64,000 nt of DNA, taken from positions 192,001 through 256,000 of the forward strand of contig CBDFJR010000002.1 of NCBI GenBank assembly GCA_965248535.1. Direction: 5' to 3'. The translations under genes and the position numbers were made by a program. Source of the stretch: Phormidesmis sp. GTDB lineage: Bacteria > Cyanobacteriota > Cyanobacteriia > Leptolyngbyales > Leptolyngbyaceae. The notes below the pieces were generated by a model that saw only the letters and a list, made by a program, of their open reading frames with translations, was not told the origin of the DNA and made no database searches. The stretch's first letter is position 1. Every line of letters starts with the position of its first letter. Of this stretch, positions 1 to 64,000 are shown piece after piece.

Positions 1-2
1 TC

Positions 3-125
3 ACCTTTGATTATTGGGCAGACCAAGCTGAACAGTTGACCCCCGTGTGGGATGAAGTCTTACGATCGCTCACTCTGGGTCTGTATATCCGTGACCCTAT
101 GAGCGGCACCGCTTTTCCTGACTAG
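3..125 (+). CDS. 3' end of a hypothetical protein, truncated by the window start
   Basis: Manual translation TFDYWADQAEQLTPVWDEVLRSLTLGLYIRDPMSGTAFPD*, open from the window edge to TAG at 123-125. Confidence 0.6.
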   Translation, partial: TFDYWADQAEQLTPVWDEVLRSLTLGLYIRDPMSGTAFPD

Positions 126-162
126 CGAGATGAGAACAAAGGTTAAATGAGGCAAACCATAG

Positions 163-207
163 CTAGACCCCCTACAAAAGCCAACCTGGGTTCTGCAAGG
201 GGTCTAG
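163..207. terminator. Hairpin between convergent genes, probable terminator
   Basis: CTAGACCCC...GGGGTCTAG inverted repeat. Confidence 0.5.
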
Positions 208-269
208 AGGGTGAGTTGCCCTATTGTCTAAATGGACAGGACACTCTGTGAGCTTCAGAAAGTTTGGGG

Positions 270-740
270 CTACTTGGTTTCAGCGCCGACATCTGCGTTC
301 TCGATTTTCTTGGCGGCTTGAGCGAGCGCCTTGCCAACTTTGTGCAAAGGCCCTTTAACGCCTCTGCCCGCTTCGTCCCCGATCGCGGTGGTCTGCTCAC
401 CCAACTGCTCTAAAACGTCAGCAATTTCACTGGCTTCAGACTTTTTTCCCTTTAGGAGCTTCTTCAGTTCTTTAAGACTGGCAGAGAGTTCTTTAAGGTT
501 TTCTTCTTTGTGACCCTTGAGAAAGTTCACCCACCCATCGACTGCCGCGATCGCCTCATCTGGCTCGATCTCGGTTAAGTCGCCGTGTAAAATTTCCACG
601 AGAGACTCCGCATCAGGTGATGCCTCGTCTTGGTCAGCATCGACCTGTTTTGCTTCTCCTGACTGAGCCTTGGTCGGTTGCTTCTCTTCGTCTAGGGTCG
701 AGTCATCGTGCTTGCCTTTTGTCTCTTTTTGAGATGCCAT
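270..740 (-). CDS. Hypothetical protein with an acidic low-complexity N-terminus and helical C-terminus
   Basis: 156-aa ORF with ATG start and protein-like composition; divergent from sigF. Confidence 0.7.
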   Translation of the reverse strand: MASQKETKGKHDDSTLDEEKQPTKAQSGEAKQVDADQDEASPDAESLVEILHGDLTEIEPDEAIAAVDGWVNFLKGHKEENLKELSASLKELKKLLKGKKSEASEIADVLEQLGEQTTAIGDEAGRGVKGPLHKVGKALAQAAKKIENADVGAETK

Positions 741-1074
741 CTTGGTGATTCCTTTGGTTAAAAGTGGCTAAAAGTTGCCGTTTGCTTAACCCCAAGTTAC
801 GCCTCTAACTCAGACGTTCCCTCTCTCTTGAGGGCAACATTAGACCCTGTTTGAAATCGCTCAATAGGGAGACGCAGGGTAAAACCTTGATCAACCCAAG
901 CCAGTCTACAACAGCGTCAAACCGTGTCAGTACAGTCGCTTCTCAGCTTGCGTGTTTCTGCCGACCCTCTAAAGCCCCGATCTAGATCAGTACCGTAGAT
1001 CGACGATGGTTGATTACTTTTCATAAATAGAGAATAAATTCAACGCTGATGTGGATGATGACCCCTTAAAAAAG

Positions 1075-1860
1075 ATGATGGCAACTCAAACTTCCCTTCG
1101 TTCTCGTGGCATGGAACTGTTAGTGTCCTACCATAACAAGCCCTCAGTTCGCACTCGGAATCAGTTAGTGCAGTTAAATGCAGGTCTTGTTCGCAAGATT
1201 GCTCATCGAGTCAGTCATCAGTGCGCCGAACCCTATGAAGATCTGGAGCAGATTGGCTATTTGGGTTTAATTCGCGCTATTGAGCGGTTTAACCCTCATC
1301 AAGGCTGTGCGTTTAGCTCCTTTGCAGTGCCCTACATTCGGGGTGAGATGCTTCACTTTTTGCGCGATCGTGCAGGTACGGTTAAGATTCCCCGGCGCTG
1401 GCAACAACTCAACAAAGAAGGGCAGCGAGTTCGCGAAGGATTGACCGAGGCCTATGGTCGGCAGCCGACGGATGAAGAAATTGCCAATGAGTTGGGAGTA
1501 GGGGTTCACGAATGGCGTGAGAGCAAACTGGCGGCTAGAAACCGTTTGCCTTTGAGCTTGGATGCCACGATTTGTCAGCAGCTTGACTCTCCGATGACGT
1601 TGGGTGACACCTTGCCCGATGCCCATTATCAGCAGCTTCAGCATTTAGAAGAAGACCGTCAGCAGTTGCAAAAAGCGCTGAATCAGCTAGAAGACAAAAC
1701 TCGGCAGGCGATCGAATACGTTTTTTTGCACGACTTGTCTCGAAAAGAGGTAGCCGAACAAATTGGGGTTAGCCCGATGACCGTGACTCGTCGCATTCAT
1801 CGAGGCATTCAGCAGATGGTTAGCTTGCTGCAACCTCAAGTTTTGCAATCCGACCCCTAG
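1075..1860 (+). CDS. sigF: RNA polymerase sigma factor SigF (SigB/F/G family)
   Basis: Region 2 (RNQLVQLNAGLVRKIAHR, EDLEQIGYLGLIRAIERF, FSSFAVPYIRGEMLHFLRD) and region 4 HTH; ATG at 1075 preferred over GTG at 1051. Confidence 0.93.
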   Translation: MMATQTSLRSRGMELLVSYHNKPSVRTRNQLVQLNAGLVRKIAHRVSHQCAEPYEDLEQIGYLGLIRAIERFNPHQGCAFSSFAVPYIRGEMLHFLRDRAGTVKIPRRWQQLNKEGQRVREGLTEAYGRQPTDEEIANELGVGVHEWRESKLAARNRLPLSLDATICQQLDSPMTLGDTLPDAHYQQLQHLEEDRQQLQKALNQLEDKTRQAIEYVFLHDLSRKEVAEQIGVSPMTVTRRIHRGIQQMVSLLQPQVLQSDP

Positions 1861-1901
1861 GGGTTAACTGGCTCTAACTTAGGTGTTCATCATCTCTAGA
1901 T

Positions 1902-1935
1902 ATGCCGGGCTGACGTGATTCAGTCCGGCATTTTC
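1902..1935 (+). terminator. Intrinsic terminator after sigF
   Basis: ATGCCGGGCTGA-loop-TCAGTCCGGCAT followed by a T run. Confidence 0.7.
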
Positions 1936-1966
1936 TATGGTTGACGTGAATTTGCGGTGTGATGGG

Positions 1967-4021
1967 CTAGCGGGCTTTCATATCCGCGATCGCGTTTCGC
2001 GTCATGGCAGCGATGGTCTGGTCGTTGGCTTTGGGTAAGTGATAATACTTACCGCCTGCCTGTTTTGCGAGTTCTTTAGCGAAGCCTGTTGAAACAAACT
2101 TATTTTCGGTGTCGATGACCAGCAGTTGAGTGCCCATCGCCCGGATCTTGCCTGCAATATCCAGCAGTTCGGCTTTGATGTCGGGCTTTTCACCATCGGG
2201 GATGGTTTCACCCAGCGATCGGGCCAGCGGCACATTGCCTCGACCATCCGTAATCGCCACAATCACAACCTGCCCAACATCGCCTGACTGTTTAGCATTA
2301 ATCCCTACTCGCACCGCTTGCGTTAAGCCGTGGGCTAACGGGGAGCCTCCACCACAAGCCATGCGATCGAGGCGGCGTTTGGCCGCTTCGATCGATCGCG
2401 TCGGGGGCAACAAAACTTCAGCCTGTTCGCCCCTAAACGGAATTAGAGAAACTTGGTCGCGATTTTGATAAGCCTCGGTCAAGAGGGTCAACACGGCTCC
2501 CTTGGCAGAGTTCATGCGGTTAAGGGCCATGGAGCCAGAGGCATCGACGACGAAGATAATCAGCGCCCCGGCTTTGCGGGCGAGTCTTTTTTGACGAATG
2601 TCGCTTTCTTCAACAAAGACGCGCTTGCGAGAAGCAGCACTGGTTTCGGGTCGGGTGTCTTCGGCGCGCTGACGACGAGATTTTTGGTAGGGAGCCGCCG
2701 ATCGTAGCGTTGCATCTACGGCTATGCGGCGCACTTTGCCTTTGGGCAACATGGGTTTGATATAGCGCCCCCGATCGTCAGAAAAAATGATCGATCGACT
2801 TCCCGATTTGCCTTGCCGGGTGGCCATTTGAGCAAAATAAAGCACGTCTGGGTCAAGAATCACGCCTTCTGCATCAAAGACAAACTCATCGGGAATGCTG
2901 GGTGGCTCCTGCTCCTGCTGGTCTTCGGGTTCTTCTTTTTCGTCTTGCTCGTCTTGATCTTGTTCAGACTCGTCTTGAGGTTCGTCTTGATTTTGCGGGG
3001 GTGGTGGCGGCGGTGGCGGATTTTCGTCGGGTGGGGTTTGGACGATCGTCGATCGGGGCACAATCACCAGTTTGACGGCTTGGTGCAAATCTTCGGCAAT
3101 CACATCGGTGCGTCCGTCCAGTGCAGCGTGGGCTTTGGCAACTCTGAGGGCAAACAACTCGGCTCGATGCCCCTGCACGCCACCCCGAATCGCTTCGTTA
3201 ACTAAGTAATTGATCTGCTCAGTGCTGACACGGACATCTTTGAGCCACTCTCGCGCCAGAATAATCTGGGTTCTCAGCGAGTCGAGATCTTCCGCATAAT
3301 CCTGAAGAAAAGCTTGCGGAGAGTTGGAGTAGCGAGTGGCTTGCTCAACGGCCTGCACCCGATCGTCCAAGTCTAAAACCGCATCGGCTGAGAGAGCGAT
3401 CGCGATCCGATCCAGCAAGTGTTCTCTCAGTGACCCTTCTTCAGGATTGTAAGTCGCGATCAGTAAGGGTTTACACGGATGCTGAAAACTGATGCCTTCT
3501 CGCTCGATCTGGTTGCGTCCATCGGTTAACGCCGTCAGCAAAAAGTTAGAGATCTGATCGTCTAACAGATTGATTTCGTCAATATAGAGAACGCCGCGAT
3601 GCGCTTCGGCCAGCAGCCCTGGCTGAAAAACAGTTTCGCCTTGCCGAATCGATTGACTGACATCAACGGAGCCGAGCAGCCGATCTTCGGTGATCCCCAA
3701 CGGAATCTGCACAAACGGCGCACGAATCACCTCTGTTGGGATATGCGCCAGATCGGTGACTCTCTCTAAGGTCAGATCGTCCCACTCTTCGGGCCGGGTG
3801 GGGTCGCAGTTGCTAAGGGAATCTTTGACCACCTCGATCGGGGGCAACAGCGCATGAATCGCCCGTGCCATCACCGATTTTGCAGTGCCTCTGCGTCCAG
3901 CAATCACTACGCCCCCCAGAGTGGGATCGACAGCAGCCAAAAGGAGCGCCATTTTGATGGCTTCTTGACCCACGACCGCAGCTAGCGGAAATGTGGTAAT
4001 CGGAGTCTCAACTACAGACAT
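1967..4021 (-). CDS. chlD: Magnesium chelatase subunit D
   Basis: AAA+ domain (GRRGTAKS), Pro/acidic linker, C-terminal vWA domain (DASGSM). Confidence 0.97.
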
Positions 4022-4096
4022 GGGATCTTAAGAATGATGCGGAACATTTGGCGGGTTGAAAGCCTGAAATCTTATACAGGAGTGTCGAGTCAGGAG

Positions 4097-4756
4097 CTAC
4101 ATCCCTTCACCGTTTTGGGATTGTTGGATCACGGCGCTCCAATCATCGTTTTCAACGGCGGACTCTAGAGTTTGACGGCGCTCGACTTCTGAGGTTGAAA
4201 GCTGGGCTGACTCTTGGCTGAGGGACTGATCGGCCATTGCCTTACGGAGTTTGAGTTTTTTCTCTTCATAAGCGTCTCGTTCGGCGATAGACATGGCGAG
4301 TTTTGCCGCCTCTGCGACGGTGCCCGCCCAGCGATCGCTCTCCTCCCTGTTACCGATCGGAACACTTTCATTCTCAGCAATCCACGCGTCTCGCAGTTGC
4401 TCCATCTCTTCGCGCTTGGGAAACTTAAAGGTTTTGAGCCGCAAAAATGCACAGGTGTCTTCGCCCAACTGAGTCACATGACCACTGAGAGAAAGCGGCA
4501 CATTGCGCGAATAGCCAACATATTGAAGCTGACGATCGCAGTTCAACACGGCATACACGCCCGCGATTTTTGCATTCACTGCCTGGGCAGACCACTCTGC
4601 CACTGACATGACCGCCTCGCCCTGACTGTCTAGATTAGGCGCGCTGGCTGCGGTCTCGGTGTGCTCGTCGTCAGAGCTATATAAAAAGCTGTGTAAGCCT
4701 TGGTGCGCTTGAGGGACATTTTGATGTTCGATCGCGACTGTGTTGTCTGCTTCCAC
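4097..4756 (-). CDS. GIY-YIG nuclease-family protein
   Basis: GVYAV...QYVGYSRN motif. Confidence 0.75.
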   Translation of the reverse strand: MEADNTVAIEHQNVPQAHQGLHSFLYSSDDEHTETAASAPNLDSQGEAVMSVAEWSAQAVNAKIAGVYAVLNCDRQLQYVGYSRNVPLSLSGHVTQLGEDTCAFLRLKTFKFPKREEMEQLRDAWIAENESVPIGNREESDRWAGTVAEAAKLAMSIAERDAYEEKKLKLRKAMADQSLSQESAQLSTSEVERRQTLESAVENDDWSAVIQQSQNGEGM

Positions 4757-4909
4757 TGGCGTTGGTCTCCGGTTCGCACTGCATCGAGCTGATCTCTATT
4801 ATCGGAGATCAAGGCAACCGAATTTTGCAATTTCGGGGATCATCCCCTCCCATTCTTTCTAAACATGGCGTAAACTTTTGTTAATAAAGTTTTAAGGTAA
4901 TTTTCAGAA

Positions 4910-5350
4910 ATGGCAACTCCTGCTGGATTTGGGAAGGCGAAACCGCAGCCAAAAAAGCCGCCAAGCAAAGGCGCTGAAAAGCGGGCTGAGGCATCGCAGC
5001 TTTACGATCAGTTTAAAGATGATGGCACGCCTGAATATGAGATTTATATTCGAGTGCAGGGCAAGAAAAGCTGGTTTCCAGTCGGGGCGATCGCGGTGAA
5101 GCGTTCCAACCAGATCAATCACGCCATTTTTGACAACTTAGAAGAATTACAAAAGGGCGCGTTTCGTTTATTTCCAGTGCTGAAAAAAAATCAGGCTCAG
5201 TTGGAGTATGGCTATCGTCTCAAAGGCGTTAAAGAGGACGAAATTGAGTTGGCTGAACGTCCGTCAGCAGGCTCAAATGCTGGAATTGGGGTTCAGAATG
5301 CGCTCTCAATGATTGGCGATCGCGTCTCTTCGCTCTTCAAACGTAAGTAG
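4910..5350 (+). CDS. HHL1-like conserved cyanobacterial protein
   Basis: GFGK N-terminus and W(F)PVG / LQKGAFRLFPVL / LEYGYRLK motifs. Confidence 0.7.
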   Translation: MATPAGFGKAKPQPKKPPSKGAEKRAEASQLYDQFKDDGTPEYEIYIRVQGKKSWFPVGAIAVKRSNQINHAIFDNLEELQKGAFRLFPVLKKNQAQLEYGYRLKGVKEDEIELAERPSAGSNAGIGVQNALSMIGDRVSSLFKRK

Positions 5351-5373
5351 ACTCTAGAAGGGATTTCTCGCAA

Positions 5374-5414
5374 AAAAATTCGCCCGTCCTGTTTCAGCGA
5401 TCGAGCGAATTTTT
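5374..5414. terminator. Bidirectional terminator
   Basis: AAAAATTCGC...GCGAATTTTT inverted repeat between convergent genes. Confidence 0.6.
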
Positions 5415-5425
5415 CGCCTAGGAGA

Positions 5426-6511
5426 TTAGCCCAGATTTCTCTGTAGCTGCAAGCCCAATAGCCCGGTTTTGATGTGTTCTAGGAGGCTGTCTTTGCCGGA
5501 AGCCCGATCGCACTGAGTCAAGAGCTTGCGACTGTTTTTGGCGACGCGTTTTGCACTGATGGTTTGCTTGTGAGGAGTGCCCCGTCCGGTAATAATCACC
5601 ACCAGATCAGCCTGGGCTATATGGCTCTCAGTCTGTTTTGCCCACTGATCTCCATCCTCGGCGGTGCACCAAACCAGATTGACTTTTGACTGCCGTAAAC
5701 ACTCTTCTACCTGCACCTTGACGTTATTTTGACCGCCAAAGATCACCACTTTTCCCGCTAAGTCTGCATAGGGATCAGGGGTTTCATCTCTCTCGTCACC
5801 CTCATCAGAGACGGTTGCCCGTGGGCGATTTGAGCCTCCCCCAGAGACTAATGTTAAGTGAGGAGGGTTTTGCTGCTGACGCAGTTTAGTTGCCTTTTCA
5901 TACATCCGAGACAGCTTCCATTCAGGAGTGCCCGCTATGACGATCGCTTTGCCTTCACGATTGCAGTCGTTGATTTTGTTGAGCAAAGCGTTGACCACTT
6001 CTTCGAGCGATTCTAAAGCCTTGAGATCTTCTTTGGCATAGTGAACCTCGATCGCCAGATCCGCCGCTTCGTAATAATTTTCTTGAGCCGCGATCGTAGC
6101 CAGCAGTTGCCGCTTTTTTTCGTGTCGACGGCGCTGAAGATCTTCTCGCTCACGCCGTCGAGATTGGGTGTCAGACTCTTCGCGCTCTTGCTGCTGCCGC
6201 CGCTCTTCGATGATCGAGCCAACCCAGTCAACCGCTTCTTGGGGCGAACTCTGACGATTGGCTAATAATTTTTCTCCCAGTTTGGGCAACTCATATTTAA
6301 GCTGATAGCGATAGTGGCGAATTCTCACCTCTAGCTGCTGATAGCGATCGTCTTCTGCGGGTGTGTTCAATCGTTGCAGGTCTCGTTGCAGGTCTTCTAG
6401 CTTGGTGCAAAAATGGTCTAACCTGTGCTGAATCTCAAGACAAGCCTCACGTTTGATAATGTCTGTTTCATAACTTTGGACAAATTGCTCAAAGGGATCA
6501 AAGCTTTGCAT
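5426..6511 (-). CDS. Coiled-coil protein with a C-terminal DUF2325-like domain
   Basis: Charged helical N-terminus; C-terminal KVVIFGG...ADLVVIIT...H..T..AK pattern. Confidence 0.7.
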   Translation of the reverse strand: MQSFDPFEQFVQSYETDIIKREACLEIQHRLDHFCTKLEDLQRDLQRLNTPAEDDRYQQLEVRIRHYRYQLKYELPKLGEKLLANRQSSPQEAVDWVGSIIEERRQQQEREESDTQSRRREREDLQRRRHEKKRQLLATIAAQENYYEAADLAIEVHYAKEDLKALESLEEVVNALLNKINDCNREGKAIVIAGTPEWKLSRMYEKATKLRQQQNPPHLTLVSGGGSNRPRATVSDEGDERDETPDPYADLAGKVVIFGGQNNVKVQVEECLRQSKVNLVWCTAEDGDQWAKQTESHIAQADLVVIITGRGTPHKQTISAKRVAKNSRKLLTQCDRASGKDSLLEHIKTGLLGLQLQRNLG

Positions 6512-6666
6512 GGTGTGACAACCTTTTGTGAGTTGGAGTGGGCCAGATGTTGACCCAAAGATAAATATTCTTAATATCTCTGTCTAAACTAGATAAGGTC
6601 AGGCGTGGAAGTACGGAATCCGCCCCGATCGAGCCTCAAGCGCGTTGTTGTCTTTACCTACACTTC

Positions 6667-7848
6667 ATGAAATACAGACGTTTTGGACGCACTGAGCTAC
6701 AAATGCCAGTGTTCACCTGTGGGGGAATGCGCTATCAGTACAAGTGGCAAGATGTCTCTGCAAAAGAGATCCCAGCCGACAGCCAGCAAAATCTAGAGGC
6801 GACAATTCGCCGTTCTCTAGAGGTGGGGATCAATCACATTGAGACGGCTCGCGCCTATGGCACGTCAGAGTTGCAGCTTGGACAAATTTTGCCAAACCTG
6901 CCCCGCGAAAAGCTGATTGTGCAAACCAAAGTTGAGCCGATGGCAGACTCAAAGGCATTTTTGAAAACCTTTGAGCAGTCGCTGCGATTTTTAAAGCTTG
7001 ACCGAGTAGATCTGCTGTCCATCCACGGCATCAACCTAGACAGCCATCTTGAAGAATGCCTGCGATCGGGTGGCTGTCTAGACGTGGCTCAAAAGCTGCA
7101 AGCTCAGGGAAAAGTTGGCTCGATCGGGTTCTCGACCCACGGCGCGACTGATGTGATTTTGAAGACCATTGCTACTAATCAGTTTGATTATGTCAATCTG
7201 CACTGGTACTACATCAATCAGGTCAATTGGGCGGCGATCGAGGCAGCCAATCGGCTAGATATGGGCGTTTTTATCATTAGTCCTTCTAATAAGGGCGGGT
7301 TGCTTTATCAGCCGTCACCCAGGCTTGTGGATCTCTGCGCGCCTCTTAGCCCGATCGTGTTTAATAACCTGTTTTGTCTCAGTCATCCGCAGGTGCACAC
7401 CCTCAGCATTGGGGCGGCCCGTCCTGAAGATTTTGACGAACATCTCAAGACGCTAGACTATTTGGATCGTGCCGACGAGGTGCTTTTGCCGATTGTGAAC
7501 CGATTAGAAGCGGCCGCGATCGAGCGATTAGGCTCCGATTGGGTCAACACTTGGAGAACGGGATTGCCATCAGTAGATCAAACGCCCGGTCGATTAAACA
7601 TTCCGGTGATTTTGTGGCTCCGAAATCTGGCGATCGCTTACGACATGGTGGACTATGCCCAGATGCGCTATAACCTGCTGGGGCAGGCGAGTCATTGGTT
7701 TCCGGGGGCGAGGGTTGACACGATTGATCTCAAATCGCTGCAAAAATGCCTAGCTAACAGTCCTCACGCTGACAAAATTCCAGAGATGCTGCAAGACGCT
7801 CACCAGATGTTAAGCGGCACGATCGTCAAACGCTTAGGCAGTTCTTGA
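6667..7848 (+). CDS. Aldo/keto reductase
   Basis: MKYRRFGRT start, GINHIETARAYG and IGFSTHG motifs. Confidence 0.9.
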   Translation: MKYRRFGRTELQMPVFTCGGMRYQYKWQDVSAKEIPADSQQNLEATIRRSLEVGINHIETARAYGTSELQLGQILPNLPREKLIVQTKVEPMADSKAFLKTFEQSLRFLKLDRVDLLSIHGINLDSHLEECLRSGGCLDVAQKLQAQGKVGSIGFSTHGATDVILKTIATNQFDYVNLHWYYINQVNWAAIEAANRLDMGVFIISPSNKGGLLYQPSPRLVDLCAPLSPIVFNNLFCLSHPQVHTLSIGAARPEDFDEHLKTLDYLDRADEVLLPIVNRLEAAAIERLGSDWVNTWRTGLPSVDQTPGRLNIPVILWLRNLAIAYDMVDYAQMRYNLLGQASHWFPGARVDTIDLKSLQKCLANSPHADKIPEMLQDAHQMLSGTIVKRLGSS

Positions 7849-8250
7849 GGGTTACCCCTTGAGAGGTTGACCCGCTTCTCGATAGTATTGGTCGCTTATT
7901 CATTCATCTGTCAAAAGTAGGATTTTTTTGATTTGTTCAATTGATTTGTCTGCGTTGACCTGATGCGATCGTCAAATCAGTTAGACTTTATTTTTCAATT
8001 TTCTGTCTAAAGTTATATGCCACAAGCCAGACATTTGTATCAATCAACTAAGCCTATGATGAGAGACAACTATCAGTAGATTTAAGCCAGTCTATTCAGT
8101 TTGATTTGTCAAAAAACAGACCCATCACAACTCGATCGATTGACAGGCTCAGACGGGGTGCTATTGCCAAAAAAGCCGACAAATTAACCCTGGTTCACTC
8201 ACGATCTGTCGCGCTTAGTTATGTTCTAAAAACTGTGGGAGCTTACTTGA

Positions 8251-8976
8251 ATGGATACCGATATTCGGATTACTCTTATTGAAGATCATGACTTAACCAG
8301 AGTTGGGATGAGAACTGCCCTTCAGCAGCGACCTGGGTTTAAAGTCGTCGGCGAAGCCGCAAACGGCACCGACGGTCTAAAGCTGATGACTTCTGCAAAG
8401 CCGGATGTCGCGATCGTAGATATTGGGCTGCCTGACATTGATGGCATCGAGCTAACCCGTCGCTTTCGTCAAGCCCAAGCAGAAATGGCCGATGAATCAG
8501 TTACTAAAGTCCTCATCTTGACCCTGCAAGACAACGAAGATGTTGTGCTAGCCGCCTTTGCAGCTGGGGCAGACTCCTACTGCATGAAAGATGTGAGTTT
8601 AGACCAGTTAGTTGAGGCGCTGCGCGTCACTCAAGAAGGCAACTCTTGGATCGATCCGGCAATCGCCCGTGTGGTGTTGCGGCAAGCGCGAGACACTCAG
8701 CCCGAAGACAGCACGGCTGTTGATTTTAAGACCGTCTCCATCAGTGCTGCCGAGCCGGAATATAACCAAATTATTGAAGCCTACCCCTTAACTGAGCGGG
8801 AGCTAGAAGTCTTGCAACTGATTGTGGATGGGTGCAGCAACGCCGCGATCGCCGAAAAACTCTACATCACAGTAGGCACCGTTAAAACCCATGTTCGCAA
8901 TATCCTCAACAAGCTATGTGCCGATGATCGCACTCAGGCCGCCGTCAGAGCACTGCGATCGGGCTTAGTCGGGTGA
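8251..8976 (+). CDS. NarL/LuxR-family response regulator
   Basis: REC domain (IEDH, VDIGLPDIDG) plus LuxR HTH (LTERELEVL...TVKTHVRNIL). Confidence 0.93.
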   Translation: MDTDIRITLIEDHDLTRVGMRTALQQRPGFKVVGEAANGTDGLKLMTSAKPDVAIVDIGLPDIDGIELTRRFRQAQAEMADESVTKVLILTLQDNEDVVLAAFAAGADSYCMKDVSLDQLVEALRVTQEGNSWIDPAIARVVLRQARDTQPEDSTAVDFKTVSISAAEPEYNQIIEAYPLTERELEVLQLIVDGCSNAAIAEKLYITVGTVKTHVRNILNKLCADDRTQAAVRALRSGLVG

Positions 8977-9422
8977 AGAAATCTGAGACTCTGTTCCAGA
9001 AATCTGCGCGATCGCTGGGTCGTTATCTACTCATAATTTGGGTCTGCGTCTCGCTGTGGCTGGTTGCCCCGATCGCGAGTTGGGCTGCCTCGGCTCCTGA
9101 CGCTGACCTGTCTGCGGTCACGTCCTCTAGCAGTCTAGCTAGACCCGACCCCAACAACATTCCTTCTGAGAAAGTAACGCAGTTTGTCAATGTCTATTTG
9201 CAGGTTGTGACCTTGATTGAGCGTCGAGAAGGAGAGCTACAGGCTGCCGAAACGGAATCTGAGTCACTCCGCATTCAGCGCGATATTGAACTGGAAGCGA
9301 TCGTGCTGATTGAGACCGCAGGCTTAAATCGTCAAGAATATTTGCAGCTTTTAAGTCTTGCCAACGCTGATCCTGAATTTAGTGAACGGGTTGTCACCCT
9401 CATCCAAGAGACTGATAGCTGA
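8973..9422 (+). CDS. Secreted DUF4168-like protein
   Basis: Signal-peptide-like N-terminus; helical domain ending GL.R.EY..LL.LA..DPEF; 4-nt overlap with the upstream gene. Confidence 0.65.
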   Translation: MKKSETLFQKSARSLGRYLLIIWVCVSLWLVAPIASWAASAPDADLSAVTSSSSLARPDPNNIPSEKVTQFVNVYLQVVTLIERREGELQAAETESESLRIQRDIELEAIVLIETAGLNRQEYLQLLSLANADPEFSERVVTLIQETDS

Positions 9423-9738
9423 TCCCCACTTGTTTCAAGCCACAAAGGGCTGAATTTTCTCAGCCACTAGAGCCGCACAACCAGAAATGAGTGATTAAAT
9501 AGGAAGACGGATTTAAGCAGGTGTCAATTTCTCATCTGTTGGCAACTGTTGCCAACTGAGGGGCTGTGCAGCAGGCGAGGGATCGCGATCGCGGCTGCTC
9601 TAAAATCTTGCCAAATCACCCCGGAGAGATCAGCTTCTATCCAAATTCATTAGCTTTTGTCGTCAAGGTGCATCGCCTTAACCCTCTAACCTGCCTGGTT
9701 TTTGCCCAGTTTCTAGCTCTGTTTAACAAGAACTCACG

Positions 9739-10617
9739 ATGACTAGCATCGCTCCCGTTTCCCAAACTGAGTTGACCCAGAGACGGCAAAAACTGCGCCG
9801 TCAGCGCCGCGTCAGGTTTCTGCAAGCCAGTTGGCGCAGTCTGGCGGTCACAGGTTTAGCGGGTGGGGCGGTTTGGGTTGCCACCTTGCCCGCTTGGGTG
9901 ATTCGCAATCCAGAGCAGGTTACAATCAAGGGCAATCAATTTATTTCTGCCCAGACCATTCGCACGCTGCTGCCGATCGCTTACCCTCAATCCCTGCTCA
10001 AAATTCAGCCTCAAGCCATTGCCGATGCGCTGAAATCAAAGGCTCCCATCTCTGAAGCAACCGTTGACCGTCAACTGTTTCCTCCAGGCTTAACGGTGAG
10101 AGTGCATGAGCGCAACCCGGTCGCGATCGCTCAACCTAGCATCTCCAAAATCGCGCCCTCTAGCTCTCAGCCTACGGCTGCCAAACCGTCTGACGGATCA
10201 ATTAACCCGACCCAGGCGGGACTTCTCGACGAAAACGGTAGTTGGACTTCGCTAGAAACCTATACCTCGCTGAATCAAAGCTTTAAGCTGCCGACGCTAA
10301 AAGTTACTGGAAAGTTATCGCAATATCGCCCAAATTGGACTAGTCTTTATCAAACCTTAAGTCGCAACCCGGTCAGAGTTTCTGAAATTAATTGGGAAGA
10401 CCCTAGTAATTTAATTCTTAAAACTGAGATTGGTTTAGTTCACTTTGGTCTGTATGGCGCTAACTTTGCCAATCAACTAAAAGCACTTGACCAGATGCGC
10501 CGATTGCCCAATCATGTTCGCCCTGACCAACTCTCTTATATCGATTTAAGAAACCCAGATTCCCCATTTATTCAAATGAATCCTTCAAAAACTCCTGTAA
10601 AATTAGGTACTCCTTAA
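9739..10617 (+). CDS. ftsQ: Cell division protein FtsQ/DivIB
   Basis: Basic N-terminus, one TM helix, POTRA-like region, YIDLRNP C-terminus; lies upstream of ftsZ. Confidence 0.9.
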   Translation: MTSIAPVSQTELTQRRQKLRRQRRVRFLQASWRSLAVTGLAGGAVWVATLPAWVIRNPEQVTIKGNQFISAQTIRTLLPIAYPQSLLKIQPQAIADALKSKAPISEATVDRQLFPPGLTVRVHERNPVAIAQPSISKIAPSSSQPTAAKPSDGSINPTQAGLLDENGSWTSLETYTSLNQSFKLPTLKVTGKLSQYRPNWTSLYQTLSRNPVRVSEINWEDPSNLILKTEIGLVHFGLYGANFANQLKALDQMRRLPNHVRPDQLSYIDLRNPDSPFIQMNPSKTPVKLGTP

Positions 10618-10796
10618 ACCAGTGCATGAGAAAGCTTGCAAATCCGCTGCTAGAAAACTTAACCTGATATCGTTAACCTAAATACTTTTTCGCTGCAATC
10701 GGTGTGGCAGCATCGTTCATTCTTCTGCCTTTTTTCTCTGATCGCCTAGCTTTGTCTAGCGCTGATCTCTTGTTCATAACCATCGCTGAAATTCCA

Positions 10797-12094
10797 ATGA
10801 CGCTTAACAATGAGTCAGACACCTCAATTGCTCTCGACAGCCGACTAGAGCGCGGCCACGAGAGTTCTCACGCTGAAGGACAATCTAGCTTCTCATCCAC
10901 GGCAGAAAATTCTAACCCGTTTGGCGGCAACTCCAGTCTATATTTAAGTCAAAACTCCAGCCTTAAGGGTTTGCCTGGAGAAGATTCAAGGAGTGGTGAT
11001 ATTGTGCCAGGTAGCGTAGCAAAGATTAAAGTCATCGGTGTGGGCGGGGGTGGCGGCAATGCGGTCAACCGCATGATTGCCAGCGATGTGTCTGGAGTTG
11101 AGTTTTGGACGGTCAACACCGATGCTCAGGCGTTGGCGCAGGCGCAGGCTCCCAAACGGTTGCAGGTGGGTCAAAAATTGACGCGAGGGCTGGGGGCTGG
11201 GGGCAACCCGGCGATCGGGCAAAAAGCCGCCGAAGAATCTCGTGATGAAATTGCGACAGCACTTGAACATTCAGATCTAGTCTTTATCACCGCAGGCATG
11301 GGCGGCGGCACGGGCACGGGCGCGGCCCCGATCGTGGCCGAGGTTGCCAAAGAATTAGGGGCCCTAACGGTGGGGGTGGTGACTCGCCCTTCACGTTTGA
11401 AGGTCGGCGACGCACGACGCAGGCTGAAGAAGGCATTGCTGCGCTTCAGAGCCGAGTCGATACGCTGATTATCATTCCCAATGACAAACTGCTGACGGTG
11501 ATTTCTGAGCAAACGCCCGTCCAGGAGGCGTTTCAGACGGCAGACGATATCTTGCGTCAGGGAGTGCAGGGCATCTCTGACATCATCACGATTCCAGGGT
11601 TGGTCAACGTAGACTTTGCTGACGTGAGAGCGATTATGGCGGATGCTGGCTCGGCGCTGATGGGCATTGGCATTGGGTCGGGCAAGTCGAGAGCGAGGGA
11701 GGCGGCGATCGCGGCCATCTCTTCGCCGCTCTTAGAAGCCTCGATCAACGGAGCTAGAGGCGTGGTTTTCAACATCACGGGGGGCACCGATCTGACGCTC
11801 CATGAAGTCAATGCGGCGGCAGAAATCATCTATGAAGTCGTTGACCCGAACGCCAATATCATTTTTGGAGCGGTGATTGACGAACGACTGCAAGGCGAAG
11901 TGCGGATTACAGTCATTGCGACCGGGTTTTCTCCTGAAGCTCAACCCCAGCAGGCTCTTGGAAAACCGACTGCGCTGCCAAAACGGGTGACGGCTCCTGC
12001 GCCTTCGACTCCGACGGTGACTCCTGATCCTAAAAGCAAGCCGCCCGGTTTAGACATTCCTGAATTTTTGCAGAGACGCAGACCGCCGAGATAA
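10797..12094 (+). CDS. ftsZ: Cell division protein FtsZ with a single-base frameshift near 11387-11391
   Basis: [17 protein letters not shown] and GMGGGTGTG in one frame; [10 protein letters not shown] and [10 protein letters not shown] in the next; restoring one base gives [12 protein letters not shown]. Confidence 0.95.
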
Positions 12095-12121
12095 AGAGCG
12101 TGAATTCCAGTCTTATCGGCT

Positions 12122-13348
12122 TTAGGTCAAAAGCACTTGCAAAGGGTCTCCGGCTTTGATTTGGCTCTGCCCGATCGGGATCACGCCCAAACTATTCGTC
12201 CCAGCCAGGTTAATTAAATTGCCAGAGCTATTGCTGCCTGGGGCGATCGTAAACTCACAGGAGCCGTTGACCCACTGCGATCGTCCCCAAAGATAAGCTT
12301 CTCGCTTGCCGTCCGATCGCAGGTCTTGCTGGGCGATCGCGGGGATGAAGCTCGGCTCCCACCCGTGGGGCAAGCCAGAAAGTTTTTTGAGCGCAGGTTG
12401 CACAAATCGCCAAAACGTCACGAGGGCCGAAACAGGATTGCCTGGCAGTCCAAAGTAGAGCGTTTTAGGAAAAGTGGCTACTGTTAAAGGCTTTCCGGGT
12501 CTGATGGCGACTGAGCGGATGTGAATCTGTGCGCCGAGTTCTGCCAAGATGCGATCGACATAATCATAGTCGCCCACCGAAACTCCCCCCGTTGAAAGCA
12601 CAACATCGGCGATCGCTGCCGCTTCGGCAATGGCCCGCTTCAACGCTTCCGGCTGATCGCCCACAATGCCTAACGGAATTGCCTCGCCGCCCATTTGCTC
12701 GACTAGGGCAGCCAGGGCATATTGGTTAGAGTCCACAATTTGTCCGGGTTGCAGGGGTTGGTTGAGGGTAACTAATTCGCTGCCCGTAGACAAAATTGCT
12801 ACACGAGGACGACGATAAACTCGCACCATACTGCACTGAGCAGCAGCCAGCACGGCAATTTCGGGCGCTTTGAGTACCTCTCCGGCGGACAGCAACGGCG
12901 ACCCTGCTTGATAAAAGGCTCCGCGATGTCTCACAAAGGCTTGGGCTGAAGCTGGAGGACGGAGAATCCAAACCCGTCCGGCTTCTCGTTTGGTCTCTTC
13001 TTGAATGACGATCGTGTCTGCCCCCTCTGGCATCACCGACCCGGTGAGAATTCGGGCGGCTTGCTGAGACTGCACCGATCGCTGGGGCTGATATCCCGCC
13101 GGAATTTCTTCTACAATGTCTAGCGCGATCGGCTGATCAGGGCTAGCAGCTTTGACATCCTCAAACCGGACGGCATAGCCATCCATGGCCGAATTGTCCC
13201 AGTGGGGAAAGTCTAGCTGACTGGTGACTGAGACGGCGAGGATGCGATCGCGGGCAGCGCGCAAATCTACGTCTTCTGCGTCCCGTTCTGCATCCAACGG
13301 TTGGACTAAGTTGAGAATGAGTTCTTCTGCTAGCTTTGGTGGCATCAT
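12122..13348 (-). CDS. moeA: Molybdopterin molybdenumtransferase MoeA
   Basis: DNSAMDGYA, STGSEL, TGGVSVGDYD and GLPGNPVS motifs. Confidence 0.95.
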   Translation of the reverse strand: MMPPKLAEELILNLVQPLDAERDAEDVDLRAARDRILAVSVTSQLDFPHWDNSAMDGYAVRFEDVKAASPDQPIALDIVEEIPAGYQPQRSVQSQQAARILTGSVMPEGADTIVIQEETKREAGRVWILRPPASAQAFVRHRGAFYQAGSPLLSAGEVLKAPEIAVLAAAQCSMVRVYRRPRVAILSTGSELVTLNQPLQPGQIVDSNQYALAALVEQMGGEAIPLGIVGDQPEALKRAIAEAAAIADVVLSTGGVSVGDYDYVDRILAELGAQIHIRSVAIRPGKPLTVATFPKTLYFGLPGNPVSALVTFWRFVQPALKKLSGLPHGWEPSFIPAIAQQDLRSDGKREAYLWGRSQWVNGSCEFTIAPGSNSSGNLINLAGTNSLGVIPIGQSQIKAGDPLQVLLT

Positions 13349-13474
13349 CGGTTTTTCACCCGCTTTTTTAGATCGCTTTAACGAGAGACTCAACTAGCTT
13401 TTTGCACAAGTTCGCCTTCCTATGAAATAATAGATGTTTGTGTCCAAATCCAGTGTCTTCAGAATTAACCGACC

Positions 13475-13669
13475 ATGGCTAAGAACAAGGGCGTTAGAAT
13501 CGTGATTACGCTAGAGTGCACCGAGTGTCGCACCAACCCTGACAAGCGATCGCCCGGTGTCTCACGTTACACCACCACCAAAAACCGTCGCAACACCACC
13601 GCACGGCTAGAACTGTCTAAGTTCTGTCCTCACTGCAACAAGCATACCGACCACAAAGAAATCAAGTAA
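13475..13669 (+). CDS. rpmG: 50S ribosomal protein L33 (Cys-containing zinc-binding type)
   Basis: ITLECTEC...[10 protein letters not shown]...[14 protein letters not shown]. Confidence 0.97.
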
Positions 13670-13741
13670 CGAGCCAATCGTTGACTTGTTCTATCGGCTG
13701 TCAGCAATAAGCTGGTAACTTCTTGCCCGTAGTCTCTCAGC

Positions 13742-13769
13742 CTGACTACTGACCACTGACCACTCACCA
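13742..13769 (+). repeat. Heptamer tandem repeat (STRR-like), 4 copies
   Basis: CTGACTA CTGACCA CTGACCA CTCACCA. Confidence 0.7.
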
Positions 13770-13779
13770 AGGAATCACC

Positions 13780-13995
13780 ATGAGCTATTACCGTCGTCGC
13801 GTCTCGCCTCTCAAACCTGAAGAACCGATCGATTATAAAGATGTCGATTTGCTGCGCAAGTTTATCACCGAGCGGGGCAAAATTCTTCCCCGTCGGATCA
13901 CCGGGCTAACCGCCAAACAACAGCGGCATCTGACCGTTTCTATCAAGCGCGCTCGGATCATGGCGCTGTTGCCCTTCATCAGTCAAGAAGGTTAG
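13780..13995 (+). CDS. rpsR: 30S ribosomal protein S18
   Basis: [26 protein letters not shown]. Confidence 0.98.
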
Positions 13996-14102
13996 TCTGC
14001 GGGGTGTTAAGGTGCAGCGTGTGAGCGCGTTTTGCTAGATGCCAAGCACCCCTCCCCGGCTCTAGTTTGCTGTCCTTAACACCCTTAATTGCGCTGACCT
14101 CA

Positions 14103-16124
14103 ATGGAGAAGGGAACCCTCGTTGAATTTCGCCTCAATAGCGATCGCCGTCTGGCCGTTGCCGAACGTCCTGAAGGCAAAAAACACTGGATTGTGAGCGA
14201 CGATCGCGGGCAAGCCCACACCCTTCATCCTCGCCAAGTCACCTACGAAGTTGCTGACGAAACCTATAAGCCTGCCGATATTCCCAAATTTTTGCAGGAG
14301 ATTCAGCCCTATCTTGATCCGTCAAGTTTAGAAGTTGCTTGGGAGATTCTCAGTGAAACGGGGGAGAGCACCGACCCGATCGAGATGGCGATGCTGCTGT
14401 TTTCAGACAAAACTGCGCCATTGTGTTATGCAGCTTACTGCTTGCTTTCCGACGATAAGCTTTACTTTAAACAAAAGGGCGATCGCTACGAACCTCGACC
14501 CGCAAACCAAGTTGCCGAACTCAAGCATCAGATTGAGATAGAAGCGCAGCGACAGCGAGAATGGCAGAGCTATTTAGAGCGCGTTCAGCAAGCCCTTAAG
14601 GGCGAACCCGTTGAATGGCAGTCTGGCGATCGCCCCCGCCTTGAAGCCATTGAGCGATTTGCAATCCTGGGAGACGAAGCCACCCATCGCACCCCTGCCC
14701 TTGAAACTCTAAGCGCTCTCAAACGGCAAGAACTGCCTCAAGTCGCCTTTCAGCTTCTCGTTGATCTGGGGTTGTGGAGTCCTCACGAAAATCTGTTTCT
14801 GCGGCGCAGCCAGATCGCTACTCACTTTTCTACCAAGGTTCTGGAAGTGTTGCACCACCGCCTGGAGTTTCCGCCCGCTGACTCAAATGCCGATCGCTTA
14901 GATTTGACTCACCTAAAGGTTTATACGATCGATGATGAAAGCACCCGTGAAATTGATGACGGCTTAAGTCTAGAAATCTTGCCCGACGGTCAGCAGCGCC
15001 TCTGGATTCACATTGCCGACCCGACTCGCTGGCTCACCCCCGGCGATGATTTAGACCTAGAAGCCCGCCGTCGCACCACCACGCTTTATCTGCCCACGGG
15101 CATGATTCCCATGTTTCCGTCGGAGTTGGCAACGGGGCCAATGAGCTTAAACCAGGGCGAGGTCTGCTGTGCTCTCAGCTTTGGGGTTGTTTTAGACGAG
15201 TCGGGCGGCGTGCAAGATTTTAGCATTCACACCAGCCTGATCAAAGCCACCTACCGTCTCACCTACGACGATGTAGACGAGATGCTGCAATGGGGTGTGC
15301 AGGCAGAGTCTGAGTTAGAGACGATCGCTCGCTGGGCAAAACGCCGAGAGCAGTGGCGGCAGTCTCAGGGCGCAATCAGCATTCATATGCCCGAATCGTC
15401 GATCAAAGTCAATGGCGATGGCGAAGTCACGATCTACGTTTTAGAAGATTCTGTCTCTCGGCAACTCGTGGCTGAGATGATGATCTTAGCTGGGGAAGTT
15501 GCGGCCCGCTATGGTCAAAAACATGGGTTGCCCGTGCCGTTTCGCGCCCAGCCCCAGCCTGAGTTGCCCCCTGAAGGTGAGCTTTTACAACTTCCGGCTG
15601 GCCCGGTGCGCTCCTGTGCCATTCGGCGCTGTATGCCGCGCAGCGAGTTGAGCATCACGCCTGCCCGTCACGCCAGTCTAGGGCTAGACACCTACACTCA
15701 GGTCACCTCCCCGATTCGACGCTACAGCGATTTGCTGACCCATTTTCAGATCAAAGCTCATCTGCGGGGGGCCGCGCTGCCGTTTTCACCCGACGAAGTG
15801 AAAGACTTGATGCTGACGATCGCCAGCACCGTTCAAGAAGCCTCGCTAGTCGAGCGCCAAACCAATCGCTATTGGAGCCTAGAATTTCTGCGCCGCAACT
15901 CATCTGAGGTCTGGCCGTCATTGATGCTGCGCTGGCTGCGAGAACACGAAAACCTGGGGCTGGTGCTGCTCGAAGACCTAGGTCTAGAAATCGCCATGCG
16001 GTTTAATCGCTCGATCGAGCCGGGCGATCGCCTCAACCTCAAAGTCAGCCACGTTGACCCCAAACAAGACGTGATCCAGTTTCAAGAAGTCGCTTATCAA
16101 GAGGCTCCTCAAGCGGTTAGCTGA
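14103..16124 (+). CDS. rnb: Ribonuclease II/R (RNB domain) family exoribonuclease
   Basis: TIDDESTREIDDGLS and TSPIRRYSDL motifs. Confidence 0.92.
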   Translation: MEKGTLVEFRLNSDRRLAVAERPEGKKHWIVSDDRGQAHTLHPRQVTYEVADETYKPADIPKFLQEIQPYLDPSSLEVAWEILSETGESTDPIEMAMLLFSDKTAPLCYAAYCLLSDDKLYFKQKGDRYEPRPANQVAELKHQIEIEAQRQREWQSYLERVQQALKGEPVEWQSGDRPRLEAIERFAILGDEATHRTPALETLSALKRQELPQVAFQLLVDLGLWSPHENLFLRRSQIATHFSTKVLEVLHHRLEFPPADSNADRLDLTHLKVYTIDDESTREIDDGLSLEILPDGQQRLWIHIADPTRWLTPGDDLDLEARRRTTTLYLPTGMIPMFPSELATGPMSLNQGEVCCALSFGVVLDESGGVQDFSIHTSLIKATYRLTYDDVDEMLQWGVQAESELETIARWAKRREQWRQSQGAISIHMPESSIKVNGDGEVTIYVLEDSVSRQLVAEMMILAGEVAARYGQKHGLPVPFRAQPQPELPPEGELLQLPAGPVRSCAIRRCMPRSELSITPARHASLGLDTYTQVTSPIRRYSDLLTHFQIKAHLRGAALPFSPDEVKDLMLTIASTVQEASLVERQTNRYWSLEFLRRNSSEVWPSLMLRWLREHENLGLVLLEDLGLEIAMRFNRSIEPGDRLNLKVSHVDPKQDVIQFQEVAYQEAPQAVS

Positions 16125-16222
16125 CGGGGTAAAGAAAAGCTATTCTGAAATAGGTCTCTTATAACTTCCCGTTATGGGAATGCCATCTGATAGAATTTTG
16201 AAGGTTTTTATAACATTAGCCA

Positions 16223-17239
16223 ATGGGATCGACGCGGGTAAGAATTGCAATTGATGCGATGGGGGGAGACAATGCCCCTGCTGAAATCGTGGCAGGCGCG
16301 CTCAGAGCACAAGAAGAACTGGGCGTAGACGTGCTGCTGGTGGGCGATCCTCAGCAAATCGAAGCCTCGTTAAAGCAGCACACCCAATCCTCATCGCTAG
16401 AAATCGTCGCTTCAGAGGGCACGATCGAGATGTCTGAAGAACCCCTCACCGCTCTGCGCCGCAAGCCCAAAGCCTCGATCAACGTGGCGATGGATTTGGT
16501 TAAGAAAAAGCGGGCTGATGCCGTGGTGTCGGCGGGTCACTCTGGGGCCGCGATGGCGGCGGCTTTGCTGCGTCTGGGAAGACTGCCCGGAATTGACCGC
16601 CCGGCGATCGGGGCCGTTCTCCCAACCCTAATCGCAGGCAAACCTGTCTTGATTCTCGACGTGGGGGCCAATGTAGACTGTCGCCCTAAGTTTCTAGAGC
16701 AGTTCGCTCTGATGGGCAGCATCTATGCTCAATATGTGCTGGGAGTCGCCGAACCGAAAGTTGGCTTGTTAAACATTGGCGAAGAACCTAATAAGGGCAA
16801 CGAGCTAGCCATCCAAACCCACCAACTGCTACAGGAAAACCCCAACATTCCCTTTATTGGCAACGCCGAGGGGCGAGATGTTTTATCGGGTCACTTTGAT
16901 GTCATCGTCTGTGACGGCTTTGCGGGCAACGTGTTGCTCAAGTTTGCCGAAGCCGTTGGCGAAGTCGCCCTGCAAATTTTGCGGCAAGAGTTGCCCCGTG
17001 GACTGCACGGCAAGTTAGGCGTTTCGGTGCTGCGGCCAAATCTGAAGCGGATCAAGCAGAGGATGGATCACGCCGAACATGGGGGCGGTCTGCTGTTGGG
17101 TGTTGCCGGAATCTGCATCATCAGCCACGGCAGTTCTCAAGCGCCGACTATTTTTAATGCGGCCCGGTTGGCCAAAGAGGCGATCGATAATGAAGTGCTC
17201 GATCGCATTGCCGTGACGAGCCGCTTGGCAGAGAGCTAA
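16223..17239 (+). CDS. plsX: Phosphate acyltransferase PlsX
   Basis: IAIDAMGGD, LDVGAN, VCDGFAGNV. Confidence 0.97.
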   Translation: MGSTRVRIAIDAMGGDNAPAEIVAGALRAQEELGVDVLLVGDPQQIEASLKQHTQSSSLEIVASEGTIEMSEEPLTALRRKPKASINVAMDLVKKKRADAVVSAGHSGAAMAAALLRLGRLPGIDRPAIGAVLPTLIAGKPVLILDVGANVDCRPKFLEQFALMGSIYAQYVLGVAEPKVGLLNIGEEPNKGNELAIQTHQLLQENPNIPFIGNAEGRDVLSGHFDVIVCDGFAGNVLLKFAEAVGEVALQILRQELPRGLHGKLGVSVLRPNLKRIKQRMDHAEHGGGLLLGVAGICIISHGSSQAPTIFNAARLAKEAIDNEVLDRIAVTSRLAES

Positions 17240-17270
17240 TCCAAAATCCTGTAAGGATGGAGAAAAAATC

Positions 17271-18266
17271 TTGAAACAGTCAGGGGTAGGGATTGCAATC
17301 ACGGGCAGTGGCTCATCGGCTCCGACCGTCTCCCTCAACAATGCTGAGTTGAGTCAAGTGGTCGAAACGTCGGATGAGTGGATCGCTTCTCGCACAGGCA
17401 TTCGTGAGCGGCGATTAGCAGAGCCGGGGTGCTCACTCACAAAGCTGGGCGTTGAGGCGGCAAGGGGGGCGATCGCCATGGCTGGCATTGCTGCAACAGA
17501 TCTTGATCTAATCATTTTGGCCACCTCGACCGCCGATGATCTGTTTGGCAGCGCCAATCAAATTCAAGCGCAACTGGGCGCTTCTAAAGCGGTTGCCTTT
17601 GACCTGACCGCCGCCTGTTCGGGGTTTGTGTTTGGCATGGTGACCGCAGCGCAGTTTATGCGGATGGGGGTCTATCAAAATGTGCTGCTGATCGGGGCCG
17701 ATGTGCTGTCGCGCTGGGTCGATTGGTCAGATCGCCGCACCTGTGTGCTGTTTGGTGACGGAGCCGGAGCCGTGGTCATGCAGGCAAGTGAGCACGATCG
17801 GCTCCTAGGGTTTGAGCTTCGCAGCGATGGCACTCAAAATGATTGTCTCAATTTGTCTTATCAGTCAGAGCCAAAAGAGCTGCTGACGGGCGTGACGATC
17901 AATCAGGGCACGTTTCAACCGATCACGATGAACGGTCAAGAAGTCTATCGCTTTGCGGTCAAGAAGGTGCCTGAAGTGATTGAGAAAGCGCTCTTTCGGG
18001 CGCATCTGAGTGTTGAAGATATTGACTGGCTCTTGCTGCATCAGGCCAATCAGCGCATTCTCGACTCAGTGGCCGATCGCCTCAAAATTCCTCCCGAAAA
18101 AGTGATCAGCAATCTGGCAAAATACGGCAATACGTCCGCTGCGTCGATTCCTCTCGCCTTAGATGAAGCCGTTCGCCAAGGCAAGATTAAACCGGGCGAT
18201 ACGATCGTCACCTCTGGTTTTGGAGCGGGCTTAACGTGGGGCGCAGCCGTCTTTCAGTGGGGATAA
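17271..18266 (+). CDS. fabH: Beta-ketoacyl-ACP synthase III
   Basis: AACSGF, HQAN and GNTSAAS catalytic motifs; TTG start. Confidence 0.97.
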   Translation: MKQSGVGIAITGSGSSAPTVSLNNAELSQVVETSDEWIASRTGIRERRLAEPGCSLTKLGVEAARGAIAMAGIAATDLDLIILATSTADDLFGSANQIQAQLGASKAVAFDLTAACSGFVFGMVTAAQFMRMGVYQNVLLIGADVLSRWVDWSDRRTCVLFGDGAGAVVMQASEHDRLLGFELRSDGTQNDCLNLSYQSEPKELLTGVTINQGTFQPITMNGQEVYRFAVKKVPEVIEKALFRAHLSVEDIDWLLLHQANQRILDSVADRLKIPPEKVISNLAKYGNTSAASIPLALDEAVRQGKIKPGDTIVTSGFGAGLTWGAAVFQWG

Positions 18267-18273
18267 CAAGATT

Positions 18274-19152
18274 ATGACAATAGCGTGGGTGTTTCCGGGG
18301 CAGGGTTCGCAAGCGATCGGCATGGGCATGGATTTGCTGGAGTTGCCCGACGCAAGGGCGAAGTTTGAGCAAGCCGAGCAGCTATTGGGCTGGTCAGTGA
18401 TTGAGGTGTGTCAAAATCCAGACGACAAAGTTTCCCATACGCTATACACGCAGCCTTGCTTGTATGTGGTCGAGAGCATTCTGTCTGATCTGCTCAAGGC
18501 AAGGGGGCAGCACCCCAATTATGTCGCAGGTCACAGTCTGGGAGAATACACGGCCCTTTACACGTCAGGGGTGTTCAGCTTTGAAGATGGGCTGCGGCTA
18601 ATCAAGCGTCGGGCCGAGTTGATGGACAGCGCCTCAGATGGGGTGATGGCGGCGCTCTTGGGCTTTGATCGGGCCCAGCTTGAAACGGCGATCGGGCAAA
18701 CTCCCGATGTCGTCTTAGCCAACGACAATAATGCAGGTCAGGTGGTCATTTCTGGTACGTCAGAGGCGGTTGAAGTGATTCTCAATCAGGTTAAATCGAA
18801 GCGCGCCGTGCGGCTGAATGTCAGTGGCGCTTTTCACTCACCGCTGATGGCAGAAGCCGCCGCCCAGTTCCAAACCGTTTTGGAGGCGGTTTCGTTTGAG
18901 CCTGGTCAGATTCCCGTTCTTTCCAATGTTGATCCCGTTCCCAGCATTGATCCGGTGGTGCTTAAAGATCGCCTCAATCGTCAGATGACGGGGACGGTGC
19001 GCTGGCGTGAGATCTCGCTGCAATTGGCTCAAGAAGGGGTCGATCGCGTGGTCGAAGTTGGCCCCGGCAAAGTTTTAACGGGAATCATCAAGCGCACTTG
19101 CCCTGATTGGGTGCTCAACACGATCGGTAGCCTGGCCGAGCTTTCTTTATGA
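18274..19152 (+). CDS. fabD: Malonyl-CoA:ACP transacylase
   Basis: FPGQGSQ, GHSLGE, SGAFHS. Confidence 0.97.
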   Translation: MTIAWVFPGQGSQAIGMGMDLLELPDARAKFEQAEQLLGWSVIEVCQNPDDKVSHTLYTQPCLYVVESILSDLLKARGQHPNYVAGHSLGEYTALYTSGVFSFEDGLRLIKRRAELMDSASDGVMAALLGFDRAQLETAIGQTPDVVLANDNNAGQVVISGTSEAVEVILNQVKSKRAVRLNVSGAFHSPLMAEAAAQFQTVLEAVSFEPGQIPVLSNVDPVPSIDPVVLKDRLNRQMTGTVRWREISLQLAQEGVDRVVEVGPGKVLTGIIKRTCPDWVLNTIGSLAELSL

Positions 19153-19811
19153 GCCGCGCTATTTTGTTAGAGACCACCCCCGATCGTGAGCCGTTTATCA
19201 GTCTCTTGCTCTATCGTCTGTTTAAGTGGTCGATCGTCAGCCCCGTGCTGCATACCTACTTTAGAGGACGCATCTATGGAGCCGAAAACGTGCCCCAAAA
19301 GGGACGCTTACTCGTCGTCAGCAACCACGCCAGCGATTTTGATCCGCTGCTGTTGTCGTGCTGTGTAAACCGCCCGGTTGCCTATATGGCCAAAGAAGAA
19401 CTGTTTCAGGTTCCCGTTCTCAAACAGGCGATTCAAGCTTATGGAGCCTACCCCGTAAAGCGGGGATCGGCAGATCGGAGTGCGATGAAAGCGGCGATCG
19501 CTTCCATTGAGTCCGGTTGGGCAACGGGCGTATTTCTGGATGGCACTCGCACCCTTGACGGACGCATTGCCGACCCGAAACTGGGCGCAGCTTGGATTGC
19601 CGCCAAAACTCAATCGCCCCTGCTCCCCGTTAGCCTCTGGGGAACCCATACTATCTTCCGCAAAGGCTCCGCCATTCCCCGTCCGGCTCCGGTGACGGTG
19701 AGAATTGGAGAACTCATTCTGCCCCCGACTTCTAGCGATCGCGCAGAGCTTGAGGCGATCACTCAATGCTGTGCCCTAGAAATCAACACGCTCCATGACT
19801 TGGGTCGATAG
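19149..19811 (+). CDS. plsC: 1-acyl-sn-glycerol-3-phosphate acyltransferase
   Basis: NHASDFD (HX4D) and FLDGTR motifs; lies in the fab operon. Confidence 0.9.
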   Translation: MSRAILLETTPDREPFISLLLYRLFKWSIVSPVLHTYFRGRIYGAENVPQKGRLLVVSNHASDFDPLLLSCCVNRPVAYMAKEELFQVPVLKQAIQAYGAYPVKRGSADRSAMKAAIASIESGWATGVFLDGTRTLDGRIADPKLGAAWIAAKTQSPLLPVSLWGTHTIFRKGSAIPRPAPVTVRIGELILPPTSSDRAELEAITQCCALEINTLHDLGR

Positions 19812-19864
19812 GCGCAAAGTTGACCGTCTAGAATAAAATTCTGTCGCTCATCACGATTCCTAAA

Positions 19865-20164
19865 ATGTCAGATTTAAAATCAGAACTCACCGCCTCTTTA
19901 GACGAAGCCGAATGGAGTTGGCTGATTCCTCACGTCAAGCGTGATGCCGTGGTTGTGGTGGCTCCTGAACTCAATTTAGTTGAGGTTGGGCTAGCGATCG
20001 TCAATGACCAATCGACCTCAGTCCAGCACTGGATCGCGGAAGGTCTTATTTATAAGCCATCTGACCAACAAAAATCTGACTGGAACGCCGACCCAACTCA
20101 GAGATTTAATGCCTTGATTGTGCAACCCTATGTGCTGGTGCAACCGATCGCCGCTTTGACGTGA
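19865..20164 (+). CDS. DUF2288-family protein
   Basis: AEWSWLIPH...LIVQPYVLVQ pattern. Confidence 0.75.
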   Translation: MSDLKSELTASLDEAEWSWLIPHVKRDAVVVVAPELNLVEVGLAIVNDQSTSVQHWIAEGLIYKPSDQQKSDWNADPTQRFNALIVQPYVLVQPIAALT

Positions 20165-20208
20165 GATTGGGCATCATAATGCCTGCAAGAATCGCTGCTC
20201 TCTGGGGG

Positions 20209-20844
20209 CTAGGGAACCTCAGGCAATCGACTCCAGCTTGCCCCGGTGTGCCCCGTCGTCACCCAGAGAACTGCTCTAGCCCCATCTCTAAGCGCCTTTG
20301 ACAGAGGTTCTTCAGACTGCTCTGAGGGCACCGAGATAGGTTTGAGATGAATGCCTCGGCTGCCCAGCACGATTTCGCCAATGATTTGCGCCCGCCGCAT
20401 ATGGTAGTCAGAAGTCACCAAATAAACGCTCTGCACACCCTGCTGTTTCAACTCGTCAACCAGGGTTGTAAAATTGGTCACCGTGTCAACCGCTTGATAG
20501 TCTAAGTTGAGCCGATGCAAATCAACCCCCGCATCTGAAAAAACCTGCTCTGTATAGTTTCTGGGGCTACCCGAAGAGATCCAGATCGGCAAACCGGGGT
20601 GCTGACGAGCAAACTCAGCCGTAAACTTCTCGCGCTCTAAAGCCACGGTCGAGCCGCCCAAGACAAGAATCGCTTGAGGCTGCTCAAAATAAATACGAAT
20701 GGCTCGAAAGCCAAACCACACCACTAAAGGCACTATAAACAGCATCCAGGGAAATCGATTTCCCTTCGATCGAGTTCCCTTTGAGCGGTGAAGCTGATGA
20801 TTGTGAGACGCTCCTCTCGATCGCATGATGACACCCGAATTCAA
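20209..20844 (-). CDS. YdcF/DUF218-family membrane protein
   Basis: ILVLGG, DTVTNF, LVTSDYHMRRA. Confidence 0.85.
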   Translation of the reverse strand: MNSGVIMRSRGASHNHQLHRSKGTRSKGNRFPWMLFIVPLVVWFGFRAIRIYFEQPQAILVLGGSTVALEREKFTAEFARQHPGLPIWISSGSPRNYTEQVFSDAGVDLHRLNLDYQAVDTVTNFTTLVDELKQQGVQSVYLVTSDYHMRRAQIIGEIVLGSRGIHLKPISVPSEQSEEPLSKALRDGARAVLWVTTGHTGASWSRLPEVP

Positions 20845-20880
20845 CCACTGATTCGATAAAACTTACTGAGTTAAACCTGC

Positions 20881-21768
20881 CTATTGCTCAGGGCGCTGCG
20901 GCTTGGCTTGAGGAGTTGATTGGGCTTGCGCGATCGTCGCTTGAATCCTCGGCACAGACAGAAACTTTTGAGTTGCCGCTAATAGCTTCTCACCCCACAG
21001 ATTATCTTTGAGAAACTTCAGGTCACTATAGCGACTATCTAATCGAATAGCGGCTTCGCCTAAGACTAAACCCTGCTCACGATCGCCCTTATTATAAAGG
21101 GCAACGGCCACCGCTAATTTAGGTTCTGCCGCTTTAGGATCGATCGTCACTGAGGTGCGCCACAGCCGAATCGCTTCGTCAACATCTCCCTGCTCATATT
21201 TGACTAGCGCCACATTATTAATCGCGGGCCAATAGTCTTTGTCTTGAGCATAGGCTTTTTCATAGCTGGCGATCGCGTCTCCATTTTGCTTGAGCATCAG
21301 GTAGGCGTTGCCGAGATCAAACAGCGCTCCGGGCACGTTTGGCTTTAGCTTTAGCCCAGCTTGAATGTAGTCGATCGACTGCTGATAGCTCGCTTTCTGA
21401 AAGTGCGCCGTCCCCAAAGCAAACAAAATAGCCGCATTGCGGGGATCAAGAGTCTGTGCTTGTTTGAGCGCATTAATGCCTGGATCAATCTGATTGGCTT
21501 GAAGATATAAACTCCCTAAAACTGCCCAAGCTTCAGGAATTTTTGGCGCTAATTGAGTCGCCAACCGCGCCCGCGACAGTGCTAACTCAAACTGTTGAAA
21601 CTGAGCCAGTTGCGTTGCTTCCTGCACTAAGCCAATGCCCTGTTGCTCTAACTTTGCGGTGTCAAGTTGCAGCATGTGGGGCACCAACGCTTGTCCAAAA
21701 GCGGGATGAGCAGCAGTCCACACGCTCAAAATAGTCAGGGCAGAAAGAAAAGAAATACGTTTGGGCAC
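20881..21768 (-). CDS. Exported tetratricopeptide-repeat protein
   Basis: Signal peptide plus several TPR-like repeats. Confidence 0.88.
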   Translation of the reverse strand: MPKRISFLSALTILSVWTAAHPAFGQALVPHMLQLDTAKLEQQGIGLVQEATQLAQFQQFELALSRARLATQLAPKIPEAWAVLGSLYLQANQIDPGINALKQAQTLDPRNAAILFALGTAHFQKASYQQSIDYIQAGLKLKPNVPGALFDLGNAYLMLKQNGDAIASYEKAYAQDKDYWPAINNVALVKYEQGDVDEAIRLWRTSVTIDPKAAEPKLAVAVALYNKGDREQGLVLGEAAIRLDSRYSDLKFLKDNLWGEKLLAATQKFLSVPRIQATIAQAQSTPQAKPQRPEQ

Positions 21769-21955
21769 GGTGTAGCTTATCCGAAGAACGAGGGGTTTCA
21801 GCTAGCTTAATCCATCTTGTGGGCGATCGGGGCAAAAAACCACCCCAAGAGAATCGAAAATTTAAGGATTAAAAGTTCCCTATTGGGCGAGATCAGCGCT
21901 AATCTTATTTACCTGAAATCCTTTGTTCTTCACCGCCCAAGGCTAGCTTGTTCCT

Positions 21956-23830
21956 ATGGATCGTTTTAAAGTCGAAGTCATTTCTCAAACGCCTAACCCT
22001 CAGCAAACTATCTTTGCAGCCATGCACCAAGATTATGCAGAAGGGTTTGTGTGGGATGAGCGCGATCGCTTTCCCGACGAAGCCAAATGTGGCGAAGTGA
22101 TCATCAAGCAACTGTTGGCAGGCAATCGAGGACATTATGGGCCCTTAGAGCATCCGCAAATCGTGATGAACTGCGGCTGGTTTCCCCACAGCACAATGCA
22201 GCAAATTCGGACTCATCGGGTGGGAATTTCATTTGATGTCCAGTGTTTAGCCGGAGACACAGACGTGACTTTCGTCCATGCTTCGGGTCGGTTGCAAAAA
22301 GTCAAAATGGCAACGCTCTGTGATTTGTGGACAAATGGCGAACGGGCGATTCGCGATCGCAAGATCCAAGGACGCAACGGCGAACCTCCTGGCAGCTATC
22401 GCAGAGACTGCAAAACCCGACTCAAGAAGATGAATCTTAGAGTGCTGAATGAAGAAACTGGAATTTTTGAGTTAGGCCACATTCAGAACGTTTTTGACCA
22501 AGGCATCCAACCTGTTTATCGAGTCACTCTAGAAGATGGTCGATCGCTTGACTGCACTGAGAAGCATCGTTTATTGACAAGCCAGGGCTGGCAGACAATG
22601 GGCGAGGCGTTGGGTTTGATTGTAGACAGCGATCGTCAAGTGTTGTCCCATCGTCACGACTGTTCCCTAATGGCAAATGGCGTAATAGTCGGCGAAGGAC
22701 TGTACCGAGAAAAATCTTGGCTGCAAGCGCAACTGGAACAGGGACTTACTGCACGAGAAATGGCCCGAAACGCAGAGTGTTCAATCGAAGCGGTGAAAAA
22801 ATGGGTGTATATTCACCATCTGAAGCTAAACAAGGCAAAACCAGGAACTGTGAATCCTTGGAATCGAGGATTAAAGCAAGCCTATCGTCTAAACCTCACA
22901 CCTGAACAGCGCCAACAGCGACGAGACCGTTCAAAATGCTTCACTCGACGCGGGGCAGAGAGCAACTTTTGGAAAGGAGGAGTCACGCTAGAGCGAGTTG
23001 CGATCGGAGCTTGGACTCGAACCATTGCACCTCAAGTCCACGAAAAGTTTGATCATACCTGTCAGCGCTGTGGGCACCGGGGCGGAAAACTTCACGCCCA
23101 TCACTTGCTTCCAGTCTACGCGCACCCTGAGAAGGGATATGACTTCGAGAATCTCATAACGCTTTGCCAGGAGTGTCACCAACAGATTCATCATCAGGGG
23201 ATTGAATTAGAATTTGCTCAGAAGTTTGTCCCGATTCAGACACTCCCCAAAAAGCCAAAGCCAGTAGGAAGAAAACTCAAAGCCCATCCATTAAATGTGG
23301 CTCAAGTTAAATATCTGGGGTTACAGCAAACTTATGACCTAGAAGTGGCTGGACGGTGGCATAACTTTGTCGCCAATGGCGTTGTGGTTCACAACTCCTT
23401 TAGGTACACAGGTCAGAGGCTCGTGGATGTGATTGAGCAAAAACGCGAGGTCGAAGAAGTCTTTTATCTGCGTCCGTTGGGGTTTTATAGCGATCGCCAG
23501 GGCAAAAAATATGAATACACCCTAGAACAGCGTCAGCAAGACGTTGAATGGTGCATCACTGCCTGTCAGCGCTATAAAGACCGCATCGATCAAGGGTTTT
23601 CAGAAGAACACGCCAGAGGGTTGATTCCGTTTGATGTGCGGCAGCATTGGGTGATGTCAGCTAACGTGCGATCGCTGATGCACCTAATCGATCTGCGCTG
23701 GAAAGCAGATGCTCAGTTAGAAGCCCAAAAGCTGTGTGAATGTATCTGGGAACCGTTTCAAAACTGGGTGCCGCAAATCGCTGACTGGTATGAAGCTAAT
23801 CGTCTTAAAAAAGCGCGGCTTGCCCCTTGA
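21956..23830 (+). CDS. thyX: Flavin-dependent thymidylate synthase ThyX, intein-containing precursor
   Basis: GHYGPLEH, RTHRVGISFDVQ|SFRY ThyX motif split by an insert, EHARGLIP, LRWKADAQLE. Confidence 0.93.
   Translation: MDRFKVEVISQTPNPQQTIFAAMHQDYAEGFVWDERDRFPDEAKCGEVIIKQLLAGNRGHYGPLEHPQIVMNCGWFPHSTMQQIRTHRVGISFDVQCLAGDTDVTFVHASGRLQKVKMATLCDLWTNGERAIRDRKIQGRNGEPPGSYRRDCKTRLKKMNLRVLNEETGIFELGHIQNVFDQGIQPVYRVTLEDGRSLDCTEKHRLLTSQGWQTMGEALGLIVDSDRQVLSHRHDCSLMANGVIVGEGLYREKSWLQAQLEQGLTAREMARNAECSIEAVKKWVYIHHLKLNKAKPGTVNPWNRGLKQAYRLNLTPEQRQQRRDRSKCFTRRGAESNFWKGGVTLERVAIGAWTRTIAPQVHEKFDHTCQRCGHRGGKLHAHHLLPVYAHPEKGYDFENLITLCQECHQQIHHQGIELEFAQKFVPIQTLPKKPKPVGRKLKAHPLNVAQVKYLGLQQTYDLEVAGRWHNFVANGVVVHNSFRYTGQRLVDVIEQKREVEEVFYLRPLGFYSDRQGKKYEYTLEQRQQDVEWCITACQRYKDRIDQGFSEEHARGLIPFDVRQHWVMSANVRSLMHLIDLRWKADAQLEAQKLCECIWEPFQNWVPQIADWYEANRLKKARLAP
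22244..23395 (+). mobile_element. Intein (384 aa) with an internal HTH-like segment and HNH homing endonuclease
   Basis: Block A CLAGDT, block B CTEKHRLLT, blocks F/G TYDLEV...HNFVANGVVVHN|S; HNH region CQRC...HAHH...NLITLCQECH. Confidence 0.93.
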
Positions 23831-24042
23831 TCTCATCGCTAAAGCTTCACACAGTGGACAATTTCTTGGTGTGATCTTCACATCCCTACGGAACCTGTCG
23901 CATTTTTGACAGGTCTTGCCAATAAAGGACGACCCCGTTCTACTAATCCACAGAGGTTTCTGAGATTGGTAGAAGGTGGCTTTTCTGTGTCTACTCACGT
24001 CTGATGAGAACCCACTACGCTCAACATTCACCGACAAGCCCT

Positions 24043-25518
24043 ATGAAGAACTCTGTACTTAGTCTCGATTCGCACGATAAGACTCTAAAGACTCGTCATC
24101 CTCGTCCGTCGATTTTGAAGAAAGCTGCGATCGCACTCATAGCATCCACCCTGCTCTTGAGCAGCTATGAACCTCAGCCCACAATGGCGGCTCCTTTGCT
24201 AGTCAGCCAGCAACAGGGCTGGAAGGCCGTTCTCAAAGTTGCGCGACTGGTGCAGACTCGGCAAGATTCAGCCCTTGTGGTGCAACTGGGCATTCTCGAC
24301 AAACCCCAAACCAGCTATGCCAATGCGGTTTATCAAGTGTTTGCGCGTCGAAACGACCAATGGGTGCAGATATTCACCAGCACAGGGGCACGTCTGATCA
24401 CCAACGCTTCGGGGCAGACCACCCTCGCACCCGAAGTGATCTCTTTTAATGACTTGAGGCAGCAACTCGGCGACAGCGTGGATCTGAATAAACTAGACCT
24501 GCGCGTCACGGCTCAACTACGCTACGACATTCGCGGCAGTGCCCGCGATCGCTCCGTTTTCTTTGAGCAAACTCAGTCTTATCAAGCGATCGCCCAAACC
24601 ACCAGCACTCAGCTAATCAGCAGTTCCTCGATGCAACCCACGATCGCGGCCAATCAAGGCAGCTTTAGTTTGTCCGTCGCTCAAAAAAAAGCCACTCTTT
24701 CTAAAGTGATTGCGCGAGTTTCAGTCCGCAATCGAAGCTCACAAGGCTTCTCAGACGAGCGATTTGTGGGCGATTTTCGCTATAAGATCAACAAAAAAGC
24801 TAGGTTCCTTAAGGGTCTGAGTGCAGGTGATCGGGTGATCGTGCGGCTGTTCGACCAAGAGAATCAATTTATCGGCTACAGCGAGTTTGAACTGCTGTCA
24901 GAAAATGCGGCGGTGACGCTCGTTTTGCCCGATCGTCCCAGTGCCACTCGCATCGTTCGCACTGTTTATGGAGTCGATGCAAACCAGGATAGCGAAATCG
25001 ATTCTAACGTTCAGGTTTATGACTACTTCACCCAGGTTTCTCAAGTCACGAGCCAGACTTATCGCAATGCACAGGTGACCTTCTTCAGCAGCGTTCAAAA
25101 TCTGAATTTGAATGGGTTCACGCTGTCAGAATTGCCAACTCCCCGATCGAAGTGTAGCTACCCGACTTCTTTTGAAAGTGGAACGTTTTTGCGGGTGGAT
25201 CGGTCGATCGACGTGTTCCGGTCTGGTCTAAGTTCAGTGTTCATAACCGTTCCGGGGCAGACCGTGCAAACTATTGATGTCAGCAGCACTAACGTCTCGA
25301 CCTATGAAGTGAGTCAGCTCTTGACGACCTATCAGACGGTCAGCGCGACTCAGGCGATCGGGTCAGATGATCACGACGACCAAGACGAGAAAAAAGGCAG
25401 AAAGCGCCACTGCAATCAAGGAATCGGCAACGGCTCAGAAGGCTGCGATCCAGGAAACTCTCACCCTCACGGCGGCAGCAACGACGAAGAGGGACACAAA
25501 CCTGGCAAACATCACTAG
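24043..25518 (+). CDS. Secreted Ser/Thr/Gln-rich beta-rich hypothetical protein
   Basis: Long ORF with a signal-like hydrophobic segment; C-terminal CNQGIGNGSEGCDPGNS motif. Confidence 0.8.
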   Translation: MKNSVLSLDSHDKTLKTRHPRPSILKKAAIALIASTLLLSSYEPQPTMAAPLLVSQQQGWKAVLKVARLVQTRQDSALVVQLGILDKPQTSYANAVYQVFARRNDQWVQIFTSTGARLITNASGQTTLAPEVISFNDLRQQLGDSVDLNKLDLRVTAQLRYDIRGSARDRSVFFEQTQSYQAIAQTTSTQLISSSSMQPTIAANQGSFSLSVAQKKATLSKVIARVSVRNRSSQGFSDERFVGDFRYKINKKARFLKGLSAGDRVIVRLFDQENQFIGYSEFELLSENAAVTLVLPDRPSATRIVRTVYGVDANQDSEIDSNVQVYDYFTQVSQVTSQTYRNAQVTFFSSVQNLNLNGFTLSELPTPRSKCSYPTSFESGTFLRVDRSIDVFRSGLSSVFITVPGQTVQTIDVSSTNVSTYEVSQLLTTYQTVSATQAIGSDDHDDQDEKKGRKRHCNQGIGNGSEGCDPGNSHPHGGSNDEEGHKPGKHH

Positions 25519-25550
25519 TTAAACAAGCTGCGTTTAAAAATCTCCCTGAT

Positions 25551-25590
25551 AAAACTCTACGGCAGCCGACTGTGTAGAGTTTTTCTTTTT
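25551..25590 (+). terminator. Intrinsic terminator
   Basis: AAAACTCTAC...GTAGAGTTTT followed by a T-rich tail. Confidence 0.75.
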
Positions 25591-25729
25591 CTCAAAACAT
25601 TCTTTGCCATGAGCCAAGTCAGCCATACTTTTGTAGAGAGCCATCGATCTCTAACCTGTGAAAAGACTCAGATTTGTGGGAGGCTATAACCCATGATTTG
25701 CTTTGGACGAATAGAAGGAAGCCCAAACG

Positions 25730-26362
25730 ATGAACATCGTAGAACTATTTCAAAAAGGCGGCGTAACGATGATTCCGTTATTGCTGCTCTCGATCTTGGC
25801 GTTGAGTGCAATTATTGAGCGATCGTGGTTTTGGTTTAACGTTCTTAATAAAGAAAAAGAGACCGTCACCCGGATTCTTGACACCTCTCGCAAAGATTGG
25901 GAGATGGCAGGCGAGATTGCTCGGCAAGCCTATGATCAGCCGATCAGCAGATTTCTCTACGCCGCTCTACGCCTTTCAAAGCCCGACCCTGAGTCGTTTC
26001 GTTTGGCGCTAGAGTCATCGGCTGATGAAGAAATTGTGTCTATGCGCCGAGGTGACAAAATCTTAGAAGCCGTGATTGCGCTGGCTCCTTTATTGGGCCT
26101 ACTGGGAACGGTGATTGGGTTAATCACATCACTACGATCGATTCGCATTGGCGATATCGGCACTGCCTCGACTTCAGGCGTGACAACGGGCATTGGTGAA
26201 GCGCTCATTAGCACGGCAACGGGTCTAATCGTCGCTGTTTTTAGCGTCGCCTTCTACCGCATTTTTCAAGCCCTAGTTTTCAATCAAGCCAAACTCTTTC
26301 GCAGAGCAGGCAACGAGCTAGAACTGCTCTATAGACAAAACTGGCAAGACAGCAACCGCTAG
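25730..26362 (+). CDS. exbB: MotA/TolQ/ExbB proton-channel protein
   Basis: [27 protein letters not shown]. Confidence 0.9.
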
Positions 26363-26431
26363 AATATTTTGGCGGTTGCCATCCCAGATAAGCGCTCTGA
26401 CTAGCTTCACCCTTCACCCTTTACGCTGCTC

Positions 26432-27031
26432 ATGAAGATTAACCTCGACTCTCCCCAAGATGAGGCCCAGATTCAAATTATTCCTTTGATCGATGTGATC
26501 TTCTGCATTCTGACCTTCTTCATATTGGCAGCTTTGCAGTTAACCCGTCGAGAAGGCATTAATTTAGATTTGCCTAAAGCCAGCACAGGCACCCCTCAAA
26601 CTCAGGAAATGTTGGTGGTCAATGTTGACTCTACCGGGCTGACTTCTATTAAGAATCAACCCGTCGATCGGGTTCAGCTTTATCAAATTCTGCAAACCTA
26701 TCACCAGCAAAACCCCCAAGGGCTGCTTGTCTTGAGTGCCTCTCAAACCTCTTTCTATAATGATGTCATTCAGGTGCTAGATGTCTTACGGGCGGTGGGC
26801 GGCGATCGGGTTGCCCTTGAGACCAGTCCTCAAGCCAGCCCCTTGCCTAACCAGAATCCAGCGCTTCCTGGTCAGGCTCCTCTCACCCCAGGGTTAACGA
26901 CTCCTGCCCCGACGACGATCGATCCCCTTAGTCCCCAACCCTCTCTCAATCCGGTTTCGCCCGTCAACCCCACTCCCGTTTCTCCTCAACCGTCTGCCCC
27001 AGTCCCAAATTCCACAATTCCGCCTCAATAG
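26432..27031 (+). CDS. exbD: ExbD/TolR protein with a Pro-rich C-terminal tail
   Basis: IIPLIDVIFCILTFF, LDLPKA. Confidence 0.9.
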   Translation: MKINLDSPQDEAQIQIIPLIDVIFCILTFFILAALQLTRREGINLDLPKASTGTPQTQEMLVVNVDSTGLTSIKNQPVDRVQLYQILQTYHQQNPQGLLVLSASQTSFYNDVIQVLDVLRAVGGDRVALETSPQASPLPNQNPALPGQAPLTPGLTTPAPTTIDPLSPQPSLNPVSPVNPTPVSPQPSAPVPNSTIPPQ

Positions 27032-27037
27032 CGCCAC

Positions 27038-27065
27038 AAAAAAAGGGTGAGTTAGTCTCACCCTT
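27038..27065 (-). terminator. Intrinsic terminator of speY
   Basis: AAGGGTGAG-ttagt-CTCACCCTT with an A run on + (U tract on -). Confidence 0.75.
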
Positions 27066-27088
27066 CAGAAAAGATTTGCAGCTTATGC

Positions 27089-28285
27089 TTAATGGCGACT
27101 GTTGCGGATAGGAGTCCCGCAGGGATAGGTAGCCACTGGCTGCTTGGCTGCCCCGACTGATATCGGCTCCGATCCCAGATGAGAAGGCTGCTGTTTAGCG
27201 GCTTCATAATCGGCTTTTAGCTTTGCCAGCAGTTGATCACGGCGATCGTATAACCGCTTTAGAGGGCGAGGCTCACACTGGTTGATCACATAAGCCGTCA
27301 AAATGGGCAGCGCGATCGTGCTGTCGGTGTAGCAAACGACCGTGTTGGGCAACTCTTCGGGATCAACCTTGCCCCAGCTAACGGCTTCGTTGGGGGTTGC
27401 TCCCGACAAACCGCCCGTATCAGGACGAGCATCCGTGACCTGAATGAAGTAATCGTGCCCTCGCTCTTCTAACCCCAGAACTTCGTGCAGTTGTGGTTGA
27501 GTTTGCAGCAAAAAGTTTTTAGGACTGCCGCCGCCAATGATCAGCGCAGCGCTCTTGCCTTCTACACCGGGGAGTTCAGACTCGCGGGCAGAATACACGA
27601 TCGCGGCAGTTTCATTCACATCTAGCATCGGGTCAATGACCAGCTTAGAGCCTTCTAGCGCCATCGCTGCCACATTCATGCCGATCGAGCTATCTCCCGG
27701 CGAAGACGTGTAGATAGGAACGCCACACTCATAAGCAGTTGACAGAAGAGAAGGGTGCTTTACGCCCAGTTGCCGCTCGACTTCAGACACATAGCGACCT
27801 AAGAGATAGTGAAACTCAGCCGTACCCATGCGCTTTTGAAACGGCTCTGCTTTCAAAATTTGCCGAATGAAGGCATCCGTTCCCAGCAGCACATCATAGT
27901 CAAAAATGATGTCATAAATGCGAATGCGACCCTCTTGCCGCAGTTTCACGTCATCCAAAAACGGGCTGCTGGCGTAGAGATCTAGCCCTAGCCCATAGTG
28001 CATATCGTGGTAAAGGTTAGCGCCCGTGCTGATGATCCAATCAACGAACCCGTTTCGCATCAAGGGGGCGAGCACAGAAACTCCTAACCCTGCTGGGGTC
28101 ATGGCACCTGACAGGCTGAGTCCGACGGTGACACCCTCTTTCATCACCTCACGACTGAGAAGGTGACAGATCTCCCGCAGCCGAGCAGAGTTATAGGCTG
28201 TAAAGTAACCGTCAATCAGATCAACAACGCTGATCTCGGCGGGCATGGGGGAGGGTGTGATCTTTTGACTGAGAAGTTTGGACAT
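27089..28285 (-). CDS. speY: Deoxyhypusine-synthase-like homospermidine synthase
   Basis: DHS-family motifs [39 protein letters not shown]. Confidence 0.88.
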
Positions 28286-28538
28286 TCTTTTACTCCAAGA
28301 GAGTTGAGAGGCATAAAGTGAGGGCTAAACAGTGAGGAACAACCCGACACCGGACTGAAATTTTTAGGAAGTCGCCAAAATGCTTTCAAAAATGAAACTG
28401 CACACTTAGAGCGATTCTGAGCAGTAGCCAAGCGAAATCCGCAGAAATTGAAAGATTCGCAAAACCGATTCCAAGCTCATGCTGTGCCACTTGATTATGA
28501 GCAGCAGAGCGCTTTAGCCATTAACTTAAATAATTCCC

Positions 28539-28577
28539 CTAAAAGAGAACCTGACCGATCCAGTTCGGGTCAGGGTT
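28539..28577 (-). terminator. Intrinsic-terminator-like hairpin inside the speY leader (attenuator candidate)
   Basis: Minus strand AACCcTGACCcGA-actgga-TCGGTCAGGTT followed by CTCTTTT, about 255 nt upstream of the speY ATG. Confidence 0.65.
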
Positions 28578-28641
28578 GAGAGCAGCCATGCTTTTGGATG
28601 CTAGAGTCAACCAAAGACGCGAACCTTGAGTTACAGATCGG

Positions 28642-28773
28642 TCAGTTCATACTGGGCGCTTCGCAGCGATCGACCCACGACAGTGCAGGGTCAGATTGCC
28701 GCTTCCGCTTCAACTTCATTTCGAGATACCACAAAGGTCGCCAAGGGTATCCAGTCAAAGAGAAAGATTTCAA
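28642..28773 (-). CDS. Putative leader peptide (uORF) upstream of speY, 43 aa from TTG or 25 aa from ATG 28719
   Basis: Manual translation MKSFSLTGYPWRPLWYLEMKLKRKRQSDPALSWVDRCEAPSMN*; too short for the ORF track. Confidence 0.55.
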   Translation of the reverse strand: MKSFSLTGYPWRPLWYLEMKLKRKRQSDPALSWVDRCEAPSMN

Positions 28774-28809
28774 TGTTCTTTACGCAACCCTTTAGACACA
28801 GACGCTCCA

Positions 28810-28818
28810 ATCCTATCA
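28810..28818 (-). promoter_or_regulatory. Candidate extended -10 element (TGn-TAGGAT) for the speY leader transcript
   Basis: Minus strand TGATAGGAT about 37 nt upstream of the uORF TTG. Confidence 0.4.
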
Positions 28819-28948
28819 TCTATTTTTGAAGATGATGATCATCCAAATGACTGAGACCCGTCAATCACCTATAAAGTGAGGTCTCTCTGTTGGTAGGCTA
28901 AGAGCAGTCAGCGTGCGACGTTTATTCTCCATATTCTTTTGGTATGTC

Positions 28949-29617
28949 ATGACTCTTGACTCTCAACTTCCCGTTAACTCAGATTTGCCCCCTGCTGATC
29001 TCACAGGCGCACTGTCACCAGAAGCAGATCAGCATCGCAGAAAGATGCAACGACGCAAAGAGGTGCAAGATCAGCGTCTGGCAAACATGACTGCCGAAAA
29101 GGGGCTGATCATCGTTCACACAGGAAATGGCAAAGGCAAAACCACGGCGGCTCTAGGAATGGTGCTGCGATCGCTGGGTCACGGCTATAGAGTTGCGATC
29201 GTTCAGTTCATCAAGGGCGCATGGGAGCCTGCTGAGAAAGCAGCATTTGAGCACTGGGGCGACCAGCTTGAGTTTCACGCCCTAGGAGAAGGCTTTACCT
29301 GGGAGACTCAAGATCGCGATCGCGACATTCTCAAAGCGACTCAGGCATGGGAGACGGCGCTGACATTTATCAAAAACCCCGACTTTAAGCTGGTGCTGCT
29401 AGACGAGATCAACATTGCCCTGAAGCTGGGTTATCTGTCTATCGACACCGTAATGGCTGGATTATCAGAAAAGACAGAAGACTCCCACATCATATTGACG
29501 GGTCGAGGAGCGCTTCCAGCCTTAATCGAGCAAGCAGATCTAGTCACAGAAATGACATTGGTCAAACATCCGTTTAGAGAACAGGGTGTCAAGGCACAGC
29601 CGGGAATCGAGTTTTAG
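28949..29617 (+). CDS. cobO: Cob(I)yrinic acid a,c-diamide adenosyltransferase
   Basis: VHTGNGKGKTTAALG, QFIKG, LLDEIN, TGRGA, GIEF end. Confidence 0.95.
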   Translation: MTLDSQLPVNSDLPPADLTGALSPEADQHRRKMQRRKEVQDQRLANMTAEKGLIIVHTGNGKGKTTAALGMVLRSLGHGYRVAIVQFIKGAWEPAEKAAFEHWGDQLEFHALGEGFTWETQDRDRDILKATQAWETALTFIKNPDFKLVLLDEINIALKLGYLSIDTVMAGLSEKTEDSHIILTGRGALPALIEQADLVTEMTLVKHPFREQGVKAQPGIEF

Positions 29618-29909
29618 CGCGACCTCAAACCAGTGCTTTGGTCAGGGACGATCGGTCCATTGGGCGATGGGGAAGATAACTGGCATGAGTTTGCTAGGAA
29701 ACCGTGGACTCAGTAATAACTCTGACGTAATTATGATTTATTCTGTATAAATTTAGACTCAAAGCCCAGCGAATCCTACAGGTTTTTTCAATTGCTCTCA
29801 CCCTGTCAACTCCCAAATGCTGCTCTGACTTAATTTCTACTCTGAATTTGGGAATGCTAAAGAATCTCTTTCGGTCGAACTTGTCATTAGCTTATTAGAG
29901 AACTCAGCC

Positions 29910-32530
29910 ATGCCGCCTACCGACAACAATTCCTTTGCTACAGCGACCCCAATCACTAACCTGATTGGAACCCCTTCTCTGTCAGGGTCACTCAACGCAG
30001 GGGATCAAACCGATTTTTATCAATTCACCCTTAACGGCAGCAGCAGCACCAGCATTACGCTGACCGATCTCACAGGTAATGCTCGTCTCCGTCTTTTCAA
30101 CAGCGCAAAATCTGAGATTACCCCAAGCACGACAAACAACTCCAAACAGCTTTCAGAAGCTCTCTCGGTCACCCTGGCTCCTGGAACCTATTACATCCAA
30201 ACAGATTTAGACCCTAACGACGCTAACGTGAGTGAGGCTAGCTATAAGCTAAACCTGTCGGTCAGCACTACTGCAACGCTCAATAATTTGGTTTGGCGCA
30301 ACAAAGTAGATGGCGGTTTTTCGGTGGTGCAGACAGATGGCAAAGTTGTGCAATCTAGCGACCCAATCAAGCTGGGCACTACCACCATCAACCTTTCGAC
30401 CGATTGGCAAAGTCAGTTTGGTGACTTGAATGGGGACGGCGAAGACGACATTTTGTGGCGAAACCAAAAAGACGGCACGATCGCCTATTGGATTATGCAG
30501 GGCGGAGCCATTGTGCAAAGCGCCACTTCTTCCTATAAAGTGCCTGCCAGTTGGCAAGCAACCCTGGCAGATTTTAATAACGACGATCGGGCTGATATCT
30601 TCTGGCGTAATAAACAAACGGGTGAAACAGCAGTTTGGCTCACTAACAGCACAGGTTTGGGGTTTAGCAGTGCGGCCCCACTATCCCCTGGGGTTCCTAG
30701 TGGTTGGGACCCAACTCTAGGCGACTTTAATGGTAAAGATGGGAAAAAAGACATTCTTTGGCGTAACAGTCAGACTGGAGAAGTGGCGATCTGGTTGATG
30801 GATGGCACCCGAATTGCCCCCGGAGGCGCAGCACCGCTTTCAAACGTTCCGGGCAATTGGAAGCCTCAGGTGGGTGACTTTAACAAAGATGGAAAAACTG
30901 ACATCTTATGGCGTAACACCCAGAGCGGAGAAGTTGCCATTTGGCTAATCAACGGCAATCAGATCGCCTCTGGAGGAGCGGCACCGCTTCAGAGCGTTCC
31001 GATCGAATGGACGGCTCAAGTGGGTGACTTTGACGGCAACAAAGGAGACGACATTCTTTGGCGCAATAATCAGACTGGGCAGCTTGCTGTCTGGTTGATG
31101 GACGGGACTCAAATTGCTGCTAACGGAGCCGCCGTACGTTGCCCTATAGCGTCCCCACTAGGTTTAAGATCGAGCGCCTGGCCGATTTTAACAACGATGG
31201 CAAAACTGACATTTTTTGGCGCGATCCAGCATCGGGTGAAGTTGCCATTTGGTTGATGAATGGCACAAGCATTTTAGAGGCAACGTCTCTGCCTCAGCGC
31301 TCTAGCAATGACCAATTTGATGGCATTGAGCAACGACGGTTTAAGGCTACGACCCAAAGCATCGGGGGCAAGACAGAGCTGGCTGCCTTTAATATTGGCA
31401 ACCTAAACACGGCTGGGGTCTATGCCGACTCAATCAGCTCTGATGTGCCTGATTACTTCAAATTCAATTTTGCTTTCAGGTCTACGCTGGTTTTATCGGC
31501 GAGTGATTTAACGGGGCAGCCTCTCAACTCGATCGGTCTGCAAGTTTATAAAGCAGGCGCTAACGGTGCCTCATCAACTCTGGTGTCAGACTATGCGACA
31601 CAAATTCTGGAGCCTGGAGACTATTACATCAAAGTCTCTAGCAATCTCGACAATATCAACTATCGGTTAAATGTTGAAGGCAAGCCACAAGTTACAGAAC
31701 TCGTTGGCAACACGTTCACCGGCCCTTCTCAAGTTCTCTTGACCGCAGGCGCTAGTGACACTGATAACCCCGCTACTACGATATCGATTAACTACAGTGT
31801 TAAGAATGCTGGAACGCTCGCTGCTCCCAATGTCAAGGTTTCTTTCTATCTTTCAAGAGATCAGACTTTCAGCCTAGCGGGTGCGGTGCCAGATTTCAAA
31901 GTTGCGGTTGACCAGGTTTTTGACCTTTCACCCAATCAGTCTAACGCCTCAACGCCGCTAACGTTGACTCTGCCTGCCTGGAAAGATAACTTCTGGACAG
32001 TGGATGGAACTTATTATCTTCTTGAGGTGATTGACCCTGACAACACGATCGCTGAGACCAATGAAACCAATAACGTGAGTGTCTTGGCTCTAGACGTTCA
32101 GCAGATTCCGACGATCAACCTGAGAGGGAAGAGTTTGTCTGTAAACGGCACAAGCTTTGCTCCTACTGCGGTTGTCAGCACGACGTTTGTGACTGAAAAC
32201 AACGGGTTCAAGAGTGCAAATACGCCATTCGAGATTAGCTTCTTATTAGCGAAGACTCCTGTCTTTAGTAAGGGTGATTCTAATGCTTGGTCATTGGCGA
32301 CAGCCTCCATCGACGGCGGCATTGCTGGCAAAAAGGACTCAGGGCCTCAAGCCATTAACTTGACGCTTCCTCCCAGAGATTGGAGCGGCTGGGCAAGCCT
32401 GTCTGGGCAGCAGACGTTCTATATTGGCATGATTCAAAACACTAATAGTGCTGTGAATGATGTCAACCCAGACGATAACCAAAACCGCGGTCAGAATATT
32501 GACTGGGTTGCCATCAACGTGACCTTATAG
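29910..32530 (+). CDS. Large surface protein (PPC-like, FG-GAP/VCBS propeller, PPC-like, CARDB-like), frameshifted near 31133-31140
   Basis: Six DFNxDGxxDILWRN-type repeats spanning ORFs 29910-31256 and 31139-32530; PGTYYI/PGDYYI PPC motifs; IDPDNTIAETNETNN CARDB motif. Confidence 0.85.
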
Positions 32531-32594
32531 CTGGGGTTTTGATCAATTCATGACGAGTCGTTGCTGACAGTCTGGTAGATTCTGATAACTATAT

Positions 32595-32630
32595 AGGGAG
32601 AGGGGAATCGCGTTCCCCTCTCCCTTTCTT
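32595..32630 (+). terminator. Strong hairpin terminator between convergent genes
   Basis: AGGGAGAGGGGAA-tcgcg-TTCCCCTCTCCCT followed by TTCTT. Confidence 0.85.
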
Positions 32631-32633
32631 CAT

Positions 32634-33575
32634 TTATTCGTTTAGAACAGCCGGAGTTGAGCACTGGGTTGAGATCTCCTGAGTTTTAGGAGAGAAGCTC
32701 AACAAACGCAAAAAATAGCTGCTGTCAAAACTTCTAGGGTCTTTGCGCTGACGCGATCGGTCTACGAGCCGATGGGTGGTAATTCGCGATTCGGGTACTC
32801 CTGTCTTTGCCACTAACCACGCCAGTGATTGATATTGTGAGCGGCTATATCCGCTATGTTGATTGGCATTGTTGCGCCCATCAGAGGGAGTAACCAGAGA
32901 GATGTGATAAGCAAAATTGTTGACAGACGGCGGAAAGTCTGGGTTGGTTTGAACAGCTTCTTGACCGATGTCACTGACAAAGATAGAGTTTCCGGCTCCG
33001 AAGGCTCGTCTGTCTGGCGGCACTAAATAAACGATCGTGCCATCGAGATCAATGAGCGTATGGTAACTAACTTGATCATCGTCATCAGGGTGAGGCGTTT
33101 GAAAAAGATTGATCGTGGATTGGGCAGAGCCGACTGTCTCATGGAGAACCACGATCGCTGCATTATCGACGGTTTTGCCGTAGAGATCTTGCACAAACCG
33201 TCTCCCAAAGTTAGTGGGGTGAGCAAGAGCAACGTCTTCGGTGGGGGTGTAGCTTGCCTCTGGCTTGTCGGGAGTTGCTTTTTCGGGTTCGGCAATCTGT
33301 GAATCTTGTCTAAACCGACTTAGGGGAATCGAGTCAGGCACAGCAGCAACAGTTCCTTTAGACTTGTTTGCTTTAGAAACGGGCTTTAGGGCGCAAGCAG
33401 ACGACAAAGCAGAACTAGAATCGCTGACTGTCGGGGGCTGTGGGCTGATAATTTGGGAGCTAGGAAGCCTAATCTTCTGTCCCTCGACCTGTTGGGCACT
33501 ACCAGAATTGATCGTCAAGACGAGGGTGGCGATCGCTAAAGTCAGGATGACAAAGACGTGTAAAAGTTTTCTCAT
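32634..33575 (-). CDS. N-acetylmuramoyl-L-alanine amidase (Amidase_2 / PGRP-like), exported
   Basis: Signal/TM segment; VVLHET, VSYHTLI, RAFGAG, ITTH...DP. Confidence 0.85.
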   Translation of the reverse strand: MRKLLHVFVILTLAIATLVLTINSGSAQQVEGQKIRLPSSQIISPQPPTVSDSSSALSSACALKPVSKANKSKGTVAAVPDSIPLSRFRQDSQIAEPEKATPDKPEASYTPTEDVALAHPTNFGRRFVQDLYGKTVDNAAIVVLHETVGSAQSTINLFQTPHPDDDDQVSYHTLIDLDGTIVYLVPPDRRAFGAGNSIFVSDIGQEAVQTNPDFPPSVNNFAYHISLVTPSDGRNNANQHSGYSRSQYQSLAWLVAKTGVPESRITTHRLVDRSRQRKDPRSFDSSYFLRLLSFSPKTQEISTQCSTPAVLNE

Positions 33576-33654
33576 AAGGAATTGGGTGACCGGGTTTTCA
33601 GCCAGGAAAGCACTGCTAAAGAACTCAAGTGCTAAAGATACGGTTTTTTGGGCC

Positions 33655-35871
33655 CTATTTTCCGCTCTTCACGTTGAGTTTTCTCATCGCTTGAAGTCGG
33701 TGCTGAAGCTCTCTCAGATTTGGTGAGTGCCCCCCATAGCGCCACTGCACATAGGCTTGAGAGATTTCTTGAATCGTCTGGGCCCGATCGCCTCGCTGCA
33801 ACGCTTCTTGACGCGCATATTCTAAGGGGGTCTGAGTCGGGTGCTTTCTAAACCCCTGACTGGCTAACCAACTCAACATTTGCTGATAGAGACTTTCCAT
33901 CGGTGGCAGTTTGCTGAGGCGGCGACGATCGTGCCATTTTTGCCAGCCTTGCCAACTGAGCCAGCCGATAAAACTCAGCCCAGTTAATAAAATTAAGCCG
34001 CTAAACAGCCCGATCCAGCCTTTAAAGAACAGTCCCACAATCCAGGAGAAAATGCCCCCAAGCCACTGCCCGATCGCGCCAAGCAGCCGATTCAACACAC
34101 TCGTCACAGGCGACGGCAACCAGCCTGCAACCCACGTCCAAAACCTTTGCAGCACGCTAAAGGTTTGATCTTCTTCGATCGATGGCGGCACTAATTCATG
34201 TCCTGGAATAGGATCAAACGAAAACCAGCCATAGTTAGGAAAATAGACTTCGGTCATGGCGTAGGCATCGGTGTTTTTCACCTCATAGAGTCCGGTGAAG
34301 GGATTGAATTGACCGGGTGAGAATCCCGCTACGAGCCGAGCCGGAATGCCGATCGACCGCAACATCACCGTCAACGCAGACGAAAAATGATCGGGGTAGC
34401 CGCCCTTGAAACGAAACAGAAAAGCTTCTACGAGATCCTGATCTTTGGTCAGAGGTGGAATATCAGGCTGAATTTCGTAGCGTTGCTTTAAGACCTGCGC
34501 CAAAAATAACGCCTTCTCATAGGGAGCGGTGATGGGCTGGGGCGATGTGGCTAAAAGTTCTTCGGTGCGCTGGCGAATTTTTGCTGAGGTTTTCTCAGGA
34601 ACTTGTAGATAGAGACTGCCATCAGGAACCGCCTCGATCGTCGCTTTTTGCAATAGCGTTCGATTGCGGTAGGGAACCTCTGAAATTACCGTATAGGTCA
34701 AGCCTTCCCGCAGTCCGACGGGCGATCGCAAGCCCCCTTCTGGGTCGATCGCTATTTCTTGAGTCGGAAAATAAAGCTCTCTCGGCTGGGACAGCGCCGG
34801 AATTAAATTGGGCAACTCAGTCACCAGCGTGTAGGTTTGCACTACCTCTTTTTTGCGGTTGAGATCAAACGTCTGAGGCAGATAAAACTGATAAGACCAG
34901 CTAGGACGCTTGACGGTGCGGGTGTTAGCGTTGCGGGAGAGTTCCCAGCCTTGCCCGGTGTAGCGATCGAAGGCCAACACCCGCCAAAACCCCTCAGCTT
35001 GAGAACGGACGCGCATCACGACTCTGGGCTTGAGGTGTCCGCGCAGGTTTTGGTTGATGCGATCGCTAAAGCCATAGTAGAAATCTTCATCCATTTGACC
35101 AGAGCCATTTTCCTGCCCGCTCCCTGCTCCGGTCTTGCCGCCGCCATAGCCCGGATTTTTGACTTGACGGTTGTTAAACTCTCCCTGGGGCGCAATTTGA
35201 GTGCTCATGGGAAAGCTTCGCAGTTGATAGCCCGCAAATCGGGGCATCACCGCAAACACCGCTAACCCCAGCCCTAACGTCAGCAAAAAGGTCAAGGGCA
35301 GCGCTGCAAAGTTACCCCGGCGGAGTTTGAGCTTGGTCGGGCTGGATCGCGTTAGCCCCAACCGCGATCGATAGTCCATCACTAAGACGGGGAGCGCGAT
35401 CGCCAAAAACACCAGCAGCATTCCTCCAAAGGCCATGGTTTGACTGAGAGTGCTGGCCACCCCAATCAAAATCATGCCGATCACCATTGAATAGCCTAAA
35501 TCTTTGCGTCGCGGCAGATCAAAACTGTGCAACACCTGAAGCTGAATCAGAAGCTCGGCTAACACGAGGCGCGTGTCGTTGAGTTCCCGTCCGCCGATCA
35601 TGCGAATAAAAAACGCTGCCAAGGCGACCAGCATCGCGATCGCCAACAAAAACTTAGTCGGAATGTTGCGCTCACGGCGGCGCACCCAACTCAAGGTGGC
35701 CCCAATCAAGCTCAGGGGCACTGCCCAAAGGCTAAGGGTCGTGTCAGCCGCCAGATCAGTCGCCACAATTCCGACACTCACCAACGCCTGAGTCAAGATT
35801 CTAAACAGAACGGACTCTTCAGGTTCTGGCTTTGGCAAAGCTCGAACTCGTTGCCACCATGACTGTCTCAT
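33655..35871 (-). CDS. TgpA-like transglutaminase-family membrane protein (DUF3488 + transglutaminase-like + DUF4129)
   Basis: Multiple TM helices, YGFSD, GIPARLVAGF, WFSFDP, TPLEYA. Confidence 0.88.
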   Translation of the reverse strand: MRQSWWQRVRALPKPEPEESVLFRILTQALVSVGIVATDLAADTTLSLWAVPLSLIGATLSWVRRRERNIPTKFLLAIAMLVALAAFFIRMIGGRELNDTRLVLAELLIQLQVLHSFDLPRRKDLGYSMVIGMILIGVASTLSQTMAFGGMLLVFLAIALPVLVMDYRSRLGLTRSSPTKLKLRRGNFAALPLTFLLTLGLGLAVFAVMPRFAGYQLRSFPMSTQIAPQGEFNNRQVKNPGYGGGKTGAGSGQENGSGQMDEDFYYGFSDRINQNLRGHLKPRVVMRVRSQAEGFWRVLAFDRYTGQGWELSRNANTRTVKRPSWSYQFYLPQTFDLNRKKEVVQTYTLVTELPNLIPALSQPRELYFPTQEIAIDPEGGLRSPVGLREGLTYTVISEVPYRNRTLLQKATIEAVPDGSLYLQVPEKTSAKIRQRTEELLATSPQPITAPYEKALFLAQVLKQRYEIQPDIPPLTKDQDLVEAFLFRFKGGYPDHFSSALTVMLRSIGIPARLVAGFSPGQFNPFTGLYEVKNTDAYAMTEVYFPNYGWFSFDPIPGHELVPPSIEEDQTFSVLQRFWTWVAGWLPSPVTSVLNRLLGAIGQWLGGIFSWIVGLFFKGWIGLFSGLILLTGLSFIGWLSWQGWQKWHDRRRLSKLPPMESLYQQMLSWLASQGFRKHPTQTPLEYARQEALQRGDRAQTIQEISQAYVQWRYGGHSPNLRELQHRLQAMRKLNVKSGK

Positions 35872-35876
35872 TGAGA

Positions 35877-35994
35877 AAGGGTAAAGGGTAAAGATTCATT
35901 CAAGGTTCAGAGTGCCCCTGTGCACCCAGAGGCTCCTTAGAAATGCTCCACCTGACTCTACCAATTTCTTTCTAACTTTTTACCCTTTACCCTT
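35877..35994. repeat. 16-bp perfect inverted repeat built from heptamers, flanking an 86-bp spacer
   Basis: AAGGGTAAAGGGTAAA (35877-35892) and TTTACCCTTTACCCTT (35979-35994). Confidence 0.75.
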
Positions 35995-35998
35995 GCTC

Positions 35999-37030
35999 CT
36001 ATCCGGCGCTCATGGGACGAATCGCAAAAACCATCACGTCTTCGTCGCCTAACCGCACCTCTAGCGGGTAAGTGCGATTGAGGCTCAACGCCCGAAGTTC
36101 TACGCTGAGGCTGCCTGCCTCTTTGCGGTCTGCCAGCGCTTGCCACTGCTCTCCCTGAAACTGCAAGCTGCCTCCGCAGGGTAACTCTGCTTTGATTTGA
36201 AGTCGTCCCGCTTCTTGACCAAACTGATAGTCAGTTTTTAAGGTTAGCGGGCCGTGATCGGTGAGCCATTGCCGCTCGATCGTGGGCTGTTTGGGCGAGA
36301 CCGTCAGCGTTAGAGCACTCATGATCTCGCGGGCTGCCAGCAGTGACAGGGCCATCTGCTGAGTCTCGATCGCGTCTTCATATCGGCTGGGCAACTCTGC
36401 TCCGGCTTCGGCCGCAAGCTGCTGCAAACTCGCCGCCGTTGACCGGGCAGGAGACACCATAATGTATCCAGCTACATCATTGAGCAGGCGAGATTGCCCT
36501 GGGAAAAAGGCATCCACTGCCTTGACCAGCTTGGCACCTTCACGCAGAGGCGACAATAAGACTGACTGACACCGCTCTAAGAGGTCTAAGAGCACGAGTT
36601 CAGGCAGGGGGACAGGTAGGCTGAGACGACGGAGTTGAGCCACCCAGAGAGAAGCGGCTGAAAAGACAGGCTGCTTCACGTCAGAATCTGCCGTTTCCGA
36701 ACTGTAGTCGGAGATTTCGGTTTCCCAGGGGAACAGAGGCGGCTTGTTTTGGATCTCAATCTGTAGTCGATTTTTCAACAGGCTATGAAAACGGTCTTGC
36801 ACAGCAGGTATTTCTCCCGGTTTTAGTAGCATATCCTCCTCAAAGAGGTCGTCAAGATCAGACTCTAACAGGTCAGAACTGAAGCGCTGCGGGTCTGTGA
36901 GATCGCCCTGCATGGCGGCGGCAACAATGGTTGGATCGCTGCCGCCAGGCTCCATGTCGGGAGGGGTTAAACCAAGTTCCTGCAAGAGCTTTAGGTAATT
37001 TTTCTGCACTGCTTCTGAGTCGCGATCCAT
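35999..37030 (-). CDS. patU: PatU-like protein
   Basis: GEIPAVQDRFHSLLKNRLQIEIQNKPPLFPWE motif; directly downstream of the hetZ-like gene. Confidence 0.75.
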   Translation of the reverse strand: MDRDSEAVQKNYLKLLQELGLTPPDMEPGGSDPTIVAAAMQGDLTDPQRFSSDLLESDLDDLFEEDMLLKPGEIPAVQDRFHSLLKNRLQIEIQNKPPLFPWETEISDYSSETADSDVKQPVFSAASLWVAQLRRLSLPVPLPELVLLDLLERCQSVLLSPLREGAKLVKAVDAFFPGQSRLLNDVAGYIMVSPARSTAASLQQLAAEAGAELPSRYEDAIETQQMALSLLAAREIMSALTLTVSPKQPTIERQWLTDHGPLTLKTDYQFGQEAGRLQIKAELPCGGSLQFQGEQWQALADRKEAGSLSVELRALSLNRTYPLEVRLGDEDVMVFAIRPMSAG

Positions 37031-37042
37031 TGTGATAACACC

Positions 37043-38233
37043 CTATTCATGAGGAGATTGGCTTCCTCCGGAATCTTGGTCATTCCGAATTTCCCAAGCC
37101 TGTTCTAGAAGTTTAAACCACTGTTTCTGAACTTGATTGATGGTGCAGCCTAGGGTCTGAGCGATCGCTGCATCGGGCGCTTTCTGCTGCTTCATCTTCA
37201 AAAGGGTCACCTGCGAGAGAGTCACCTGCTCTTGCAGCGCTTGCCACTGCTTATTAGACAACCCCAGATTGCGCTCTAAGTCAACTTCTAGCCACTGATG
37301 GACGAGTTCCCAATGGTGAGAAAACGCAAACCTGATGAGATGGTACTTGAAGCGCTGCTGTAAGTAATCTCGCTGGCGTGGGGTGAGCTTCAAAATCTGC
37401 TCAATATCGCTGGCAGGGAGATCTTGCAGACGCAGCACAAAATATTCGATGCAGTCGGCTTGCTTGCGCTCTTCTAGATAGGTGACCAGTTCTTTGATCA
37501 CGGTTTGGCGCAGCGTGTCTTCTGCCAGCTCTGGCTCTTGAGCCACCATTTGCTCTCGAACTTGCTGAATCGACGCAATATTCCACGGCGTTTCAGACTC
37601 TAACAGAGTGCCTTCGGCGGCTCGTTCTAGATCAACCAGGGTCTCAGTGGGCTGCTGCTGGGAGAAGGTTTGGGCCCGTAGGATAATCAACTGTTGATTG
37701 CGGTGCCCAGGCAGGGGAATTCGCCGTTTGCCATAGCGTTCAGTAAACGCCATATATTCGGCTAGCTCGATCAGGGTGCGCGGCGTGTAGGTCGGGCCTA
37801 GCTGCGTTTCTCGCCGAAAAGCGGTTAACGCTTCGACATAAAACCCTTGCAAGAAGTCTTCGATCAGCGTCAGGCGGGCCTGATAGCTGGCTTGGCTCAG
37901 AGAAGGGTTGATATAGCGATAGACGACAGCACTTAAGTTGCTGTGCAGTTCGATGCGCCCCCGCACCGAGCCGAGACGATAATAGGTCAGACATTGCTGA
38001 AGTCGGTGTCGTGCCAGGGTAGTTGCCCAAGCGTCTGCTTCTCCAGAAGCCTGAATGCGCTTACTTTCGGTGCAGATGCGACCGACTTCTTGGGTTAAGC
38101 GATCGGCGACACCATTACAGCTTTTTTGCTCAGACGCAGTGGTTGCCTGTTTCAATTCGCTCGATAGCAGTTGAAAGATTGCTTCCACGCTCTGGCAGAT
38201 ATCCCCAACGAGTTCTAAGGTCTTACAAATCAA
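37043..38233 (-). CDS. hetZ: HetZ-related protein
   Basis: RHRLQQCLTYYRLGS.RGRIELHS, EYMAFTERYGKRRI, LTPRQRDYLQQRFKYH. Confidence 0.82.
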   Translation of the reverse strand: MICKTLELVGDICQSVEAIFQLLSSELKQATTASEQKSCNGVADRLTQEVGRICTESKRIQASGEADAWATTLARHRLQQCLTYYRLGSVRGRIELHSNLSAVVYRYINPSLSQASYQARLTLIEDFLQGFYVEALTAFRRETQLGPTYTPRTLIELAEYMAFTERYGKRRIPLPGHRNQQLIILRAQTFSQQQPTETLVDLERAAEGTLLESETPWNIASIQQVREQMVAQEPELAEDTLRQTVIKELVTYLEERKQADCIEYFVLRLQDLPASDIEQILKLTPRQRDYLQQRFKYHLIRFAFSHHWELVHQWLEVDLERNLGLSNKQWQALQEQVTLSQVTLLKMKQQKAPDAAIAQTLGCTINQVQKQWFKLLEQAWEIRNDQDSGGSQSPHE

Positions 38234-38300
38234 TTGCTTTCTCTCAATTTTGGGACAGCTAGATCACAATGATAGGTAGAAGAAACCCTGATTATTTTGG

Positions 38301-38795
38301 ATGGATTTGACTATGGACTTAGACCAACAAACTCAGGCTCTGGTTGAGGGTGCTCCTCAAGATGGCTCGACTCCTCAGTTGATTGAGTCGGTCGCGCCAG
38401 TGCTCAAAACCCTGGCTCATCGGTTGCGGCATTTGCAATATTATGTGATGCAAACGCTGGATGACAGTTGGGTGATGATTACCCTGGGTCATCGTACCCA
38501 ATCAGAGGCTGAGAAAAACGTGATTTACGCGTTTCCCACCCTTAAAGATGTGGCAGCCGGGCCGTTTACGCTTTCCGATCCCAATGTGATTGCAGTGCCT
38601 GTTCCGGTGATGGAGATTTTGTTTCAAATGCTGGCGATGACGAGTATCTACAGCATTATCTTTTTTGAAACTCCAGGGAATGTGACGGTGGGAACGGAGG
38701 TGCAACGAGCCGAGTTAGAAACCTTAATCCATCAATTTTTGCAAAGTCAGGTAGATGCAGAGGCTCAAGTCAATAGTCTCAGTGATATTGCTTAA
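38301..38795 (+). CDS. Hypothetical protein
   Basis: 164-aa ORF with ATG start and protein-like composition. Confidence 0.75.
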   Translation: MDLTMDLDQQTQALVEGAPQDGSTPQLIESVAPVLKTLAHRLRHLQYYVMQTLDDSWVMITLGHRTQSEAEKNVIYAFPTLKDVAAGPFTLSDPNVIAVPVPVMEILFQMLAMTSIYSIIFFETPGNVTVGTEVQRAELETLIHQFLQSQVDAEAQVNSLSDIA

Positions 38796-39312
38796 GTATG
38801 GTCTGGCTCAGTTAAGCGCTAGTCTAATCAAGTTTGAGACTGGCGATCGTGAGGAATGATTGAGATGAAATCTTCTCAGACTCTCCTATCTTCAGTCTCG
38901 TCTTAACTTTAGTTGAATTGGCACCCCGGTCAATCGTAATAGTCTACGAGTTCTCACTGATTGTACCTAGAAATGTCTGTCTTCAGTGCGAGATCAGGCA
39001 TTCAAACAAAATTCTTATATTTTGGGGGGCTTAGTTCATCTAATCTTTATACAATCGCTCCTGTTAAAAGCGATTCCCGATGTGGTAGAAACGGCTGAGT
39101 TGCGAGACAGATTCTTGAAACTTATGAGCTAAAAATTGGTAAAAGATAAGCGAATTGAAGGAACTTTCTAAGAGATTTAGCTGAAGTTTATCGACGCAAG
39201 TTAACGATTTTTGTTGAATCTTTATCAACTCTTTAAACAGTGTTTTAGGCCAATAAACTGAGTTTAAATCGAAATATCTCTTCGGGTTGCCGTGACCCCA
39301 CCAAAAACGATT

Positions 39313-40542
39313 TCAATCGGCGATCGCCGTGATTGCTGCCTCTAGGGCGATCGCTACATGAGTCCAGTGGGTTCCCCCTTGACAAAACACGATATAAGGC
39401 TCTCTTAGCGGGCCATCAGCCGAAAACTCAGAGGTGCTGCCGTCGATAAAGGTGCCGCCTGCCATGACAAGTTGGCTTTCATAGCCGGGCATCTCTCCCG
39501 GAACCGGATCGAGATAAGACCCGATCGGGGAGTGTTGCTGAATGGCTCGACAAAAGGCAATGATTTTTTCGGGTGAGCCGAGCTTGACGGCTTGAATCAC
39601 GTCCGATCGTGGGGCCATCGGTAAAGGATTGACTGGATAGCCCAACTGCTCAAACACATGGGCCGTCAGGTGATTGCCCTTGAGCGCTTCTCCGACCATC
39701 TGCGGCGCAAGAAATAATCCTTGAAACAGCAGCCGATTTAAGTCAAAGGTCGCTCCGCCAAAACTGCCCACCCCCGGAGCCGTGAGCCGACAGGCCGCCG
39801 CTTCTACCAGATCTGCCCGACCCGCGACATAGCCGCCTGTCGGCACGATCGTGCCCCCCGGATTTTTGATCAGCGAACCCGCCATCAGATCTGCGCCCAC
39901 TGCCGTCGGTTCTCGATCTTCCACAAATTCGCCATAGCAGTTATCGACAAAGCAGACCGTATTAGGATTTTGCTGCTTGACGAGATGGATAATTTTCTCA
40001 ATGTCGGCGATCGTCAAACTGGGTCGCCACGAATAGCCGCACGATCGCTGAATCGAGACCAAGCGAGTATTCGGTTTGACGGCGCTAGCTAAGGTGCTCC
40101 AGTCAATCAGCCCGTCTGAGGTGAGATCTAGCTGCCGATAGTCGATGCCAAACTCTCTGAGAGACCCCTGCCCCGTGCCTCGTAGACCAATCACCTCTTC
40201 CAGCGTGTCGTAGGGGGCACCTGCCACCGCCAGCATTTCATCACCCGGACGCAAAACGCCGAATAGAGCAGCCGCGATCGCGTGGGTGCCCGAAACAAAC
40301 TGCACCCTCACGGCCGCCGCCTCTGCTCCGACAATCTCAGCAAAGACCCGATCAAACACCTGCCGACCCAGATCATCATGCCCATAGCCCGTTACACCCG
40401 CAAAATGGTGAACGCCGACCCGATGATTTCGATAGGCCGTGAGAACTCGTGTTAAGTTTTTCTTGACCTGCGCGTCAATACCAGAAAAAATCGGGAGGAG
40501 TGCTTTTTCTGCTGCTCGTAGCTTTGTGGAGCTATCCATCAC
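39313..40542 (-). CDS. Methionine gamma-lyase-family / aluminium-resistance (YnbB-like) PLP enzyme
   Basis: GYGHDDLGR, VSGTHAI, DNCYGEF, GSLIKNPGG, SADGPLREPY. Confidence 0.9.
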   Translation of the reverse strand: MMDSSTKLRAAEKALLPIFSGIDAQVKKNLTRVLTAYRNHRVGVHHFAGVTGYGHDDLGRQVFDRVFAEIVGAEAAAVRVQFVSGTHAIAAALFGVLRPGDEMLAVAGAPYDTLEEVIGLRGTGQGSLREFGIDYRQLDLTSDGLIDWSTLASAVKPNTRLVSIQRSCGYSWRPSLTIADIEKIIHLVKQQNPNTVCFVDNCYGEFVEDREPTAVGADLMAGSLIKNPGGTIVPTGGYVAGRADLVEAAACRLTAPGVGSFGGATFDLNRLLFQGLFLAPQMVGEALKGNHLTAHVFEQLGYPVNPLPMAPRSDVIQAVKLGSPEKIIAFCRAIQQHSPIGSYLDPVPGEMPGYESQLVMAGGTFIDGSTSEFSADGPLREPYIVFCQGGTHWTHVAIALEAAITAIAD

Positions 40543-40750
40543 GGTGTTGTTGGGTTAGAACGCTAAAGTGGAGTTTGCGAATCGCTTGATCCCACCTGGG
40601 TTGTCTGTTTGATCATCGACTTAGACGGGCAAGGAGACAAAAAGATTGGGAGACTTATTATACCTCTCGATCTTCGACTTCCCCCACCTCAGTAGGGCAG
40701 GGTCTATTTTCGCGCAGACCAGGCACTATATTCCCTATCGAGACTACTGC

Positions 40751-41566
40751 ATGACTGTTGCAAATTCAAAACAACTCCGCCTCGATTTCCCCGTCATTTT
40801 ATTTATGGCGGCCGTGCACATGGGGGCACTCTTTGCCCTGCTGCCCAGCAACTTTAGTTGGTCAGCCGTGGGAGTCGCGGTCTTTCTGCACTGGGTGACG
40901 GGCGGTTTGGGCATCACCCTGGGCTTTCACCGTTTGGTGACTCACCGCAGCTTTCAGACTCCTAAGTGGTTGGAATATTTTTTGGTCACCTGTGGCGCGC
41001 TGTCGTGTCAGGGCGGCCCGATCGATTGGATTGGGATGCACCGCATTCACCACTTAAATTCTGATCTGCCGTCCGATCCCCATGATTCTAATCAGGGCTT
41101 TTGGTGGAGCCACATGGGTTGGATGCTCTATGAAATTCCCTGTAGAGATCAAATCGCCCGCTTCACGAAAGATATTTCTGACGATCCGGTCTATAAGTTC
41201 CTGCAAAAGAATTTCTTTGGCATTCAGGTCGCCTTGGGCATTGTGCTCTATTTACTAGGCGGCTGGCCGTTTGTGGTTTGGGGCGTGTTTGTCAGGCTGG
41301 TGGCGGTGTTTCACTGCACCTGGTTTGTCAACAGCGCGACTCACAAGTTTGGCTATCAGACTTATGACTCAAAAGACCACTCCAAAAACTGCTGGTGGGT
41401 GGCGATTTTGACCTACGGCGAAGGCTGGCACAACAACCACCACGCCTACCAGCACTCTGCCCGCCATGGTCTGAAATGGTGGGAAATCGATATGACTTGG
41501 ATGACGATTCAGGTCTTACGATCGCTCGGTCTCGCCACCAAGGTCAAGCTAGCTGGAGAAGAATAG
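40751..41566 (+). CDS. desC: Delta-9 acyl-lipid desaturase
   Basis: His boxes HRLVTH, HRIHH and HNNHH. Confidence 0.93.
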
Positions 41567-41583
41567 CCCGCTCTGAACTCGAT

Positions 41584-42849
41584 TCAGAACTGCCCAGTGC
41601 CTTGAACGATATGTTTGGTAGTGGTTAGGGTTTCGAGGCTGATCAGCCCTCTGCGGTGCCCTTTTTGATTCGACATTCCTAAAAAGATTGCGTCTCCTCG
41701 TTTAGGGTTGCGATAAAACCGAGGAGACGCATTGATATAGGTTGAGGCGCTGTTGACTCCTAAAGCAAATTCTCTACTTTCGGGATAAGACTCAGTGGCC
41801 AAACAATCGGCGTGACCACTGCTGTAGTGATTGATCCAGCTAATGGCGGCGGCTTGGTCGGCGGCGATCTTAAAGGCGACAACGCGATCGAGGTAGGCCT
41901 GATTCCATTCTGAGTCTTCAGCCAAGCGCAAGTCTGGAAACTCAGCAACTAAGCGGGCATCGCCCCGAATTTCAAATCCCTTCTCTCTGAGACTGCCCCA
42001 GAGCATGGACAGAGAGGAGGGATTTTGCTGAGGATGGATCAAGACTTTCTCGATCGCGTTAACCGGGTCAGGCTCACTCATGTGGCTGTCAAGAATCATC
42101 CAGCGCGCCATTTCTAGGCTGCCCGATGGCGACCAATAGAGATAGCAGTTGCCCATCGCCGATCGCAGCACGGGGGCCGTAGATTGACGCACGACTTGCT
42201 GCACCAAACTCGGTCGCCCATAGGGAATCACCAGATTTAAGTAGCGATCTTGAGTGACCAAATCTCGAATCGAGGCTCCTTGATCGGCTGGGAGGGAGTG
42301 CAAACTGCCTGGGGGCAACCCGGCATCTTCGATCGCAAATTGCAGCGCTTGGGCGACGGCTGCGTTAGAGTGGCTCGCCTCACTGCCGCCTTTGAGAATC
42401 AGACTATTGCCTGTTTTGATGCACAGCCCGGCGGCGATCGCGCCCAGATCAGGAAACGCTTCATAGACCAGCGCGATCACGCCCAAGGGCATCAGTTGAG
42501 AATAAGTTTGGCACTGGTCTACCTGAAAGTTGGCGGTCATGACGCGCCCGATCGGGTCAGGCAACTCGCTGAGATGCAGCAAAATTTGAATCGTATTTTG
42601 AATCCGCTCTGGCGTTAGTTTGAGCCATTCGAGCAGCAGATCGGGCACTGCCATTTCTCGGCTCATCTCTAGATCGAGGGTATTTGCTTCGAGAATGTCG
42701 TCTTGATGGCTCTTTAAGGCTTTTGCCATTGCCTGCACTGCGCGACTGCGAACCGTGCCCTTAGCCGTTGAAAGCGCTAAGGACGATTGATAGGCATTGC
42801 GAACGGCGATCAGAGGGTCGAGAGGAATGCTAGAAAGTTCGGGGGTCAT
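41584..42849 (-). CDS. proA: Gamma-glutamyl phosphate reductase paralogue (ProA2-like) lacking the catalytic Cys
   Basis: [41 protein letters not shown] where canonical ProA has a CNA.E motif. Confidence 0.8.
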
Positions 42850-42853
42850 GGAG

Positions 42854-43294
42854 CTAACGGCGATAAGCTAACCAGACCATGAGCGCGGGCAACACTGCCA
42901 AAAGCAGCGCCACGATCGCCCAAAGAATAATACTGCTACCCGTGCCAGAGTTAAGCGCTACGGGTAGCCAAATGCTTAACAAAACGAGCAAAATGCCTAG
43001 AGCTAAGGGCAAGTAGCTGTCACCCAAACCGGGATGGACAACACTCCACTGGTGCCCTGTCCAGCGCCACGATCGCTTATAGGGGTAGGTGGTCGAAAGC
43101 TGCTCAATCACATAGCCGCCTTCTTCGACCACAAAAATCTGCTGACAGCGATCGCAGCCAAACGCCTCGGTTAGGGTAATCAGGGCCAAGCGCCCGCGAC
43201 GACGACAGGGGCAGGGGTAGTCGCTATTCAATTCGATCTTGTGAGTTTTAGGGGATTGCACAAGCGACGAGGGGCACAAGAGTTTTTTAATCAA
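42854..43294 (-). CDS. Small membrane protein with an N-terminal Cys-rich zinc-ribbon-like motif; start uncertain
   Basis: CPC...CDRC followed by two C-terminal TM helices. Confidence 0.75.
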   Translation of the reverse strand: MIKKLLCPSSLVQSPKTHKIELNSDYPCPCRRRGRLALITLTEAFGCDRCQQIFVVEEGGYVIEQLSTTYPYKRSWRWTGHQWSVVHPGLGDSYLPLALGILLVLLSIWLPVALNSGTGSSIILWAIVALLLAVLPALMVWLAYRR

Positions 43295-43439
43295 CCGTGG
43301 CGAGGGATGACACCGCTTCTGTTGCGAATTTTATCACCCTCTCTCTAGGTAGAGGGCCTACCTTAAGAATCAGTTGATATTTGTGGGTCACAAAGCAGAT
43401 TTCTGAGCGGGTAGATCGATGATCTTGCATCCCTTAGCT

Positions 43440-45023
43440 TTAATAGCCACTGTTCCAGTGCATGGCTATATTGTGAGCTGAGTGGTCAGGCTTGGTTTCT
43501 TCGTCGATCGCTTTAACCACTCGCCGATAGATTTCTTCAGCTTGTTGGGGTGAGTTGCCAATGCTGGTTAAGCCGAGTTTGCCGAATTCTGAGAGACAGC
43601 CCATTAAGTGAAAGACTGTGCCCGTCTCGGTGCTGGTGTCAAAATGAAGCTGATGATGGGCGATGATATCCATCAAGTCATTGGGCAGCAAGCCACGATA
43701 GTGCTCTCGTTGTAGGTTATCGGTGGCTTTGTAATATTTGGCGCGCCCCTGCTGGCTATAAAATAGACCGCTGGCGAGGTCATAGCGCCCGTTAGTGAGA
43801 AACTTTAGGGTCATAAAGGGGTGAGTGGTGCCGCCTTTGCGAAGGTTGATCTCGATCGCTTCAAACTCCCATTCACCCGTGTCAGGGTGACGAACCGCGA
43901 CAAAATCTAGTCCAAAGCGTTCGATCACGCCTTTTTTAGCTAAAGTTTTGCCGACCCGCAGCCCCAGATCTTGCAACCGCAGTCGATAGGCTTCATCAGC
44001 CGGAAAGCAGCAGCCGAGATAGATTTGACCATTTGGCCCGCCCAGAATTTGATCGTGAGTTGAGAGAATCTCGACTTCTCCGAGTGGATTGACCCGGCCC
44101 TGAACGCTGGGCGATCGCTTCTCGTCGCCTTCGATAAACGCTTCGACGATCGCGCCTAGTTCTGGAATCCGACTGCCGTAATTTTCCCAGGTTTCAGCTT
44201 TTGACTCAAAGTGCAGCGCCTGGAATTTTTCGAGAATAGTGTTTACGCGCTGGGTGTGAGGTGCCGAGCCGGGGGCAATCTCCCCTAGAGGACGCAGATC
44301 GAGCAGGGCGTTGCCTTCTCCCGAAAATCCTTCGTTGAGCTTGACGACAACACGCTTTAGATCGGGCTGTCGTTCCCAGAGTTGGGCGGTGGCGATCGCC
44401 AGATCTTTAGCATCGCGAACCAGCAGACTGCCATCGGGATGAGGCACCCCACTTTCGGCAAAGATTTGGCGGCTGCCACTTTTGGTGCCCCACTCTAGCA
44501 GCGCCGGGTCGAGGGCAAATAAGGGAATGTCTAATGCAACGGACAGATCACGCTCTAGCGGAGTGGAGTTATAGCAGATCATATAAGCGCGATCGCGATC
44601 GATGGCTTGACGGATTCTCGCCATCAGTCGGGGTCGCTCAAGAACTTTTTGACTTAACGGCTTAGTCGAACTGTCGTAAGTCGAGAGCAACAGCAAGCGA
44701 TCGCGGGCATGAGAAAACGGAATGCCGGGCAGAAGTTGTAGATAATAGTCAATCACGCTGGGATGCAGCGGCTGTGACGTAATGTAAACTAGCCGCGTGC
44801 GCGGGTTTCTCAACCGAATCAGGGAAAACAGCAGCCGTTCTTCATAATGAGAAAAGCCCTCAATTTTCAGCAATTCTCGTTGATCAATGCTGATGGAAGG
44901 GATGACCACAATATCTGCATCGCTGGTGTCAAACTCATCGGCTTTGTGCCAGCGATCGCGCAGTTGTGCTTGCAGCGTGTGAAAGTGCGTCGTCGGAGCT
45001 TCGATCAGATCAAGTCTGTCCAT
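43440..45023 (-). CDS. PGM1-related ATP-grasp ligase
   Basis: KLNEGFSGEGN, SPSVQ, STHDQILGG, EINLRKGGTTHP ATP-grasp motifs. Confidence 0.8.
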   Translation of the reverse strand: MDRLDLIEAPTTHFHTLQAQLRDRWHKADEFDTSDADIVVIPSISIDQRELLKIEGFSHYEERLLFSLIRLRNPRTRLVYITSQPLHPSVIDYYLQLLPGIPFSHARDRLLLLSTYDSSTKPLSQKVLERPRLMARIRQAIDRDRAYMICYNSTPLERDLSVALDIPLFALDPALLEWGTKSGSRQIFAESGVPHPDGSLLVRDAKDLAIATAQLWERQPDLKRVVVKLNEGFSGEGNALLDLRPLGEIAPGSAPHTQRVNTILEKFQALHFESKAETWENYGSRIPELGAIVEAFIEGDEKRSPSVQGRVNPLGEVEILSTHDQILGGPNGQIYLGCCFPADEAYRLRLQDLGLRVGKTLAKKGVIERFGLDFVAVRHPDTGEWEFEAIEINLRKGGTTHPFMTLKFLTNGRYDLASGLFYSQQGRAKYYKATDNLQREHYRGLLPNDLMDIIAHHQLHFDTSTETGTVFHLMGCLSEFGKLGLTSIGNSPQQAEEIYRRVVKAIDEETKPDHSAHNIAMHWNSGY

Positions 45024-45086
45024 AGCTATCTCCCCGCATAGATGGGATATGAGCGATCATACAGACTGGGGTGTGCTTGGCAATAG

Positions 45087-45677
45087 ATGCTGAAGGAAGA
45101 AAGTTGGATGGGAGAAACAGCAAAGCAGTCCTTGCGACGATCGCTTTTAGCAAAACGGCGATCGCTGCCTCGTTTAGAATGGCAGCGCAAAAGTCAGCAA
45201 ATTTGCAATCAGTTAAGGGCTTTGTCGATCGTGCAGCAATCCACCACCATTCTGGCTTACTTCAGCTTTAGACAAGAACCAGATCTCAATGCTCTCTTTA
45301 CGACAGAAAAAACCTGGGGCTTTCCGCGCTGTGTTGGAGCAGATCTATCGTGGCATACCCTATCAGGTTCTCCGCCTCAAGTCGGAACTCATGGACTGAT
45401 CGAGCCACCCTGGGACAGTCCTCTAGTGGAACCCGATCGGGTCGATTTGATTTTGATCCCCTGCGTCGCCTGCGATCGCCGAGGCTATCGGGTGGGCTAT
45501 GGGGGCGGCTTTTACGATCGCCTCCTCAGTGCACCAGACTGGCAGGGCAAACCCACGATCGGGGTGGTCTTTGAGTTTGCAGTCGTTTCTGAATTGGCGA
45601 TCGATCCCTGGGATCAGCCCATGCAGGGAATCTGCACTGAACGAGAATACCTGAGCGCTAGTGCATCGTTGCTTTGA
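45087..45677 (+). CDS. 5-formyltetrahydrofolate cyclo-ligase
   Basis: K..LRR, ILIPCVACDRRGYRVGYGGGFYDRLL, DPWDQPM. Confidence 0.92.
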   Translation: MLKEESWMGETAKQSLRRSLLAKRRSLPRLEWQRKSQQICNQLRALSIVQQSTTILAYFSFRQEPDLNALFTTEKTWGFPRCVGADLSWHTLSGSPPQVGTHGLIEPPWDSPLVEPDRVDLILIPCVACDRRGYRVGYGGGFYDRLLSAPDWQGKPTIGVVFEFAVVSELAIDPWDQPMQGICTEREYLSASASLL

Positions 45678-46593
45678 GCATATGATAAACAATCAATAGC
45701 TGCGTCATCGCTAGCGGATAGCTCTGAATGATTTCTCCGGTCGTTCCGGCGACTCTGCCGATTTCTGGATTCATATCGCGATTGCAGACGTTGAGCAAGT
45801 GCGGCGCTTCGCTACAGATAAACTTTTCTAGCTCTCGCACCTGATCGTTAGTAGCGTGGCCGTCAATTTCTAGCACATCGACGGGTTTGCCCATGTCTCG
45901 ATCGAGACCTAATCGAATCGCAGGGGGTGGGTTAGGGTTAGACGGGGTAATGATCTGGCTTAAATCGGGATGGGGAATCGTCGGACGCAAAACCAACCGC
46001 ACGTTTAGATGACCGTTCATTTCCTGCAAGTGATCAGCGGGGGGATAAAAGCTGACCACCATATCGGCCCACGATCGCTGCGGTCGAATGTAGTGATCTG
46101 AATCGGGTTCGCGCTTTTGCAACTCTGCCAGCACTTCTGCTTCGCTATAGCCCCGCTTTTGGGTGTCGCGCTTGACTTTCCACTGGGTTCGCAGAGGCTC
46201 AGGCGGTGCCAGATAAACCTTGATGTCATAGCAGTCACGCACGCCGCGAGTCGAGTAGCCCAACAGCCCCTCGACAATCAAAAACTGGCTTGGCTTAATA
46301 TATTTTGGGGCCTCAAAGGTTCCTGTTTTGTGACTATAGACAGGTTTGAGAATCGATTGCCCCGTTCTCAGCAGAGACAGGTGCTGCTGCATAATATCGA
46401 GGTGATTGCAGTCGGGGTGCAGAGCGGTGATGCCTAACTCGGCTCGCTGAGTGCGATCGTAGCGGTGATAGTCATCGGTGCAAATAGTGGTGACGTTTTC
46501 TTCCCCCAACACCTGGGCAATTCCTTTAGTCAGAGTGGTCTTCCCTGCTGCGCTATCGCCAACAATGCCAAGAATGATCGGGCGTTGCGTCAT
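45658..46593 (-). CDS. Phosphoribulokinase/uridine kinase family protein (non-canonical PRK-like)
   Basis: GDSAAGKTT P-loop, ICTDDYHRYDR, KVKRD...RGY, YIRPQR. Confidence 0.85.
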   Translation of the reverse strand: MTQRPIILGIVGDSAAGKTTLTKGIAQVLGEENVTTICTDDYHRYDRTQRAELGITALHPDCNHLDIMQQHLSLLRTGQSILKPVYSHKTGTFEAPKYIKPSQFLIVEGLLGYSTRGVRDCYDIKVYLAPPEPLRTQWKVKRDTQKRGYSEAEVLAELQKREPDSDHYIRPQRSWADMVVSFYPPADHLQEMNGHLNVRLVLRPTIPHPDLSQIITPSNPNPPPAIRLGLDRDMGKPVDVLEIDGHATNDQVRELEKFICSEAPHLLNVCNRDMNPEIGRVAGTTGEIIQSYPLAMTQLLIVYHMLKATMH

Positions 46594-46912
46594 GAAGTTC
46601 TCCCGTGCAGATTTATAAACTTGTTCAACAGCAAACTGGTCTAATTTTAGGGATGAATGTCAAGTGAAGCAATGTCCGTTAGCTCAAGAATCATTGCAAG
46701 GCGCAAGTCTCTGCTCTCTCCATTGCTTTGACTCTATGTTGGCGCTCAAGAAATCGTGATCTTTCGACTCCGAGCATCCGCTATTCTGATAAGACTAGTA
46801 ACTCTTTGAGGGCTGAAGTCACCTGTTCAGCGTCTCTGCTCAACGTCAAGAGTTGCTATCTCGCCTGCCAAACCCGCTACTGCTAAACACTCTGTCGCTT
46901 GCCAATCATTTT

Positions 46913-47650
46913 ATGAAAATTTTTCTCTACCATACGCCTGAGTTAACGCCTGTTCAAAATCTTGCAGATTGCGCGATCGCCATTGACGTGTTGAGAGCAA
47001 CGAGCACGATCGTGACGGCGCTATCGGCCGGGGCAGAGGCGGTGCAGGTGTTTAGCGATCTCGATAAGCTGATGCAGGAGAGTGCAGCGTGGCCCCCCGA
47101 AAAGTGCCTCAGAGCCGGAGAGCGGGGCGGCAGCAAGGTGGCAGGCTGTGACTTGGGCAACTCGCCTTTAGACTGCACGCCAGAATTAATGCACGATCGC
47201 CGCTTGTTTATGACCACGACCAACGGCACGCGGGCATTAGAAATCATTCAGGCCTCGCCGAGTGTTTTGGCGGCGGCGTTGATCAATCGCCAAGCAGTGG
47301 TCGATTACCTGTTGAGCCAGCGTCCTGAGACGATTTGGATTGTGGGCGCAGGCTGGGAAGGCTCGTTTGCCCTCGAAGATACAGTCTGTGCAGGTGCGAT
47401 CGCCCACAGTCTTTTGGCAGGGTTGGGTTGCACCCTAGAAGACCTGGCCGGAAATGATGAACTGACGGCAGCCGTCGCGCTTTATGAGCAGTGGAAAGAT
47501 AATCTGCTGGGGCTTTTTCATCTCGCCAGCCATGGTAAGCGGCTACTGCGGCTCGACGGCCACGATGATCTCAAATATTGCGCCCAAACCGATGTGCTCG
47601 ATGTGTTGCCGATCCAGCGCGAAATTGGGGTGTTGGTTAAGAACAGCTAA
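46913..47650 (+). CDS. comB: 2-phosphosulfolactate phosphatase family protein
   Basis: [31 protein letters not shown]. Confidence 0.9.
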
Positions 47651-47676
47651 CTCAATGGAGCTTGACGGCAAACCTG

Positions 47677-48261
47677 TCAGGCGCTGCCAATCTGTCGAAA
47701 GAATCTTTGCACTAGACATCGAAATCCGGGCAAGAGGGGAGACGTGATTTCGTCTTGACTGGAGTGAATTGTCACCTGTCTAAGGATGCCGTTGTTTTGA
47801 CGATAGACTTCGACCTGCTGAAGTTCTCGATCGACGATCCAATACTCTTCAACTCCCTGGGTCGAGTAGAGTTTTAGTTTGGCTTCTCGATCGCGCCGTT
47901 CGTTGGTCGCCCCTGGAGAAAGCACTTCGATCACGAGTTCAGGAGCACCTGTGAGGTGTCCGGCAGCATCTTGAAAGCGATCGAGACGATCAGCGCTGAT
48001 CCAAATTAGATCGGGAATCACGCTATCGGTTTCGGTAAAGACGAGTCCAGGAGCGGGAATCGCTTCTCCTAGTGCGGTCTCTTCTGACCAATCTTGGAGT
48101 TTGTTGCAAATGTTGCGAATCACGGATTGGTGTCTGAGGTGCGGCGCTCTCGTCACAAACAGTTCTCCATCAATAATTTCGTAGCGCTTCCACTCGTCGT
48201 TAGAGAGCAGTTCGAGATCGGATGTGACCCACCGGACTTTTTCTGGGATGGTTTGACTCAT
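47677..48261 (-). CDS. Uma2-family endonuclease
   Basis: YEIIDGEL, PDL, PELVIEVLSP, YWIVD. Confidence 0.92.
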   Translation of the reverse strand: MSQTIPEKVRWVTSDLELLSNDEWKRYEIIDGELFVTRAPHLRHQSVIRNICNKLQDWSEETALGEAIPAPGLVFTETDSVIPDLIWISADRLDRFQDAAGHLTGAPELVIEVLSPGATNERRDREAKLKLYSTQGVEEYWIVDRELQQVEVYRQNNGILRQVTIHSSQDEITSPLLPGFRCLVQRFFRQIGSA

Positions 48262-48423
48262 GATGCGTCTCCGCGACCGTTGTCGATTCTATTGTCGCTT
48301 GTTTTTGCAGGTTGATAGAGTTCTGCATAGAAGCTTCTGGAGTCGATCGCAGTGAACTTGGGAAGCGATCGCGCCACCAAACTCCTAAAATGAAACATAA
48401 TGCTCGTTCATGAGGAACGTTCC

Positions 48424-49221
48424 ATGACGCTGGCTCAATCAACCGCCTACGTTGTCACCTGGGAAAAGCTTCCCGATGACTATCCCCTACCTGACGACCC
48501 CGTGGATAATCGGACTCAACCTGCCCTCGCTGCCGCCCTCACCGAAAGCCTCGGTGTCAACGATCGCCTCCCCAGCACGGCCGCAACCACCACCAACTAC
48601 GGAATTTGCGCCACGATCGACGGCAAAATAGTCGTCAAGGCTCCCGATTGGAGTTTTATTCCCGCAGTTCGCGTATCGCCCCAACAGGTCGAACGCAGCT
48701 ACACGCCAGGTTTAGATGGAGACGGACTCGCCATTGTCATGGAATTTCTATCTGAGACTCCAGGCACAGAATATTCGATCAAACCTAGCTATCCGCCAGG
48801 CAAATGGTTCTTCTATGAACGAGTTCTTCGCGTTCCGAGCTACGTGATTTTTGAGCCAACATCCGCCGCGTTAGAAGTCTATCACCTCGATCGGGCGGGC
48901 TTATATGAGCCACAGTCGCCCAACCCCGAACAGCGCTACTGGATTCCTGAAGTTGAGCTTTTTTTGGGGGTTTGGCAAGGCACAAAGCAAGATCGAACCG
49001 GAAATTGGCTACGCTGGTGGACTGAATCAGGAGATCTATTGCTGTGGGGATCTGAGCAGGCAGATCAAGAGCGGCAGCGGGCAGACCAGGAACAGCAGCG
49101 GGCAGACCAAGAACAGCAACGGGCAGACCAAGAACAGCAACGGGCAAACCAAGAACAGCGTCGATCGGAACGACTCGCCGAAAAATTACGGGAATTGGGA
49201 GTCGATCCGGCAAATTTGTAA
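48424..49221 (+). CDS. Uma2-family endonuclease with C-terminal coiled-coil repeats
   Basis: APDW, VMEFLS, YVIFEP, WLRWW, LAEKLRELGVDP. Confidence 0.88.
   Translation: MTLAQSTAYVVTWEKLPDDYPLPDDPVDNRTQPALAAALTESLGVNDRLPSTAATTTNYGICATIDGKIVVKAPDWSFIPAVRVSPQQVERSYTPGLDGDGLAIVMEFLSETPGTEYSIKPSYPPGKWFFYERVLRVPSYVIFEPTSAALEVYHLDRAGLYEPQSPNPEQRYWIPEVELFLGVWQGTKQDRTGNWLRWWTESGDLLLWGSEQADQERQRADQEQQRADQEQQRADQEQQRANQEQRRSERLAEKLRELGVDPANL
49060..49164 (+). repeat. 21-bp coding tandem repeat, 5 copies (ADQEQQR)
   Basis: GCAGACCAAGAACAGCAACGG-type units. Confidence 0.9.
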
Positions 49222-49241
49222 GTGCGATGCGTTTTAAGCCT

Positions 49242-50459
49242 CTAGCATCTCAACTGTTCAAGCAGACAGGCAGCGATGCGCTGGGCGGCTCCGGGTTCTC
49301 CCATGCGGCGGCGACCATTTTCGGCGATCGTTTGCAGACGATCAGGGTCACTCAACAAAGATCGAAGCGCCCCAGCGACTTGATGGGGCTGCTCAACTAG
49401 AGTTACAGACGCGCCCAAAAGTCGGGTTTGAGCTTCTGCAAACGCCGGAGTAAATTGGGGGCCGTTGCCCGGAATAATGATCGCAGGTTTGCCTAGCCCC
49501 ACAAATTGTTCGGTGGCGGTGCCTGCCATGGCGATCGCCACCTGCGATCGCTGCAAACATTCTGCAAACCGATGGGGCGGTGTTAACTCCAGCATTGCCC
49601 GTTTTTCACCAAACCCAGTTTTATAGTGATTCGTTTCGCATTGCTGCCAGCGATAAGATATTAGTATTTGATGTAATCTTTCGGCATCTATGCCAGGAGC
49701 AACAGCAGCTACAAACTGTAAGGGCTTTCTAAAGTGTTCTAGCAATTCGCCCAGCGATTGTAATATTATTTCCCAGTTGGCATAGACTTCGGGCGGGCGA
49801 GAGCCAGGAATCAGCGCGATCGTAAACTCTAAAGAATCGAGTCCGTCAGTCTGCCAGGTCAACCCATCCATCATCGGGTTGCCTAGATCAAATGCCGGAA
49901 TGTTGAATCGTTGGAGACTATCGGCGGTGAGACGATCGCGAGGAAACACCACTTTGCACTGAGGGCGGCGCATCAGCCAGCGTTCCCACGGTTGAAAAAT
50001 GCAGTTGGTTGAGCGCTCTAAGCGATCGTCCCACCATGATTTGCGCGGCAGCCAGCCCTTTTCGTCGCGCAGATAATATTCTGATTTTGCCGTGGCCACA
50101 AACCCATAGGGGGCCCCACTCAGCCACGCAAACAGCAGCGGCACGATGTCACCGACTGCGAGAATAAACCCGTCTTCTTTAGCCCAAGTTTGAACGGCCT
50201 GAATCTGCGCCCACGTTAGCTGCACTAGACCGCCCTGAATGTCTCGCGCCAGTTGCCGACTATCCATATAAATAAAGCCACCAGAGGGCATGGCTTTGAC
50301 GGTGCCGATCGTGGGAATTCCCAGCTTAGTGTAGGCGTGCCCTTCACCGACGATCGGCAGCGCTTCGATTTGCGAACAGCCTGCTTGCTGGAGAGCGTGC
50401 AAAATGCGAACAGCGATCGCATCTTCTCCATGACCGTTGCTAAGGCAAAGTAATCGCAT
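49242..50459 (-). CDS. Lipid-A-disaccharide-synthase-related glycosyltransferase
   Basis: SNGHGED, GNPMMDGL, PGSR, AGTATEQ. Confidence 0.82.
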   Translation of the reverse strand: MRLLCLSNGHGEDAIAVRILHALQQAGCSQIEALPIVGEGHAYTKLGIPTIGTVKAMPSGGFIYMDSRQLARDIQGGLVQLTWAQIQAVQTWAKEDGFILAVGDIVPLLFAWLSGAPYGFVATAKSEYYLRDEKGWLPRKSWWDDRLERSTNCIFQPWERWLMRRPQCKVVFPRDRLTADSLQRFNIPAFDLGNPMMDGLTWQTDGLDSLEFTIALIPGSRPPEVYANWEIILQSLGELLEHFRKPLQFVAAVAPGIDAERLHQILISYRWQQCETNHYKTGFGEKRAMLELTPPHRFAECLQRSQVAIAMAGTATEQFVGLGKPAIIIPGNGPQFTPAFAEAQTRLLGASVTLVEQPHQVAGALRSLLSDPDRLQTIAENGRRRMGEPGAAQRIAACLLEQLRC

Positions 50460-50494
50460 TCGTTAACTATTTGATCAGATGCGAAGGGTATCAG

Positions 50495-51797
50495 GTCAAC
50501 TACCCCACCCACGAGGGGATGGGGCTTGTGATTCAAGTTCCCATTTCTGGGCAGACCACAATAGGCGGATTGACTGCCGCCCTGAGTTTTAGAAAATCGG
50601 CACGAATATTTACCGCAGCGTTGTGATCCGCATGGCATTCAAACTCACATTTCTTACACCGAAACTTAGCCTGAGACGGGCGATTCCCTCGCTCAATGTG
50701 TCCGCACCGGCTGCATTTCTGCGAGGTGTAGCGCGGGTCTACAAAGCCCACGGCTACGCCTCTGGCTTCAGCTTTGTAAGTGACGAATGCTTGGAACTGA
50801 GCAAAGCTCCATCCATGCAATCGGCGTTGTTGAGCCTTTCTCATCTTGGCTCTACCGCGAATGTTCGTGAGGTCTTCAAATACCAATGTTGCGCCACTCC
50901 TGACAGAGCGAGCCAAGCGCTTACTCAGCACATGGTCACAGTCTTTTCTGAAACGTCTCTGTCTGCCCGACAACTTTTTCAGATGTCGTTTGGCAGATTT
51001 CGTGCCTTTAGATTGCAGTCTGCGGCGCAACTCAAATGTCCTGTCTTCTATCTCCTTCCAATGGTCAGAGCCGTACTGATTTCCTCGACTATCCACCGCA
51101 GGAGAAACGATGCCCAAATCGACTCCCACAAACTCGTCGGTTGCAATCGTTTCAGGAGTTTCAATCTCCATGACAACGTGCAGCCACCAACGCTCTTTCC
51201 GGTCTTGCAGCAAGTCTGCGCTGGTGTTTTTCCAGGTCAGATATTGACGGTAATATTCAGCCACTTCAAAGGACAGTTTGACCCGTCCCTTGAGGCTGAG
51301 AATCGTCACTTCGCTGCGGTCAAACCAGATGGTGTAAGACCGCGCATCGTAGCGAATGGGGCAGCGCTTAGAGGTTGGGCAATTGACCGTCTTGCCCTTC
51401 TTTTTGAGGGTCTTAGCCGACTTCAAAGCCTCGGTTGCTTTGACTCGTGCAGCACAGACCAGTTGAGCAGGAAGTCCAGTCAAAGCGCGATGGTCGTAGT
51501 ATGTCGCTTTGTGCAGCTCTAAACCGTTTGCCAAGTCGTTTTCCCATCCATGCTTAGACACAGCATTGAACGACCAGGTGTATTGCTCAATCGTTTGAGC
51601 CAGCACCTGAGCCGTTTCGATGTCGGGTTTGAGTTGGATGCGAATCGCTCTTTGCATACAGATATACTACCATCATATATGGATAGAGTTATCTGTTTGA
51701 TGCAGAGATTAAGTGCGAGTCTGCGGGGCATCGAACCCCTTGACCCGCGCACCTATTTCTCCCAACCCATAAGGGGATTGGGTTTCCCGGTGACACT
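50495..51797 (-). mobile_element. IS200/IS605-family tnpB-only (IS1341-like) element with both ends
   Basis: Left end TCAT|agtgtcaccggGAAA-CCCAA..TTGGG hairpin; right end CAAG-CCCCATCCC..GGGTGGGG-tagtTGAC; no tnpA. Confidence 0.85.
50533..51657 (-). CDS. tnpB: RNA-guided endonuclease TnpB, intact
   Basis: RuvC-I VGVDLG, RuvC-II VFEDL, zinc finger CSRC/CKKC, RuvC-III ADHNAA. Confidence 0.93.
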   Translation of the reverse strand: MQRAIRIQLKPDIETAQVLAQTIEQYTWSFNAVSKHGWENDLANGLELHKATYYDHRALTGLPAQLVCAARVKATEALKSAKTLKKKGKTVNCPTSKRCPIRYDARSYTIWFDRSEVTILSLKGRVKLSFEVAEYYRQYLTWKNTSADLLQDRKERWWLHVVMEIETPETIATDEFVGVDLGIVSPAVDSRGNQYGSDHWKEIEDRTFELRRRLQSKGTKSAKRHLKKLSGRQRRFRKDCDHVLSKRLARSVRSGATLVFEDLTNIRGRAKMRKAQQRRLHGWSFAQFQAFVTYKAEARGVAVGFVDPRYTSQKCSRCGHIERGNRPSQAKFRCKKCEFECHADHNAAVNIRADFLKLRAAVNPPIVVCPEMGT

Positions 51798-51822
51798 ATG
51801 AAAACAATACCATCTATGCAGC

Positions 51823-52512
51823 TTAATCCTCCAGAATTGCACCGCGCTGTTTTAGATCGCGCCGCAGATCTTTAGAAAACTCTGTGTTTTGCCCAAAGCG
51901 AGTTTTCTCAACCTTTGCCCCGATCAGATCGGTGTCGAGAAGAATGGCTCCTCTTAGATCAGCGCTGCTGATGTCTGCCCCATAGAGACTCGCCCCACTC
52001 AGATCGGTGTTGACTAGGTTGGTGCGGCGCAGATCGGCGTGACCAAAGTTTGCCTCGCTCAAATTTGCGCCAAAGAGATTGGCTCCGGTGAGCGTGCTAC
52101 GACGGATATCGGCATAGCTGAGGTTGGCATTCACCAGGTTTGCACCAGTCAGATTTGCGCTCACGATCGTCGCTTTCATCAGATTTGCAGAGGCTAAATC
52201 TGCCCCAATCAACGAGGCTTCACTCAGCGTGGCGTTAATCAAATTTGCGCTGATCAGGTTGGCGCTAATCAGGTTGGCTTGAGTGAAATTGGTGTTGATT
52301 AAATGAGCACCAACCAGGTTGGCACTCACCAGATCAGCCCCTGACATATTTTTAGAGCGCAGGTCGATCGCGCTTAAATTTGCCTGTGAAAAATCTTGAA
52401 GCGGATTTAGCCCCGCGATCAGTGCCAGATCAAAAAAGTCGTCGGTGTCGGCTGCCTCAACGCGATCGATCAGTTCTCGAAGACGCTGGAGAGATTGATC
52501 TTTGGTCATCAT
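51823..52512 (-). CDS. Pentapeptide repeat protein
   Basis: Many A(N/D)Lxx repeats; ends LKQRGAI. Confidence 0.92.
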   Translation of the reverse strand: MMTKDQSLQRLRELIDRVEAADTDDFFDLALIAGLNPLQDFSQANLSAIDLRSKNMSGADLVSANLVGAHLINTNFTQANLISANLISANLINATLSEASLIGADLASANLMKATIVSANLTGANLVNANLSYADIRRSTLTGANLFGANLSEANFGHADLRRTNLVNTDLSGASLYGADISSADLRGAILLDTDLIGAKVEKTRFGQNTEFSKDLRRDLKQRGAILED

Positions 52513-52684
52513 CTTTTTCCCTAACTGAGACCAGGAGGAACGAGGTGCTGCCTTCAGTTAGGTAAGACTACAGACCACTGCGAATGAATTTCGCAATGGA
52601 CTAAAAGAAAAAGATTGATCGGCTCACGGTGGGTGACTGAGGTTTTGACCCATTCAATTCTGGGGACTAGGGGCTAGCTAACCC

Positions 52685-52873
52685 TCAAGTCGTCTGTGAA
52701 AAATGCCGCGCAATCAGTCTTTCGATGATGGCTCTTTTGTTGTGGCTAAGATTTTTTAAAGTTGATCTGTCTAGGGCAGGCGCTTGATTTAAAGCAAGTT
52801 CGGGCGGGTTAGAGACGAGGTTGCGTTCTGGTGCGGTTAGCCCGTTATCTAGGGGTTGATCTGAGTCAGACAT
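52685..52873 (-). CDS. Small hypothetical protein
   Basis: 62-aa ORF from ATG 52873, co-oriented with both neighbours; no recognised motif. Confidence 0.35.
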   Translation of the reverse strand: MSDSDQPLDNGLTAPERNLVSNPPELALNQAPALDRSTLKNLSHNKRAIIERLIARHFSQTT

Positions 52874-53082
52874 AGCTATCACAAAGAATGATTTCAATCT
52901 AGCTCGGCGGACTGCGGGTTAGACTCCACAATCGCCATCCAAAAGCGTCGGCCACCGTCGCCTAGTTAATCACCAAAAACCAACCCATGACTCGATCGGG
53001 CGACCGCCTTTCTTCAACGATAACACTCCCGTCTGGTGATGCCGACCCCCACATCAAACCTTCATGCAGGGGGTGCCTGACC

Positions 53083-55797
53083 CTATTTTTCGGTCAATGC
53101 CCAAGCTCCGTCCCATCCATCAGTGGGGGGATTTTTGAGCCAGTGTTGACAGCGCTCCATGTGCAGAGCCGCCGCTTTGTCGTGGCTATCAGTTTCTAAA
53201 ACCATGGCAAACTCGGCCACTGCGGAGGCAAATTTTCGGGCTAAATAGTGCCGTCGGCCTTTTTCATAGTGCTCAATCACTTGCTGTTTTTGGTCAGAAA
53301 CCGTCTCGGATCGCAGCCCCACGAGTTCATAAATGGCAACCGGATTATTTTTGCCTTTGACTTTGATAAAGTCGAGTTCTCGCGTCCAGACGCGATCGGC
53401 GCAGGGGCGATAGGTGCTTTCGCTGATTACAATATCGGTGCCATAGAGTTTGGTGGCTCCTTCTAAGCGAGAACCGAGGTTGACCCCATCCCCGATCGCG
53501 GTGAATTCCATGCGTTTGCTACAGCCGATGTTGCCACTAATGACAGTATCGGAGTTGATGCCGATGCCAATTTTGATGGTTTTCTTGTTTTGTGCCTGAC
53601 GCTTGGCGTTAAAGTCGGCAAGCCGATGACGCATCTCAACAGCAGTTTGCACCGACATCCATTCGTGGTCATCTAAGGGCAACGGTGAGCCAAACACCGC
53701 CATAATCGCGTCGCCGATATATTTATCAAGAATGCCTTTGTGGGCAAACACCGCATCGACCATCGACTCAAAATATTGATTGAGCAGTTCGACGACTTCT
53801 TCAGCCCCCAGCGTTTCAGTGAGGGATGTATAGCTGCGAATGTCAGAAAATAGAACGGACACTTCTTTGCGATCGCCCCCCATCTTGGCAGCATCAGGGT
53901 TTTCTAGCAACTGCTCTGCCAGTTCTTGAGTCATGTAGCGATACATCGTGCTCTTGAGCCGCTTTTCATCGCTGATGTCATCCATAACAACTAGCGCACC
54001 AGAGATTTTTCTGCTGTCGTTGGCATCGGCGATCGTGTTAACCGATAGGTTAATGCTGTGCTGTTCTTCTCCTTGAGCGGGCTGCAAGGTCTGGTCGGGA
54101 TAGTATTGCTGGCGATTTTTGTCATTGAGTGACATCGCAAGCCACTTTGAGAAATCTGCTTTCTCGATGTGCACAAAATCTGCGATTGATCGCCCCTCTA
54201 GCAGATAATTGCTGTCTAAGCCCAAGAGTTTCTTCGCGCTTTCGTTAGCGGCAATGATGTGCCCTTCTTTATCGGTTGAGATCACCCCATTGGAGAGCGA
54301 TCGCAAGATGTCTCGCTGCATCTGCTCTTGCTGTTTGATTGTCTGAAACAGTTTGGCGTTTTGCAGGGCAACCCCTGCCTGAATGTTGAAGGTCGCCATA
54401 AACTCCTGATCGCTGCGATTAAAGCTAGCTTTCCAAAATTCAGGCGCTGCGGGCCAATTGCGGGGATCGTAATCGATCGAGTATCCCTGCTTATTTTTAT
54501 TGACAAGTTGAGTCACCCCAATCAGATCACCATCTGCGTTGCGAATCGGCATACACAGGAGGCTACAAGTTCGATAGCCTGTGGCTTGATCGGTCTGTTT
54601 GGCGGTTTCGGCTCCCTCGTGATCGTAGAGATCATAAGGAATGTTGATCACTTCACCCGTGGCGGCCACTTGACCCGCAAAGCCCACCCCGATCGGAAAG
54701 CGCAACTCTTTTAGGGTGCCGTCTGCCATCATGATCCGAGTCCAGATTTCGGCGTGATCGCGGTCAATCAGCCAGAGGGTGCTGCGATCGGCGTTCATCA
54801 GTTTTTTGGCTTCATCCATCACCCGCTTGAGAGTGTCATCCAAGTCCAAACTGCTTTGACTGAGGGATTGAGTGGCTTTGATCAGGGCGTTGGCGGCTCG
54901 TTGCTTTTGGGTGGCGATGTAGAACGATCGAGAAGACTCTAAAATCAGCCGAATCGAGGGCGCAAATTCTACAAAAAGCTGCTCATCGTGGTGGGTGAAG
55001 CCATGCAGGTCAATTCGCTCGTCTAGGGGGGTTGAGCGATTGCTCTCTGGCTTGATCTTATTGATGAGTTGAATCACAGCTACGAGGTCGTCATCGTCGT
55101 TAAGCAGCGGCAACGTCAGCATCGTGTAGGCTCGATAGCCCGTCTTGTGATATTGAATCTTGGCTTGCGCCGATCGGGGGTCTTCAAAAAAGTCGTAGGG
55201 AATATTAATGCCGCGTTTAAAAGTGGCGGCTTCTCCGGCGATGCCCTGATCGATCGGAAATCGGATTTCTAGAGTGCGTCCTTGACTGCTGTCGGTGACC
55301 GTGGTGTAGAGTTCACTTTTCTCTTCGTCGAGCAGATAGATTGTGGTGCGATCGGCGTTTAGCAACTCTCCAGTTTTGGTCGTGATCGAGTTGAGCATCT
55401 CTTCTAAGATCGTGTCAAACCCTTGTACATCAAGCATTGAGAGAGTCTGATTGACAATTCTCAGTTTTTGCTCAACCTCGTAGACAACTTCTTTAAACTT
55501 GTCTTGGGTTAGGGGCGCAAGAAAGGTCGCAAATTTGCCTTTGGGGGCGGCCAGCGAGTTTTTGGTGGTGATCAGGCTAGAGTCGGCAGGCAAGTGAGGG
55601 GCAATGCCAAAGGCAGATGGCTCTATGACCTCACTGCCCCAAAGCCCATCTCGATCGTGATATTGAGTGACCTCTACTGCCGTGGGACTGGTAGGCGTGT
55701 GATCGTTGATCAAAGGCGCGTGACTGTTGGTAATCGCCGCGTCTTTAGAGACATCATTAGAATTCCGGTTAGGTAGGTGGGGAGATGCAGGAGTCAT
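53083..55797 (-). CDS. CyaB1-type class III adenylate cyclase (GAF-GAF-PAS-cyclase-TPR-like)
   Basis: Two GAF domains (NADRTTIYL, NADRSTLWL), PAS, FSDIRSYT, DKYIGDAIMA, FTAIGDGVNLGSRLE. Confidence 0.92.
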   Translation of the reverse strand: MTPASPHLPNRNSNDVSKDAAITNSHAPLINDHTPTSPTAVEVTQYHDRDGLWGSEVIEPSAFGIAPHLPADSSLITTKNSLAAPKGKFATFLAPLTQDKFKEVVYEVEQKLRIVNQTLSMLDVQGFDTILEEMLNSITTKTGELLNADRTTIYLLDEEKSELYTTVTDSSQGRTLEIRFPIDQGIAGEAATFKRGINIPYDFFEDPRSAQAKIQYHKTGYRAYTMLTLPLLNDDDDLVAVIQLINKIKPESNRSTPLDERIDLHGFTHHDEQLFVEFAPSIRLILESSRSFYIATQKQRAANALIKATQSLSQSSLDLDDTLKRVMDEAKKLMNADRSTLWLIDRDHAEIWTRIMMADGTLKELRFPIGVGFAGQVAATGEVINIPYDLYDHEGAETAKQTDQATGYRTCSLLCMPIRNADGDLIGVTQLVNKNKQGYSIDYDPRNWPAAPEFWKASFNRSDQEFMATFNIQAGVALQNAKLFQTIKQQEQMQRDILRSLSNGVISTDKEGHIIAANESAKKLLGLDSNYLLEGRSIADFVHIEKADFSKWLAMSLNDKNRQQYYPDQTLQPAQGEEQHSINLSVNTIADANDSRKISGALVVMDDISDEKRLKSTMYRYMTQELAEQLLENPDAAKMGGDRKEVSVLFSDIRSYTSLTETLGAEEVVELLNQYFESMVDAVFAHKGILDKYIGDAIMAVFGSPLPLDDHEWMSVQTAVEMRHRLADFNAKRQAQNKKTIKIGIGINSDTVISGNIGCSKRMEFTAIGDGVNLGSRLEGATKLYGTDIVISESTYRPCADRVWTRELDFIKVKGKNNPVAIYELVGLRSETVSDQKQQVIEHYEKGRRHYLARKFASAVAEFAMVLETDSHDKAAALHMERCQHWLKNPPTDGWDGAWALTEK

Positions 55798-56234
55798 AAC
55801 GATTTTCAGTGAGAAGCTAGAGGAACGCTTTCTGTCTGAACAAAGGCAAAATTATAGAAGATCGATCCGTTGTTTAGGTCATAAGGGGCGTTGAGGTGCG
55901 CTCATCATTCACAAGACACGTTCAATCTAGGATGATTCTGGCACGATGACCAGAGACTAGATGTACCAGTTTCTACCAAGTGAGAAACCCTGTCGCGTCA
56001 CTTGAGCACTTCGAGTTGGGTGATCGGTTGCTGTCAGGGATTGCAGGGGATCGCGACCCTCGATCGCTCTCAGTAGAAAATTTACGATCGGCTCCAGTTG
56101 TGTAACAGTCTAAACCGTCTTGAGTCATGGATTCACTGTTCTCAAGATTCCCCGTCTGAGAATCTTTGTGCCGAACGACCTCAACTTTCTTGGCGACTGC
56201 CATAGAAAATGCCCGTCTCATCGCCCCGATCGCG

Positions 56235-58151
56235 CTACGTTTGCGTTGACTTAGCTGGCTTGAGTTTTTTGGCGGCTTTTGCTCTGGTCGATCGCGGTTT
56301 TCGCCCCGGCTCAGAAGCAGAATGATCGACCTGAACTGATCCATTTTCTCGGAGGCTGGCTGCCTGAGCCAGCAGAGACTCTGCAAAGGCAGAAGCCGCA
56401 TCTTCACTAGAGCCGTTGGTAGAATCGTTGGATTGCCCCCCTGCGAGTTGTGCTAGCTCTTCTCGGCGCTGCTGACGATCGAGAGCGCTGACTCGCACCA
56501 CTGTCCGAATTTCAGGACTATCTACCGCAGACCCATTTTCTTCGGCATTTGCTGCCTTGCGCTTTTTGCCTTTGGCAGCCTGGCCGTTGCCGTTGAAGTC
56601 GATCACCTGCTTATCGACATGGAAATGGTGATCGGCCATCGCCGCCACGATCGGCTGGTGAGTCACACAGAGCACCTGATGATGACGACTGAGGTGATGC
56701 AGCTTTTCGGCGATCGCTTGGGCAACCCGTCCTGACACGCCGACATCGATTTCGTCAAAGACCAGCGTTCCGACCGAATCGATCTGGGAAAAGCAGGCTT
56801 GTAATGCCAGCAGAAAACGGCTCATCTCTCCGCCTGATGCCGTTTCGGTCAACGATTGCAGCGGTTCGCCAGGGTTGGGGCTGAATAAATAGGTGATGCG
56901 ATCGGCTCCTGCTGGAGTCGGTGAGATGGGTGTGATCCCCACTTGAAACTGCACTTTTTCCATCGCTAAGGGTTTTAGTTCGGCTACCAGTCGATTTTCT
57001 AAATCTTTAGCGGCTGTTTGACGCAGGTGCGTTAAGGCGGCACACAGGTCTGTCAACTCAGTTTTGCGATCGTGGGCAGCTTGTTCGAGTTCTTCGAGCG
57101 ATTGTCCGGCTCCGGTGAGGCCTTCTAGTTCAGCCTGGAGCGATTGTTGGAGGGCGATCGCGTCGGCCAAGCTCGGCCCATATTTACGGCAGATCTGCTT
57201 CAGTTCAATCATCCGCTCTTCGACTTCCTGCAAGCGGCGGGGATCGGTTTCTAGACTGTCGCCATAGGCGTTGATCTCTTGCCCAGCTTCTTCAACCTGG
57301 GCCAGGGCTGAGGTAACAAGATCTAACACAGGCTGAATCTGCTCGTCATAGCGCAGCATATCTGTCAGCAGTGACTGAGCCTTGCCCAACAGATCAGAGC
57401 ACGCATCGTCACCGTTCTCATTTTGGTAGAGGGCTTGATAGGCGAGATAGCTCTGCTGCTGCAACTCGACGCTGTGACCGAGGCGTTTTCGCTCTTGATC
57501 TAGCTGATCGAGTTCGTCAGGGTCATTGAGGTTGGCAACGTTGAGTTCTCGGAGTTGATATTCAAACAGGTCAAGCTGTTGCAGCCGCTGTTGCTCTGAG
57601 TGACGACGCTTTTCGAGGGCTTGAGAGGCTTGTTGATAGCTCGATAGTGCCTGACTGACGACCTCGCGCTGTCGCTGAATTGCGGCACCCCCAAAGCTGT
57701 CTAGCCAGTCTCTTTGCAGACTGGGCTGACCGAGTTGCACGGTTTGCCCCTGAGCGGTGATTTCGACGAGGCGATCGCGCAGCGATTCCATCTGCTGTTT
57801 GTTGACCAGCACGCCGTTGACCCGCGATCGATTGCGCTGTCCGCCGCTGCCGTTGGCGACGATTTCCCGCGTGCAGACGAGCAAAGACCCATCTAGGGGA
57901 TCGATCTGCTCCTGTTCGAGCCAGGTTTTCATGGCAGCATCAAGCTCAAAGGTGGCCTCGACCGAGGCCCGCTCTGACCCAGTGCGAACGGCTCGGCTGG
58001 TGACTTTGCCACCCAAAACGGCATCGATCGCATCTAAGATAATGGACTTACCCGCGCCCGTTTCACCCGTCAAGACGTGCAGCCCTGCGCCAAAGTCCAA
58101 TTCTAAACGGTCGATTAAAGCAAAGTTTTCGATTTGCAGAGACAGCAACAT
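56235..58151 (-). CDS. recN: DNA repair protein RecN
   Basis: IENFALID, TGETGAGKS, ASGGEMSR, FDEIDVGVSG, VTHQP. Confidence 0.96.
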   Translation of the reverse strand: MLLSLQIENFALIDRLELDFGAGLHVLTGETGAGKSIILDAIDAVLGGKVTSRAVRTGSERASVEATFELDAAMKTWLEQEQIDPLDGSLLVCTREIVANGSGGQRNRSRVNGVLVNKQQMESLRDRLVEITAQGQTVQLGQPSLQRDWLDSFGGAAIQRQREVVSQALSSYQQASQALEKRRHSEQQRLQQLDLFEYQLRELNVANLNDPDELDQLDQERKRLGHSVELQQQSYLAYQALYQNENGDDACSDLLGKAQSLLTDMLRYDEQIQPVLDLVTSALAQVEEAGQEINAYGDSLETDPRRLQEVEERMIELKQICRKYGPSLADAIALQQSLQAELEGLTGAGQSLEELEQAAHDRKTELTDLCAALTHLRQTAAKDLENRLVAELKPLAMEKVQFQVGITPISPTPAGADRITYLFSPNPGEPLQSLTETASGGEMSRFLLALQACFSQIDSVGTLVFDEIDVGVSGRVAQAIAEKLHHLSRHHQVLCVTHQPIVAAMADHHFHVDKQVIDFNGNGQAAKGKKRKAANAEENGSAVDSPEIRTVVRVSALDRQQRREELAQLAGGQSNDSTNGSSEDAASAFAESLLAQAASLRENGSVQVDHSASEPGRKPRSTRAKAAKKLKPAKSTQT

Positions 58152-58592
58152 GGGCAAATTTCAGGCTGGAGAGTTAGACACTGACTGATTGAGAGAGCAG
58201 TCTTACGATCGCCAGGTCAGACACAAAAGAGTGGTCTGTAGACATCTAAACGTGATCAGGGCATCCGTAAAGGTGCCCAACTCAATGTTAACGGTCAGTG
58301 AACTGATGAGGGGTTCTTTTTCGCGGTTGGGATAGTAAATTTGTCTTGTTCTAGTCGGCAAGCTTTCGAGATTAGCGTCTTTCACGCTTTGTGTTGACGA
58401 CACGGGTGCTGTCATTCACCTAGTTTGAGAGACATCAGCCCCGGCTAAGGGGAACTCTCCATCCAAGAGTTCGGAAATCCTGCTCTCTCAACTAGTCAGA
58501 CGTTTCTAAAGAAATGATTAACTGGAAGAGAAGAAGTCTGTGAGCTTGTTGTTACAATACTTCATATACCGTTTCAATCCGGTTTTAATTGC

Positions 58593-60659
58593 ATGAGTGT
58601 CATGAACGTTAAGTCTGCTTCTTCTACGACCACCGCCTCAGGGCACCCGATCGCGGATGCTGATCGAGCAATGGCGGACTTATCCACCGTCATGACTGAG
58701 CATGAATCTGAACGTTTGACCGAAGAAGCCCTCTCTGAGCAGATGGCTCCGAGCATTCACTACGATCCCGATGAGATTGCGGCTCGCTATCGCCAGCAGC
58801 CTTTTAAGGTTTTTGCGAGAACTCTGAGCATCTTTCTGCCCTTTGTCTGGTTTGCCTTGCGTCTGTGGTGGGATCGCGTCACGGGGGGCGGCGATCGGGC
58901 CCAAAAAGGCCAAGCCATTCACCTCCGCGAAATGCTGACTAAGCTAGGGCCTGCCTTCATTAAGATTGGTCAGGCACTATCGACTCGCCCCGATTTGGTG
59001 CCCCCCAACTATTTAGAAGAACTCACCAAGCTGCAAGATCAGTTGCCGCCCTTTCCGAACGAGATTGCATTCCAATTCATTCGAGAAGAACTAGGGGCTG
59101 ACCCTGATCAGATCTATGCAGAACTTAGCCCTCTGCCGATCGCCGCAGCTTCTCTGGGTCAGGTCTATAAGGGCAGACTCAAGACGGGCGAAGAGGTGGC
59201 AGTGAAAGTACAGCGCCCTGGCTTGGCCGAAAGCATCGCCGTTGATATGTATATTCTGCGAAGGATTGCGGCTTGGGCAATGACCAACATTAAGCGGGTG
59301 CGGAGCAATCTGGTAGCGATCGCCGACGAGCTAGCAACCCGCATCTTTGAAGAGACTGACTATAACCAAGAAGGACGCAACGCCGAACGCTTTGCCGCCC
59401 TCTATGGCTATCTCCCCGAAATTTATGTGCCCAAAATCTATTGGAACTACACGGGGCGGCGCGTCTTGACCATGGAGTGGATTGCGGGCACCAAGTTGAC
59501 CCAACTCGATGAGATTCGCGCTCAGGGCATCGATGCAACCCACTTGATTGATGTAGGAGTGCAGTGTTCGCTGCGTCAACTCTTAGAGCATGGATTCTTT
59601 CACGCCGACCCTCACCCTGGCAATCTGCTGGCTATGGCAGATGGCAAACTCGCTTACCTAGACTTTGGCATGATGAGCGAAGTCAAACCCTATCAGCGCT
59701 ATGGGTTGATAGAAGCGATCGTGCACTTGGTCAATCGAGATTTTGATGGCTTGGCCCACGACTATGTGAAGTTAGAGTTTCTAACTCCCGACACGGATCT
59801 GACCCCGATCATTCCGGCTTTTGCCAATGTTTTTAATGATGCGTTGGGAGCAAGTGTTGCCGAGATCAACATCAAGAGCATTACCGATCAACTCTCGTCG
59901 TTGATGTATGAATATCCGTTTACCGTTCCGGCTTATTATGCGCTGATTATCCGATCGCTCGTGACGTTAGAAGGAATCGCGATTCATGTCGATCCAGAAT
60001 TCAAAGTCTTGAGCAAAGCTTATCCCTATGTGGCGAAACGGTTGCTGACCGATCAGTCTCCTCAACTTCGAGAGTCTCTTCGCGATCTGCTGTTCAAAGA
60101 TGGCAGCTTTCGGTGGAACCGTTTAGAAAACCTGTTGCGAAATGCGCGCAGCAATCAAGATTATGACCTTGATCAAGCCCTTGACCAAGCGGTTGATTTC
60201 TTGTTTTCAGAGCGGGGTGACTTCATTCGGGCCAATCTGGTGAATGAAATTATTAAGGGTCTAGACTCTCTCGGTCAGAGCGTTTGGGACACTGCAAACT
60301 ACCGATTTCGCAAACAGGTGGGCTGGAAGGCCGATCCAGTCACGGTCTCTGACAGTCAGAAGACCTTGGAGCACGTCAAGCATATTTGGGATATTTTGCG
60401 AGAAACCCGTGGCTTTGATCAGGGCAAACTGTTAGCGTTGTTGCCTCGGCTGCTGGCAAAACCCGAAACTCAGCAAATGGGTCAGAAGATTGTCGGCGGT
60501 CTGGCGCAAAAATTTGCCGTCCGGCTCTTGCGAGAGTTTTTGTTGAGCAATCAGCGATCGCCTCAGACTCCAGAAAAAGCCGCTTACCCGATTTCGCGCC
60601 CTGCTTTGCCTCCCGTTAGAGCAAACTCGGTCGTGCGAGTCAAAGCGGCTCAAGTGTAG
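58593..60659 (+). CDS. ABC1/AarF/UbiB family atypical kinase
   Basis: LGPAFIKIGQ, AAASLGQVY, AVKVQRP, FFHADPHPGN, DFGMM. Confidence 0.93.
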   Translation: MSVMNVKSASSTTTASGHPIADADRAMADLSTVMTEHESERLTEEALSEQMAPSIHYDPDEIAARYRQQPFKVFARTLSIFLPFVWFALRLWWDRVTGGGDRAQKGQAIHLREMLTKLGPAFIKIGQALSTRPDLVPPNYLEELTKLQDQLPPFPNEIAFQFIREELGADPDQIYAELSPLPIAAASLGQVYKGRLKTGEEVAVKVQRPGLAESIAVDMYILRRIAAWAMTNIKRVRSNLVAIADELATRIFEETDYNQEGRNAERFAALYGYLPEIYVPKIYWNYTGRRVLTMEWIAGTKLTQLDEIRAQGIDATHLIDVGVQCSLRQLLEHGFFHADPHPGNLLAMADGKLAYLDFGMMSEVKPYQRYGLIEAIVHLVNRDFDGLAHDYVKLEFLTPDTDLTPIIPAFANVFNDALGASVAEINIKSITDQLSSLMYEYPFTVPAYYALIIRSLVTLEGIAIHVDPEFKVLSKAYPYVAKRLLTDQSPQLRESLRDLLFKDGSFRWNRLENLLRNARSNQDYDLDQALDQAVDFLFSERGDFIRANLVNEIIKGLDSLGQSVWDTANYRFRKQVGWKADPVTVSDSQKTLEHVKHIWDILRETRGFDQGKLLALLPRLLAKPETQQMGQKIVGGLAQKFAVRLLREFLLSNQRSPQTPEKAAYPISRPALPPVRANSVVRVKAAQV

Positions 60660-60743
60660 CCAAAACTTCAGGCTCGACTTATTAGAAGCTTCTTAGCCCA
60701 AATTTTAGAAAATTTTGATCTGAATTTGGGTTAGGGAGCTTTT

Positions 60744-62063
60744 GTGACATCCTCCCCCCCAACCGCTAGGCGTTATGGAGCGGGCTTCTCAAAGTCGACT
60801 TTGAGGTTTCCTGCTTCATCGGGGTTCCCAGGCAACCTTCCTCCACAGGCAGTATCACGGTGTGTCCCACCGCTACAAGTCCACGCTGCCTCACCACTTG
60901 GGCGGCAGCCACATCTCGGTCAGTGACATATCCACACTCCCCACACTCATGCACCCGCTCACTCAGGTCTTTCTTTCCGGTCTGCGCTCCGCAGTTGGGG
61001 CAAGTTTGACTTGTCCCGTTGGGGTCTACCTGGGCAAAGAACACGCCGCGCTTCCAACTCACCCATTTGAGGATGTTGAGGAAGCCATCCCATGCAGCAT
61101 CCAGGCTGTTCGTGCAGTGGTCGAATCTTGGCTTGTACTTTCCGGTAGTTCGCAGAACCCTGTTTTTTGTTTCTCAATTTGCGTTGCAGCCATTTCAGCT
61201 TGCCTTGCAAGTCCACAAAGAAGCGGGGTCGTTGAATCAACGCTCCGGTCGAAACCGCCAAGAACTTTTCCAAACCTAAATCAATGCCGATGGGTTCACC
61301 ATGGGGCAAAATATCGGGCACTTGAACCTCACATTGCAGAATCAGTTGGGCGTACCATCCCGATGCTTTCTTCACCACGCGCACTTGCTTGAGGTCGAAC
61401 CCATCGGGAAGGGGACGATGCAAGTTGATGGGCACCAATCCCACCTTCGGCAGCTTAATCTGAGTCCCTCGGAGTGGGCTTGCCCTGAACTGCGGAAACA
61501 CAAACGAGCGAATCTGACCAAACTTTTTGAAGCGCGGGAAACCAAATTCTCGCGCTTTCATGAACTTGAAAGATTTGTCCAGCCGTTTCAGGATGTCTTG
61601 CAACACTTGGGCATCGACTTTCTGAAGGTCTGGACGTTCTTTCTTGGCTTGAGTCAGGGCTTTCTTTTGTTTGTAGTAGTCGGGATAGGGTGCGTTGACT
61701 GGAATGATAAATTCCGCTCTGAGGCTGCAAGCGTTGACGGCGCACTGGCGCGAATTCATCCAGTCTTTGCGCTCTCGCAAGGCAAAGTTGTAGACCTTGC
61801 GACATTGCTCCAACCAGAACAGCATTTCAGCTTCCTGGATGAGGTCTGGATAGATTCGGTAAGTGTAAGTCAGGCTCAACATTCCGCGATTCTAACCCAA
61901 TTAACAATTTTGCTAGAGCGCCTGAGACAGTGGCGTTTCCTCGCCGTGTCCAAGCCTTGGCGCAACATCGTTAAGCAATAGTCAAGGACACAACTCGTCA
62001 ACGCCCTGGCTTTCATCCCACACCAAACGAAGCGGTATGGTGTGGGGTCTCCCGCCGAGTTAG
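60744..62063 (-). mobile_element. IS200/IS605-family tnpB element, internally deleted
   Basis: Left end CTAG|ctaactcggcgggAGAC-CCCACACCA..TGGTGTGGG hairpin; right end GAAG-(degenerate hairpin)-gaggatgTCAC. Confidence 0.8.
60766..61882 (-). pseudogene. tnpB: tnpB pseudogene with an internal deletion and frameshift near 61108
   Basis: N-part runs to IGIDLG...IRPLHE, then jumps frame to SLDAAW...TSQTCPNC...CGEC..DRDVAAA; the RuvC-II (EDL) segment is absent. Confidence 0.85.
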
Positions 62064-62125
62064 CTAGATTTGGTAATATAGATGCGCTGTTGTCGGAACT
62101 CTCAATGCTTTTTGAACCAGAGAGA

Positions 62126-63052
62126 TTAGGCAGACTTGATGGGAACGATGCCCCGATCGAACACCTGATAATCCGTCCCGATGCCTTGAATCTCTAGGCG
62201 ATCGGCATACACTTCGACTCCAGAAAAGCCAAACCGCGACACAGAATATTCTGTCCACGGCGATCGCCCAACCGGACGCAAATAAGCGCCACCAATGCCC
62301 GTAATCAGATAGGTGGTGCCATCAATAGGACGAGTTCGCTCATAGCTATGCTCGTGACCGTTGATATAAAGCTGAACGCCATGTTTCTTAAAGACTGGTG
62401 TCAGCAGACTAACCATTTCTGGACTGGTGCCATATTGCCCCGACGAATAGATCGGGTGGTGACCATAGACAATTTTCCAGGGTGCTGTGCTGTTGCTCAA
62501 CGCTTGATTGAGCCAAGCGAGTTGCCCCTTCCAATCGGCGTTGGTGTTGGTGTCTAACACAAAGAACTGCGCCGACTGCTCCCGAAATGTGTAGTGCCGC
62601 CCCTGCATGTTGTATCCGGCATAGCTCAATTGCGGCTCACCGTTGGCATTGCGAATGTCGTGGTTGCCCAAACAAGCGTGAAATTTGACTCCCTGCTTGA
62701 GCAATGTGGCATAAGGCTGCTCAAACACTGCCCCAATTTTCTCCATTTCGCCATTGGTGTAGATGTTGTCACCCGCCAGCACTGCCAGCGAATAGGGATT
62801 TTTCTGATAGTAGTGAGTCATCGCCTCCGAGACGGCATTCTGATTATGATCGCCCGCTCCCACGTCGGCCACTGCCACAAATCGCAGCACCAGATCTTTT
62901 TGGGTAGAAGGCCCGATCGCAGTTGTTGCCCCCGCCTTGAGTGGAGAGCCTGCCGATTGAGATGACGGCCCGATCAGGGTTTTTGCGATCGCGGCCAACC
63001 CTAGACCACTCAACCCACCCACGATCAGAAATTTGCGGCGTTTTAAGCTCAT
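62126..63052 (-). CDS. Tat-exported calcineurin-like metallophosphoesterase
   Basis: KRRKFL Tat motif; ADVG, GDNIY, GNHD, GHEH. Confidence 0.9.
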   Translation of the reverse strand: MSLKRRKFLIVGGLSGLGLAAIAKTLIGPSSQSAGSPLKAGATTAIGPSTQKDLVLRFVAVADVGAGDHNQNAVSEAMTHYYQKNPYSLAVLAGDNIYTNGEMEKIGAVFEQPYATLLKQGVKFHACLGNHDIRNANGEPQLSYAGYNMQGRHYTFREQSAQFFVLDTNTNADWKGQLAWLNQALSNSTAPWKIVYGHHPIYSSGQYGTSPEMVSLLTPVFKKHGVQLYINGHEHSYERTRPIDGTTYLITGIGGAYLRPVGRSPWTEYSVSRFGFSGVEVYADRLEIQGIGTDYQVFDRGIVPIKSA

Positions 63053-63171
63053 AGTCTAAATTGTGTGAGAGAACAAAGGGCTAGCGCAAAATGGTAAATT
63101 GATGCTCGTAGAGTGGCACCTGTTAAAAGGAACTGCCGATGTCTGTTTGTGCCGCCTCAAAGGAGATTTGT

Positions 63172-64000
63172 ATGCCCCAAGCCCGCAAAGGAGATTTGTA
63201 TCAAGACGACCCCAATCAGCCAGACGCTTCTGAGGCAAAATCGCCTCCACCCAGTGTGGCACAGTCGCCCCTCACCTCTGAGCATGCTCCCAGTTTAACA
63301 AAAGTGCATAAAACTGCCGGGCACGCTTCTGAGGCAAAATCGCCTCCACCCAGTGTGGCACAGCCCCTCACCTCTCCAGATTCTGCCTTGGCTGCGATCG
63401 GTGAGCATTAGACTCTTACAAACCACTGTTCAGGCTCTTGAAAGCACGATCGCCAAGCTAGAAGCCGATACGTCAACCGGGGCAACGTTGCCCATCTCGC
63501 CCAAACTGCAAACCCAGATGCGATCGCTGTGGGAACGCTTGGTGCCTTTGCTGAAAAAGGTTTGGCACTGGTTTGTGCCTCTCTGGGCCAAGCTTTTGAC
63601 TCAAATTAGAACTCGACTGCCCGAAAACCTAAGTCAGACGCTCACCGATCGTGCTCTTTCTAGCGTTGTTGCAGGTGTTCTCATCCTCGTGCTGTGGACG
63701 ACTTCTAACCTGTTTGCGTCCAAACCACCAACCCAAGTGGCGATCGTGCCCCAACCCGTTCAAAAAACGGCTCCTGTTCCTAAAGTCTCGCCCGCGTCTA
63801 AACCCATTCAGCCAGAATTTGGTAGTCCTGCTCCGCAGCCGATTCCGACGGAGTTGACCGCCCCCGAACCGGAGAAGCCCGCCCCCGCGATCGCCGAGAT
63901 CCCGGCTGAACCTGTTGCTCCCAGCCCTGAACCGACTCCGATCGTAGAACCCATTCTTGAACTAGAGAAGCCTGCACTGCCAGTTGTTGAACTTACTCCA
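63172..64000 (+). CDS. Pro-rich single-TM hypothetical protein, truncated by the window end; possible frameshift near 63360-63390 or a later start
   Basis: AGGAG then ATG 63172 opens a frame to 63411; another frame is open from 63299 to 64000 (LPWLRSVSIRLL...IRTRLPENLS...VLILVLW...PEP-rich). Confidence 0.55.
63224..63375 (+). repeat. Direct repeat, two copies of about 55 bp, 99 bp apart
   Basis: ACGCTTCTGAGGCAAAATCGCCTCCACCCAGTGTGGCACAG(TCG)CCCCTCACCTCT at 63224-63279 and 63323-63375. Confidence 0.9.

Follow-up and report, generated by a model that had tools for sequence, protein, structure and literature searches.

A conserved upstream open reading frame and a covarying hairpin precede speY in cyanobacteria and suggest a leader peptide for homospermidine synthesis

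Introduction

Little is known about how cyanobacteria control the synthesis of their polyamines. In Anabaena, growth on dinitrogen is normal only if homospermidine is available (work cited in PMC13625781). At a locus of Phormidesmis sp., the homospermidine biosynthesis gene speY is preceded by an unannotated upstream open reading frame (uORF) and a structured RNA, and this combination stands upstream of a homospermidine-synthesis gene here and in at least 129 further cyanobacterial genomes. The locus raises the question of whether the uORF regulates its neighbor in cis, encodes a small protein that acts in trans or is secondary to a regulatory RNA. A preliminary description had proposed a terminator/antiterminator switch. 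All coordinates below are counted within the window, the 64,000-nt stretch that we analyzed (contig CBDFJR010000002.1, positions 192,001–256,000).

Results

A conserved block lies upstream of speY

The features of the locus are collected in Table 1. The speY product matched PF01916 (237.6 bits). With the NCBIfam model NF001980, 'homospermidine biosynthesis protein', it scored 583.8 bits, above the equivalog cut-off of 450. When eight same-genus sequences were aligned, positions 28800–28535 were conserved far above the flanking spacers. An nhmmer profile search detected this leader block upstream of speY at 27 of 30 loci from relatives; the three loci without a match offered only 268, 192 or 0 nt of upstream DNA, so that all 27 usable relatives were positive. 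At the loci of 80 further genomes, the uORF was followed on the same strand by a speY-type gene without exception, 225–1094 nt after the uORF stop (357 nt in the window). A profile scan of 401 Cyanobacteriota genomes returned 17 strong places in 16 genomes, every one of them directly upstream of a DS-family gene. A repeat or mobile element was ruled out, as the 301-nt block is single-copy in its own genome by both BLAST and a covariance model.

Table 1. Features of the speY leader and gene in the window
Feature	Position	Strand	Basis or details
Extended −10 element TGnTAGGAT, TGATAGGAT	28810–28818	−	Read in sequence; conservation
Predicted 5′ UTR	28774–28803	−	Conserved AAGGUUGC motif; purine-rich, weak Shine-Dalgarno-like AAAGA just before start codon
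uORF, 43 codons plus UGA, UUG start, peptide MKSFSLTGYPWRPLWYLEMKLKRKRQSDPALSWVDRCEAPSMN	28642–28773	−	ORF list; conservation
P1 5′ strand CUGACCGAUCU, contains stop UGA (28644–28642)	28635–28645	−	Fold; covariation
Conserved 5′-side internal loop GUAACUCAA	28626–28634	−	Near-invariant alignment columns
P2 5′ strand GGUUCGCG	28618–28625	−	Covariation
Variable apical domain, including GGUUGA/UCAACC helix	28570–28617	−	Length and sequence vary between species
P2 3′ strand CCCGAACU	28562–28569	−	Covariation
P1 3′ strand GGAUCGGUCAG	28551–28561	−	Covariation
P3, small hairpin GUUCUCU-UUUA-GGGGAAU (28550–28533) and U-rich tail (28532–28523)	28523–28550	−	Fold; recurrence
Conserved TTTATGC motif, 26–32 nt before speY AUG	28311–28317	−	Alignment
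speY, deoxyhypusine-synthase-like homospermidine biosynthesis gene, presumed regulated	27089–28285	−	PF01916, NF001980

Many speY genes lack the uORF. Across 45 genomes of family f22, the phylum scan found the peptide in none, though 40 of them carry a DS-family gene. The upstream regions of speY in 15 genomes (families f22, f21, f37 and f40) likewise held no uORF (best E 0.21), indicating that the absence in these families is real at that sensitivity. We counted these absences against a cis-acting leader.

In 78 of the 80 loci, the 70 nt that precede the TTG start contain an extended −10 element (TGnTAnnnT), mostly 30–43 nt before the TTG. The element is conserved in 8/8 same-genus sequences and visible in 27/27 relatives, bearing out the TGn-TAGGAT promoter-like element that the preliminary description had placed at 28818–28810. 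From the spacing to this element, leader transcription is predicted to start at approximately 28805–28802. The AAGGUUGC motif and the AAAGA of the 5′ UTR were read, among others, in the 5′ regions of 59 distinct sequences. On balance, we favor the reading of 28818–28523 (minus strand) as a conserved leader unit for speY.

The main rival to a cis-acting leader is a trans-acting small protein. An independent gene would use its own promoter, a stabilizing 3′ structure (the P1–P2 hairpin) and a terminator (P3), and its 43-residue product would act in trans. That product might, for example, bind or regulate the DHS-like enzyme or another homospermidine step, in which case adjacency would reflect a functional partnership. 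We consider such a gene unlikely, although well worth weighing, and hold the same view of the partnership, taken jointly with it. The conserved promoter suits a separate gene. However, the upstream position on the same strand at 80/80, 27/27 and 17/17 places, across distant lineages, would be needless for separate units.

The uORF evolves as a coding sequence

The uORF that had been proposed at 28773–28642 is present with the translation given for it. A TTG occupies the homologous start position in 27/27 relatives and in 80/80 further loci; an ATG inside the uORF is missing in several homologues. The stop is TGA in 70 of the 80 loci and TAG in the remaining 10, where it is shifted by four codons in the downstream direction. 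Length changes are in frame, giving 41-, 42- and 47-codon forms.

Across 55 distinct 43-codon sequences, the entropies at the three codon positions are 0.44, 0.36 and 1.11, highest at the third, and dN is 0.146 against a dS of 1.544 (dN/dS ~0.09). The two other frames hold stops in 55/55 and 53/55 of these sequences. Conservation of the frame had been put forward as a check on the uORF: the frame is kept, under purifying selection, and the alternatives are closed. By these measures, the uORF is genuine and evolves as coding sequence.

The peptide follows the consensus W-x-L-x3-L-x-K-R-x-R-x-(C/S)-D-P-x-L-S-W-x-D-x-C-E-(A/G)-P-S-M, with three invariant acidic residues and a conserved C-terminal motif, ...D-x-C-E-(A/G)-P-S-M. 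All residues that are invariant or nearly so fall within the stretch from L14 to M42, and residues 2–8 are variable. A core of approximately 28 residues, from W15 to S41, is common to both enzyme contexts in which the peptide occurs (see below), and the first ~8 residues vary. Judged from this pattern, the peptide sequence, and not merely its codon content, is under strong selection, and a conserved core with a variable N-terminus is what would be expected of a tunnel-interacting peptide. Purifying selection on the whole core would suit a folded or bound protein equally well. In contrast, an invariant UUG start, as in the speY-type loci, would be unexpected of a stoichiometric partner.

Near the uORF stop, codons 38 and 41 are almost without exception GAA and AGU, respectively, pointing to constraint at the nucleotide level. 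The residue before the stop varies among the 80 loci (N, S, G, T, I, K and others). This variable residue 43, together with the stop context, argues against a strict TnaC-like termination arrest.

Neither Pfam (E ≤ 0.01) nor NCBIfam (E ≤ 1) contained a family that matched the peptide, and a look-up in the ESM Atlas gave no usable match. Among 5.8 billion protein clusters, it matched only nine predicted proteins, none named beyond 'hypothetical protein'. No run of regulatory-amino-acid codons was seen in the peptide or its homologues, which sets the leader apart from codon-run attenuators.

The uORF ends inside a covarying hairpin

The minimum-free-energy fold is one long hairpin, at −47.7 kcal/mol compared to −33.6 ± 3.9 kcal/mol for 200 shuffles (z −3.6), none of which was as good. 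Its outer helix, P1, has 11 pairs, with 92.4% of cells paired and four pairs changed on both sides; its middle helix, P2, has eight pairs, with 92.1% of cells paired and five changed on both sides. Taken together, 92.3% of P1 and P2 cells are paired, compared to 19–47% when the partners are slid, and the double changes (9 pairs, 40 cells) were reached by 0/500 shuffles. On this comparative evidence, the outer and middle helices are conserved and covarying.

These helices correspond to two pairings of the preliminary description, an outer one of GAACUGACCGAUC (28648–28636) with GAUCGGUCAGGUUC (28560–28547) and a middle one of GGUUCGCGUC (28625–28616) with GACCCGAACU (28571–28562), both of which are present and covary. 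Its apical pairing of GGUUGA (28612–28607) with UCAACC (28579–28574) is present in the window and lies in the part whose length and sequence differ between species; the whole hairpin spans from ~66 to 129 nt.

The UGA stop lies inside the outermost 5′ strand, as had been noted, and that strand belongs to the conserved covarying hairpin. A ribosome at the end of the uORF must therefore open this helix. The P1 5′ strand begins at the same point after the PSM codons even where the stop sits 4–5 codons downstream, within the internal loop. A covarying helix thus incorporates the stop or the post-PSM codons, and the third positions of codons 38 and 41 are invariant; this suggests that ribosome position on the RNA matters, which argues against a product acting only in trans.

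The covariance model of the hairpin matched 9/9 speY-type uORF loci and 1/4 uORF loci of a second enzyme family. At 38 DS-family loci without the peptide, it matched none. In the window's own genome, the hairpin is single-copy. An Rfam scan of 27800–29300 on both strands gave four chance-level hits (E 0.55–7.2), none overlapping 28523–28818.

The locus could also be mainly a regulatory RNA, either a dual-function small mRNA or an sRNA, in which P1–P2 and the internal loop bind a protein or RNA and the peptide is secondary. In its favor, both sequence and pairing are maintained in the internal loop (GUAAC) and the P2 arms, the 5′ UTR has a similar motif, AAGGUUGC, and metatranscriptome contigs of relatives that cover the block are weakly consistent with this idea. 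The strongest signal, however, is protein-coding, and at three loci of the second family (L052, L053 and L058) the peptide is retained without the hairpin. With no Rfam family matched and no further copies or targets found in the genome by sequence or model, we regard a primarily RNA-based function as improbable.

P3 and the terminator question

Directly after the long hairpin comes P3, whose stem of seven pairs includes three G-U pairs and whose tail, UAUUUAAG, is interrupted. P3-like hairpins, defined by a stem of at least five pairs followed by at least four U in 8 nt, occur in 32 of 76 homologues, with a mean score of 13.8 compared to 9.4 (sd 5.0) for shuffled tails. The arm sequences differ between lineages yet stay complementary. 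We regard P3 as a candidate weak intrinsic terminator. A hairpin and U-run after an ORF is also what a small-protein gene would have; P3 could simply end such a gene, and this counts against a cis-acting leader.

We compared predicted folds with and without masking of the P1 5′ strand, as by a ribosome. The mean probability of P3 is 0.51 unmasked and 0.64 masked (n = 58), and among shifts larger than 0.3, 11 are rises and one is a fall. In the window, the probability for the register scored is 0.03 unmasked and 0.02 masked. As P3 forms in the folding models whether or not the strand is masked, no RNA switch is demonstrated by them, and in the leader type of the window, a search for a conserved alternative fold coupling P1 to P3 found none. 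As a separate candidate, uORF codons 4–7 (UUCUCU, the same as the P3 5′ arm in the genus) were considered as an antiterminator pairing with the P3 3′ arm. The permutation test was negative: the mean duplex energy is −3.47 compared to −3.59 permuted, and 396/500 permutations were at least as good (59 distinct sequences).

The preliminary description had proposed a different switch, in which the long hairpin acts as antiterminator and a ribosome paused at the uORF stop frees the 3′ strand, so that CCUGACC (28573–28567) pairs with GGUCAGG (28555–28549) and, with CUCUUUU, terminates transcription as negative polyamine feedback. Both folds can be drawn in the window, the stop codon lies in the outer 5′ strand, and masking that strand, if it has any effect, tends to favor the predicted formation of a downstream hairpin, though a different one, P3. 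The short hairpin exists in the window; its 5′ arm is missing from five of the seven other same-genus sequences (L012–L016), and the hairpin is likewise missing in other lineages. A simple terminator scan did not call it, its 11-nt loop being outside the range of the scan. With the outer 5′ strand masked, P2 and the apex persist in the fold predicted for the window, and the 3′ strand of P1 remains unpaired.

The proposed terminator (28577–28539) can thus be drawn, but its hairpin is not conserved and its CUCUUUU is the 5′ arm and loop of P3, to whose recurring hairpin the U-rich run belongs. As the 3′ end of the long hairpin coincides with that of the short one, beside the same U-rich run, the long hairpin is no obvious antiterminator. 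Of the two folds that had been put forward for a covariation check, the long hairpin covaries in P1 and P2, whereas the short one is not even conserved and is not the masked-state fold, so that the two exclusive conserved folds of a terminator/antiterminator attenuator were not found. The comparative data already contradict this exact model, and we consider it highly improbable.

A homologous peptide stands before a second enzyme family

Four of the 17 strong places precede a second DHS-family enzyme, approximately 35% identical to speY. The three of these four enzymes that were scanned scored 583–593 bits with NF002699, 1,9-bis(guanidino)-5-aza-nonane synthase, whose cut-off is 500. The two uORF–enzyme pairs occur together in one genome, G309, where each enzyme family keeps its own copy of the uORF, as co-evolving partners would. 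A trans-acting partner would nonetheless have to explain how one peptide core serves two enzymes of such low identity.

In L052, L053 and L058, all of the second family, the peptide is kept and the P1–P2 hairpin is not matched by the covariance model. L052 and L053 have a compact arrangement: GGUUAGCAG...GGACUAGG is the pairing partner of the codons that close the uORF (CCUAGUCC) and of the strand containing the stop. The partner sequence adjoins the AGGAGG of the enzyme gene, and the enzyme AUG follows 68–75 nt after the uORF stop. Pairing of the uORF end beside the Shine-Dalgarno sequence of the enzyme also speaks against a product that acts only in trans.

The spacer and the near upstream of speY

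Of 76 distinct sequences, 54 have the TATG of the TTTATGC motif at −30 and eight more have it at −34. Some lineages lack the motif, and position six of TATGCN can be T, C or G. The motif may be a −10-like element of a speY promoter or a conserved out-of-frame upstream AUG (28314–28312). If speY does have its own promoter here, this would count against a cis-acting leader, as does the 225–1094 nt of poorly conserved spacer between uORF stop and gene. A long variable spacer with a possible speY promoter motif is what a separate small-protein gene would lead one to expect. A pairing of GCGUAAAG in the 5′ UTR with CUUUAUGC before speY was dropped because the 5′-UTR motif is not kept outside the genus.

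A complex prediction of two SpeY chains with the peptide, based on alignments, scored 0.00 against a mark of 0.32; made without controls, it counts neither for nor against binding.

RNA data came from four metatranscriptomes of one study, as assembled contigs only, from relatives 85–95% alike. The contigs cover the uORF–hairpin block and speY; DNA carry-over is possible, and ends, strand and level are not readable from contigs. One 1300-nt contig (X4, record 25) bridges the uORF block and speY, with 167 unlike letters in the variable spacer, and another (X3, record 24) runs across the leader promoter towards cobO. As the spacer is not conserved, uncovered spacer bins carry no meaning.

Discussion

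We think it somewhat likely that the locus encodes a leader peptide of the arrest type that controls homospermidine synthesis in cis, in a phylum that has no Rho. A conserved coding uORF is constantly linked to an enzyme gene and ends within covarying helices; beyond this, we infer ribosome stalling, the nature of its ligand, the direction of control and the downstream read-out. In the proposed mechanism, the extended −10 promoter would drive a short transcript with the UUG-initiated uORF, whose nascent peptide would arrest or pause the ribosome from within its exit tunnel. The trigger would probably be agmatine, putrescine or homospermidine, all metabolites of the homospermidine pathway, and the ribosome would stop at the codons of the C-terminal ...D-x-C-E-(A/G)-P-S-M motif or at the stop codon. 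There it would cover the P1 5′ strand, so that the P1–P2 hairpin could not form. The likely targets in the lineage of the window would be read-through of P3 and its U-run or the stability of the leader–speY transcript; in the compact variant, the target would be access to the Shine-Dalgarno sequence of the enzyme gene.

The closest functional parallel concerns SpeFL of E. coli and Salmonella, an ornithine-sensing arrest peptide that holds the ribosome at the end of its uORF and controls speF by shielding a Rho site, according to PMC12360218. Both systems place a short unannotated uORF upstream of a polyamine-biosynthesis gene, and in both the peptide sequence is decisive. They differ in that speF encodes ornithine decarboxylase and the gene of the window a DHS-like homospermidine enzyme, and in that SpeFL uses a Rho site, whereas the end of our uORF is built into a conserved hairpin. 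In family searches, the uORF peptide has no Pfam or NCBIfam match. TnaC, which the same source describes as arresting with tryptophan at its UGA stop, with the ribosome held at the uORF end upstream of tnaAB, shares with the speY leader a conserved leader peptide and, in 70/80 loci, a UGA stop. Unlike in TnaC, the residue before the stop is variable, 10/80 stops are UAG, four codons downstream, and no Rho is involved. Cyanobacteriota lack Rho (PMC12360218), so a read-out in the style of SpeFL or TnaC is unavailable and one through RNA structure is needed.

In the compact loci L052 and L053, the last uORF codons pair with sequence abutting the AGGAGG of the enzyme gene. Leaders of the Erm, cat and SecM type have this geometry as well; in them, a stalled ribosome opens a hairpin hiding the Shine-Dalgarno sequence of the next gene. 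In the window, unlike in these leaders, the enzyme start is 357 nt away, the hairpin lies off the ribosome-binding site, and there is no antibiotic or secretion signal. The codon-run attenuators trpL and hisL also have a leader ORF followed by hairpins and a U-run; the speY leader, unlike them, has no regulatory codon run, its whole core is conserved, and we found no conserved terminator/antiterminator alternative. In eukaryotes, the polyamine-pathway genes AMD1 and AZIN1 are controlled by uORFs with conserved peptides, which differ from the speY leader in domain of life, in their scanning-dependent mechanism and in their unrelated peptides. The odc1 leader (uORF-25-1) of alpha-proteobacteria, as presented in PMC8632094, likewise combines a structured RNA and a conserved short UUG-start uORF with a polyamine gene downstream. 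In that account, the uORF has 11 codons, overlaps the main start and follows a pseudoknotted hairpin, whereas the speY leader has 43 codons, a hairpin after the uORF, another phylum and another enzyme, and bears no sequence relation to the odc1 leader as given there.

A literature search by topic and by literal peptide strings, with subscription journals and supplements outside its scope, returned no description of the speY leader. This agrees with the remark in the preliminary description that its author knew of no such cyanobacterial system. The speY leader peptide is probably a new nascent-peptide sensor controlling polyamine synthesis. More tentatively, it could represent the first known case in a family of cyanobacterial arrest peptides that sense metabolites. 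Inside the exit tunnel, the nascent chain would bind a cation from the polyamine pathway, such as agmatine, putrescine or homospermidine, and the paused ribosome would reprogram P1–P2–P3 or the helix masking the Shine-Dalgarno sequence, thereby setting the level of homospermidine synthesis without Rho. If this is true, one sensor would be reused before two enzyme families, much as a riboswitch aptamer is used with different expression platforms.

To our knowledge, very few nascent peptides that sense metabolites have been described. Among those of bacteria, TnaC and SpeFL are understood best, and both depend on Rho, according to PMC12360218. The speY leader makes the idea directly testable, as it offers a conserved 43-residue peptide with clearly invariant positions, an RNA platform that covaries and two architectures found in nature. 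If confirmed, the leader would supply a missing annotation, as only nine gene calls exist for it among the 5.8 billion protein clusters, and would offer a new small-molecule-responsive translational switch for cyanobacterial synthetic biology.

Genomic context of the leader

The leader elements lie on the minus strand in the intergenic region between cobO, on the plus strand, and a 398-codon gene. This gene encodes a deoxyhypusine-synthase homologue (PF01916, 237.6 bits) that scores 583.8 bits against NCBIfam NF001980 'homospermidine biosynthesis protein' (cut-off 450), and we therefore identify it as speY. All of the elements listed in the preliminary description are present where it placed them. 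The 301-nt leader block occurs once in its own genome; a search of Rfam returned nothing matching the leader region, and no curated family in Rfam, Pfam, or NCBIfam corresponds to the leader element.

Two observations concern the neighboring genes. The cobO frame is listed from a GTG, and the genus alignment is conserved only from an ATG further in. Judging from this alignment, the ATG is probably the true start, which would enlarge the shared promoter region. Two large ORFs of 448 and 463 aa, also on the plus strand, contain many repeats of a ...DILWRN..GE.A.W... unit and resemble secreted or surface proteins rich in repeats.

Features of the leader and its surroundings (window positions)
Feature	Strand	Position	Sequence or remark
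speY	minus	27089-28285
Out-of-frame upstream AUG	minus	28314-28312	within TTTATGC
TTTATGC motif	minus	28311-28317
Small hairpin before speY	minus	28340-28355	AGUCCG-GUGU-CGGGUU
P3 hairpin and U-run	minus	28550-28523	GUUCUCU-UUUA-GGGGAAU; elsewhere usually UUCUCU...GGAGAA; then U-run
Segment folded	minus	28660-28530	contains the long hairpin
P1 (outer helix)	minus		UGACCGAYCU paired with GGRUCGGUCA
5′ internal loop between P1 and P2	minus		conserved, contains GUAAC
P2 (middle helix)	minus		GGUUCGC paired with GCGAACU
Hairpin apex	minus		length very variable
uORF	minus	28773-28642	43 codons, TTG start
5′ UTR element	minus	28782-28790	AAGGUUGC
Nearly invariant segment	minus	28800-28535
cobO start region	plus	28913-28952	GTG at 28913, ATG at ~28950
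Two repeat-containing ORFs	plus	29910-32530	448 and 463 aa

A conserved upstream frame encodes a peptide

When the 900 nt upstream of speY were aligned for eight species of the genus, one segment was nearly invariant and the spacers on either side varied freely. A leader-block profile matched upstream of speY in 27/30 relatives' loci; in the three missed, the sequence available ahead of the gene is only 268, 192, or 0 nt long. In all 27 loci an open frame starts at a homologous TTG, ends ...DPALSWVDRCEAPSMx, and is closed by a stop directly afterwards. A pattern scan using one genome per species confirmed the uORF in 129 genomes. The best 80 of these are all cyanobacteria (Phormidesmis, Leptolyngbya, Stenomitos, Myxacorys, Oscillatoria, Laspinema, Hormoscilla, Thermosynechococcaceae, Elainella, and others); every one of these 80 loci retains the TTG and has a speY-type gene downstream on the same strand, at 225-1094 nt (median 457), and 78 carry TGnTAnnnT ahead of the TTG.

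The proposal that this frame is coding is borne out. Among 55 distinct 43-codon sequences, entropy at the three codon positions is 0.44, 0.36, and 1.11, dN is 0.146 against a dS of 1.544 (368 usable of 600 sampled pairs), and the alternative two frames are interrupted by stops in 55/55 and 53/55 sequences. Length variants (41, 42, and 47 codons) stay in frame. Because an internal ATG at codon 19 is absent from several species, we take the TTG to be the start. The uORF is almost never detected by gene callers: only 9 predicted proteins among 5.8 billion clusters match the peptide, called 'hypothetical protein' where named, and it belongs to no Pfam or NCBIfam family.

In the uORF 5′ UTR, AAGGUUGC is kept across distant lineages (loci L059-L138) ~14-21 nt before the UUG and is almost a copy of the P2 5′ arm (AGGUUCGC). 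It may act as a ribosome-binding element with long spacing or offer the P2 3′ arm an alternative partner; inspection by eye revealed no covariation with P2.

A covarying hairpin follows the end of the conserved peptide

The long nested hairpin of the preliminary description is the minimum-free-energy fold of its segment (-47.7 kcal/mol, z = -3.6), with 0/200 shuffles as stable, and its P1 and P2 helices are conserved and covary. In the homologues compared, this two-helix hairpin is always present downstream of the PSM codons that end the conserved C-terminal CE(A/G)PSM motif. In a 24-sequence alignment, 92.3% of P1-P2 cells are paired, compared to 19-47% with partners slid by 1-3 columns; two-sided changes occur in 9/19 pairs (40 cells), a level of covariation reached by 0/500 column shuffles. 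A P1-P2 covariance model finds a single copy in the window's own genome and matches 9/9 speY-type uORF loci tested, 1/4 uORF loci of the second enzyme family described below, and 0/38 DS-family loci without the peptide.

In 70/80 loci, the first bases of P1 are those of the UGA stop. In the Oscillatoria/Laspinema group the frame is 4 codons longer and ends at a UAG within the internal loop; in the second-family locus of genome G028 it is 5 codons longer and ends at a UAA in this loop. In both cases P1 begins equally far downstream of the PSM codons, which argues that the ribosome position at the conserved peptide end, and not the stop codon itself, is tied to P1.

The proposed terminator is not conserved

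Among the sequences compared, only the window and the two relatives closest to it have the short CCUGACC/GGUCAGG hairpin proposed as a terminator; it is missing from the five remaining same-genus sequences and outside the genus. Its supposed tail, CUCUUUU, belongs instead to a separate hairpin, P3, of which it makes up the 5′ arm and loop. Masking the P1 5′ strand, which had been expected to favor the terminator, leaves P2 and the apex in the window's predicted fold, with the P1 3′ strand unpaired.

P3 recurs in many lineages with arms that differ in sequence yet stay complementary. In 32/76 homologues the stem has 5 or more pairs and the next 8 nt include 4 or more U, and the P3 score is 13.8 versus 9.4 ± 5.0 in shuffled tails. 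P3 is the better terminator candidate, though a weak one. Its predicted formation averages 0.51 unmasked versus 0.64 with the P1 5′ strand masked (n = 58), an inconsistent change, and no conserved alternative pairing linking P1 to P3 was found. Separately, a candidate long-range antiterminator was rejected after a negative permutation test.

The uORF accompanies two enzyme families

A profile scan of 401 genomes across the phylum located 17 strong places, spread over 16 genomes, together with one weak place upstream of speY and two spurious matches. All 17 strong places lie directly upstream of a DS-family gene, which is speY-type in 13. The other four (in G415, G170, G028, and the second place in G309) are followed by a DHS-family enzyme only ~35% identical to speY; three of these enzymes were scanned and match NF002699, 1,9-bis(guanidino)-5-aza-nonane synthase, at 583-593 bits (cut-off 500). 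In the excerpted text of PMC13625781, this synthase belongs to an agmatine-coupling route to homospermidine; that text contains no reference to a leader, uORF, riboswitch, or attenuator. Genome G309 has both uORF-enzyme pairs. The peptide core common to the two contexts runs from ~W15 to S41, and the N-terminal ~8 residues vary. Our confidence is high that both uORF and hairpin are genuine and connected with homospermidine synthesis.

The uORF is missing upstream of many speY genes and is therefore lineage-restricted: in family f22, 40/45 genomes have a DS-family gene and 0/45 the peptide, and the uORF was not found in 15 fetched speY upstream regions from f22 and others (best match E 0.21). 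These uORF-free genes (L169-L183) share another upstream element, ...GATAACATTAGAT(G/T)CGG..., ~40 nt before the AUG, which suggests a different control mode in those lineages. In one locus (L055, genome G395), a weak divergent peptide relative, ...YPWRRSWELEVSWKQQRGTEP..., lies ~640 nt upstream of speY (profile E 8.9e-4) within a longer open frame; both the C-terminal CE-x-PS motif and the hairpin are missing there, and the copy may be decaying.

Possible mechanism

With moderate confidence, we favor a cis-acting arrest-type leader peptide, in which a ribosome halted at the C-terminal motif or at the stop would keep P1 open and thereby alter downstream expression. The main rival, which we consider rather unlikely, is that the uORF product is a trans-acting small protein. 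Three features of the window count against a simple cis model and make this the main rival: the variable 357-nt spacer from uORF stop to speY, P3 with its U-run, and TTTATGC ~30 nt before the speY AUG as a possible promoter of speY itself. TTTATGC lies 26-32 nt before the AUG, with TATG at -30 in 54/76 distinct sequences and at -34 in 8 more, and is absent from Thermosynechococcus-type and some other lineages. It contains an out-of-frame AUG opening a 32-codon frame that overlaps the speY start; alternatively, it could be a -10-like TATGCN with a variable last base. Metatranscriptome contigs of relatives cover the leader block, and one bridges it to speY, although contigs cannot reveal transcripts or their ends. 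A small hairpin ~60 nt before the AUG is kept within the genus, with loop and G-U changes, and is not conserved at family level.

Full-text searches of freely accessible articles, literal peptide strings included, returned no description of the leader. The nearest parallels are SpeFL-speF, TnaC, erm-type leaders, and the alpha-proteobacterial odc1 uORF motif (excerpts of PMC8632094). Each differs in read-out and none is related in sequence, as judged for SpeFL from Pfam/NCBIfam profiles. Since Rho is absent from cyanobacteria (excerpts of PMC12360218), the SpeFL/TnaC read-out would be unavailable, and an arrest-type leader would require an RNA-structure or translational read-out.

Two second-family loci (L052 and L053) have a compact architecture. 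Their uORF begins with ATG and has a TGnTATAGT element in front. The end of the uORF, from its last codons through the stop, supplies the 5′ strand of a helix whose 3′ strand (GGUUAGCAG...GGACUAGG) adjoins the enzyme's AGGAGG, and the enzyme AUG lies 68-75 nt past the uORF stop. Judging from this layout, uORF and enzyme must share one transcript. In erm-type leaders, stalling controls translation of the downstream gene, and the L052/L053 geometry resembles theirs. One peptide core with differing RNA read-outs is what would be expected if the peptide is the sensor, and a pathway metabolite would be the obvious candidate ligand. The compact architecture suggests that stalling would expose the ribosome-binding site of the enzyme gene, which would be compatible with substrate induction; the product feedback originally proposed for speY is equally possible.
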